The translations under genes were made by a program, and so were the position numbers. Positions 1 through 64,000 of a DNA stretch of 64,000 nt are shown here, piece by piece. The stretch is taken from the NCBI GenBank assembly GCA_017654855.1, contig CM030335.1, forward strand, positions 496,001 to 560,000, in the 5' to 3' direction. Below the pieces are notes generated by a model, which was not told the DNA's origin, did not search any database, and worked only from the letters and a program-made list of their open reading frames with translations. The DNA is from Podospora anserina. Taxonomy: Eukaryota. Each line of letters opens with the position of its first letter. Position 1 is the first letter of the stretch.

Positions 1-13612: not shown

Positions 13613-15094
13613 ATGGACATCATCGACAAAGTGAAGGGCTCCACTGACGAGCAGGAGCCCCACCCCGGGAACCCGTTTATTGCCGGCGACCCATCCTCCG
13701 ACTCGGACCGCGATGAAGACACTCAGGCCAGAGAAGACGCGGACAACGCCCACGATGTCGAGGAGGAAAAGGAGTCAATACTGCCCAAGTTGGGACTGCC
13801 GATTGCGCTCCTGGTCGGCGCAGCCATAATGGGAGGGGGGACCTATGCCGTCGTCGCATATGTTCAGAATCTGGTTGCGAACGCTGCGGTGGACAATGAT
13901 GAGGCCAAATGGATCCGACTGGCGAGGACTGACGCATATGATGGTTGTTACTTGGGTTGCACCAGTTGCGATGACCCCAACTTTGCGTACAACGCATGCC
14001 AGCTCACTACCCGTGTTGATGTCAAGGGCGTTATCTGCGATGCGAACAAGATGTGGAATTGGGCTGTCGAGGACCGGTACCCAAAGGAGTGTCTGAAGGC
14101 TGTCAGCAAGGTCATCATGGGTGATGCGCTCGAGGACCTGAAGAACCACTATCGCAAGCGGTACGCCATCATCACCGTTGCCATTGTAGGCGGGTTAGCT
14201 GTCGGCTTTCTGGTCTACTTTCTCTGGCGCAAGTTCGCCAAGCCAAAAGAGACTCCCAAACCATGGTCGACGTATGACCAAACCCCAGCTCCGTTTTCCA
14301 TCAAGCGGCCAGCAACATGGAAGCTGCCCAAGAAAGAGAAACCCGAGAAGACAAAGACCGAGCACACCGACAAGATCACGACCACCACCACCCCAACTAC
14401 ATGTGAGCCAACAAACCTGGCCCCCCACGAAGCAGTCGCAGCAGTCCCCATCGTCTCCCACTCCCGCTCCTCCTCTCGTTCATCCTGCTCCTCAAGAGCC
14501 TCATCCACCCACAGCGCCCAACGCATCCCTACCCCTCCCACCTTCGACCTCCCCTGCCGCAGTTCCTCCCGGGCCTCCTCCCGCTCCTCATCCTCCGGCC
14601 CCCGCCTCTCAACCCTCATCGGCGCAGCCCTCACCATCACCACCTCAGGCGCCTCCGCCTCCATCTGCATCCGCGACCAACCCTGGACCCAACACTTCAT
14701 CACCTCCTCCCCCTCCCCCACTCAAAAAACCATCACCGGCACCATCCACGGCTGGTTCTCCGAGTGCTACCAAATCCAAAAATGCAAGCAAAAGTGCCGG
14801 TGGTCCTGCTCAGGCAGCTCATGCGGAAATAAATGCAGCAAGGAGTGCCACATAGAGGACAGGACGAAAAAGGAGCCAAAGGTGTTTGTCGATGCTGTCG
14901 TGCCGATGGTGGCAAAGTGCGGGTTTAAGATGGTGGATACGCTGAGCGGGAGTGAGACGCCGACGGTGAGGGTGGCGAATGGTGGGATTGAGAGGGGGTT
15001 GTATGTGAGGATTAGTGTTAGTGGGTATAATGTCACGGATGCGAGGAGGACGGATAGGAGCGTGGAGTGTTTGCATGCTTTGGGGGGTGTTTAG
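13613..15094 (+). CDS. Hypothetical membrane protein with two Cys-rich domains
   Basis: Long intronless ORF, likely start MDIIDK at 13613; two TM segments flanking a Cys-rich loop, Ser/Arg-rich linker, third hydrophobic segment, C-terminal Cys-rich domain. Confidence 0.75.
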   Translation: MDIIDKVKGSTDEQEPHPGNPFIAGDPSSDSDRDEDTQAREDADNAHDVEEEKESILPKLGLPIALLVGAAIMGGGTYAVVAYVQNLVANAAVDNDEAKWIRLARTDAYDGCYLGCTSCDDPNFAYNACQLTTRVDVKGVICDANKMWNWAVEDRYPKECLKAVSKVIMGDALEDLKNHYRKRYAIITVAIVGGLAVGFLVYFLWRKFAKPKETPKPWSTYDQTPAPFSIKRPATWKLPKKEKPEKTKTEHTDKITTTTTPTTCEPTNLAPHEAVAAVPIVSHSRSSSRSSCSSRASSTHSAQRIPTPPTFDLPCRSSSRASSRSSSSGPRLSTLIGAALTITTSGASASICIRDQPWTQHFITSSPSPTQKTITGTIHGWFSECYQIQKCKQKCRWSCSGSSCGNKCSKECHIEDRTKKEPKVFVDAVVPMVAKCGFKMVDTLSGSETPTVRVANGGIERGLYVRISVSGYNVTDARRTDRSVECLHALGGV

Positions 15095-16590
15095 GGAGTG
15101 TGATGGTTTGGTTTGGGTTGTTTACTTGGAGTCAGGGGGTGTTCAACGGGGTTTTGACGGCATATAATGGGCGGAGAAATACGTGCGTTATAATGATACC
15201 AGAATGTTTTAACTCTTTTTGTGTCTTGGTCAAGCCTCAACTGCAAGGAAACGAGAGAAACGCCGGACATGATGGGAGACTGAAACAAAAAACGAACAGA
15301 AACGAAATGCTTGCTGTTGGCAAAAATGCAAAAGATACATGTCCCCTCGACCGGAATCGAGCCGGTGACCTTTCGGTATCAATAAATTCCTTTACAGCCG
15401 AACGTGATAGCCAACTACACCACAAGGGGATTTGAATTTGTTATAGGGCAAAGGCGGGTTCAGCACTTGTGTGCCAGTGGAGATATGCGGGAATTATGCG
15501 TCATTCGCCGGTGGCTTTCGGGCCGAAAAACCGCGAGGGGTGAGCTGGTCTGTGCTTTGTGCCACCACAATTCTTTGTCTTTTTAACATCTCCAAAGATG
15601 ACCACAGTTGGGTAAAAAGGAGCAAAAGTGAATGGCTAGGAGTTGGAGAGATCTGATGTCTGGATGACGTGGTTCCGATAACTCGGTTCCTGCAGAAGCG
15701 TCTCTTGGCAACTGAAGAATCTTCACACAAACCGCCTTCCAATGTTTTGTGGGCGGACACAGCTCTGGCGAAAACAATGATCGGACGAACCCCACCAACC
15801 ACTGCCAACCTCAACGTTTCATCGACATTTTCCGCAGGCTGATCTTCTATAAACAACATCTCATCCAATGGACTGTCCCAAGTGAGGCGTTCTTGGGCGG
15901 GTTGCTGACGACAACCCCGCCCAATATATTCCCCGAATCCCACAGTCCGTCCCAGATTTTCACCACCACGTTGCCTTGGCCTCTCCCGAAGGCCGAGACA
16001 ACTTACATCCGGTATCGATAGCAATGGCAGCTTTGAAACGCAGTGGCTTACTGCACGCTGCACCTACCCGGCACTTCCTCCACAAAAATCAGGTACAGCA
16101 TTGAGCTTGTCAGGCACCTTTCCGCTGGCAGAACCGGGTGGTTCGGGAGATGGGCTGGGATCATCCTCCTTGCCCGGGTTACACTGCCCTCGACCTCTAC
16201 TGCATGTAGGCACCCAACCACCAATGGCGGTTGTCAATGCACGGCTTTTGCTTGCTGATTTGGCGGCGGCAGATGGTCCATGACGATGGCGAGCTGCATA
16301 TCAGTGGGTGTCCTTTGTGGGTTCCCAACCTGCACAAGTGGAAGCGGACGGATCCGGTGTTGTTGCCATTCGCCCCGGCAGGACCTGTCGATCCATTGTG
16401 TATCCTGGCCTAAACCCCTGATGCTGTAGATCAAAAAGTATGCATGCTTATTCATAACCAATGGGTAAAAGGTGGTCAAGCTGCACCTTTGATAGTTCCC
16501 GAGCTCCCACATCACCACCACCGCCTTCTTTCTTTCTGCAGTCCCTCTCTTTTCCCTCGCTATCGTCTCTCCTTCTATTCTCAACACATA

Positions 16591-18384
16591 ATGAAACCCC
16601 CAACTATCACCACCACCCTCCTCTCCCTCCTCCCCTTCACCCTCTCCCACCCCTCCACCCCCCACCCCCTCATCCCTCCCAAAGTCGACCTAGGCCCCTA
16701 CAACCCCTCCCACACCCGCCGCTCCTCCCCCCACCACGGCTCAGGCCTCTTCCCCCAGCTCCTCTCCCACCCCTCCCCCTCCCTCGGCACATTCGGCCAA
16801 CGATACTGGTACTCAACAGAATGGTACTCCGGCCCAGGCGCCCCAATCATCCTCTTCAACCCCGGCGAACAAGACGCCTCCAACTTTAACGAAGCCTACC
16901 TCTCCAACCAGCGGTTGCCAGGCCGCATAGCACAAGCCGTCGGGGGTGCCGTCGTGGTGGTGGAACATCGCTATTACGGGGAGTCCTCCCCCTTTGAAGA
17001 GCTAACAGAGGAGAACCTGCGGCATTTGACGCTGGAGAATGCGCTGAGGGATATGCAGTATTTTGCGAGGGAGTGGGATGTCCTGAAAGAGGCCGGGAAT
17101 GGGACGGGGAAAGGGGGGCCGGCGTGGGTTTATACTGGGGGGAGTTATGCGGGGAGTTTGGCGACTTGGCTGAGTAGATTGGAGGAGAAAGAAGGGGAGG
17201 AGGGGAAGGGGAGGGCGTTTTTTGCTTATTATGGGAGTAGTGCTGTTGTGAAGGCTATTGGGGATTTTTGGCAGTATTTTGTTCCGGTTTTGGAGGCTAT
17301 GCCGAAGAATTGTACGAGGGATGTGGAGAGGGTGGTGGTGTTTGCGGATGAGGTTTTGGGGGGTGGGACGGAGGAGGAGAAGGAGGGACTGAAGGAAAAG
17401 TTTGGGTTGGGGGGGTTGGAGGATGAGGATTTTGCTGCGTGAGTTTCTTGTTGCTATCTGGGTTGGTTGGATGGGATGGTGTGCTAACAGAAGACAGGGA
17501 GTTGACTTGGGGATTGGCGTCGTTGCAGACGACGCAGTTTTACTCGGAGAAGAATATAGGGTACTCGCCGTTTTATCGGTTTTGCGATTATGTCGAGGGG
17601 CTGTACCCAGTGGAGCCCAATGCAACCGTTCCTGGAGAGGACGGGGTTGGGCTTGAGAAGGCGTTGGAGGGGTATGCGAGGTACATCAAGGAGGATGTCG
17701 TTCCTGGTTGTGTGTCTCCCATTTCCTCTGGACGTCGCATTGAAGCTAACAATATCTCTAGTCTGTGCCAAGTCCGGCTACCCTGAATGGCAAGATGGAA
17801 ACAGCACCCTCTGCCTCCAAAACATGAACGCTTCCTCTCTGGCCTTCACCGACTTGTCAGTAAAGAACTGGGGAAACAGACAATGGTGGTGGCTTCTCTG
17901 CAACGAACCGTTTGAGTGGTGGCAAAGCGCACCGCCACTGTCATCGTCCTACCCAAGAGTCATCTCCGAGTACGTGACAGCAGAGTACTGGGCTTCCCTG
18001 TGCCCGCGATTCTTTCCAAACACGACCTATACCTTGGCGGAAGGCAAGACAGCGGGCGATGTCAACGTCAGAACAGGTGGCTGGAATTTGACGTCAAACG
18101 TGACGAGAACGATGAATACAAATGGGCAGTATGATCCATGGAGGGATGCGACGCTGAGCAGCACGTTCCGACCTGGTGGTCCAGTGACCGAAATGGAAAA
18201 GGATGGGCTGCAGGTGAGGTTGGTGAAAGGGGGGACTCACTGCAGCGACTTGGTTGGGCTGAACTGGGAAGCGAATGCCGAGCTGGATGGGTTAGTGGAT
18301 GGGGTTGTTGACCAGCTGGCATGGTGGATAGGGCAATATCACAGTGATGCCTACGACAGAATCAGAAACACGACGCGGAAATAA
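16591..18384 (+). CDS. Secreted serine carboxypeptidase, family S28
   Basis: Signal peptide; GTFGQRYWY, VVVEHRYYGES, nucleophile GGSYAG, WWWLLCNEPF, NGQYDPW, GTHCSDL. Exons 16591-17438, 17498-17709, 17762-18384. Confidence 0.92.
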
Positions 18385-18504
18385 GAAGGTGGTACTCAAC
18401 AGTGATGAAGTTATGAAGTTGATGACGAGCGTTTGTTCAAAGACATGGAAGTTTGCAAAGCCATATTTTTCAAAAAGATGGCAAAAATAAATCAGATCAT
18501 AGGA

Positions 18505-18584
18505 CTCTCCCACCGGGAATTGAACCCGGGTCTCGAGCGTTGTTGGGTGACAAGCTCACATACTGACCACTATACTATGGAAGA
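18505..18584 (-). tRNA. tRNA-Asp(GUC) with short intron
   Basis: Minus strand TCTTCCA-TAGTATAGTGGTCAGTAT-GTGAGC-TT-GTC-A...CGCTC-GAGAC-CCGGGTTCAATTCCCGG-TGGGAGA-G; 80 nt, so ~8-nt intron. Confidence 0.9.
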
Positions 18585-18730
18585 CTGAGCAGATGTTAGC
18601 ACCTGCTATAGGCTGTTGCTGCAGTTTTGCACGGAACAAGCTATTATAATGTTTGTGTCAACTTCGCTGTGTTTCGTTTAGTAAACCCCCTGGTCCTGGC
18701 CTGTAAGCTATCGTTCCGAGTCATGACGCT

Positions 18731-20801
18731 CTAGAACCTCCACCATTTCAGCGTACGATCCTCGAGACTGTCTACCAGAGGCCCAATAGGACAAGACTCG
18801 AGAAAGCTCTTATACTTGTGCGCCGTGTCGATCCACTCGTATCTATTGATCTTATCCCTGGCGTCAAAGACGCGGTACCTCTTTCCTGGTTGGCGGCAGA
18901 CGAATAGATTGTGCAATGCCCAACCGTTTCGACCGTGAGCGAAATCCCCGAATGCCACAACTTCCAGAGAAGAGATGCCCCGTGGTCCGAATATCCAATC
19001 TAGATGCCTAGCGAAAGAAGGCAGGACCATTTTTCAAGTTCGTCAGGGGGCACGACAGCCAAGTATTTGTCAAACCTAAACGTGGAGCGAATCCTAGAGC
19101 TGGAACCGATACCTGATGTCTTTTGGGGATATTCAAGTGCCCGTGATCCTCTAGCTTTGAGGTGGGACCCAGTTTGCCTAAAATGCAAGATTTTGAGAGT
19201 GGACTTCAAGGCGAAAGGGCCCAGTATCTCTTTCTGCATAGATGATGAAAAATGTTAGATCAGAGGTAATCAACGACAGGAATTACTAGCAGTCTACTCA
19301 CTAATGACTCAAAATGCTCGTTTGTATCATACGGAAAGCCGAGACACTCAAGATCAAGCAGTGACATGGGATGGAAAGTAGGAGAGATCTTCCACCTGTC
19401 TCTCTCTGACTCTGGGATGTCAAAATGACAGCCATCATGAACTGGGTCGGCCCTTCTTGAGCGATAACCTGGCCCTGGGCGATCTCCGCGTTGGTGCACG
19501 ACCAGTTTTTTCAAGGTGGCATGATGGTGGGCAATAGCATCCCATAAAGGAATCATTGTTGATGGATCAGGCCTAGTTGGGGATGGAAGACTGCACGGTA
19601 TGACGGCCTTGGTGAACCCGAGAAACAGCTCTTTCAATCCTCGGAAAGATGACAGAAACCGGATGATTTGTTCTTCTTGGTTTTCTTCATCATCGTCCTC
19701 GTGTGATTGAATTTCGAACTGCTCAAGACACAATGGAGTTGTTGTGGCCACGGATCATTCTAGAAGTCGTTCCCACAAGTGGCAATTGCGTATCGTAACA
19801 GTCTTTACCGTCGTGATATCAATGGCCTCTTTCATCTGTCCGCCAAGGGAGACATTGTTTAGTGATAGGACCGTTAACACTGGGAACAGAGGTCGTGTCT
19901 CTGGAAGGACCCGACTGAAAGGTGTCAAAGTGGTATCAGGCCAATCCCACGGCGTGTCAAGGTTGCCATGATCAGGGTCGACATCCATGTCATCCTCCGT
20001 GACACAGGGGTATGCCAATGTGACGTCCAGCTCGGTGAGATGCTCTCGGTTCCTCTTCAGACACTCTCCCAATGAGCCAAGCAAGACATTGGGGGGCTGG
20101 TGCCAGCTGATGTGGGTCAGATGACGAAAAGCTATTGGGATTTCTTTGTGTGAATCCAAGCACCCCCCATCTGTGATGAGCCGGAGAGACCTCAGTTGGG
20201 GTTGCCTAGCATGTAGGGTATCCAGAACACTGCTGGAGATACATGTAGCAAGGTCCCAGCTGAAGCCATCTAATTGACCGGCAGGGATGCGCTCAAGGAC
20301 AGAGTCCGCCATTTGACAAAGACGAGAAAGATCATCAACTGGCAGTGGGTCTCTTCCAACAAGAGCTCCGTCAATCACCCCCTTTTTTTGTCCAGTCGAG
20401 TCTGCTCCGTCATGAGGTTGGACGTGCAAGCAAGGCACATTGGGTATCTTTTCGGGTTCCACTTCATTTGCTTCCTCTCCAATCTCTTCTTCAGGTTTTG
20501 TGTCCACATGCAATGCTTGCCACGCTGACCATCGCAAATCCCGACTAAAGGTGAGGTGTTTGGCGTTGCGCAACGCGGGAGTGGCACTTTGGAGAGCCGA
20601 TGCGCACTGAGCAACGCGGTCGATGTCCAAGATGCATCGCTTACGCTTAACGCGAGGTATATCGATGCGGATCGATTTCCAGAGTTTCGGTGCACATACT
20701 GAGTGGAACAACTTAGACACACTGGACAACGATTTGATGTCTTCCAATAAGAGGCATCTAATTATGTCATGCAGAAGTTCCACGGGGAGGTGGCCGAGCA
20801 T
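18731..20801 (-). pseudogene. F-box domain protein, disrupted (in-frame TGA plus frameshift)
   Basis: N-terminal F-box LGHLPVELLHDIIRCL...LSSVSKLF; TGA at 19755-19757 with in-frame continuation; intron ~19301-19234; one-base frameshift in the A5 run at 19030-19034 before VLPSFARHLDWIFGPRGISSLEVVAFGDF. Confidence 0.75.
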
Positions 20802-21327
20802 GATGATTTCAGATGCGATGGCGGCGATATGAGGAGAAGTGAGAAGTACCTCAGGTAGGTAGGTAGGGAAGCAAACCGTGAGCGGGGAGAAATGGCTCTT
20901 ATAGGCTTGTCGATGTTGTTGGTCCCACTGATTATGATAGCGAATCCCCTTAACCAATCAAGTTTGAAGTGGCCGACCTCAAGGCAACTCGTGCCTCGAC
21001 CACCAACACGCCCCACATATCGCGAGATTTGAAGTTGGAAACTGGGAATTGACGTTCAGAAGGTCTTCGGCGTGTCTTTTGTCCATCTTACAAACGAAAC
21101 ATAAGCAGTGCAATGGATACTCTTAAAAGTACAAGCCAATGATGATCCTCGATGTTTGTCTCATGCATGTACCCGTAAAAAAATGAGTCACTGAATCCGT
21201 TTGCACAGCCGGCAAGTACATTACTATTTACCCCGTACAAGCTGTAGAGTTAAGAAAGTTTCCACACTGCATCGGCCTACTATTAATCCCCCAAATATCT
21301 CGAGACCTACCACAGTACAAATACAAT

Positions 21328-22241
21328 ATGTCCGAACCCTCAGAGCCAACCCCAGTTCAAGCCTGGGACAGCATTGCATCTTTTTGGGATGAAGCCATCA
21401 CCCCTGGAGGCAACAAATACTTCCACCGTCTCCAGGCTCCCTGCCTTCACCGCTTTCTTGCTAAGCATCTTCACCGTGATGCGAGATGCTTAGACTTAGC
21501 GACTGGTAATGGAGTGGTTGCCCGCTGGATGCTTGATCGAGGAGCGGGCTGGGTCCTGGCGACAGATGCCAGCGGCGAAATGCTGGAAATCGCTAAGCAC
21601 AACTTTGCCTCCGGAGGGTGTGATCCCAAGAGGTTTACATGCCACAGAACCGACGTTACTTCAGAGCAGGACATGGGAGCCCTCGAAGAATTTCATTGGC
21701 ACGGAAGACTCTTTGATGTCATTGTCATAAACATGGCTCTCATGGATATCGAAAGACTGGATGTTCTCGCAGCTGCCCTGCCCCGACTTCTTGATCCTGG
21801 TGGAGTGTATGTAATGCATTCGTGCTGGAACCTGCCGTTCTTCTTGAACTAATGCCTCTCCATAGATTCGTCGCCACTGTTCTTCATCCCGTCTTTTTCA
21901 CCTCCAACGCAACCAAGTCGATCTCCATCTCATTCGACCCCGCCACCGGTGAGCAAGTGACGACGCGGTCAAAAGTCATCACAGAGTATCTCGATGTTGC
22001 ACCGGCAAAAGGAATTGCTTGCCCGAGTCAGCCAGTCAAACAGACGTACTACCATCGCCCCATTCATGAGCTTCTGTCTACCTTTCTCAAGGATGGGAAG
22101 CTTGTCATGGATGCAATCGAAGAGCCAGCTTTTACCGAGGATGATTGTGATGAGAGGAGAGTAGAGTCGAGCACAAACTTTACGCAGCTTCCAGCTCTAC
22201 TGGCTTTTAGACTGAAGCATCGAGTTGACAAATTTGAGTAG
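21328..22241 (+). CDS. Class I SAM-dependent methyltransferase
   Basis: Motif I CLDLATGNG, post-I LATDAS, FDVIVINMALMD, LDPGG(V)F across intron 21807-21865. Confidence 0.9.
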
Positions 22242-22870
22242 GGGGACTGATCTAGGGGTGACTAGCCGGACGCAAAGCAAAATACACGGGGGCGATAACA
22301 CATTGTTGGAGGGTCAATTGTGAAAATAGTTATTTCAAGTGACCCTCAAAAAACAATGTCATACACTCTCTGGGCTTTCAGGGGTTGCAGAACCATTAAC
22401 CTCGAATGTAATGGAAGTTGGATGTCTCGTAGACGAACTTGGTCTGATATAACCCTAACCCGGTGGATAGCCCTCATACCCTTCATACCCTGAGACGACT
22501 GACCCAACAAGAATTTTCCGCAGACCAAACGACACTCATTCTGGACAGGTAATATGTCTTTGTGGAGGAAACAATTCATAGCAGATTGGTTTTGACCTGA
22601 CCCAAACACTTCAAGTTCCCTTTCCACCAGAAACCGCATCCCAGAGTCTGCAAAAGCTTTTGTGGCTCTCCCAAGTTCACATGCCAAGCCACCCACCCAC
22701 AGACATTTGTCCTTGCAGCCAAGCCCCACTTTGACTCGTCACTGGTGATCCTCTTCTGCATGGTGTTGAAGCCTGACTCGCGCCAGCCCAACCAACGCTC
22801 AACGTCCCCACAAAGCTGCGCCTCTTTGACACATGAAAGCAAATCCCTCACCCAGTCTCCATCAAAGCAG

Positions 22871-22942
22871 TCCGGTATAGTGTAACGGTTAACATATCGC
22901 GTTTTCACCGCGAAGCTCGGGGTTCGATTCCCCGTACCGGAG
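22871..22942 (+). tRNA. tRNA-Glu(UUC)
   Basis: 72-nt cloverleaf: acceptor TCCGGTA/TACCGGA, anticodon arm TCGCG-TT-TTC-AC-CGCGA, T-arm CGGGG-TTCGATT-CCCCG. Confidence 0.95.
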
Positions 22943-24998
22943 TCGATTACGTTCCAACCATCGGATGATGGTGGCAGCATTTTTGCTCCATCCAGGGTGT
23001 TGCTCCGAGTCTGGAGAGGTATTTTGTTGGCTGTCTGGGCAACGGGCTGATTTTTGACATTGTCTGGCCATTTTTCTTTAGTGTAGAGACTTGGGCAGAA
23101 CAGACGAGACTGTCTGGATCTGGCTCCGAGACAGAATTTCAGAATATTCAGAGCAGGTACTTACTTTATGCTATGACTTCCCTTGGATATTTCTGCAGCG
23201 CTCTATAAGAGCAGCCTTTTGAACACATACTTCAGAGACTCTGCCAGGGATAGAATACCTACCTAGGATATCCTTGGGCGAGGTTCAAGAAGCGTTTGTT
23301 GATAGGTTTCAGACCTTTTCGTGTCCCACTCACACTGGAAAGGCACAAGACTCGCTTTCGGTTAGCAAACAGTCTGAGTCTACAAAGGCTTCCTCATGTC
23401 AAGACAGCACGGAGATACGCGTATTTCGGACGGAAGGATATCATGAAGACGGATTTGTCGTCAGAACGCCGAGGTCGGAGAGCCTGGCTCATTGCCTACA
23501 TCGCGAACAGCCTCTCGAACTCATCGTAATCCAGGGGCAGTTTCCAGTCATCTTGAACATTCTTCGACTAACAGATACCGCAAGACCCGAGCATACGGTG
23601 AAGAAGCACTGGAGCTTCTACCTTGGTCAAGCATTTCCATTCTCAAACGACCAAAGCTAACGAGACCATACCCCGTCATTGTAGTGTTTCTACATCAGTT
23701 CCCATACCCAGTGCCTCTTCAAAGCATCTCGGTGTAAAGCTAACCCTCGGTCTCAACATCACCGGTCTTAGTTGCCTCATTCGCTCGCCTACAACGGTGC
23801 ATATAAGGACTTATCACTGTGGGTCCGGACGACAGGAAGTGTGATTCAGAGGTTCTGGACGCATAGAAGCACTCAACAGTGCAGAAAGCCCACTCTTCAA
23901 GTACCGTGAGATGGAACAGCCACGTGCTGCGCTCCAACTGTCAAGCTCTCCCACTGTAACAGTAGTATTGCTGGACTGTCTCATCATCTGGTGAGATCTT
24001 GGTTGTTGTCTTGAGTCCCAAACTTGGTTTTCACTGGAACAGACATTCCAAAGGCGCAAATGCAGAATCCTACGATGGCACCTGCTCTCAGCTCAAGGCT
24101 GAGGGAGATGCAACAGCTTTGCGCTGAGACTGAGGAATACGATGTCACCATCATACTCCACGTAGGAAATGTCCGATGAACTCTCCGTCGGCCCACGAAG
24201 CGAAACCATATCAATATAACGTCAGTGGAGCTCTCACCAACAGCGGACACCCTCTCCGCTCTGGGATGGGAATACCTTCTTCTCTTCCGCCGGTTTTCGA
24301 AGACCAAAACGTCGAAATCCGTGCCCTCTGCACCGGCTTGACCCACTTCAACCTGCTCGATATCCCGTCTTTAGACCCGAGGCACGGGGTAAATTAACCG
24401 TAGATGAAACCAAGCACTTCCATCTCCGCACGGGCAATCTATCATTCCCGGGTATACCAAACATCATCCCAATCAGAGCGCAGGGGCAAGACAGGGGCCA
24501 CCTGACGACCCAAGTGTAAAAAAGTCTCAACCTCTTGTTGCGCGGGTTAGCAAGCGCCCCAATCTTTCCCTGACGCTTGTAGTCGGGCCTGGTCCTTGCT
24601 CAGAGGGCCTCAGATGTATAAAACCTTCCCTTCATCCATACGAGAGATAGATGACAGACGTATATCGATCAGCTGCTGTGGTTGGCGTTCATGGCAATAA
24701 CGTTGCGTCCGGGGGATTGGAATGCACCATTACGCTTGTACCCCACGACGAACTACCGGTTATTGGGGCGTTCCAGAAACCAGAACCATAATGAACCGTT
24801 TTAAGCGGATTCCCCGGGCTGATGAAGACTTGCGCAGGAGAACCTTCCACGCAGATTGACAGGTCTCTTCGGTTGCATCAAGCCACGCAAGACTCTGGGC
24901 ATGAGTTTTGGGAGGGTGATAAGAAGGCTGATCTCCTGGCTTTGTTAGCACCGATTCATTACGATCATGTACTCAAACAGGCACCGCAGAGCTTCAAG

Positions 24999-25813
24999 AT
25001 GCAACTCTCCAACCTCCTCACCATTGCCCTCGCCGGGTTGGCTGCTGCCTCCCCTGTTGAGCTGGTCGAGCGTCAGCAAAAGCTTCGCATCAGTGCGTGG
25101 ACCCCCCTTTTACCCTTATTTTCCCCCTCCCTTGTTGACTAACGAAAACAGTGCCTCTTGGTGACTCCATCACCGAAATCGCCTGCTGGCGCGCCTTCGT
25201 CTGGGATCAGATCGCTGCGGCCGGCTTCGCCAACCAGGTCCAATACGTTGGTTCTCAGAACTCCAACCCTCAGGGCTGCCGTCCTACGACCACGAACTGG
25301 GATCAGCGCCACGAGGGTCATTCCGGCTGGCTCGCGATTGATATCGCCAACAACTACCTCGCCAACTGGCTCCGGAGCACACCGGCCGATATCGTCCAGT
25401 TCATGCTTGGCACCAACGATGTGTTCAGGGGGAGAAGCACCAATGATATCATTGCTGCCTACACCAAGATGGTTCAGATCATGAGGGCGGCGAACCCTAA
25501 GATGAAGATCATTGTATGTTTGACGCTGAAGTTTTGAGAAAAGGGAAAACTAACAGCATAGGTCGATCTTGTCATCCCGCTCGGCGTTGGTTCCAACTCG
25601 GGTATCCAGGCCCTCAACGCCCGCATCCCCGCCTGGGCTGCTGGCCTCAACACCACCGAGAGCCCCATCGTCATTGCTGACTGCAACACCGGCTACAAGA
25701 CTTCCGACCTGCGTGATGGTGTCCACCCTAGCATTGCTGGTGATCAGTTCCTCGCCACCAAGATTGGACCGCCTCTTCTCAACTATATCAGAGAGTCGCT
25801 GGCTGGTAACTAG
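24999..25813 (+). CDS. Secreted SGNH/GDSL hydrolase (carbohydrate esterase family 3-like)
   Basis: Signal peptide; exons 24999-25092, 25152-25513, 25562-25813; LRIMPLGDSIT, HEGHSGW, MLGTND, DGVHP blocks. Confidence 0.92.
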
Positions 25814-26026
25814 GCCACTCGCGGCGAATAAAGGGACGATGAGTACATAGGACTGATAGGCACGTAAATACCAGCAACAATGAAGGATCCACCTTGAGAC
25901 TGTTTAAGCCACGGAAGTCTCGCGCTGTAGTATCGATGTCAAGAACTGACTGCCTCGCTTTTGGTTGAGTAATGACCCCTGACACACCCCATCAAACCTC
26001 CTGTCTTGGTCCCACCGGTTGCCTTC

Positions 26027-26956
26027 CTACCAATCCAAAAAATACGCAATCCCATCCAACAACGCACTCCCCCCCACAGCAGCATGATCCATCCCCGCAT
26101 ACTCCTTCACCGCCACATCCCTCATCCTCCCGCTCCCCACAAGCCGATCAAACAGCTCATGACTATACCTCCCCGGCCCAAACCTCTGCAAAAGATTCTT
26201 CCTCGCCTGAAACTGGGACTCCGTCTGCGTCCTCCTCCTCAGCGGGTAATCCTCCAACTCGCCATATCCGATAAAGACCGCTGGCTTGGTCTGGTTCTGC
26301 CCAAACTCAATGTCACCAGGGATGTCCATCCCGTCTCCCAACCTCCGCGTGACATTCATTAGGACCGTCTGGTTCATCAACGTGAGTGATGGACTGGCGG
26401 CGATAAATGTATCGAATAAGTCGGGTTTCGTGATCAAGGCGTAGGTAACGAAGAGACCCCCGCTTGAATGGCCGTATATAGCGTCCCGAGTGAAGTTGAC
26501 GTTGGGGAAGATGGTGTCCTGCACCCAGGGGCGGAGGGTGAGGTTGATGAAGTCGATGAAGGTGTCTGCACCCCAGGGAACGGGGTCGCCGGGGATGGGG
26601 GCGCCGAAGTCGATGCTGCGTTGGGTGAGGGCGTAGACGTTGTCTGTGAGTGGGTAACCAATACCGACGACCAAAGCATCGGGTTGGGAGGGGTCGACGG
26701 GTTTGCGGCGTTTGAGGTGGTCGGCTGCTGTTGAGGCTAGGGCGTTGCCGTCTGTGACGTAGACTGTCAAGGCGGTTTTGTTGGTTATTTCTGCTGTGGG
26801 GAGAGAGGAAGGGCCCCATTCGAAGGGGTAGGAGAGGGAGATTTGGTAGGTTACGTTGGAGGAGGGAGAGGAGGTGGCGTTGTAGAAGAGGGTGTTGGGG
26901 AGGAAGGCTGGGGGGAGGGGCGGGAAGGGGGTGAATGTCCAGGGGGCAGTGGCCAT
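26027..26956 (-). CDS. IroE/EstB-like siderophore esterase (alpha/beta hydrolase)
   Basis: YVTDGNA, LVVGIGYP, GADTFIDFI, GHSSGG nucleophile motif, IAASPS, C-terminal DH. Confidence 0.85.
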   Translation of the reverse strand: MATAPWTFTPFPPLPPAFLPNTLFYNATSSPSSNVTYQISLSYPFEWGPSSLPTAEITNKTALTVYVTDGNALASTAADHLKRRKPVDPSQPDALVVGIGYPLTDNVYALTQRSIDFGAPIPGDPVPWGADTFIDFINLTLRPWVQDTIFPNVNFTRDAIYGHSSGGLFVTYALITKPDLFDTFIAASPSLTLMNQTVLMNVTRRLGDGMDIPGDIEFGQNQTKPAVFIGYGELEDYPLRRRTQTESQFQARKNLLQRFGPGRYSHELFDRLVGSGRMRDVAVKEYAGMDHAAVGGSALLDGIAYFLDW

Positions 26957-27611
26957 TGTGGTGTGTTTGATGTCTAGTTTGTCTCTAAGTGAATTTAACA
27001 GTTGGATTGGATGGCGAATTGATAGATAGCCTGCTCACGATGTGTTCAGGGCTTGAGGCAAGCATTATGGAATGAAGAAGTGAGATCCAATTCCTGCGTG
27101 CATGGCGGGGTGCTCGGACTCGGTTCAATATCCCCGCGGTACGTCCCAACTTGTAATAGTCTCGGCAAATATCAGTCCGAGTAGCGCCATCAACAACAGG
27201 TCACAAGTTCAGCTCGAGGGAATTAATTGTAGGTATGATGGGTTAGGTGTATGACACAAGACACGGCCAGTATCCCGAACAGCAGTTCAACAGTTCGCTG
27301 ACATGAACCTGAGTTATGGAGCTAGCTACCTTACCTTAGTCAATTGTATAGCTCTTGTGCTACCTAGTAACTTGTAGCTCGATGCTACCCCCTCACTTTA
27401 GCGCCTTCATGCTATTTACCACGTGACATTTATGGAAGTTCCAGCTTCATCTTGTTGGTTCGAATTCTTCATGGAGGTGGTCCTGTTCCTGAATCTTAAT
27501 CCATTCTCCCTTTAGGCATGCTCCCACGGTCACCCACCTGCTCGAACAAAGACGAAAATACGATGCTTCGAGACTGAGGCACCCTAATATTAGTTTCGTC
27601 CTGCAACAATA

Positions 27612-29300
27612 ATGAGGCTCATTGACACTACAACGTTGAAGTTACGCGAGTTCACGGCGTACACCACTTCCGACTATCCAAAGTATGCAGTGCTCTCTCA
27701 TACATGGGGCGCCGAAGAGGTCACCTTCCAGGACATGATGACGGAACCTCTACCTTCTGAAAAGAGAGGATTTGCAAAGATCAAAGCGACTTGTGAGCTT
27801 GCCCGGATTGACGGTGTGAACTTTGCCTGGGTCGATACCTGCTGCATCGATAAGTCTAGCAGTGCCGAGCTTACCGAAGCGATAAACTCCATGTATGCCT
27901 GGTATCGGGCTTCAGAAACGTGCTACGCATTCTTGGAAGATCTGGAGTCAACGACCGAAATCAGCGCAAGTTCAGACTTTGCAAAATGCCGCTGGTTTAC
28001 GCGCGGTTGGACCCTTCAAGAGCTCATCGCCCCAACAGAGCTCAAGTTTTACGATAAGAATTGGGTCTATCGGGGGTCCAAACACGATCTTGCAGTCACA
28101 CTCAAGGCGATTACACGCATACCAATCGGAATTTTAAAGCGTGAGCAGGAGCTCACCACAAAGTCTGTGGCACAGCGGATGTCGTGGGCGGCCTTCAGGG
28201 AGACAACGCGCATAGAAGATGAGGCGTACTGTCTGCTTGGCATATTCGGCATTCACATGCCTCTCATTTATGGAGAGGGCTTCCAGGCTTTCCAAAGGCT
28301 CCAGCAGGAAATTGTCAAATCTATTGGTGATATGACCATTTTGGCATGGGGCTCTGTCCAGGGCGGCCAAGGCTCTTCAGAGGGCCTCCAGGGTCTTTTT
28401 GCACCCTCCCCAGATGCGTTTTGGATCCCCGGTGTCATCAATTGCCTCCCAAGTCTTCCCGATATAACCATAACCACAAGAGGTCTCAGGGTGTCGCGAA
28501 ACACTTGGATGCCTCTCTGGATTCATGGAGCAACCTACTATTTGATTGTGGGTGCTTTCAGTCCCTGGACTGAACGTGTCAGCACCATGCAGTCTTCATC
28601 GGTCTCAGCTCTTCGACTGTCAAAGATAGGGCCGGGAATCTTTCTGAGAACAGGGCTGGATACCGAGGTCCCTGTAGACGCTCTATATGCTCAGCATCAT
28701 CAGTCCGAGTACTATCTTCTTACAGATATTCCCAGTCAGATAAACGACATTTACGTTGGATACCGGAAGCATTCACTCCACGTCGAAGTCAACAAGACGT
28801 TCCACGTGGAAGATGCAGTTCCCCATTCGCTGTGGGATGACGCAGACAAGATCTTTCTCCGAGAAAGCGCCTGGCAACCACATGCCCGCATTCATTACAA
28901 TGTGGTTCTTGGTGTGAGATTCAAAGGGATCGGCGACTTCAGTGCCATTGAAGTGGTTGTACTCCTTGACTTATCCTCGCATCTAGCGAGCCTTATTATC
29001 TTCCAAGCCTCGCAGGCACCCAGGCTCGTTTCAAAGCTCTTCGGCCCAATGTCGAAAGAGCATTCGATGATGCTGGCTGACTTGGAGCATCTGAATGATT
29101 CTGAAACCAGCTTGGAAAGCTTTGTAACTGTATCCACTGACAGGGGACCCGCGAGGATCACACCGGTACTTACTGAAACGGAAGATGTGTTTCTATCGTC
29201 TGAAGAGGAAGGCAGTGCCATTCCAGTAGCCAACCTCCAGCTTCAAATTTGGGACATTGGTGACAGCGCAGATTCCCAGCTGGTGACCGGCGAGAAGTGA
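27612..29300 (+). CDS. HET-domain protein (HET-E-type N-terminus)
   Basis: MRLIDT, YAVLSHTWG, WVDTCCIDKSSSAELTEAINSMYAWY, WFTRGWTLQELIAP, RMSWAA, DEAYCLLGIF; intact 562-aa ORF. Confidence 0.93.
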   Translation: MRLIDTTTLKLREFTAYTTSDYPKYAVLSHTWGAEEVTFQDMMTEPLPSEKRGFAKIKATCELARIDGVNFAWVDTCCIDKSSSAELTEAINSMYAWYRASETCYAFLEDLESTTEISASSDFAKCRWFTRGWTLQELIAPTELKFYDKNWVYRGSKHDLAVTLKAITRIPIGILKREQELTTKSVAQRMSWAAFRETTRIEDEAYCLLGIFGIHMPLIYGEGFQAFQRLQQEIVKSIGDMTILAWGSVQGGQGSSEGLQGLFAPSPDAFWIPGVINCLPSLPDITITTRGLRVSRNTWMPLWIHGATYYLIVGAFSPWTERVSTMQSSSVSALRLSKIGPGIFLRTGLDTEVPVDALYAQHHQSEYYLLTDIPSQINDIYVGYRKHSLHVEVNKTFHVEDAVPHSLWDDADKIFLRESAWQPHARIHYNVVLGVRFKGIGDFSAIEVVVLLDLSSHLASLIIFQASQAPRLVSKLFGPMSKEHSMMLADLEHLNDSETSLESFVTVSTDRGPARITPVLTETEDVFLSSEEEGSAIPVANLQLQIWDIGDSADSQLVTGEK

Positions 29301-29498
29301 TGGTATATGAGAGACCAACGAGTGAATGAAGACGGGAGTGCTTAGGAGAAATATCGCTGGATGATTTGGCCCGTTCCCATTATACGTAGGCTTCAACTAA
29401 GTTCTCATCAGGATCTTGGTCAGTATACTGATCTAATCTTCAAACTACCTGTAAGTATATGAAATTTCTACAGAAAGATAGACTTTAGAGATAAATAC

Positions 29499-31067
29499 CT
29501 ACTTGACCCTGATTGTCTCATTTTTGCTCCATCCAGAAGATGAAAGCACCTGGGCTGTTCCAACAGCATATCCTGCGACTCGTAGCCCTCCGTTTCTCTC
29601 TTGTCCTACCAACATAAAGAGGTTATTCTCAGGATCAGACCAAGTAGGATAGCTTCCGTTGAGATAGTTCTTCTTTTCTCCAAGGTGAACCGCGTATGGT
29701 GGCAACGATGATCCACCTTGCACGTCGATTATGTCCCATTGTTGATGTCTATGATCCCGTATACTGTGAGCCCCCGTGCCCGTGGTGTTTTCAGATCCCC
29801 CAGAAGCAGACACAATCACAGAGGCAACTGGTGCTGTGACATTGACATAGCCGTCTTCATCGACAAAACCGGTCGGGGCACCCTGTAACCACCAAAGCAA
29901 CCCATTCTCCATGGCATCTTCATCCCCCAAATGCGCCTCAACACCTTCCCCAAGCTCCAGAATATTTGGTGCAGTTGAGAAAACCTTACCTGGAGGCAGG
30001 CTTGGAATCACTCCAAGCCACTCAGCCCGGCCACCTCGAGCCAAAATCTCTCTCATGAGAGCGAGTGCTGCCTTTAGCCTGTCATCGTGTCCAAATTCCC
30101 TTGCGTCCAAAGACACTCCAAACATGCCCATAATACTGAGAATCATATCCACAGGCCGATACGCAACACGCATCATGGCCGCCCGCCAAATCGCCGAGGC
30201 CATCCCCTCCTTCCCCTTCAGATCCAGCGCCCCAATCAGCGCATTCCTCTGCACCCTGTCCCCGGGCCGTTTATCCCCCACTATCAAGTTCATTTCCAAC
30301 TTCTGTTTCTTTTCCTGCGTGGGATCATCTTCCGATTTCGTAACCAGATAAGTCGCCCTAGAAGACGCCGCCAACAAAGACACCAGCTCCGTCATTCCCG
30401 CCCCTGACTCGTCACCCTCCACTTGTTCAACATGCAAGTAGAACAGCGACTCTAGATAACAAGTGCCATGGGTCCATGAAAATAACACCTTGCAACGGGG
30501 CGGTGCGATAGCTTCTTGGAGAGTCCATGCGCGGGAGACCCAGTTGGTTTCTTCCTCAAGGGCGACAAGTCGTGACAAACCTCCAGGGAGGATAAGACAG
30601 ACGTGGCAGTGCTCATAGATGGAGAACATTCTCTGGATCTGCCAAGCCTTGTCGTCTTCGTCCCCTTGCTTGATGCAGAGGCCGTCGAGCCAGAGGAGGG
30701 GGCATTCAAGCTGGAGGGCGGCGCGGCAGGCGGTGCGGAGGGCGGGGAGGGAGATGGGGTCGGCGTTGAAGGCGGATTTGATGGTCATTGTTGGGGGTGG
30801 GTTGGCGGTGGGGTTTAAGGGGGGGACGCCTTTCCAGACGTAGGAGATGGCGGCGTAGCGGTTTTTGGGCAGGATGTCTGTTTCGACTACTCGGAGATAA
30901 CTGCCGTTGGCGAAGGGTTTGGCGTCGATGAACCGGTACCGAGCTGCGGGTACTTGGTCGAGGGAAATGGGGGCCGTGGAAAGGGACTCGAAGGGAAGCT
31001 TCAGGACGCATGGCATGGAGTGAAGATCGTCGGCCTGTCCACCAGCTGGTTTTTCGGGGTTCTCCAT
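29499..31067 (-). CDS. HET-domain protein (divergent subtype)
   Basis: YAAISYVW, LWLDGLCIKQ, DKAWQIQRMFSIY, WVSRAWTLQE; intact 522-aa ORF. Confidence 0.9.
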   Translation of the reverse strand: MENPEKPAGGQADDLHSMPCVLKLPFESLSTAPISLDQVPAARYRFIDAKPFANGSYLRVVETDILPKNRYAAISYVWKGVPPLNPTANPPPTMTIKSAFNADPISLPALRTACRAALQLECPLLWLDGLCIKQGDEDDKAWQIQRMFSIYEHCHVCLILPGGLSRLVALEEETNWVSRAWTLQEAIAPPRCKVLFSWTHGTCYLESLFYLHVEQVEGDESGAGMTELVSLLAASSRATYLVTKSEDDPTQEKKQKLEMNLIVGDKRPGDRVQRNALIGALDLKGKEGMASAIWRAAMMRVAYRPVDMILSIMGMFGVSLDAREFGHDDRLKAALALMREILARGGRAEWLGVIPSLPPGKVFSTAPNILELGEGVEAHLGDEDAMENGLLWWLQGAPTGFVDEDGYVNVTAPVASVIVSASGGSENTTGTGAHSIRDHRHQQWDIIDVQGGSSLPPYAVHLGEKKNYLNGSYPTWSDPENNLFMLVGQERNGGLRVAGYAVGTAQVLSSSGWSKNETIRVK

Positions 31068-31258
31068 AATATCAAAGTAAAACGATGAGGTGTTTGAGGT
31101 AGAGAATACAAACCTCTGACACTGTCAGATTCGCGAGAGGTGTTGGGCCGTGATGCGATGTGAGTGGCTCCCGTCCTGCCTCTGACCAGCCACCTTGCCT
31201 CGATGACTACGATGATATCCCCAGACCTTTGTGAGGCGTAGGACCATTCGATCCTTTC

Positions 31259-31292
31259 ACATACGACCCATATCCAGCTGAAAAACTCGGGA
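31259..31292 (+). pseudogene. Truncated 5' fragment of a 5S rRNA gene
   Basis: ACATACGACCCATATCCAGCTGAAAAACTCGGGA closely resembles the 5' end of Sordariales 5S rRNA (ACATACGACCATACCCACTGGAAAACTCGGGA, recalled from memory); similarity stops abruptly. Confidence 0.6.
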
Positions 31293-31822
31293 GCAAAAAG
31301 GTGGTATGAAATATATTCGTAACTACGGTCGTTGATCTGATCGCCCTGATTGCTGGAGGTACCAAGTGGATAGGACTGATAATAAATCAACCTTACGTCG
31401 GGCACTGGCATGTGATAGCCGTGGCTCGGTGTCTGCCTGAGTGTTGGTGAGATGTGTTCGAAAGCGGCACTGAGACTTGATTGCGGTCGCAGGTTTGGTT
31501 TGGAATATACCGAGTCCCACGGCGTTAGATGCTTGCAGGCTCACGGACGAGATCAAATCGTAAAATGAGTTTGGAATTGAAAGAGGCCTGATGGCGATAG
31601 TCCCTGTATCAGCTCGTGACTGACCCCTCATCCCCTGCCAAGATCTCTGGTCGACATTTCGCTTCAGCGCCTGCCACTACAGAAAATTCGTAAATCCGTC
31701 GGAGCTGCATCTCACTCCTCGTACATTACTTAATGCGCCCAATCCCCGCAATCCAAAAAAAAAAACTGTGGCTCAAGCTTCCCCATCACATCGTAATCTT
31801 GACCGACTCCGCCACAGACGCA

Positions 31823-32634
31823 ATGAACACCCTCAGCCCGCACCCTTCGTATATGCTCCAGGATGAGTTTTTCTGCATACGTCAAGTTCAGGATCAGGCG
31901 CTCACGACAGGTTTCGTTCCATTGACAACTCTATCCATGAAGTCAAGCAGGGACTCGAGGGCCTCACGGTCGAAGTGAGGGCACAATTCGCCAAGATCGA
32001 CGTACAATTTGCCAACATCGACGCACAATTCAAGGAGGTCAGGATCGAGTCGCAGCACATGGCTGCTCGCTTCCATAACAGCACCCTGAAGAACCCTGCC
32101 ATGAGAATTGTACCTGTTTTTATACTTGACAGTTTCAGAGAAATCGCCAGCCCTGACTCCAAGAACTTCCCTCGGAACGCCAAAGAGTTTTACAGCATGT
32201 GCGATAACCCGAACGAGCGTCTCACCAGGATGTTGCATTACCTTGTTGGCTTCTACGACGTCCAGTTGGACCACCAGGAGCTGTCACATTCCGACTCGGA
32301 AGCCATCGATGACGTCTCCCCTGGACAGAGAGTCGAAACGACATGGGTAGCAGTGGAGATGCTAGAAAGCATCCTCGGTCTCAACGAGGAAAACTTTATC
32401 AAGTTCAAGGAAAGGGCAGCTGCCCTCGTGCACCGCTCTCCCCAGCCACCCATCAAGCGCCCGAATCCACCGTCCACAAGCATCGACGAAGGCAAGCGGA
32501 AACTTGCCTCTCGACCATCCCAACGAGCGCCCACGAAGCCCAAGAGCTTCGGTTCCGGCGAGGAAGATCAGATCTTCGGGGAGAACAGTCATCGGAAACC
32601 TCTTCCTCACAGCAAAGAATGCCTCCCGCGTTAA
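31823..32634 (+). pseudogene. Heptad-repeat/coiled-coil hypothetical gene with 5' frameshifts
   Basis: F-x-x-I-D heptads (FRSIDNS...FAKIDVQFANIDAQF) then NSTLKNP...NFPRNAKEFY; ATG 31823 is out of frame and needs shifts near 31870-31900. Confidence 0.5.
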
Positions 32635-33022
32635 AGGACTTCCGCTCGCTGGACTCGAAAGAGGACCCATCGAAAGCCCAACAAATACATTTTCAACGCC
32701 AGAGAGGCGGTAGTGCTCTATCTAATCAATTACATGGAACCTCCTAAAGCCGCTGAAGCCCACCTTGACAGAGCTGGTGATTTTGATCGCACGTGCTGGT
32801 GGAAGAGGCTTAACATGGTTTGACAATTCTCGCCATTGCAAAGACACAGAGGAGTGACAGCGTGCCAAGTCCCGTGTTTGATGAGCCGACATCGGAGATA
32901 TCCCCGAAACGGGCCACCGCGCGACCGTACGTATTTGCGGACTGTGTGCAAGGGTTAGGGGTTTAGGTGTGACTCAGTCACCAACTGGTATTTCACGCAT
33001 TTCTCTCTGTAATATTATACCT

Positions 33023-33120
33023 AAATACTTGTCCCGTACAGACGTATCCCATACTGTGCCTTTCCCGACCACGTTCGAGAAGAGTTGGGTGACGACAGCG
33101 GCGACGAGAGCCCTCGCAGT
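33023..33120 (-). pseudogene. Relic of a Spok-related nuclease/kinase family gene
   Basis: Minus-strand translation ARALVAAVVTQLFSNVVGKG, then after small frameshifts QYG and YVCTGQVF; matches the recalled motif AAVITQLFSYMIGKGIQYGYVCTG of Spok-like fungal proteins. Confidence 0.6.
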
Positions 33121-33747
33121 CCTTGTTAATCACGTCTCGTCGCAAGACATGGAGATAGCTAACCTAGGACAGAGTTTTGTGGGATTTGTCAAGCAGTGCC
33201 AGCTAGTGCCACGTATGCCTTTCCAGCGCAATGTGTCTGAACAACCAGTCAAGAAGCATGTATTAGCAATATACCTAGTATCACTTCAAGAACCTCGAGT
33301 ACTAGTTAGTCTTGCCAGTGTGCTTCTTATCTTCGAACGAGTACCATCGCTGTGACCGACGCCATCGACTCGGATACCTTGCGCGAGTTCCGGCACTTAA
33401 CAAGTTTACCTCGTGATGGATGATGTCCGGAACTGCGGTGCGGGACTAGTGTCTTCTAATTCTATGGGCATTTACCAGCTTCCTTTCTGCTAGCTACCCA
33501 ACACCGCCCTTACCGCGCAGCCACGTAAGACACGAGTTCTGTCAGAGAATCCCGCCAATAGGTCTTGGAGCTCCAGAGTATATGACCTCCCTCTCGCTCC
33601 TCTTCCCTTTCCTTTCCCCTTATCCTTCATTCTTTTCTCCCCTCTGATGCCTGACGAATCAACCACCGGACCAGTGACTTCGGCATTCTCCACCCGCGCA
33701 ACTAAAAGTCACAACCGGACTCGCTGTTCGACGCTACCTGGTATAAA

Positions 33748-34140
33748 ATGGCCATCACCTATGTGCGACCGGACGACCGTCTCCATCTGCAAAGCATCGC
33801 GAGCCTATTTAGTGCCGCATCTAAGATTGTGACTGTCACAGGAGCTGGCATCAGCACAAATACAAGTATTCCTGCAAGTATCCCCGCTTCTCTTCCTACC
33901 CACCTCTCTCCAGACTTAGGATTTCCGATCAAAAATGGCATTTATTCCCTCAAAAATCGCCGCCTCTTTCATTCTTCAGTTCTGTCTGATCCAAAAAAGC
34001 GGCCTATCTTCTATAGAGACATCACCAAGATACGTCAGGCCGTTAAGGACGCCAGGCCAACAAAAGCACATTGCTTCATCCTTAGTTTACGTAATGCTAG
34101 TAAGCTGGTTCGGGGCTATACCCAAGCATCCCAATCTTGA
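33748..34140 (+). pseudogene. Sirtuin (Sir2/Hst3-Hst4-like) pseudogene
   Basis: KIVTVTGAGIST..IP; a GCAAGT...TAG intron 33874-33919 restores IP-DFRS; frameshift in the A5 run 33931-33935; PTKAH and YTQ, truncated where NID is expected. Confidence 0.8.
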
Positions 34141-34279
34141 TTCCCTTTCACGGAAGAACGTACATCCACCTCATCATAGGTAGCTGAACCTCCAGCATGG
34201 GCACTTCCATCCTACACCTATTTCAAGATACAGGTATCCGTCCGCAATCCCCCATCGTCAACTACATTCGCTCCGGCTC

Positions 34280-34816
34280 TCACCAAGTACACGGAACCTC
34301 ATGAAACGAGTCCAAAAAACAAGGCTTCATGGCAGCCGTGCAGTGTCCTCCTCCAAGCTCTGTCGTACAAGTCCGAGTTAGTACAGTCCCAAACAAAGGT
34401 AAAGAAGAGAAATGAAGTCAGAACGAGGTGTTTACCAAGAGCCTTGAAAAGACCAAGCCTCTGGCTTGAATCACACGGGATAAATCCGCAGAAGTGGAAG
34501 AAGAGAGAAACTGCATACCTCGCGCGCCCCGCTGTTTGATACACCTCTTCGGCCGGTTGCTAGCAAGAAAATGACCGCGGCCACCCGCCCAGTCAATGCA
34601 AAGCTCATAAATCCCCGGCACTCCAGTAGCGTCGTTGTATAAGCACCCTCCCCGGGCATCAATCCTGTGCAGCCCAAAGTCGGTATACCAGAGGCCCACG
34701 CGTTCCGGGCAGTCGATCCCTGAGCCGGGAGGGCATTTGGAGTAGACGGACATGCCGTCGGCGGTCACAGTGGTGATCAAGCCGGCGAGGATGGCGGTTA
34801 GGCTGGGGAAATGCAT
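34280..34816 (-). CDS. Small secreted Cys-rich protein ending EVPCTW
   Basis: Signal peptide MHFPSLTAILAGLITTVTA; exons 34816-34519 and 34359-34280 (GTATGC...CTAAC...ACAG intron) give ...ELGGGHCTAAMKPCFLDSFHEVPCTW*. Paralog of 35990-36388. Confidence 0.85.
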
Positions 34817-35989
34817 TGTTGTTGCTTGTTTTTGGTGAGTCCTAGCGGTGGCAAGCAACGTGGAGGAAAAGGTCGATGGAGATGCGTGAGGAAGGGGACG
34901 GTTGAGGTTAGATGGATGATGGAAAATGAGGGGGATGGAAGGGATAGAGGACGGTATTTATCAACAGTTAGGCCTGTCAAGGGTCCGATTGGCAAACGAC
35001 TGAGAGGATGAAGCTGGTGATGGGCTGCATGGCTATCAGTATGAAAATTCACAAAGGTTGAAACGTTGGTGGATGAGGCTACCGCAAATAGAACCAATAT
35101 TCGTGACATAATAGATATTGCCGAGGAGTGAGGTTTACGTATGCCTTGGACCCAGCGGCAGCGGTGAAGACTCTCCGTGGCGGAGTTACCAGAACATTGT
35201 TTGATTGTTGTTTGGTTTAACCATGTTGCTTGGAAATTTCTATGCTGTTGGTTGCTAGTGCACTTCATTACTGGGGCTACAAGGTTGCCGAGCATGGGTT
35301 ACCGATTGGGACCCAAGACTACTTAGTGGTGGTGCTGTTGGTAGAACAGACCTTCGGATATGGATTAATCATAGCAAATCTCTACAGTTGTGTTGGTAAG
35401 CCGCATGAAAAGTCTTGAAGACCCATCATCGCGATTGACTAGCCCCAACAAGTCAGCTTGACTAAATTCACGATACTTCAAGCCCACATCACTGGAGCCT
35501 GTGATGTCACTTTACTCGACGAGGGAAGGTACCCTGCTTGGGAACTTTCTATCATTGTTTGCAACCAACAATCTACTAGCGACCAGGTGGATATACAAAT
35601 ATTTTATCCGAGTGGTGAATCATTCTCCAATTCCATCAAGGTACGCAGTGATGGCGGTCTGACGCGTTATCACTGACCCCGGCATCTACCAGCATCGTGA
35701 TATTGGATTGACAGCACGCATTACCATTCCCAATCCGTGTATGGGGACGTGACCCCAAGAAGACACCATATGGACAGCAGGAGATCCCAGACTATAAATC
35801 TCCATGCTTCCCTTGTTCCAAGTCAAACACCACTCCACCCACATCGCCCTATCCTGCTATCATCTCCATCTCAACCTCAACCGCACAACCTTGTCACCCC
35901 TTATCCAAGTAAGTCCACTCCGAGCCGAGTTCTCAGCCTGAAATCCCTATGAAACAAACGCCTAACCCCCAATCTCCAGCGTATCTATC

Positions 35990-36388
35990 ATGCGCCTCAG
36001 CACTCCCTTAGCAGCGGCAGCAACTCTGCTCCAATCCGCCACCCTCGCCTCAGCTGAAGCCTGGACCTTGTTCTCGTTCATCGACATGGAGCCCTTTCAA
36101 CCGAACTGGGACGGCGGCCTCTGGCACACAGACTTTGGCTCCCACAACTTCAAGATTGAGAACGAAGATGGCTGCTGGAAGAACGTCGGCGTGCCCTCCA
36201 TCGCTGAGGTTTGCGTCGACATTGTGCGCACCAGAGCCCACTTCATCGTCAGCGGGACTGGCCGGAGGCGGTGCATGTTTCTTGACCGCGGCAAGCGCGG
36301 CTCCAAATCTGCTTTGAAATGCTTCCGCGATACCTACGACCATTCCTGCTTTATCGAGCTGTGGGAGGAGGTGGACTGCACGTGGTAG
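35990..36388 (+). CDS. Small secreted Cys-rich protein ending EVDCTW
   Basis: Signal peptide; shares GLWxTDFGxH, GC, GVPxIxExCxD, RxHF, RC and EVxCTW with 34280-34816; probable 5'UTR intron (~35909-35979). Confidence 0.85.
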   Translation: MRLSTPLAAAATLLQSATLASAEAWTLFSFIDMEPFQPNWDGGLWHTDFGSHNFKIENEDGCWKNVGVPSIAEVCVDIVRTRAHFIVSGTGRRRCMFLDRGKRGSKSALKCFRDTYDHSCFIELWEEVDCTW

Positions 36389-36801
36389 ATTTTGGAAGTG
36401 CTGTTTTGGTAGGGTAGAAGGATTGGAAATTGTGATTGCCCACCCAGTTCAGGGAGGATGGGATGGGACGGTGGGAAGAATACCCAAGATGTCTTTCATA
36501 GTGAGAGAAATACAACCTCAACCTGACTTATCTCCGCTGTTACCAGTACAGTGAGAAAGATGAAAATATTTCTTTTTAGACGGCCATCTGACCCAGGGTA
36601 CCTATAACGAATGACTGTCGAATAGAAAAGCTGATGGTCAACATGACCTATTGGACGGTTACAAACGCCACCGTTGCCAATAGTTGGGAATGTTGGTGAA
36701 CGATATTGATAGAACGGTTTCCGGAACCAACGCAATCCCCTTAACCTCTTCCACTGACCATCAACAGGCACTTCCTTGCCCCTGGCACGGATAGATTTCC
36801 G

Positions 36802-37415
36802 TTACACATGAGCCTTGATCTCGGCGTTGCTGTTCTCAATCTCAATGCTGTTGCCCGCCACACGGTTGCCGAAGCAGCCTCCCTTGTGGCAACACTTCCA
36901 AGAGCTGATCGAGTCGTTGAAGTTGCCGTTTCCATCGTTGAGCTTCTGATCCTCCTGGGTGTCGTAGCTGCTTCCCTGGCAGTCCCGATTCCTAAATCAC
37001 AGAGTTAGAATTCTGTCTGAAAGGCTTTCGAAAGGTGACGAGCTGCTTACAGGTACCATCCGCATTTCAAGGCATTCTTGTTGTTGTTCTTGATGGCACT
37101 AATCTTGTTGTCCCAGTTGGAGGGGAAGTTGATTTCATGGTGTGCGGTTAGTTTGGTGTTTAGTCCCAGTAGGTAGCTATTGCAGCCAATGATATGTCAA
37201 TGAGATAAAATGGAACACTCACAACAGTTGTTGGGAGTAAACTCAAAGGTGTGGCAGGGGACACCCCACTTGATGTGCTCACAGGCATAGACGGAGGCAT
37301 CCTCTCGGCGAGAGATTCCGCTGTGCTCTGAGACAGGCACATTTGCTGTGGGGGCAGCCATAGCGGAGAAACCTCCCAAAGCGAGGAGGGTGATAAAGGT
37401 CTTGAGTTGGAACAT
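36802..37415 (-). CDS. Small secreted beta/gamma-crystallin-like protein; first 3' splice site reads AA rather than AG
   Basis: Signal peptide plus RR site; exons 37415-37223, 37132-37051, 36991-36802 give VYACEHIKWG...CFNFPSNWDNKISAI...CGWYLNRDCQG...FNDSISSWKC (two Greek-key-type motifs). Confidence 0.75.
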
Positions 37416-38682
37416 CTTGATTGTTGAGATTGAGGATTGGTTCACTGGAGTAGCTTGGGGTTTTTGACTTGAGACTTGATGATGTGTTTGAGTGAAAGAA
37501 AATGAGTCGACATGTTTCCTCCCTTTATACACTTCTTCTCGTCCCTTTTCCAGGCGCATCAACTCACCGAACTGGAATTTGAAACAGGAACATAGCAAGG
37601 CCCAAAGCATGAGCAGATAACGCTTACCAGATGCATCACTAAACTCCCTGGCTGCTGATACATGGACTCGAGGAACTTTGACGATGTCGGATTAAGCCAG
37701 CGGACTAAGCCAGCGGACGTATACTGACAGGGTCCAGAATCCTTTCAGTTGCCACCCCTTCATCGCTTTATCACAGACTCCGAGTTCAAGTTGTTGACGG
37801 ATTTCGCATTGGCTATATGACGGGATTTATTTCACAAAGATGCCCCCTCAAAGTCTGATGAGGTTTTAGGCAAGGCAACTCGAACATTAGCTAGAAACAT
37901 AATGACGTTTCTACTGTATCTAGTAGGTGAACCAACACTTCAGTTGGGATTTGACCTGCTACCCACCCAAGAAATCCAAGAATGCTATGGCGAAATCAAA
38001 GACACCAGCGTCCCAAGCTACATCATCATGAGCCTCATCAATCGGCCTGCAACTGTGATAGGTTGTTGACTGTAACATATCTGACGACAATGACTAAGAC
38101 TCTTGGTAAGTTGAAGCGCAGTGTTTTGCCCCCGACCATCACGCCAGTGCTGGAACAAAACATTCACCTCGCTTACATCATTCTCCTGGCATGGAAGGTG
38201 ACAGGCTTGTTTATTCCTCCAATGTAGCGCTAGGCATGCTACACTGCAGAACAAGACGGGATGCCACCGGTGCTATCACTCGCCCTATTGTAGTATTTAC
38301 CAGGTGGCTGAATGATATCAGCTCAAAATTGTGTTGTTGAATGAACAATCTGCATCCGAGTCTGTTATTACATTGGAGATAGATGTATTCATGACAGACA
38401 AAGAACATGTCGCCACACCACCTGACAAAATCGCCCTCTGACTCAGAAGAATTACACACAGTACATACAGTTCACCATTGACATTTTACTTGGGTACCTT
38501 GCACAAGTTAAAGCACAGAGTTTATATTTCTGTAAAGAAAAAAGGTACAGATTATTACTCCCGTCACCAACCCTCATACCACTATTATCCCCACGTCATC
38601 ACCCCCACTCCCCATCAGTTTCCCTTAACAACCCCGTTGGCTACCTGAAGCTTACCTAAAACATTAAAAATAAAACTCACTT

Positions 38683-38775
38683 CCCCTCCCTCTCCCGCTC
38701 CCTCTCCCGCTCCCTCTCCCTCTCCTTCTTCCTCTCCCTCTCCCTCTTCCTCTCCCTCTCCCTCTTCCTCTCCTT
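38683..38775. repeat. Polypyrimidine (CTCTCC/CTCCCG)-type hexamer tract; (GAA)n at ~38983-39008
   Basis: Directly visible; gives the poly-RE end of a doubtful minus-strand ORF. Confidence 0.85.
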
Positions 38776-39491
38776 CACCCTCTCAACCTTCTCCAGCGAA
38801 ATCCCCATAATCCAAAGCCCCATCTTTGTGGAAAGGCTGTTATTCTTGTCCTTCTTCTCCTTTTTGGAGGATTTAGCATGGACGGTGGATGAAGATGATG
38901 CAGCCTGGTGATCAGGGCTGAAGTTGGGGGTTTTGTGGGAGTTGTCGTGGGTTGGGCAAGTATTTTGGTGGTGGTGGGAGGGAGAAGAAGAAGAAGAAGA
39001 AGAAGAAGCCTTAGCGGGCTGTTTTCCCTTCTCCTTGTTTTTGGAGGAGATGGTGGGGTTGGTGAAGTGGGAGTCCATTTTGGTTTGTTGTTGTGGGTTG
39101 TGCATTTGTTTGTACGAATGGAAGGGGTGTAGTTTGTTGTGAGTGTTTAGTTGATGGTGACGAGTAATGCGGATGAAGGATGGGAGAGACTCGAAGGGGT
39201 CAAGTTGTTTAAATAATGGTTGACTGGGGAGTTTATTCAGAGGGCCAGGTGAGAGACTCAGTGCTATAACTTTCGACCACAACAGCTGTGTTGACAGAGC
39301 CGCTTGACTGTTGGGCACATCTGTTGGAAGTTGTTTTGTATTGTTATGGCTCATGAACTTGGAAACAAGCTGCCAGTCCTCTAGGCCAGAGAACAAATGT
39401 TGGGAACAAGGGCCCTGTGATCCATCCACTTTTTTGCGCGACTGAAGAGCAACAATCGTATTGTGCATAGATGATGATAGTTCTCTTTGTC

Positions 39492-39746
39492 TCACACGTT
39501 GGCGGAACCATCACTGGCGGACTGCTGTTGTCTAGCACTCTCCAGAACTTGCGATTTCCTATTGACACATTTTCTTCTGCAAGGCTTGCTGTATAGACAA
39601 GACATGCCATCCGAGCAGGCCCTGGTGTACAGGGAAGGCTTGCAGAGTTGACATGCCTTGCAGAGTTGACATGCCTTGCAGAATTGAGATGCCTGGCAGA
39701 GTTGACAATCCTGGCAGACGTCGCAACTCTTGCCAGGCACGACCAT
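39492..39746 (-). CDS. Putative small Cys-rich (CxxCxxC) metallothionein-like ORF
   Basis: MVVPGKSCDVCQDCQLCQASQFCKACQLCKACQLCK...; 84 aa, 13 Cys; core encoded by an 18-bp tandem repeat. Confidence 0.35.
   Translation of the reverse strand: MVVPGKSCDVCQDCQLCQASQFCKACQLCKACQLCKPSLYTRACSDGMSCLYSKPCRRKCVNRKSQVLESARQQQSASDGSANV
39639..39728. repeat. Five tandem copies of an 18-bp unit (CTTGCAGAGTTGACATGC)
   Basis: Two identical plus three diverging copies. Confidence 0.9.
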
Positions 39747-39946
39747 CCTCGTAGCCTTGCAGATTTGGAGACTGGCAACCAAGTGGGACTTGTTTTCTCA
39801 GTTAGGGCCGGAAGTAGAAACATGCTACACTCTTGGATCAGTAGAGGAGAGCGATCCTTGGTATTCACTTGATTCATTCAAACACTATGTGCCTAATCGT
39901 TCAAAACGCTAGCCAAATCGCCATGCACGCTCGATAATGTACTTCA

Positions 39947-41494
39947 TTAATAGTTGCAGATACCTCCAACATCATCGTCAATAGTCCAAGTACCTGCCAA
40001 ACCAGGCATCTCCACCTCCTCAGTGACAGTATGAGACATCAGCAACCCAGCCCCCTCCTCGGGTTTTCCAGCAAAGAAGTCGTTCTGACCCGGGCCTTTG
40101 TGCACTCTGCTCATGAACCGCTTGGTCCATTCCTCAATAGCAGGTTCACCCGTCTCATCCCTGGCCTGCTTGAGGAAAGAGATGAGTGCTGTGCCGCCAG
40201 TTCCCTTGAGAGCACTCTTCTTCCCGTCATCAGCAGCTTTTTGAGCAGTGGCAGCAGCACCACGGGCATCGTAAGCAATCCCCTGAGGCTGCTGGCGAGA
40301 AGCAGTAGCGAGGTTGACCTTGCGACGGGCGACCTCGGGACTCCGACTGCGGCTCCGGGCGCGAACTTCCCGGCTGGGCAGGACAATATACCGCGTGACA
40401 ATAGCAATGTGCTTGTCGCGGAGAGCGCGCAACATGGACAAACAGGCGTCGTAGGCAACTGAGAGAGGTTTGTTGTCCTTGTTCTGCTCGACATATTCGC
40501 GAATGTTGGCAACACCTTGAACATCCTGGAGGAATCTAGCATGGGGTCCGGGCATATACTGACGCATCTCCATGATGAAGTTGTGCTTGGGCGCAGGGGC
40601 GTGACCTTCACGTCCGCGCTCCTTGGTCGGCTTCTCACCAGTGGGGCGATGGGTGATGCCCAAGACGATGTCGAAGAATTGGATCAGACTGCTCTGGGCA
40701 TTGCTGCCACCGGCATATTGGCGGTAGGTCTCGGTTCCAGTTCCGTCCTCGTAGATAACGCCGTTGGGCAAACCGGCTTCGCCCATGTTCTTGCTGCCGG
40801 CCAAAAAGGGACGGATGCGGTTGTAAAAGATGTTGGGGTCGCAGCTCTCATGCATGCGGACCAACAGGGTGGTCAGATCATCCAGACGCTCAGCAAACGT
40901 GCTCAGGCAGCTGGTGACGGCCTTTGCATCGTCCTCCCGGGCAGCAGCGATAGCCCTCAGCATCAGGGGGACGATGGGTGCACCACGGGCTTCCATGGCG
41001 ACAGAGACAAGGTAAAACCAGGACTCGTCGATGCCACCGGTGAAAGTGCACAAGCTGGCGAGGTTCTCGAGATTGTCGATATCCTCGTCCATGAAAAGGG
41101 GCTTGAAGTTCCAGAGACAGACAGCTGCGTAGGTGGCAACGGGCGGCACCTCGAGGTGTTCAGACACCTTCAACAGCGGGACTGAAATGGAAGGCGGCAG
41201 ACGGTCACTGGGACTATCACCGCCCCAGATGTAGCCGTGGGCCATAAAGGAGAGCAGCACGTAGGCTCTGCGCCATTCTGCGTCGTGTTCCAGACCGATG
41301 GTGGAGAGCACTGGGAGCCGGTCGATGACCCCGCGCAGCCGCTTGCTGAGAATGAGGGCCTGCAGGTTCGCCGCGATGGCCTCCCATTTGTTGTAGTAGG
41401 GATCCGGAAGCCTCGTCAACGGCAGGACGTCCGGGAGGAAGCCGTGGGTTGGAGAGATTCCATAGTTGGCCAGGTCCGGGATGGGCGCCAACAT
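39947..41494 (-). CDS. BNA2: Indoleamine 2,3-dioxygenase
   Basis: HGFLP, AHGYIWG, PPVATYAAVCLWN, GGSNAQSSLIQFFD, MRQYMPGPH, RDKHIAIVTRYI, GTGGT; intronless. Confidence 0.96.
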   Translation of the reverse strand: MLAPIPDLANYGISPTHGFLPDVLPLTRLPDPYYNKWEAIAANLQALILSKRLRGVIDRLPVLSTIGLEHDAEWRRAYVLLSFMAHGYIWGGDSPSDRLPPSISVPLLKVSEHLEVPPVATYAAVCLWNFKPLFMDEDIDNLENLASLCTFTGGIDESWFYLVSVAMEARGAPIVPLMLRAIAAAREDDAKAVTSCLSTFAERLDDLTTLLVRMHESCDPNIFYNRIRPFLAGSKNMGEAGLPNGVIYEDGTGTETYRQYAGGSNAQSSLIQFFDIVLGITHRPTGEKPTKERGREGHAPAPKHNFIMEMRQYMPGPHARFLQDVQGVANIREYVEQNKDNKPLSVAYDACLSMLRALRDKHIAIVTRYIVLPSREVRARSRSRSPEVARRKVNLATASRQQPQGIAYDARGAAATAQKAADDGKKSALKGTGGTALISFLKQARDETGEPAIEEWTKRFMSRVHKGPGQNDFFAGKPEEGAGLLMSHTVTEEVEMPGLAGTWTIDDDVGGICNY

Positions 41495-42539
41495 AACGGC
41501 GGGAATGTGTTTTTCGTTAAAAAGAGTAAAGGTAAAGTTGAGAGTCGAAGTGATAATCGCTTCAGTCGAAACAGTCCTGACGCAAGGAGTATACAGAATT
41601 GTCTCTGTAATACTCCTCAGCCGTGCGAAAACTCGGTTGAGGCGTGGGCATATGTTAAGAGTTAAGACGTTTGAAGTGTTCGGACCAGAAGACTTGTGGG
41701 ACGAGATGGGACGGGATAGTCAAGTAATAGATAGAAAAGAGTCAGAGTCGAGGTCAAGTGGTTGCTGAGTCGTAAGACAACTTGCGAGGGAGGCGCTGTC
41801 TTTTGTAAGCAGCACTTCCAATGAGCGAAAAGTTTGCCCCTCTTGAAAAAGTTATTATGGGACGGTGCCAAGACGTCAAACACTGCGCCGTTGGCATCTC
41901 GGATCAAATCATGGCAAGACAATGGCCAGGCACAGTGGAGACTTGAAGGAAAATATCGCAACCTGGAGCCTCAAAGGGCGCGCCCTTTTGCCCTGGGCAA
42001 TCGAGACGCCGTGTGCCTCTCTTCCAGGCTCATGTTGGAACTGCGCCGACCCCGGCCCCTCCTTTGCCCCCCGACCTGCCGTCACTTCACTATGCCGGTC
42101 TGTTCCGTCAGACGTGGGATGTGGGACGAGGGTGGCATTTGAATGACAGATGAGCCGAGGAAAGGAATGGAAGGACCTTTTTCTTCAAGAAGAAACCTGG
42201 AAGTCAGCAGAGCACTGAAGTATGCGGCTGCAATCGATCAAGATGCACAAAAAGATCTTGTCTTACCCCGCCATTAGCCGAGGACCGTGCACACCCGGGC
42301 CTCAAGCTCGGGCCAACTGGTGTTTGAGAGTCTTCGAAAAAGTGCCAAGGCTGAAATGCCAAGACAAATTGGTGCCCTGTCTCGTCATCCGAATGCCAAG
42401 GCTACCGCTGTCCCACAGCACGCCCCAGCCTGGTTCTGGCGGCACCTCAACGGCCGCAACGACGACGCTGACGACAACAACAGGGCCCCGGGTTTATGCG
42501 CCGATAACTACAAACACCTGCTTCTTCGAGGACGCCAAC

Positions 42540-44400
42540 ATGGCAGTCCAGCAGCATGTCCTGAACTGGCTGTACAGTGTCTTGACAAGTGTATGTTCCA
42601 ATTGCTACCTCGATATCGCGATAGAGCCATACTAACTGCTACCCCTCTCCGCCAACAGGAATATCGGGATGTCAACCGTGCCTACAGCGATGTTGCCCAG
42701 GCCCTCGCGCAATATCCCTCCCTCTCCCCGAGGACCGATGTCCACAGTATGCTCATGCTGCCTCGATGAATGATTGCGCGCGCATGGCCAGCTCACTGAC
42801 GATGCGCTGCGACAGCCTTCCCCAACGGTTCATCAGCTCTCCTCCTTCGCCTGACTGGCACCATCCCCGTCCTGTTTCGCCGCACAACATATCGATTCCC
42901 GATATCACTATGGGTTCCCCATGCCTACCCGCAGGAAGCGCCCCTGGTCTACGTGACCCCGACCGAGAATATGATGGTGCGCCCCGGCCAGCATGTTGAT
43001 CCGCAGGGACAGGTCTACCATCCATATCTCGCGGGCTGGGCTGGGTTTTGGGACGTATGTGCTCTTCCGGACGATACTATGGGGTTATCTGGGACTCGAA
43101 GCTGATTATCCCGTTGCAGAAGTCTAGCATTCTCGACTTTCTCGCCATTCTGCGAGATGTCTTTGCCAAAGAGCCGCCAGTAGTGGCTCGACAGCCAGGG
43201 GGACCGCCGCCTCCACCAGCTCAGCAATTGCAACCGGCATCACCACCTCCTGTTCCTCCCCTCCCGCCTGATCTCGCCGCCAGGCCATCAAGTCAGGCTC
43301 AACACCACAGCCCGGAAAATGCGCCGAGACCACCACCTCCTCCACCAAAACCCGGCATGCAAGTCGACCCACGACAACCTCCTGTCCAAGGGTCACCTCG
43401 AGCCGGTCCCCCAGTACCTCCACTACCACCAAAACCAGGACGTCCTATAAGCCAGTATGCCGGTGAAGATCCAAGACTGCACCATGAGCAACAAGCGAGA
43501 CCGGGTCCATCACGATACGACACAGCACCCCCATTACCACCCCAAGCGCCCCGGTCTCCTCCGGTACCACCACGTCCCTTCCACCCTCCAGTCCAGCAAC
43601 AACCACCACCACCACCAGGCCCCCAATACCAACGTTCTCCCCCTCCACCAAGCAACTACTCCCCGGGACCCCCTCAACCCCCTTACCTCCCCAACGACAC
43701 TCGCCGCTCCCTCCCTCCACAACAACAATTCACCCCCGTCCACCAACAACAATGGCAACAACCCCAAGCTCAACCTCCCATCCAACAACCCCCACCACCC
43801 CAACCCAACCCCCCCGTCCCAGACATCATGGACTCGGAAGACCTAACTCTTTCCATTCCACCCACCACAACCTCGGCGCCACCCATCCCCCCAAACCCTG
43901 AAAAAGACGCGATCCTCCGCCAGCTCGCCTCAACACTGTTTACACTACGGCAGCAGGCCCGTGACCAGAACAGCTCCTCCCTTGCAGGTCTGCAATCGCA
44001 GCGGCAAGCCATGGCGGCAGCAAGCCAAAGAATGCAAGCTGAGTCGGCGCAACTGACTCAGCTTTCGAACCTCCTGACGTCCAACACGTCCATCTTGCAG
44101 GACTCGCTCAGAAAGGCAGACGCAGTGATTGAGAGCTCGTCTCGTCTTCCAGAGCCGAATATTGACGAGCTTTTGGTGGCTCCGACAGTGGTGGGGAACC
44201 AGCTTTACGATCTTGTCGCCGAAGAGAGGGCGTTGGCGGATGCGATTTTTGTGCTTGGGAGGGCGGTGGAGCGGGGACGGATCGCGCCGCAGACATTTGC
44301 GAGGTTGACGAGGAGTTTGGCGCGGGAGTGGTATCTCAAGAAGGCGCTGGTGAAAAAGATTGGGGTTGGGATGGGGTTGAGTACCGGTGTTGGGTACTGA
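42540..44400 (+). CDS. VPS23: ESCRT-I subunit Vps23/TSG101
   Basis: Multi-exon UEV domain (YPSLSPRTDV, GTIPV, PHAYPQEAP, HVDPQGQVYHPYL), Pro-rich linker, coiled coil, steadiness box (QLYDLVAEERALAD...RSLAREWY). Confidence 0.93.
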
Positions 44401-44617
44401 ACTGTCGCAAGATAAATGGAAAAAAAAACAGGCAGTTGATAAGAAGAGAAGCGTTCATCTATTATTTATCTAATGCTACTTGGTACTTTCCAGCACAAGG
44501 CCGACTATCGGTTGTCTTGTGTGTCCTATCTTTCGTCTTAAACATGTCTTAACAATGATCCAAGATGTGTCTAATCCTCCCCAAGAGTTCTCTTCTCTCC
44601 TCAAACAAAAAAAAAAG

Positions 44618-47600
44618 CTACAGCTTGGGCCAACCCATGGTTCTCTCTCCCTGTCCTTGCCCCAAAACAACCCTCTTACCACCATCCTCTCCAGCCTCTC
44701 CACCACCACCCCTAGTCTCCTCCTCCTCCCACCTCCTCCAATCAACAACCCTCGACGGCCTAGGATGCTGCAACCTACAATTCGGCGTAGCAACAACAAC
44801 ATCCCAATCCTCTTCCCTATTCCCTCCTCCTCCTCCCCCAACCACACTCCCCTCCCGACTACTCCTCTCCTGCATCATCTTTCTCGGACTGATTAAATTC
44901 CCCCCTCCCGCCTGATGCCTAGCAGCACTCGAACTAGCCCTCCGTTCCCTCAACCGTCTCCCGATCCCCAATGCCGCCGCCGCCGCCCTCTTCCCCCAGC
45001 TCAAACTGGAACGTCTGCTCCCCCCTCCCTGCTTCACCGCGTGCACCAGATCTGGACTCAAGACCGGGCCCACACCGCCAGCTTTATTCCTCCACGCTTC
45101 ACCCCCCTTTTTGCCCAAGGAGGAGTGGTATAAACTCTGCTGAAGATGCTTCTTTGTAACAGCTACAGGACGCTGTACCTCTGCTGTTTCATGGCCGGGC
45201 GTGACATTGCCAGGGGAGTAATGACTAGCCGTGGGACTAACGCTAATGATTGAGGTGGTAGTAGCTTGGTGAATAACAACACCACCCTTCAAAACAGGCG
45301 GTGAATCGCGGTGGTGGTGAAAGCAATTGCCATCACCTGTGACTGGGATTATATCCCTCGTCCTGGATAAAAAGGCCTTGTCCAAGAATGGATCAGAAAC
45401 CGCCATGGTGGGGGCAGTCGTGCTCGTCTCCCAACTGTGTTTCGTCTCGAGGGTGCCATAGCTCTTCCTGTCGGGAAGGATGCGGCCATCTCTTGCGCTG
45501 GTGGGGTGGAAAAGCGTCGGCTTGGTGGTGGCAGTCTTGTTGACGAGTTCGGCGGAAGAAGGCGGTTCATAGCTAGGTTGTGGTGCTGGCTTGGAAGAGA
45601 TGGGCTCTTGTTGTTTCCCCGCCGGCGCAGGATTCGTCCGCGGAACCCTCCACATGGTCCCCTTGACAAAAAAGCTCGAGTCACGCCTAGGAGTGAGAGA
45701 CAGCCCGTCTGGCTTTGCAGTGGTGGTGGTATTCGCGCGCAAGACTCTGCTGCCCAGAGGCTTGCCGGCGGTGCTCTGCTGGACAACCCCGACGCTGTGT
45801 CTTGTTGTGATGGTCACCTTCGTCGTACCCTCAGCGGTCTTCATCCCAGCCGCCGCCGGCTTGCTCTCCCTCCGTCCCGTCAACGACAATGCTCTCAGCG
45901 CCCTTGCTCCTCGTCTCAACTCAGACATCGAAGGCCGTCTCACCGAATTGCGAGACTTCACCAGCTTGTTCGACGATGACCCTCTGCTCTTCTGAGACCC
46001 CGAGGTCGAGCTCACCGTTCTCGGACGACTAAGGTGTTCAAACAAGCCGATCCTATCCTTGACAGGAGACTCCTTGGTAGCAGTACCTTCCCCAGCACCA
46101 TCTTGGGACAAGTTTCCATACCCTCTCGACGACTTGCGAAGTGCCTCCTCCACTTTGGCCGGAAAAGGGGTCGTAGACCTTCGGGAGAAGGAGGAAGAAG
46201 AAGCAGTAGTGCTGCTCGAGTCGCGGTGTGTCCTGACAGCAACTGTGGTGGAGACCATGATGGGAAGACTGGGTCCGGATTTGACAGGAGCGGTCTCCCG
46301 TCTGGTTCTCCAGTGTTGTAAAAAAGGCGACGGTGGTGGTCCTGGTAGTATCCTCCGTCCGACACCGCTGTCACTGAGGCGGGCCACCGCCTTTTCCTTT
46401 GACTGCTTGGTGGGACTTTCGTTGGGAGGAGGCTTGACGGTGGAGATTTTGACAGAGAGTGTTCGTGCTTGGAGCAGCGGTCTCGATGGGGTGCTTCCCA
46501 ATTTGCCCCCGTGTTCAAAGGCTTCAGCGAGGGCTCGAGTGCGTCTTCTGTTGATGGGCTCGCTGGCTGGCGCTTCCGTGTGGTCACTGTTGCGTGCCCT
46601 CGGCGGTGTTTCGGAGCTCGGGTCCTTGCGTTTGTTTGCCTGACCTGGCTGGGCTTGGTAGATTCGTTCTGAAATCGCTTTCTTGTTTGGACTGGCAGAC
46701 TCGCTCTTGGGATGCTTTGACACGGACGACTTGGCTGACGACCCAGCCAACACAGCTTGCTCAAAGGCCATGCGCAAATCCGCCACGCTGTGTCTGTTTC
46801 TCTTGACGGTATTTTCCACCTCTCGTCCTACCTCGATGGATGACTGGCTCTGTTGCTTGCCTCTGACTGTCGAGACACTGCCGCCTGCCTTGGGATCCAT
46901 CTCGCTCGTCCTCGACGCTCTGAGGCTTGCAACAGCTTTGGCGTGCTCGACAAAGACCGGCTTGGAAGAACTCACTGCTGCACGAGTGATGATGGGCAAG
47001 GTAAAAGGGTCACCACCTCCTTGTTCAAACATCTTTCGTCTCTCGGCAACAAGCTTGGGGTCCCAACCCTTCCTCTCTTCGGGCACAACGCCACTGTCTC
47101 GCTTCTGTTCATCATGCTGCCGCTTTAGCTGGAACAGCGTGGAAGGTACCTAATCTTCCGTGTTCCCTGACTTTTGCTGATGGCGGATTATGAAGGGACT
47201 GGCTTCCAGGCGGGAAACCTTCTTGATCGGCGAGCTCGACTGCGGGTACATTGGCAGGCCGTCAGAACCGTGAAGCTTGGGTCCAGCAGCTGGCGTCGGT
47301 GTTCTTGGAGATATTGCTTCCCTTTCTGGTCTCTCTGCTTCGGAAAATGGGATGGCAATACGGGGGGGTTTGGTGAAAGGCGAGCCCTCGGTAAAGATGG
47401 GTCGAGGCTCGGTTCGCGGTCGTGCTCGGTTTTGCTTCTGGGTGTTCAGGGCAGTCGCTGCCGCTGGTTTCAACGGCGACGGGCCGTGGCGAGTCTCTTG
47501 TGCAATGACTTTGCTTACTGCGTCGGCAATCTCAAACTTGGACACCAGGCTGGCCAGGCCGGGCGCTGTGCTTCGAGCCGGGGGTGTTAGTTCCAGGAAG

Positions 47601-47845
47601 GCCATGCCCTCCATCCCGCGGTGCACATTCGGGCGGCGGGTTGCAAGGGTGGGTGTCTCGTGGGCGTGGACGCTCTTCGCGGGCGAGGTAAAGGAGCTTT
47701 GAGTGCTGATGCTACTGTCGCCATAACTTTTGCGTGGGAGTCGGAGGGGCTCTGGTTTGAGTTTGGAATCGGAGTAGTCTCGCTTGGTGCTTCTTGTTGG
47801 GAGGCCTGTATCGTTGAGCGTCAGTGTCGGGATTTGGGTGGCCAT
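44618..47845 (-). CDS. Large basic, Ser/Thr/Pro-rich hypothetical protein (1075 aa) split by one in-frame TAG
   Basis: ORFs 47150-47845 and 44618-47086 are in the same frame, separated only by TAG (47150-47152) and 21 sense codons; recurring short motifs (LVSKFE, RRKMFE, LRMAFE, LAEAFE, RIGLFE) occur on both sides of the stop. Confidence 0.75.
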
Positions 47846-48085
47846 TTCGGTTTCAGTCGCAGTTTTTGTGGCAAAGGGTCCAGTGTAGGAGTAACGAAGA
47901 TGCGGGCAGAGATGGATGACTGAGGCTGGTTTTGCTTCTGTGATGGAGTTAATCCGAGCGCCCAGGTGGTTGAGGATGGAAGGACCAGTTTCCAGGATAC
48001 GCGATCACGTTCGGGTCCCAGCAGCTGGGCATCGCTCCTTCCATCTAATATCAGGTAACGTCACTTCTATCTTTCCTGGTCCCGC

Positions 48086-49201
48086 TCAGAAAGACACCAT
48101 TGGTAACCTCTTCGCGGCAAAATACGCCCAGTAAAACACAGCATTGTCCCGCGATGGCGTTCCCACCAAATCCTCAGCCAGCGCAGCCAACACCCAGTCA
48201 GTGTAAAAGGCAAACAGAACGCTCAACATGAACACAGCAACTCCTGTCGCTGCCAGACAACCGACTCCCACAATCCCCACGCATCCTCCACTTCCGCTCA
48301 TCATCAGCCATGACAGGACAATCGCCACCAGGACCATCAGGAGCACAACACCCCCAAACACCCCAGTAATGATCCTCAACTGCTGGTTCCCCATGATATG
48401 CTTCGACACGATATTCATGATGCCCACAAACCCGACGACGACCCCAAGCACATACAACGGGACCCAATACCACACCCGATGATACCTCCCCTTCAGCCCT
48501 GGCAAATGATACCCATGCCATTCGTCGTCATCACCATCGTCCTCCCGCTGAGTCAATCTAACCCTACTCCCCGTTCCCATCGGCACTTTGAGAGGGTAGT
48601 AATGCCCCAAATGCACATCCGCCGCCGAAGTCCTCGGTCCAGGACGGTCATCCGTTGGTGTCCTCTGATACGTCGATTCGGGATAGTCATAGCCGTACCC
48701 ACCATCCCCATACGCAAAGTACCCTTGCTCCTCCTCCACAACCTTTGGCTGCTTTTCTTTCTTGGGCTCATCATGTGTCTCCAATGCCGCCTGGATGGTC
48801 ATGCCCGTTAATGTGACCGACAACACCAGCTTCCATACTGCGACCAAGATAAACGGCCATGTGCGTCGACATCTCGCCACGGTTAGTGATGTCAAGACAA
48901 GCGTAATGACAAACCCAATGGCAGCAACAGAGAGGTTGAACCGTCGATGTTTGAGCCGTTTCCAGACGAGAATTGGGTTTCTACCGCGGGAGAGCATATA
49001 CGCAGTGAAGTAGGTGAGAATGTGGCTGGCCATTCCGATGGCGCCGTAGGGGAGTGCGTAGCATTGGATTTGCTCCTGGACGGTGCCGCCGTCCTCGTAG
49101 GGGTCTTTGGAGAGCCATTCGCTCAGGCTAAACGCTTGACATGGGCGAATGAGCAGGGCTGTAGAGAAGAGGAAAAGATTTCGTATTGGTACTCTTGACA
49201 T
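48086..49201 (-). CDS. Hypothetical multi-pass membrane protein
   Basis: Signal-like N-terminus, QIQCYALPYGAIG..SHILTY, several TM segments, C-terminal FYTDWVL...YWAYFAAKRLP. Confidence 0.8.
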   Translation of the reverse strand: MSRVPIRNLFLFSTALLIRPCQAFSLSEWLSKDPYEDGGTVQEQIQCYALPYGAIGMASHILTYFTAYMLSRGRNPILVWKRLKHRRFNLSVAAIGFVITLVLTSLTVARCRRTWPFILVAVWKLVLSVTLTGMTIQAALETHDEPKKEKQPKVVEEEQGYFAYGDGGYGYDYPESTYQRTPTDDRPGPRTSAADVHLGHYYPLKVPMGTGSRVRLTQREDDGDDDEWHGYHLPGLKGRYHRVWYWVPLYVLGVVVGFVGIMNIVSKHIMGNQQLRIITGVFGGVVLLMVLVAIVLSWLMMSGSGGCVGIVGVGCLAATGVAVFMLSVLFAFYTDWVLAALAEDLVGTPSRDNAVFYWAYFAAKRLPMVSF

Positions 49202-49804
49202 TTTTTTTGGTATTTTCTAGAATGAAGCATGATGGCGCGACGCATCCAAAGTTGGGGATGGTGTTGTTTTAACCAACACAGCTCCCGTCCAGCTGGAGAT
49301 GGCTGCCTCTTGGTATTGGTCTTGGGATAGCCGGCCTGCATGATGGCGCCAGGGGCTCAAGAGAGAACCTCACAATGTGGTACCAGAGGTTTCCCTTGAA
49401 GGTGGGTGATGTTCAAAATGCGGCCAGAATTGCCAGGCATTTTGCCCAATTTGACTTGAGCTGCATGCCTCATTATGCAGATCGACTTTGCAGTTCTTAT
49501 ACACCTACGATCTCACCCATTCGCACAGAATCAAGGCCGTCTTCAAAGATCTCGCAAGGCTCTGTGCAACCCAACAATGCATGTCTCCCAGAGTGCACCC
49601 AGCGCATGCATAGCCGAAGCCACAGAAGTCGTGGTGTGCTTCATTGGCGCCAATGGTAGTCAACCCACGCTAAACACCCGGAGCAAATGCGGCACAGCCC
49701 CCTGTGATGGAGCAAGCGTTGATGGTTTGGAGGGCCAAGCCTCTATTGAAGTTTCACCGACTTATCAACTCTTCATTTGTGCTTCTCATTCACCGACGTT
49801 GATA

Positions 49805-50764
49805 TCAAATCTCTGGATAAACATCTCTGCACAGCGTCAGCGACTTCCACCGTGACACAAGGCAAGGAAAATACCCACATCCTCCGATTCAACGGCATTT
49901 CCCTCCTCACCTTGGCCAGCAGCTCCCTATCAATCACAGCAGTAGCAATCTCTGGCTCTGGATTGTCTTCTCCTTCACGCCCCTTGATCTCGGCCACGAT
50001 CTTGCCCCATGGATCAACAATCATGCTGTGCCCGTAACTAACCCTCTTCTCATTATGTCTCCCGACCTGCGCAGCAGCAACGGCATAAGACTGTGTCTCT
50101 ATCGCCCTCGCCCGTAAAAGCACTTCCCAATGTGCCTTTCCTGTTGGGACTGTAAAAGCAGAAGGATATGTGATGATCTCTGCGCCCCTTCGTCGCAACG
50201 CCAAACTCATCTCCGGGAAGCGCATCTTGCACGTTGTCAGCAAATGATCACTCTCCGGCATATAACGAGAAGACAAACATCAAAACAAATCGCACTCCCC
50301 ACCCTCCCCACCCCCTCTACGTCCCACACCTCCCCGACCTTCTCCCCCGCCTCAACCACTGCACTCTCCTTCAACACCGGCCCTCCGCTCTCCCCCAGGT
50401 CAACATCAAACAAGTGCACCTTCTGATAGGTATGAACAATGTGGCCGTTCTCATCTATCCAGATCACCGTGTTGCGGATCTTGGTCTTGGGGTCTGTCCA
50501 ACTTGGCTCGTGGATGCCAACGTGGATGGCCAGTTTGTGTTTTTTGGCTTCGGCGCGGAGGCCGGTGACGAACTCGGATTTGTTGGTGGGCTGGCAGAGG
50601 GAGAGGGACTCGGTGGGGGAGGAGGCAATGTAATCGGAGGCTTCGGGGAGGAAGAGGGCTTTGCAGTTGAGGGAGGCGGCACGGGCGATGAGGGTGCGGC
50701 ATTGGGTGAGGTTGTGGGGGAGGGAGGAGGTGGATGTCAGTTGGCCGATGGCTATGAGGGACAT
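49805..50764 (-). CDS. Carbon-nitrogen hydrolase, Nit family (deaminated glutathione amidase-like)
   Basis: LFLPEASD, YQKVHLFDV, ICFD|MRFPE, AHWEVLLRARAIETQ, SYGHSMIVDPWG; two introns; ends DVYPEI* at 49805. Confidence 0.93.
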
Positions 50765-52066
50765 TTTTTAGAAGACTTCCAGGTGTGAAATGAGGACGGC
50801 ACGAAGGAAGAAGGTAAAGAAAACCAATCCCGTGGGCTGAGTACAGGCCGAATGTGAACGAGTGAGATGAGGCTCTCAGTCAGTAGCTGTTTGTGTCGAT
50901 GTTGAGAGTGACAGAGAGCAAGCATCGGGCACTGTGGGGGAGCTCGCCCCGTTATCGGATTTGTGGGGCCGGCCCGGATAGCGACCTCTTCGGCTCCGGA
51001 GATGGCGTCATTTTGTTGGACACCAAACATGGTGAAAGTAATGGGGAGATTACTCTGTCGCATCACTTTTGCGGTGCAGACACTGGCCATTATCTTCCCC
51101 AGTTGGGATAGCTTCGGGTCGGGGCCTGGCATCACACTGCGAAGGGCGACGACATGAACCCCCTCAGCCACCTCAGCACCACTGCTCCAACATTACCCCT
51201 TTATCATTGCCTGGACAGTCGCCTGCAAATATGAAAGAAGTTTTTTCAATCGGCTTTGACTGATGAGCTGGAGGAAGAGCTGACAAAAGCGTGTCACCAT
51301 TCATCTCACCACCGGCAATCCATGGCACCAAATGAAGTCACATCATCCGGACCAGTAGCAAAAGGGAGGACCGGTTACGAGACTTCCAGTTTTATCATCT
51401 TCATCAAACCTCTGAAGCGACTTGTCAGTCTTCACCTGGTCCTAAATTGAATCGACTTGCGGTGGTGAAGCACAATGTGGGTCTGGGTCAACAACAATGC
51501 TAAGACGACAATCCTAAGAGCACACCCCAAACACACCATTGCGGCCACCACTGCGCCCAAATCAATGGTCTGTTTTTCACCACCAGACTTTCATTGTCCT
51601 AAACTCTGGTAGCATTATCCCGCCCGATCCGCGCCCTCTTAGAAGCCATGATGGGCTCCAAAATATGACCACGCAGCAACCTCGTGGCCAGGCTTGCTCC
51701 TGCTCCATTTCCACCAGATCCATTGCGATTGTTTACTACCAAGCAACAATCCTATGGAAAAGGAGAAGTATTTACATACAGCCTACCCACCATCCATTAT
51801 TTACTTTGCCATTCACCATCACCAGTTCCTCGGTCCTCAAATACTTCTCCAGCATGGGTTTCAAGCAGCTCTTTCTTTTCCACTAAACACCACAGCCAAC
51901 GTGGACTTCAGTCAAATCGACAACTCTCTTGATCTTTTTTTTGTCTAGAGCTGTGCCGCCTCGACATCAACGATCGCTTCACGGTATCCAGCCAAGCCCA
52001 CGCAAGTGCGCCTCAGCAACATCAACAACCCCCAAGATCAGGGAGATCAAGGACACTCTCTTCAAG

Positions 52067-53514
52067 ATGTCTACCCCAACCTCCACCACCCTCGCCCCGG
52101 GGCCTCCACCAACAAACTTCAACCCCTCAACCCAAACCTTCATCCTCCTCGCCCCGGCCCCCCCATCAGGCGAACTCGCCCCCGTCCCCCTCACCCCAAA
52201 GGAAGTCTCCGAAATCTACGCCGACGCCTCCTCCCTGTCGATCCTCTACGGCTCCCAAATCGGGGCCTGCATCTCCATCCTCGCCGTCGTCCTCCTCATG
52301 ACCCCCCTCCCACGATTCAAGCGCTGGCCGACAATTATCTCCATCCTTGCCCTCGCGCTCAACACGACGAGAATGGTCCTCCTCAGTTTGTTTTACCCGT
52401 CCTCCTGGGCGTCGCTGACGGCGCTTTTTCTCGGGGATTACTCGGCCGTCTCGCAGAACGATATCAATATCTCTGTTGTTGCCACGTTGTTGTCTGTCCC
52501 GGTCACGATGCTGATCTATGCCGCGCTGTTTGTGCAGGCGTGGAGTATGTTGAGTTTGTGGAGGGATGTGTGGAAGTGGCTTGCCGTTGGGGTGAGTATC
52601 GGGGTTGGGTTGGTCACTGTTGGGTTCAACTTTGCGGGTGCGGTTATTCAGGCTAGGGGGGTGTTGGGGATGACGGTGCCAAGGGACGGGGTGTGGGTGA
52701 GGCAGGTTTATTTGGGGATGATGACGGGGGGGATTTGCTGGTTTTGCTTCTTGTTTAATGTTAGGTTGGTGATGCATATGTGGGAGACTAGGAGTGTGCT
52801 GCCGGGGTGGAAGGGGTTGAAGGCGATGGATGTGTTGGTTATTTGTAATGGGGTGTTGATGTTTGTGCCCGGTACGTCTTTTGTGGTTGTTTGTCTTTGG
52901 GTGGGTGGACGGGACTGACAAAAGAAATAGTGGTCTTCGCAGCATTGGAGTTCGCCTCCTTCACCAACTTTGAATCGGCCTCTTTGACGCAGACGTCTGT
53001 TATTGTTGTTCTTCCCCTTGGGGTGTTGGTCGCGCAACGGCTTGCTGCGGCACCGTCACGATACGCCTCGCCGACTGGCACAACCACCGACATGACCGGC
53101 AGCTCAAGCATGGGCTCCAACCCCCGATCGAGAAACCAAACCTCCAGCATGGCCACCCAGCGTCCACTCCTCAGTCACGACCGTCGTGGCAGCGCAGCCT
53201 CCTACAACGCCCACGGCTTCCAAGGCAAGAACCACGTTGCTGTTTCTGCTGACCAACAACAATGCCCCCGCCGTCACACCAGAAAGGACCACCCCGACGA
53301 TTTGATCATGGAGGAGGAGAAGCCGAGCAGTCAGCACCACAGCCCTTTTTCGCCTTTGTCACCTACGTTTGGAGAGAAGGGAGGCGCTGGTTTGAGGATG
53401 CCAGATGCCGCTGGGCAGGAAAATAACAACGGGGGTGTGATGGTTGAGAGGGAGATTAGGGTGGAGAGGGACGGCTTGAGCGCGGCGGAGGTGAGAAACT
53501 CGGATGGCTCGTAG
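52067..53514 (+). CDS. pre2: Ste2-type (alpha-factor-like) pheromone receptor
   Basis: FNPSTQTF, ILYGSQIGA, seven hydrophobic segments, LVICNGVLMFVP|VVFAALEF, TSVIVVLPLG; exons 52067-52871 and 52931-53514. Confidence 0.9.
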
Positions 53515-54039
53515 AGCGGGACCAGTCTGATGTCGCTGAGGTCGTTGAGGAGTCCCAGGAGTCCGAGGTGGATAGTTTGAGACGGATGGGAGACAAAATG
53601 GGCGGGGTTGTTTATTCGTTTCATTCCTGGTGGTAGTTTGGTAATTATCTTCTTGTTTCTTCAGAAACATCTTTTTCTTTTCTTCGCGGTGTGATGTCGG
53701 TCGGTATTGTGATACTGTGCTTGTTGCACATGGATGTACTTATACCCTAGTTTGCAATTTTTGATGGGGAATATCCGATTTCAATGGTACCACCTGACTT
53801 AATCATGACATGGTGATTGGTGTTGTGAGGTGTGATGTCTGGAAGCATCGTGAAGTGAAGGCATTTCTAGCCCCAAATCATTAAATGACTTTGAGTTCAT
53901 ATGACTGTACCAAAAAATATACAGCCCTTAATGACAAAAGTCTATCTTCATTTCATATGAAGTATCTTGCACCTGCACCTCTGCGTCCCATCGCATCTCA
54001 ATCATGACGCATAGCTCGAGCCCAGATCACCATCGAACT

Positions 54040-54151
54040 GGTTGTTTGGCCGAGCGGTCTAAGGCGGTAGACTCAAGATAACATCTTCCACTTAGAAATG
54101 AATGGTATTCTACTCTCGAAAGAGGCGTGAGTTCGAATCTCACAGCAATCA
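54040..54151 (+). tRNA. tRNA-Leu(CAA) with intron
   Basis: GGTTGTT-TGGCCGAGCGGTCTAAGGC-GGTAGA-CT-CAA-GA...intron...TTCTAC, long variable arm CTC-GAAA-GAG, GTGAG-TTCGAAT-CTCAC, AGCAATC-A. Confidence 0.93.
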
Positions 54152-55340
54152 TCACTTTTTGCACCACCTCCACTAACGGTGGAGGCTTTCTCGCTGGGTG
54201 CCACCTGTGGGATTCGGTAGATAATGGTGTTGGGAAACAAGTCAGATCTATGCAAATGGGAGCATGAGGTTACAAGATAGCTTGGTTTGTTACTTGGATC
54301 TTCACGAAGGTGTAAGAGCTGTTTGCCTGGGGTTGACAGAGACTAGTGGCGAGAGAAGTGCTTATCCTTGAGTAGAAGATTTAGGGGCCTTAAGGAAAAC
54401 CTTTTCAGATACTTGGATGCTTGAACATATATGTCTTAAAGTCGTTCAGAGAAAGAAGAGATACTAGTTGATGGATGATGAAAAGTCTTTTCAAGATGCT
54501 CGAAAGAATTGCGACTTAAATGAGAAGCAGTAAAGGGGCAGACCGACACTATAAGAAAATTAAAGATGACGCGCGCCTTTGCTATTCTCTCTTACTTCTC
54601 CCTCTTTGGATAACCTATAGTGGCTCTCCAGGTTGTTACGTGCGGTCAACGTGATTCTTACCTTATCAGTTGATGGCGGGCAGGATGCGCTAATGGCAAG
54701 GTGCATGAACCGACATGTCAAACTGCGATTTCTCACAGAGACGTGCGATCAACAACGTCGTCGTGCAGCTCTAGTTTTCGTTTTGCACCATGCAGATGTG
54801 CCACTAGATGCATCCCCAATTGGCTCGGATGGAATCGGCCCCCGCGTTCATGGCCCCGGCGGCGACTACACATCCCATTTCTCTCGGGCACCTCACTGCC
54901 AGATCTTCCAGAGGCCGAGTACATAACCGAGTCCGGTGGCGGTGACGGTCTCTCGTCCGATCCCTGCGTCAACCCTAACCCATATCAGGACCCAACAAGC
55001 AAAAAGGAAAAGAGACACTTCTTGAAAATGCCAGGCACGAGTGGCACGTCGAGATGCCAAGGCAGGGTTCAAGACATGTCTGTCAGTCAAACGTGGATCA
55101 GCCCACAAGTGACTTGTCAGAGACAGACCGGCGATTTCGGAGCCCGTGATTGGCTGTGGCTGTCTTTGTGTGCCCCAAAATGAAAGGACCCGGGGAAGCA
55201 GCAGAAGCAACGTGGGTTGCCCCCATACCCACCGCCAGCCAGCGCGACTGGCACACAAACAGGGCTCCAGGTCTCCGGCAGTGATTGCTCCTTATAAGGC
55301 GTGCCGGTTCCCAACCCGCATCACGCCTCTCACCAGACAA

Positions 55341-55360
55341 ACACACACACACACACACAC
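55341..55360. repeat. (AC)10 microsatellite upstream of the bHLH gene
   Basis: Directly visible. Confidence 0.9.
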
Positions 55361-55486
55361 CCAAACGCTGTCGTTTTTGGTCGAGGAGGGATTGTATTCT
55401 GACGCCCGCGCTGTTTCTAGACAGTTGCCCGTTACGTCAGGAACATTCGTCTCAAGGAAGAGCCAAGGAGAGGAAGAATGGCGACC

Positions 55487-56661
55487 ATGAACCCGACGGC
55501 TGTTTGGGGTACTGATCCCGAGAGGGGCCAGGCCCTGATGATGGGGGTGCACGGGCTCTCAACCAGATGCCCAACTGTGAGTCCATCCTGGTGGTGTCCC
55601 ATCCAATGAATGCGGGGAGAGCGTTTGGCTGACAAGAAATCCGACAGACAGCGCCCAACGTCAACTTGTACTTTTCCAATCTTGCCACGGTGGGAGCCGG
55701 CACTGATGAATGGGGTCTCGCACCAGCAGCATGCCAGATTCCCAGTTTTTCGGGCCCGCATCCGCACACGGCGCCCTTTGGTTTCCATTATGTCCCTGAC
55801 GATCCTGGAGGCTGCTTCACCACAACACCACCGCTCCCCGCCTTCCAACCGCCTGGTGTCACCAGCCACCCCTCTTGTCCCATCACCACCTCGTCCTCCA
55901 GCACCGGACAGTTTGGAAACAACTCGTCCGGAAATGGCTATTTTGCCCATCACAACCCTGTTGCCCCTGTCACGTGGACGGCAGAAACCGACAAAGTCAC
56001 CACCAGCATAAGCGAGCGCGAGCGCAGCCTCTTCCCTTTCCAGCACCAGCTGCAGCCAGGTGACACCACCATTCGCACCACCGACGCCTCGTCGTTCTCG
56101 TCGGCTTCAACCCACAGCCCGTTGCACTCACCGACTTTTACCGCGAGTCCCGGAGGAAGAAATGTCTCATGGTCCGCTTCATCGTGTGCTTCGTCGCCAC
56201 CACCACCTTGTGAAAAGAGCGGTGATGATTATTTTGCCTCTACCGCCACCATCGTCCCCATGGATGCCGGCAACGTCTCCTCGATTACCACCCAGCAAAT
56301 CCCTCTCAAACCCAGCAGCCGCGTGATTGCAGCTTCCCCGTTGACTGCGCCGAGCCAGACGCAGACGTTGGAGGAATACGAAAGCAGTCGACGGTTGTGG
56401 CACAACCAGATTGGCAAGAAGTACCGGACTAAGCTGAATGAGCAGTTTGAGAACCTGCAGCTTGTTTTGCGGCTGTATGATGAGGATGGGGAGGACACCG
56501 ACACAGAGGGTCCGAACATCAATGTCAAGGGGCGGTCTATCAACAAGGCTAAATTGTTGGACATGGCGAGGCAGAAGTTGGAGGAGTTGAGGAATGAGAG
56601 GAAGGCTTGGAGGCAGGAGAAGAGGGCGTTGATGGAGAACTTGGGGATGAGTGAGGAGTAA
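55487..56661 (+). CDS. bHLH transcription factor
   Basis: Exons 55487-55576 and 55648-56661; RRLWHNQIGKKYRTKLNEQFENL...INKAKLLDMARQKLEEL followed by a short zipper. Confidence 0.85.
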
Positions 56662-58447
56662 TGGACGTGAGGTGGGTAGACTGGACGCTCATTTTGGGTA
56701 ATTCGGTGGGAGAGGGGGACGTCGCTCTTTTGTGATGCCAAAGGAAGGAAAGGAGAGACAGCAGCTTACAGATAGATGGATGCTCGGTTTGGTGTGTGCG
56801 TTTTTTTTAAGGCTGAGCTGCCGATGTAAAGACCTGATAGTTTGTAGATCAGACTGCAGGAATACGATGAGCTCTCTTTCTAAGCTTTTTGTTTGGGTTT
56901 TTGTTGGTTCTGAGGTGGTGTCAACTTTGGCTAAGACGGCACGGGGATTAGTGAAAGAATGAAGAGATGAGGTAAGAAAAGAGTCACAAGAAAAAGAAGA
57001 AAGAGATAATCTGGGGAGGAAGGAGATAATCTGGGGAGGAAAGAGATATGCTAGAGGTGATAATGACTCAATAGTTAATCTTAATCTCATTGTCGATGGT
57101 TATTGGGGTGTTGTTATTCCAGCGATGCCTCTTGTGCTCTTTTAGATACATGTCTTATACGTGATAATTTATAAATTCCCCATCAGTGACTCGAGGACTG
57201 TAAGTGGCTCTTACTAGTAAGCAGGCTTGCCCAAGACGGCCAAACCTTCAAATTGTGTCGCCATAGAGCGAAGGTCTCAATGCTTCCGCAACCTGGAAGG
57301 CTTTCATTCTCAAAGAGAACTCAGGATCTTCAACCACTATCATAGAGAGGTTGAATCAGGTCAATTATTTCGCGAAATAACCTAGTGGATTGTGAGTGCA
57401 CGTGCAAGACGTTGAGGTTGAGCATCTCAGCAAAACTGCCCGTAGGTAACTTCTGGGTACGACCTCCACCTATCTGCAAGTGCCTGTACAGCGGATCGCT
57501 CGACATATCCTTTTTGGTTCTCACATTATGCCATTTCGGTGCCTAAAGTGCAACCTGAAAGAATTCGGTGCCGACTTGGTGAACATCCATTGACTTGTGT
57601 TTAGGTTACCTACCGACACACTTTTAAGTTGTAGGCATGGTGATTGTGAGACCAGGCAGGCCAACCGCCGTTTCACATGTGACGAGATAGGGGGTAGGTT
57701 TTTTTGGCTCCAAAAGACATATTTGCGTTGAAACCTGACTGTGCTTAGAGTGGATAGAAGCAGAAGTCCTGCGGGCAACCATATGGCGATGTGAGGCTGT
57801 ATTTTAAATCCGAGATAGAGGCGAGACCTCGAGGTGCGAACCTGTGGGGATACGGGGGTAACACAGCTGTCACACTTACCTTTATATCTCCATGTGCTAC
57901 GATGAAACAAACATAGTTCCGAGGTTGCTACGTATTTACCTTGGAACAGGCACCTAGGCAAGGCTTGACTACCGACGCCCGTCGGTCCCGGCTTCATGTG
58001 AGGTTTCTCAAGGCTGGCAATAAGCGGCTGTCGAAATGGAAGCAGCTAGTTTGTGGAAGAGGAGAGCACATGTCGGTTTGGTGGTTCATAAGCCATTCTC
58101 CCTTAAGACAAGACTGCAGGGCCTGCCACAATAGTTAGGTAGAAGCACAAGGGCCGATACGGTGTACAACAGTAACGGATGCGTTTAATGTGTCATTGCG
58201 CCTGGTAAATCGAAAAGGCCTTGTGGCGAGGGGACGAAAGATATCGGTTCGTCAAAGGACGTACAGGTTAAACAGTGTAACAGGCTAACGAACCGGAGTA
58301 CAGCAATGAGCTATGACACAAGGATCGTTGCTGGAATTGAAGGTCAACTGAGCCCTGAGGGCTGTCGTTTAGAGTTCCATACTAACCATAGTATTTATTT
58401 AATATAAATTTAGAGTTCACAAGGTAATCTGATGGCTTGCGGACCCT

Positions 58448-58952
58448 TGTTCGAACCACCACCAAGAGAGCGAAAATAACGTAAGAATCCTCACATAGAA
58501 CCAGCCTAATCCATAACAGCACAAGAAACTATCTGTAGAAGGCCTAAAGCCTCGTGTCACGAATATGATGTGGACACCCGCAAAGAACAACCAATAGGGA
58601 AGAGGAGGCACGGCAGCCAATCAAGAGAAAGGAGGATGGACCAGTAAGAGGTGGATCATCCGGGACATAAAGGAATCATAAGCGATTCCCAGGAATCACT
58701 CATGATCCTTAGGAGTCGGTCATGATCCGGGGAGAAACAGAATGATCCAGGCTTGGCATTAGGTCTATATATACGGAGGAACTAGATAGCTTGCAGATAG
58801 TTCCGCAGTATGCAATTCACAATTGTATTCACGGTATCTTGTGTTTACATTGAGACATCTTGTTGTGCACTGTTTAGCTGCACCGAACCAATTGTCAGAA
58901 GTTACCTTCAACCCGTATCCCTTTCAGAGGTTCTGTACAGGGGTTCGTCACA
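58448..58952. mobile_element. Possible solo LTR (~500 bp)
   Basis: Begins TGTTCGAACC and ends GGTTCGTCACA (TG...CA with imperfect terminal inverted repeat); internal TATATATA; abuts RIP-like DNA; no target-site duplication seen. Confidence 0.45.
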
Positions 58953-58959
58953 CGAAGCG

Positions 58960-59710
58960 AGCGAAAACGAGGGTAATAAGAGTAGAGAAGAGGGCGAAGA
59001 ATTAAATGGAGAGGAGACCGACTTATAATTAGAAAGTAATAAAGACGAGAAGAAGGTAAAAAAAAAATTATAGAGATAGCGTATAGAGAAAGGCCGCAAA
59101 GTAAACTTAGGACGAAGAAAGGCGGTATAGTAAAGTAAAGGTTCGAAGCAAATGTAGGATTTCTTAATATACTGGTTTTGTTTTCTGATTTCTTATTATC
59201 TAAATTATTTATATTTAATATATCTTTCTTTATTTATTAAGTTAGTTAAATATCTATAGCAATAAGTCTTGCAATTAATATTATAATATTATTCGTAATA
59301 CTACCTAGATATAAGTCTATGTAGGGGTTAAAAGCAAAGCGAGCTAACTCTAGCTAAAAACGTATTCCGTAAGCCACTCTACATTGGTAGCCAATATTAC
59401 TCTAGCTTAGCGCTCTATCTTTCCTATTTAGCGGTACTATACGTATTATATACGAGTTCCTTTAAGTCGGGAATCAAACCTTCGGCCAGGTCCTAAATCT
59501 CAACCTTTATTAGCTCCCACTCTATAATAATACTCAAGTTCCCCCCGAGTGTTAAGCTCGATCCGACCTATCGTAGCGGGCCAGTAGTTTATCATCTTCA
59601 CCTTATATTATTTAAAAGCTTTGAAAGTTTTAGACACCCTTTTACGCTTTATTGGTGCGTTCGACTGTAGCCTAGCATCGTACAATAAGCCCTCGGAACT
59701 AGCTAAACAA
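58960..59710. mobile_element. AT-rich, TpA-enriched relic consistent with a RIP-mutated repeat
   Basis: Sharp drop in GC, many TA and few CA/TG dinucleotides by eye; a charged reading frame riddled with TAA/TAG. Confidence 0.7.
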
Positions 59711-60149
59711 TGGGCGAATCCTGCGGTTAGTGGAGTCGTAATTTCCTAAAGGCACCGAAAGATGTAGGTTCACTCTCAGGCAGGATAGAGCCATCTTGTC
59801 TTTCTATCACCCTTCCTTTTTGTTCTGTTCATTAGCGTTCGACTGAACAGTATAGCCGTAGAAAGAATACTTACTATTGTTGTTCCCGCTCGACCGATGA
59901 TCTGCAGCTACCTTTTTAGGAAGATCTTGTTGTAGTCCGGACTTGTTCATAACAGTGACATGACTGTTAGCACTGGACGAGGGGGTTGTGGTAGTTCTAT
60001 CACGTTCTTGCTTCCTTAGGATCCTGTCCAAGATATTCTTACGATCATCAGGACCAAGTTTTCTCGTTGCCTCTTGCAAAAATTTTTGTATCCTTTAACC
60101 ATTTGAGCAGGCCCTAATTTTTGGAGCGGCTCACATGCCATGGGAAGGT

Positions 60150-61149
60150 TTGTGATGTTCTCAAGGGACCGCTGAGTCAACGCGGATGGATGCTCCAGGA
60201 GCATGCGCTGTCGAGGAGGGCGCTATTCTTTACTGAGAAGCAGACTTATTGGGAGTGTGGTGAGGGTGTCATGTGTCAGAGTATGACGAGGATGAAAAAG
60301 TGAGTCCACTATCCAAGCAACCCCTGAACCCCTATTTCGGACCCACTTCCCCCCTGTTTGCTAACAAGACTCTTTCACAGCCAACTCGCGATGTTTCTTG
60401 GTGACCCCAACTTTCCCAACCTAATCTCCAAAGACTCGCAGGGCGAGAAAATACAGCGGTATCAAAAGCTGCATGTATTTACTCGCACCTGTCGCTAACC
60501 AACAGCTTTGACCGTCCTCTCGCTGTCGATGGCCTACAAGACCGCATCTTATCCGCGCTCAAGGCAAAGGGTGGCTTTGGTGTGTTTGATGAGGGACCTG
60601 AGAAGAAGGGACTGCTCAGGAGGACCTTACTCTGGATTCGGGGCAGGGACACGGAGAAGATGGTCAGGATCAAGTTTGGTGTCGAGCAAGCCATTAGCTT
60701 TGTGCCTTCCTGGTCGTGCATGGCTTTATGAAGGAGGGATAGAGTACATCAGTCCGCCGTTTGGGGAGATCCAGTGGTATGAACTGACGAGTCTCTGGTT
60801 TGGCGACGCGCGGAGCCTTTCTCCGGCTAGCGATGGGAGGGGGGCTCACAGTCAAGGGTCGTTATTTGCTAAAGCTAGGGACTATGACGTTTCAAGTGCG
60901 GGGGATGGGGAAAGGAGGATTGAAATGGATAGTCCTGGGGGTTCGGAGCAGAAGGAGACGAAGTGTGTGGGTTTAGGGTCAACGAGGTCCGTGATGCTTG
61001 AGGAGGGGGTGTGTTATGTTATTTTTGTTCGCGCAGCTGGGAGAATCGGGTGGAACGGTGGCGGAGAGAAGATGCATGAGCGAGTTGGTGCTGGTTCCGT
61101 GTCTGGGAAATGTATCATTGGCAGGCCCACGAGAGTGATTATTCAATAG
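60150..61149 (+). pseudogene. 5'-truncated HET/TOL-like pseudogene
   Basis: GPLSQRGWMLQEHALSRRALFFTEKQTYWECG, intron 60300-60380, FLGDPNFP, DRPLAVDGL, VPSWS, YEGGI; frameshifts near 60478 and 60725; HET N-terminal half absent. Confidence 0.85.
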
Positions 61150-62556
61150 ACTAGTGTAGTTCCATTTTCCTAACTTCATAGACTTATAGACCGAGTTTGC
61201 TTTTAAAACACAGCCATAGATATCCTCGGCTGTTCCAGATGTACACCGTCGTATTAGTTGAAGGTCTATTAACTACAATCCAGTAGGTTATATCTTGTCT
61301 ATGCTGTATCACTCTCCTCTCGTTAACGCACAGCAGGCTACGATTGCCAAGCTCACGATTGCTCAAGGTTTATCTGTAGGCGCACCAGGAATTGGAGAGT
61401 AGGCGGTGAAGCTCTAGGTGCATGTGTGGGGTGATCTTGGTCTGTACATGTAGGCGTGAGGGGCGCAGTGCATGCGGCCCACGATGATTGGGAGGGACTG
61501 CAGCAGGTTGCGCGACATTACAGTCTAAGCCGGTTTATCCGCTCCCTCCGTCCCCTTTCGGCATTCATTTCGGAAGAGCCTCGAGATGCGATATGCACGA
61601 TGTTGTCCCGTGCTTCCCGCAGGACAACAAAGATAAGAGATACAACTCAGCGGCTTTCAAGTCGCAATGTGCTTCAATGAGAGAGCCATGTGATGTCAGG
61701 ACCTGTGGTACTTGTTGGGCCAACAGAAGCAGCTGCCAACGACATGTCCCACATATCTTCAAACATGAAGACTGAGGTTGGCTCAGAAACTGAAAACCAC
61801 GGGTAGACACCTAGGTTGCAAAGCCATGAAAAAGGGATCCCAATGGTCGATATCAGACATCTAAGTTTGTTTCGTATAGAGTCATGTGGGTTAGTCGATC
61901 GCATATATTTCTGCTTCCAGTGTTAGTTAACCAACATTACTTTACTTTCTCTGTGCCCCAGCTGGACCAATCACTTTCTTCTCTGTCTTAGCCGGTCCAT
62001 CGTCGGTGTTGGCGAAGACTGAAATGTAGCAACCGAAGTCGCTCCCACTCGAGAACAAATTCCCCGCACGTGCGGCTCAACTGTGAGTGGTAAACAGTTT
62101 TGATTGGGGACATGGAACGGGCGCCACCCCCTCCTTTTTGTTCGACGCAGTACGGTCCCCCCATAATCGACGCACAGCTTGACAGCAGAAGTCGGTGTGG
62201 CTTGGGGCTCCTGGTCGGTAGAGCGGGCTTAGATATGCGGGGTCCCAAGGTCGGCATACCAGGCCATAAGGCGCCCAACTTCGAGCCCAAAGCAGGTGGT
62301 TCGCGCACTTTGCTCGTTGCAAAGCCTCTCAAGCCAGCCAACCTGTCAACCACTTTCATCATCAAGAACGCCCAATCTTTTAGATACCCCGGCAAGTTCG
62401 TACGTTACCTCTGATCAGGCATCCTGCTCCATCCCTCATTGTTTCCTTCCCGATTGACAATCCTGGTGTGGATCATTGTCCACAGTACCATACTAAATAT
62501 TTCGACTGTGCCACACTGGCCACGTTGGTTTGTGCTGGGCTTTGAACTGAGAGGAG

Positions 62557-63729
62557 ATGCGGCCCCTCCGTCCCGGCTTATCTATCCGACCTCCCGCACA
62601 TCAGCCTCACTCGGCGTATGTCACAGACGGTAGTGAAGAAGATTCTGTCTACTATAGCGAGGACGAGGACGACCATCACGGGAGCCACTCCATGGTATAT
62701 GAGAGAGAACCAGCACCATACGGGCCTGGCCTTCCAAATACCCCATTACGTTCACCCAGTACAGAATACACAGCTTCAACCATCCCGCCGTCTCCCACTT
62801 ATCGCCTCCCACCGGCGGGGACACCCTTGTCCAGTCCAGGCTTTATGAGCGGATTCCCACCACGACCTCACCCAGGATACCGGCCGGGGCCGCCGCCACC
62901 TCCTCCTCCCCCGGCAGGTTATGGGAGACCACACATCCCATATCAGCAACCACAACCGTACCCGATTGCTTCTATGTGGGGAACATGGACTCTTCCTCCA
63001 GCCTATCCTCCTACACCCAACACCCCCTTCAACGAACCAAGAAGGCCTGTTCCCCATGCCCCAAACCTACCCAATAATCGTTGGATGCCACATCCCGATG
63101 AAGACCCCATCCCACACCGCCCTCACCGAAACCGGTCTCCCGGGCCTACACTACAGTTTCGACGCTCCCGGAGCAACATGCGAAAGCGCAGTTCGTCCGA
63201 GACCCGAAAGCCCCGTCCGCTAGACCCCCAAATAGCAGCGGCGTTAAAGGGGAAGGAGCATGAGAACATGGTCCTTCGAGAAGAACTCAAGAGGGCAAAG
63301 ACGAAAGAGGCCAAGAGGGAGGCCAAGGAAAAGGAGGCCGAGTTCCAAAGGTTAAAAGGTCTCGAGGAGGAGCTGAGAAGGTATAAATTGTTCGAACAAA
63401 AGAACCAGATGAAGCAGGAAATAAAGAACGAGATATATGCAGAGTTTCACCAGGGGATATCGACATCACCTACGACGTTGGCTGGTCAGCTGGGGCCTAG
63501 CTCTGGGTTCTCGTCGGAGGCGACACCGTCGTCTAATGCTTGGACGCAGGGGGGGTTGATTATTGGGCGACAGCCTGCTCCAAGGGCCATTGCAGGGGGG
63601 GTGTCTTTGGGTGATTACTTGTTTGATCGGTATGGGAATCCACAGCTGGAGGTGTACGCGAGGCCATTGGAGACACAAGATGTTGGTGTGAGGGGACGGC
63701 AACCAGGTCCCCACGTGCGGTTTCCATGA
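62557..63729 (+). CDS. Hypothetical Pro-rich protein with coiled coil
   Basis: 390-aa ATG-initiated ORF; Pro-rich N-terminal half, E/K-rich helix at ~63250-63440. Confidence 0.65.
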   Translation: MRPLRPGLSIRPPAHQPHSAYVTDGSEEDSVYYSEDEDDHHGSHSMVYEREPAPYGPGLPNTPLRSPSTEYTASTIPPSPTYRLPPAGTPLSSPGFMSGFPPRPHPGYRPGPPPPPPPPAGYGRPHIPYQQPQPYPIASMWGTWTLPPAYPPTPNTPFNEPRRPVPHAPNLPNNRWMPHPDEDPIPHRPHRNRSPGPTLQFRRSRSNMRKRSSSETRKPRPLDPQIAAALKGKEHENMVLREELKRAKTKEAKREAKEKEAEFQRLKGLEEELRRYKLFEQKNQMKQEIKNEIYAEFHQGISTSPTTLAGQLGPSSGFSSEATPSSNAWTQGGLIIGRQPAPRAIAGGVSLGDYLFDRYGNPQLEVYARPLETQDVGVRGRQPGPHVRFP

Positions 63730-64000
63730 TTGCGGATTGTGCTGTAGATATATTGTATGACTTTCATAGGGCAGGCACCCACATATTACGATAGTTTCCA
63801 TTAAGGGTGACAGTGATTGGCAATAACTGCCATCATGTGAGCCATTATCTGGACCACCATGATCCCTAGCCTACGAGACCTATCAATCAAATGAAAGACT
63901 TTCATGTCGTGTTGTTAAGACATTCCTCGAAAGCCCGTCCAGGGACATTCTAGAGTATCCGGCATACAACAACAATTATCTTAAGATTTGCATTGTTGTC

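What the first reader, a model, noticed from the sequence alone, without database searches (positions are those of the whole stretch)
47131..47166. Premature UAG displayed in an anticodon-arm-like hairpin: candidate gene switched on by A-to-I editing
Seen: a 1075-codon minus-strand frame (47845-44618) is broken only by TAG at 47150-47152, and short xxxFE motifs recur on both sides. The mRNA there reads GGAACA-C-GGAAG-AUUAGGUAC-CUUCC-ACGC-UGUUCC: 6-bp and 5-bp stems with the stop in the terminal loop. Taking A.C as the closing mismatch, the loop is 7 nt (UUAGGUA) with the stop's A third and preceded by U, like U33-A34 of an AGG anticodon. Established: Fusarium, Neurospora and Sordaria perform sexual-stage A-to-I mRNA editing, attributed in Fusarium to the tRNA deaminase Tad2/Tad3 plus cofactor Ame1. 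It prefers U at -1 and hairpin loops and corrects UAG to UGG in some apparent pseudogenes. Inference: this uncharacterised gene makes a 231-aa form vegetatively and a 1075-aa Trp-corrected form in fruiting bodies.
Basis: partly seen in the sequence, partly recalled or inferred. Interest (0 to 1): 0.82.

Follow-up and report, generated by a model that had tools for sequence, protein, structure and literature searches.

The report
Conserved in-frame TAG splitting a fungal gene
A Podospora gene of unknown function carries one in-frame TAG stop that many related fungi keep at the same codon, so it is probably recoded, most likely by the sexual-stage A-to-I RNA editing known in related fungi, though no RNA evidence was available.

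Summary
The minus-strand frame 47845-44618 has 1075 codons and one stop, TAG at 47150-47152. That TAG sits in the loop of a predicted hairpin.

The organism belongs to the Podospora anserina species complex. Public annotation starts this gene at Met272, downstream of the TAG.

The new result is comparative:
- The 231-codon upstream ORF ends at exactly the same residue (..ED*) in Cercophora samala, Triangularia verruculosa and two unnamed relatives.
- 22 of 40 family representatives end there.
- Two distant metagenome lineages have TAG at the aligned site.
- Other lineages carry sense codons there: W, Q, K, L or C.
- A conserved motif, GWDPxxVAERRKxFE, lies between the TAG and the next AUG.
- The frame is kept across the TAG, and no canonical intron spans it.
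- Contigs of four runs, guessed to be RNA, cross the TAG unspliced and unedited.

Together these point to an ancient recoded stop rather than a pseudogene. The most likely mechanism is restorative UAG-to-UGG A-to-I editing (about 0.62). It could not be tested directly, because no sexual-stage reads were available. The hairpin is no more stable than chance, and the anticodon-like 7-nt loop is not conserved. I class it as a new member of a known kind.

The parts
47153..47845 (-). Upstream ORF, codons 1-231 (MATQIPTLTLND...SGNTED): the conserved N-terminal domain of the family. It is not in the public annotation of this organism.
   Evidence: 97, 81, 73 and 51% identity to P0023-P0026, all ending at the same column; 142 of 195 aligned residues identical to A. 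backusii P0003.
47150..47152 (-). In-frame TAG (codon 232), context GAU-UAG-GUA. The candidate edited A is at 47151 (a T on the + strand).
   Evidence: TAG lies at the aligned site in L004:386-388 and L006:6631-6633. L007 has the same 81 nt as L006.
47131..47166 (-). Predicted hairpin GGAACA-C-GGAAG-[AUUAGGUAC]-CUUCC-ACGC-UGUUCC, with the UAG in the loop.
   Evidence: MFE -12.4 and -10.3 kcal/mol; z -0.79 and -0.87; the loop placement is common in shuffles.
47033..47149 (-). Codons 233-271 between the TAG and the annotated start Met272. The stretch is open, in the same frame, and contains no AUG.
   Evidence: 25 of 34 aligned residues identical to A. backusii.
47024..47068 (-). Conserved motif GWDPKLVAERRKMFE. 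Its first 12 residues lie upstream of the annotated Met272.
   Evidence: The same motif occurs downstream of the stop site in L004, L006, L001, P0003, P0007, P0010 and P0013. The Met is I or V in all of these.
44621..47032 (-). The publicly annotated 804-aa CDS (Met272-Leu1075). The stop codon is at 44618-44620.
   Evidence: the translation equals P0019, an 804-aa cluster member whose names are withheld because the window encodes it.

Best explanation
The gene is a single 1075-codon gene of an orphan, largely disordered protein family of Sordariales. It carries an ancient premature UAG at codon 232.

In vegetative cells, translation would stop there and give only the 231-aa N-terminal piece. 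During fruiting-body development, the Tad2/Tad3-type mRNA editing activity of Sordariomycetes would deaminate the middle A (window 47151). The codon would then read as UGG (Trp) and the full 1075-aa protein would be made. The annotated 804-aa model starting at Met272 is an annotation artefact of the stop.

Shown here: the conserved stop position, TAG in all three lineages with DNA, coding conservation on both sides, no AUG before the conserved downstream motif, and no canonical intron.

Inferred: that the recoding mechanism is A-to-I editing, and that it is specific to the sexual stage.
For: 1. Same stop position in relatives. N-terminal ORFs of C. samala (P0024), T. verruculosa (P0025) and two Logan relatives (P0023, P0026; 51-97% identity) all end at ..ED, as in the window. 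P0024 and P0004 share a longest-contig length of 115238, as do P0025 and P0006 (47870) and P0026 and P0012 (15418). This suggests the two halves lie on one contig.

2. Wide spread. An HMM search with the N-terminal alignment gave 40 representatives. 31 are 330 aa or shorter; of these 19 end in D, 12 in ED and 22 in D/N/H/Y. They include Podospora didyma and Trichocladium antarcticum.

3. Codon identity. TAG followed by G occurs in all 3 independent DNA lineages that have the stop: window, L004, and L006/L007. TAA would need two edits. TAG has survived to 25-31% protein identity.

4. Sense codons elsewhere at the site. W in P0045, Q in N. tetrasperma P0041 and in P0048, L in P0053, and K (AAG) in L001/L002 are all one step from TAG. 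PMC10776026 describes this pattern for PSC sites.

5. Translation must cross the TAG. The conserved GWDPxxVAERRKxFE motif lies after the TAG with no in-frame AUG in between in the window, L004 and L006. The frame is kept although the spacer is 27, 36 and 37 codons.

6. Equal conservation on both sides. Identity to A. backusii is 73% for residues 1-231, 74% for 233-271 and 67% for 272-1075.

7. Editing context. U at -1, G at +1, and a predicted hairpin loop in all three lineages match the stated preferences.

8. No splicing. No joint appears in contigs of 4 runs from 4 studies that cross the TAG. No in-frame intron with a consensus 5' site and branch site exists in any of the three lineages.
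Against: There is no direct RNA evidence. Contigs of X1, X3, X4 and X12 all cover 47151 and show the genomic base, and no T>C change occurs anywhere in the gene. Their tissue is unknown, their RNA nature is only a guess, and contigs drop minor variants.

The hairpin is no more stable than shuffles. Loop placement of the A is common by chance, and at 61 nt the L006 fold does not place it in a hairpin loop.

Position +3 is U, C and C, whereas editing favours A/G there.

Only 1 of about 9 sense-codon lineages has Trp. Q and K are also what near-cognate readthrough of UAG would insert (recalled, not from a call).

In the papers I read, A-to-I mRNA editing is not demonstrated for Podospora. The preprint 10.1101/2024.12.09.627484 only cites other fungi.

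Stop-codon identity is unknown for the 20-odd lineages known only as proteins.
Confidence: 0.62

Rival explanations
1. Programmed translational readthrough. The UAG is decoded at some frequency by a near-cognate tRNA, giving a short and a long isoform without any RNA change.
For: The conserved in-frame stop, with coding conservation on both sides and no AUG before the downstream motif, fits readthrough as well as it fits editing. Sense replacements include Q (P0041, P0048) and K (L001), which are the residues recalled to be inserted at UAG.
Against: The context is UAG-G-Y in all three lineages. It is not the UAG-CAR-YYA or UGA-CUAG type motifs, and +4 G is recalled as a strong termination context. 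The stop sits inside the hairpin loop rather than upstream of a stimulatory structure. UAG readthrough genes are, from recall, rare in filamentous fungi, whereas 71 UAG PSC-editing genes are described in one Fusarium species.
Confidence: 0.12
2. Two separate products. The locus is a genuinely split gene: a 231-aa protein, plus a downstream protein made from Met272 (as annotated), from a non-AUG codon, or from an internal transcript.
For: Public annotations model it this way in five named Podospora species and this organism (804 aa) and in C. samala and T. verruculosa (two models each). Both parts are conserved.
Against: Met272 is I or V in A. backusii, Cladorrhinum, P. australis, Immersiella, L001, L004 and L006. 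The conserved GWDP..ERRK residues lie upstream of Met272, and no AUG lies between the TAG and that motif in the three DNA lineages. The reading frame is the same across the stop in all three despite spacer length changes. Reinitiation after a 231-codon ORF is inefficient in eukaryotes (established knowledge, recalled).
Confidence: 0.1
3. Stage-specific splicing. An in-frame intron whose 3' end is the UAG|G (for example the 69-nt GTTTCC...TAG) removes the stop in some tissue.
For: YUAG|G resembles a 3' splice site in all three lineages. NCBI models of A. backusii (P0003), Cladorrhinum (P0007) and P. australis (P0010) skip this stretch. A 69-nt in-frame GT..AG exists in the window.
Against: The 69-nt candidate has a non-consensus 5' site (GTTTCC) and no CTRAY branch. 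L004 has no in-frame GT..TAG candidate at all within 35-400 nt, and L006 has none with a consensus 5' site. The 'intron' encodes conserved residues (KKVSRLEASPFIIRHQQKSGNTED against KKLSRLEASPFIIRHQQKSGTTED). No joint appears in 4 of 4 laid runs (contigs, RNA guessed).
Confidence: 0.05
4. Recent nonsense mutation or assembly error. The N-terminal part is a decaying relic and only the 804-aa product matters.
For: The annotation uses only the downstream part.
Against: The stop lies at the same codon in lineages down to 25-51% identity. The upstream ORF is intact and 73% identical to A. backusii. Six DNA-sized runs from 3 studies hold 100% of the sampled words of the stretch, and four further runs carry the TAG in contigs.
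Confidence: 0.03

Closest known systems
PSC ('premature stop codon corrected') pseudogenes restored by sexual-stage A-to-I editing in Sordariomycetes: 71 in Fusarium graminearum, e.g. PUK1, FgAMA1, PSC64, PSC69 (passages of PMC10776026 and PMC11156358)
   Same: An in-frame TAG within an otherwise intact, conserved coding frame. The TAG is retained across species and lost to sense codons in some lineages, and those sense codons are one step from TAG and not always Trp. U at -1 and G at +1. Predicted hairpin loop. Many such proteins are disordered or of unknown function. The host is a perithecial Sordariomycete.
   Different: Editing is not demonstrated here. The gene family is different: it is restricted to Sordariales-type sequences in my searches and has no Pfam domain. 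The stop appears to be spread across several families (Podosporaceae, Chaetomiaceae, P. didyma). Position +3 is a pyrimidine.
Stop-loss A-to-I editing of normal stop codons (Sordaria macrospora efd genes, recalled; F. graminearum DBF2, PMC13123824, search listing only)
   Same: UAG read as UGG after editing, extending the protein during sexual development.
   Different: Those sites are the natural terminators, and the extension is short or destabilising. Here the stop lies at codon 232 of 1075, and the conserved bulk of the protein follows it.
tRNA A34 deamination by Tad2/Tad3 in the anticodon loop (review passages)
   Same: A U-A-G-G tetranucleotide in a loop, like U33-A34-G35-G36. A 7-nt reading Y-U-A-G-G-Y-R can be drawn in all three lineages.
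   Different: Predicted loops are 9, 8 and 5 nt. The 5-bp stem with 7-nt loop register needs a mismatch in the window and in L004, and fails in L006 (my reading of the sequences). No tRNA-like element was detected.
Programmed stop-codon readthrough (recalled: fungal peroxisomal isoforms through UGA-CU contexts)
   Same: One gene gives a short and a long product across a conserved in-frame stop.
   Different: The stop is UAG with +4 G. No known readthrough motif is present, and the extension is the main body of the protein.

Membership tests
Fungal restorative (PSC) A-to-I mRNA editing site | In-frame UAG interrupting an otherwise intact, conserved coding frame | tested here: met
Fungal restorative (PSC) A-to-I mRNA editing site | A-to-G difference between sexual-stage RNA and genomic DNA at the stop's A | not testable with these tools
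   One search lists no holder on record as RNA; 4 of 4 laid runs (contigs, RNA guessed, tissue unknown) show the genomic base at 47151. No raw sexual-stage reads were available.
Fungal restorative (PSC) A-to-I mRNA editing site | Stop kept as TAG in related species, or replaced by a sense codon, with downstream coding conservation | tested here: met
   TAG in 3 of 3 stop-bearing DNA lineages. 22 of 40 representatives end at the site. Sense residues W, Q, K, L and C occur elsewhere. Codon identity is unknown for the protein-only lineages.
Fungal restorative (PSC) A-to-I mRNA editing site | Sequence preference: U at -1; A/G at +1 and +3 | tested here: inconclusive
   -1 U and +1 G are inherent to UAG. 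+3 is U (window), C (L004) and C (L006), which is not the preferred purine.
Fungal restorative (PSC) A-to-I mRNA editing site | Edited A in a hairpin loop | tested here: inconclusive
   The A is in a loop in the MFE folds of all three lineages at 41 and 81 nt. However, 23-56% of shuffles do the same, L006 fails at 61 nt, and z-scores are -0.8 to -1.5.
Fungal restorative (PSC) A-to-I mRNA editing site | Host has the sexual-stage editing machinery (short Tad2/Tad3 isoforms, Ame1) | not tested
   Only the literature statements that the system arose in the ancestor of Sordariomycetes and that ADAT-like genes are regulated in P. anserina sexual development. No genome was held for the window.
Anticodon-arm mimic (5-bp stem, 7-nt loop, U33-A34) | Conserved 7-nt loop with the A third, closed by a 5-bp stem | tested here: not met
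   Predicted loops are 9, 8 and 5 nt, with the A at loop positions 4, 4 and 2. ARAGORN and Rfam find nothing.
Stop-containing in-frame intron | Canonical 5' site, branch site and 3' site, with spliced transcripts | tested here: not met
   no consensus candidate shared by the lineages; no joints in 4 of 4 runs (contigs only).
Programmed readthrough site | Known leaky context (UGA-CUAG or UAG-CARYYA) or a downstream stimulatory structure | tested here: not met
   The context is UAG-GUA-CCU, UAG-GCA-UCC and UAG-GCG-UCU. The motifs themselves are recalled.

The most novel reading that the evidence does not exclude
The TAG is a Sordariales-wide developmental switch, older than the split of Podosporaceae and Chaetomiaceae. 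It turns one gene into two proteins. The 231-aa N-terminal domain protein would have its own vegetative role, unlike the Fusarium PSC genes whose truncated forms appeared functionless. The 1075-aa form would be made only where the editing enzyme is active, with the conserved Y-U-A-G-G-Y-R apex acting as a minimal tRNA(AGG)-like recognition element.
Probability: 0.15. Interest if true: 0.7.

Novelty: new member of a known kind. Interest (0 to 1): 0.5.

Why it matters
If editing is confirmed, this would be a deeply conserved restorative-editing target in Podospora anserina. P. anserina is a genetic model in which A-to-I mRNA editing is not described in the papers I could search.

It also corrects gene models. 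The gene is annotated as truncated (804 aa) in this organism and in five named Podospora species. It is split into two models in C. samala and T. verruculosa, and it is bridged by a doubtful intron in A. backusii, Cladorrhinum and P. australis.

The pattern of retention and loss (TAG in many lineages, Q in Neurospora, C in Chaetomium) gives a natural comparison for testing whether premature stops corrected by editing are favoured over sense codons. That question is still debated (PMC10776026 and PMC13431901: passages read; PMC13684035: search listing only).

Tried and rejected
- RNA evidence. The look-up of sequencing runs listed no holder on record as RNA. Read laying failed once and then worked. 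The four runs are Logan contigs, so they cannot show minor edited or spliced forms, and their tissue is unknown. A stretch without cover (about 44776-44973) occurs in all four runs and proves nothing.
- Edited fused proteins. A search for proteins carrying W at the site, as edited transcripts assembled from public runs would give, found none. One search covered 591-1882 aa and one search covered 210-669 aa. One search returned 4 hits, and all were unfused N-terminal ORFs.
- Function.
No whole genome is held for the window, so the editing machinery genes were not sought.
- Known RNAs. A tRNA or known RNA family at the hairpin was rejected: 0 ARAGORN genes and 0 Rfam matches at E<=1 over 44000-48500.
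- Intron. The 69-nt GTTTCC...TAG intron and a 369-nt GTAAGC...TAG candidate were rejected. The second would delete 123 conserved codons.
- Literature. 'Pa_4_1360' (my inferred locus name, from the QC76x_401360 tags) occurs in 0 papers. Supplementary tables of the Fusarium and Neurospora editing papers were closed and may list relatives.
- Site assignment. Site residues in fused proteins (P0013, P0039, P0041, P0044, P0048, P0053, P0056) were assigned by eye to the [ST]-E-[DN] motif. They do not come from a tested alignment. P0040 and P0059 could not be placed with confidence. P0062 is a low-complexity hit and was ignored.
Full report
**1. What is in the sequence**

On the minus strand, 47845-44618 translates as 1075 codons with one internal stop, TAG at 47150-47152. 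Stop-to-stop ORFs of 284 and 843 aa abut at that codon.

The RNA around it is GGAACA-C-GGAAG-AUUAGGUAC-CUUCC-ACGC-UGUUCC. The MFE fold forms both stems and leaves the UAG in a 9-nt loop. This fold is ordinary: z = -0.79 and -0.87, and 38 of 200 shuffles fold at least as well. With the UAG fixed and the flanks shuffled, the A lands in a hairpin loop in 251 of 500 shuffles (41 nt), 165 of 500 (61 nt) and 116 of 500 (81 nt).

Five FE motifs occur (residues 104, 273, 361, 443, 602) against 1.35 expected; 18 of 2000 shuffles reach five.

No tRNA gene or Rfam family lies in 44000-48500. Pfam finds nothing in the read-through protein.

**2. Whose gene it is**

The read-through protein found 12 homologues, all from Podosporaceae or Lasiosphaeriaceae-type fungi. 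The 90% cluster of the best hit holds 804-aa proteins of five named species: Podospora pseudopauciseta, P. pseudocomata, P. comata, P. pseudoanserina and P. bellae-mahoneyi (locus tags QC76x_401360). It also holds an 804-aa member with names withheld. That member is exactly the window's ORF from Met272 (P0019).

So the window is from the P. anserina species complex, and public annotation starts the gene 40 codons downstream of the TAG. The name Pa_4_1360 is my inference from the tag numbering; it occurs in no searchable paper.

**3. The stop is conserved, not accidental**

- *Same end point in relatives.* Searching with the 231-aa upstream ORF found four proteins of 223-291 aa: C. samala P0024, T. 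verruculosa P0025, and Logan P0023 and P0026. In the alignment, all five sequences end in the same column with ..ED, at 97, 81, 73 and 51% identity.
- *Both halves probably on one contig.* Three of them (P0024, P0025, P0026) share a longest-contig length with a downstream-half protein (115238, 47870, 15418). This suggests the two halves lie on one contig.
- *Family-wide count.* A profile search of 1.84 billion representatives gave 40 hits. 31 are 330 aa or shorter; of these 19 end in D, 12 in ED and 22 in D/N/H/Y. Two of these are named: Podospora didyma and Trichocladium antarcticum.
- *Exceptions.* Four short hits run through the site with a sense residue and carry the downstream motif: P0045 (W), P0048 (Q), P0053 (L) and P0056 (M). 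Five others end elsewhere. One long hit, P0062, is low-complexity noise.

**4. DNA from distant relatives**

A metagenome scan gave 7 loci.

- L004 has an in-frame TAG at 386-388. tblastn places it exactly on residue 232.
- L006 has TAG at 6631-6633 at the equivalent place. L007 is identical over 81 nt.
- L001 and L002, which are like the Immersiella protein P0013, have AAG (Lys) there and an open frame.

All three stop-bearing DNA lineages therefore have TAG followed by G, at 25-31% protein identity to the window. A neutral stop would be expected to have drifted to TAA or TGA over that distance (inference).

Fused proteins without the stop carry one of these residues at the site, assigned by eye:
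- Q in N. tetrasperma P0041;
- C in Chaetomium olivicolor P0044 and in P0039;
- A or Q in P0013.

**5. Translation has to cross the stop**

The motif GWDPxxVAERRKxFE (window 47024-47068) follows the stop site in every lineage. In the window, L004 and L006 there is no in-frame AUG between the TAG and this motif. In L004 and L006 the first Met comes only about 100 or more codons later.

Met272 of the annotation is I or V in A. backusii, Cladorrhinum, P. australis, Immersiella, L001, L004 and L006. The frame is the same on both sides, although the spacer is 27, 36 and 37 codons.

Identity to A. backusii is 142/195 for residues 1-231, 25/34 for 233-271 and 529/786 for 272-1075. These facts argue against a pseudogene and against two AUG-initiated genes.

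**6. Splicing**

The NCBI models of A. backusii, Cladorrhinum sp. and P. australis skip the stretch around the site. That stretch encodes conserved residues in relatives that keep it. P0027, a Cladorrhinum-like short form, ends in ..AED, which suggests the skip is a device of the gene predictor.

Enumerating in-frame GT..TAG introns gave the following:
- Window: the 69-nt candidate has 5' site GTTTCC and no CTRAY branch. A 369-nt one would delete conserved codons.
- L004: none.
- L006: none with a consensus 5' site.

Contigs of four runs from four studies cross the TAG colinearly, with no joint anywhere in 45031-48800 and no change at 47151. These runs are only guessed to be RNA. The guess rests on 20-28 million letters against 36-37 million for the DNA-sized runs, and on uneven depth between neighbouring genes. 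Their tissue is unknown, and contigs drop minor forms.

**7. Mechanism**

What is established comes from passages of PMC10776026 and PMC11156358:
- Sordariomycetes edit mRNA A-to-I during sexual development with Tad2/Tad3 plus cofactors.
- Editing strongly prefers U at -1 and hairpin loops.
- 71 F. graminearum genes need UAG-to-UGG correction.
- Such TAGs are retained in evolution, arise repeatedly, are lost in some lineages, and often derive from non-Trp codons by one change.

The present locus shows that full comparative signature, so I take restorative editing as the best explanation (0.62). The rivals are readthrough (0.12), two products (0.10), stage-specific splicing (0.05) and a relic or error (0.03); the remainder is unassigned.

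Points against, or neutral:
- There are no edited reads.
- Position +3 is a pyrimidine in all three lineages.
- The hairpin is at chance level.
- Trp occurs in only one sense-codon lineage.

**8. The anticodon-arm idea**

A Y-U-A-G-G-Y-R heptamer is shared: UUAGGUA, UUAGGCA and CUAGGCG. However, the predicted loops are 9, 8 and 5 nt, with the A at loop positions 4, 4 and 2. A register with a 5-bp stem and 7-nt loop needs a mismatch in the window and L004, and fails in L006 (my reading). What is shared is a short purine-arm/pyrimidine-arm hairpin (GGAAG/CUUCC, GAGAA/UCCUC-type, GGAG/CUCC) with the UAG at its tip.

**9. Novelty and verdict**

The phenomenon is known. Supplements were closed.

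I class it as a new member of a known kind, with interest 0.5. The comparative evidence makes recoding of this TAG very likely, and the deciding experiment is simple.

Noticed in passing
window 44606 (about 12 nt 3' of the gene's stop codon at 44618-44620): Contigs of 3 of the 4 laid runs carry one (X4) or two (X1, X3) extra A after 44606 relative to the window. This is a homopolymer-length difference in the presumed 3' UTR.
   Followed up: no
window about 44776-44973: None of the four laid runs has a contig over this stretch, which encodes the Gly-rich ..SVVGGGGGGNREED.. part. Contig ends differ between runs and there is no joint, so it looks like an assembly or coverage drop-out rather than an intron.
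   Followed up: no
window 40460-40462, 41183-41185 (+ strand); 11813-11815, 19755-19757 (- strand): Four other pairs of adjacent same-frame ORFs of at least 150 codons each are separated by a single stop, TGA in every case. They may be in-frame introns or chance and were not examined.
   Followed up: no
window 45944 and 45194: Single-contig differences C>T (X12) and G>A (X4) on the + strand inside the gene. Neither is of the A>G type on the mRNA strand, and depth is below 6.
   Followed up: no
P0003, P0007, P0010 (A. backusii, Cladorrhinum sp. PSN259, Podospora australis): The public fused gene models omit about 35-40 residues around the stop site, probably through a predicted intron that hides an in-frame stop. 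Their DNA could not be fetched to check.
   Followed up: partly
window 43000-44400 (+) and 48086-49216 (-): The neighbouring ORFs of 466 and 376 aa are covered by the same contigs as this gene. Depth over the covered tail of the first (43800-44400) is 2-5 times that of the gene in X1, X3 and X4 and more in X12, and it converges on this gene's 3' end.
   Followed up: no
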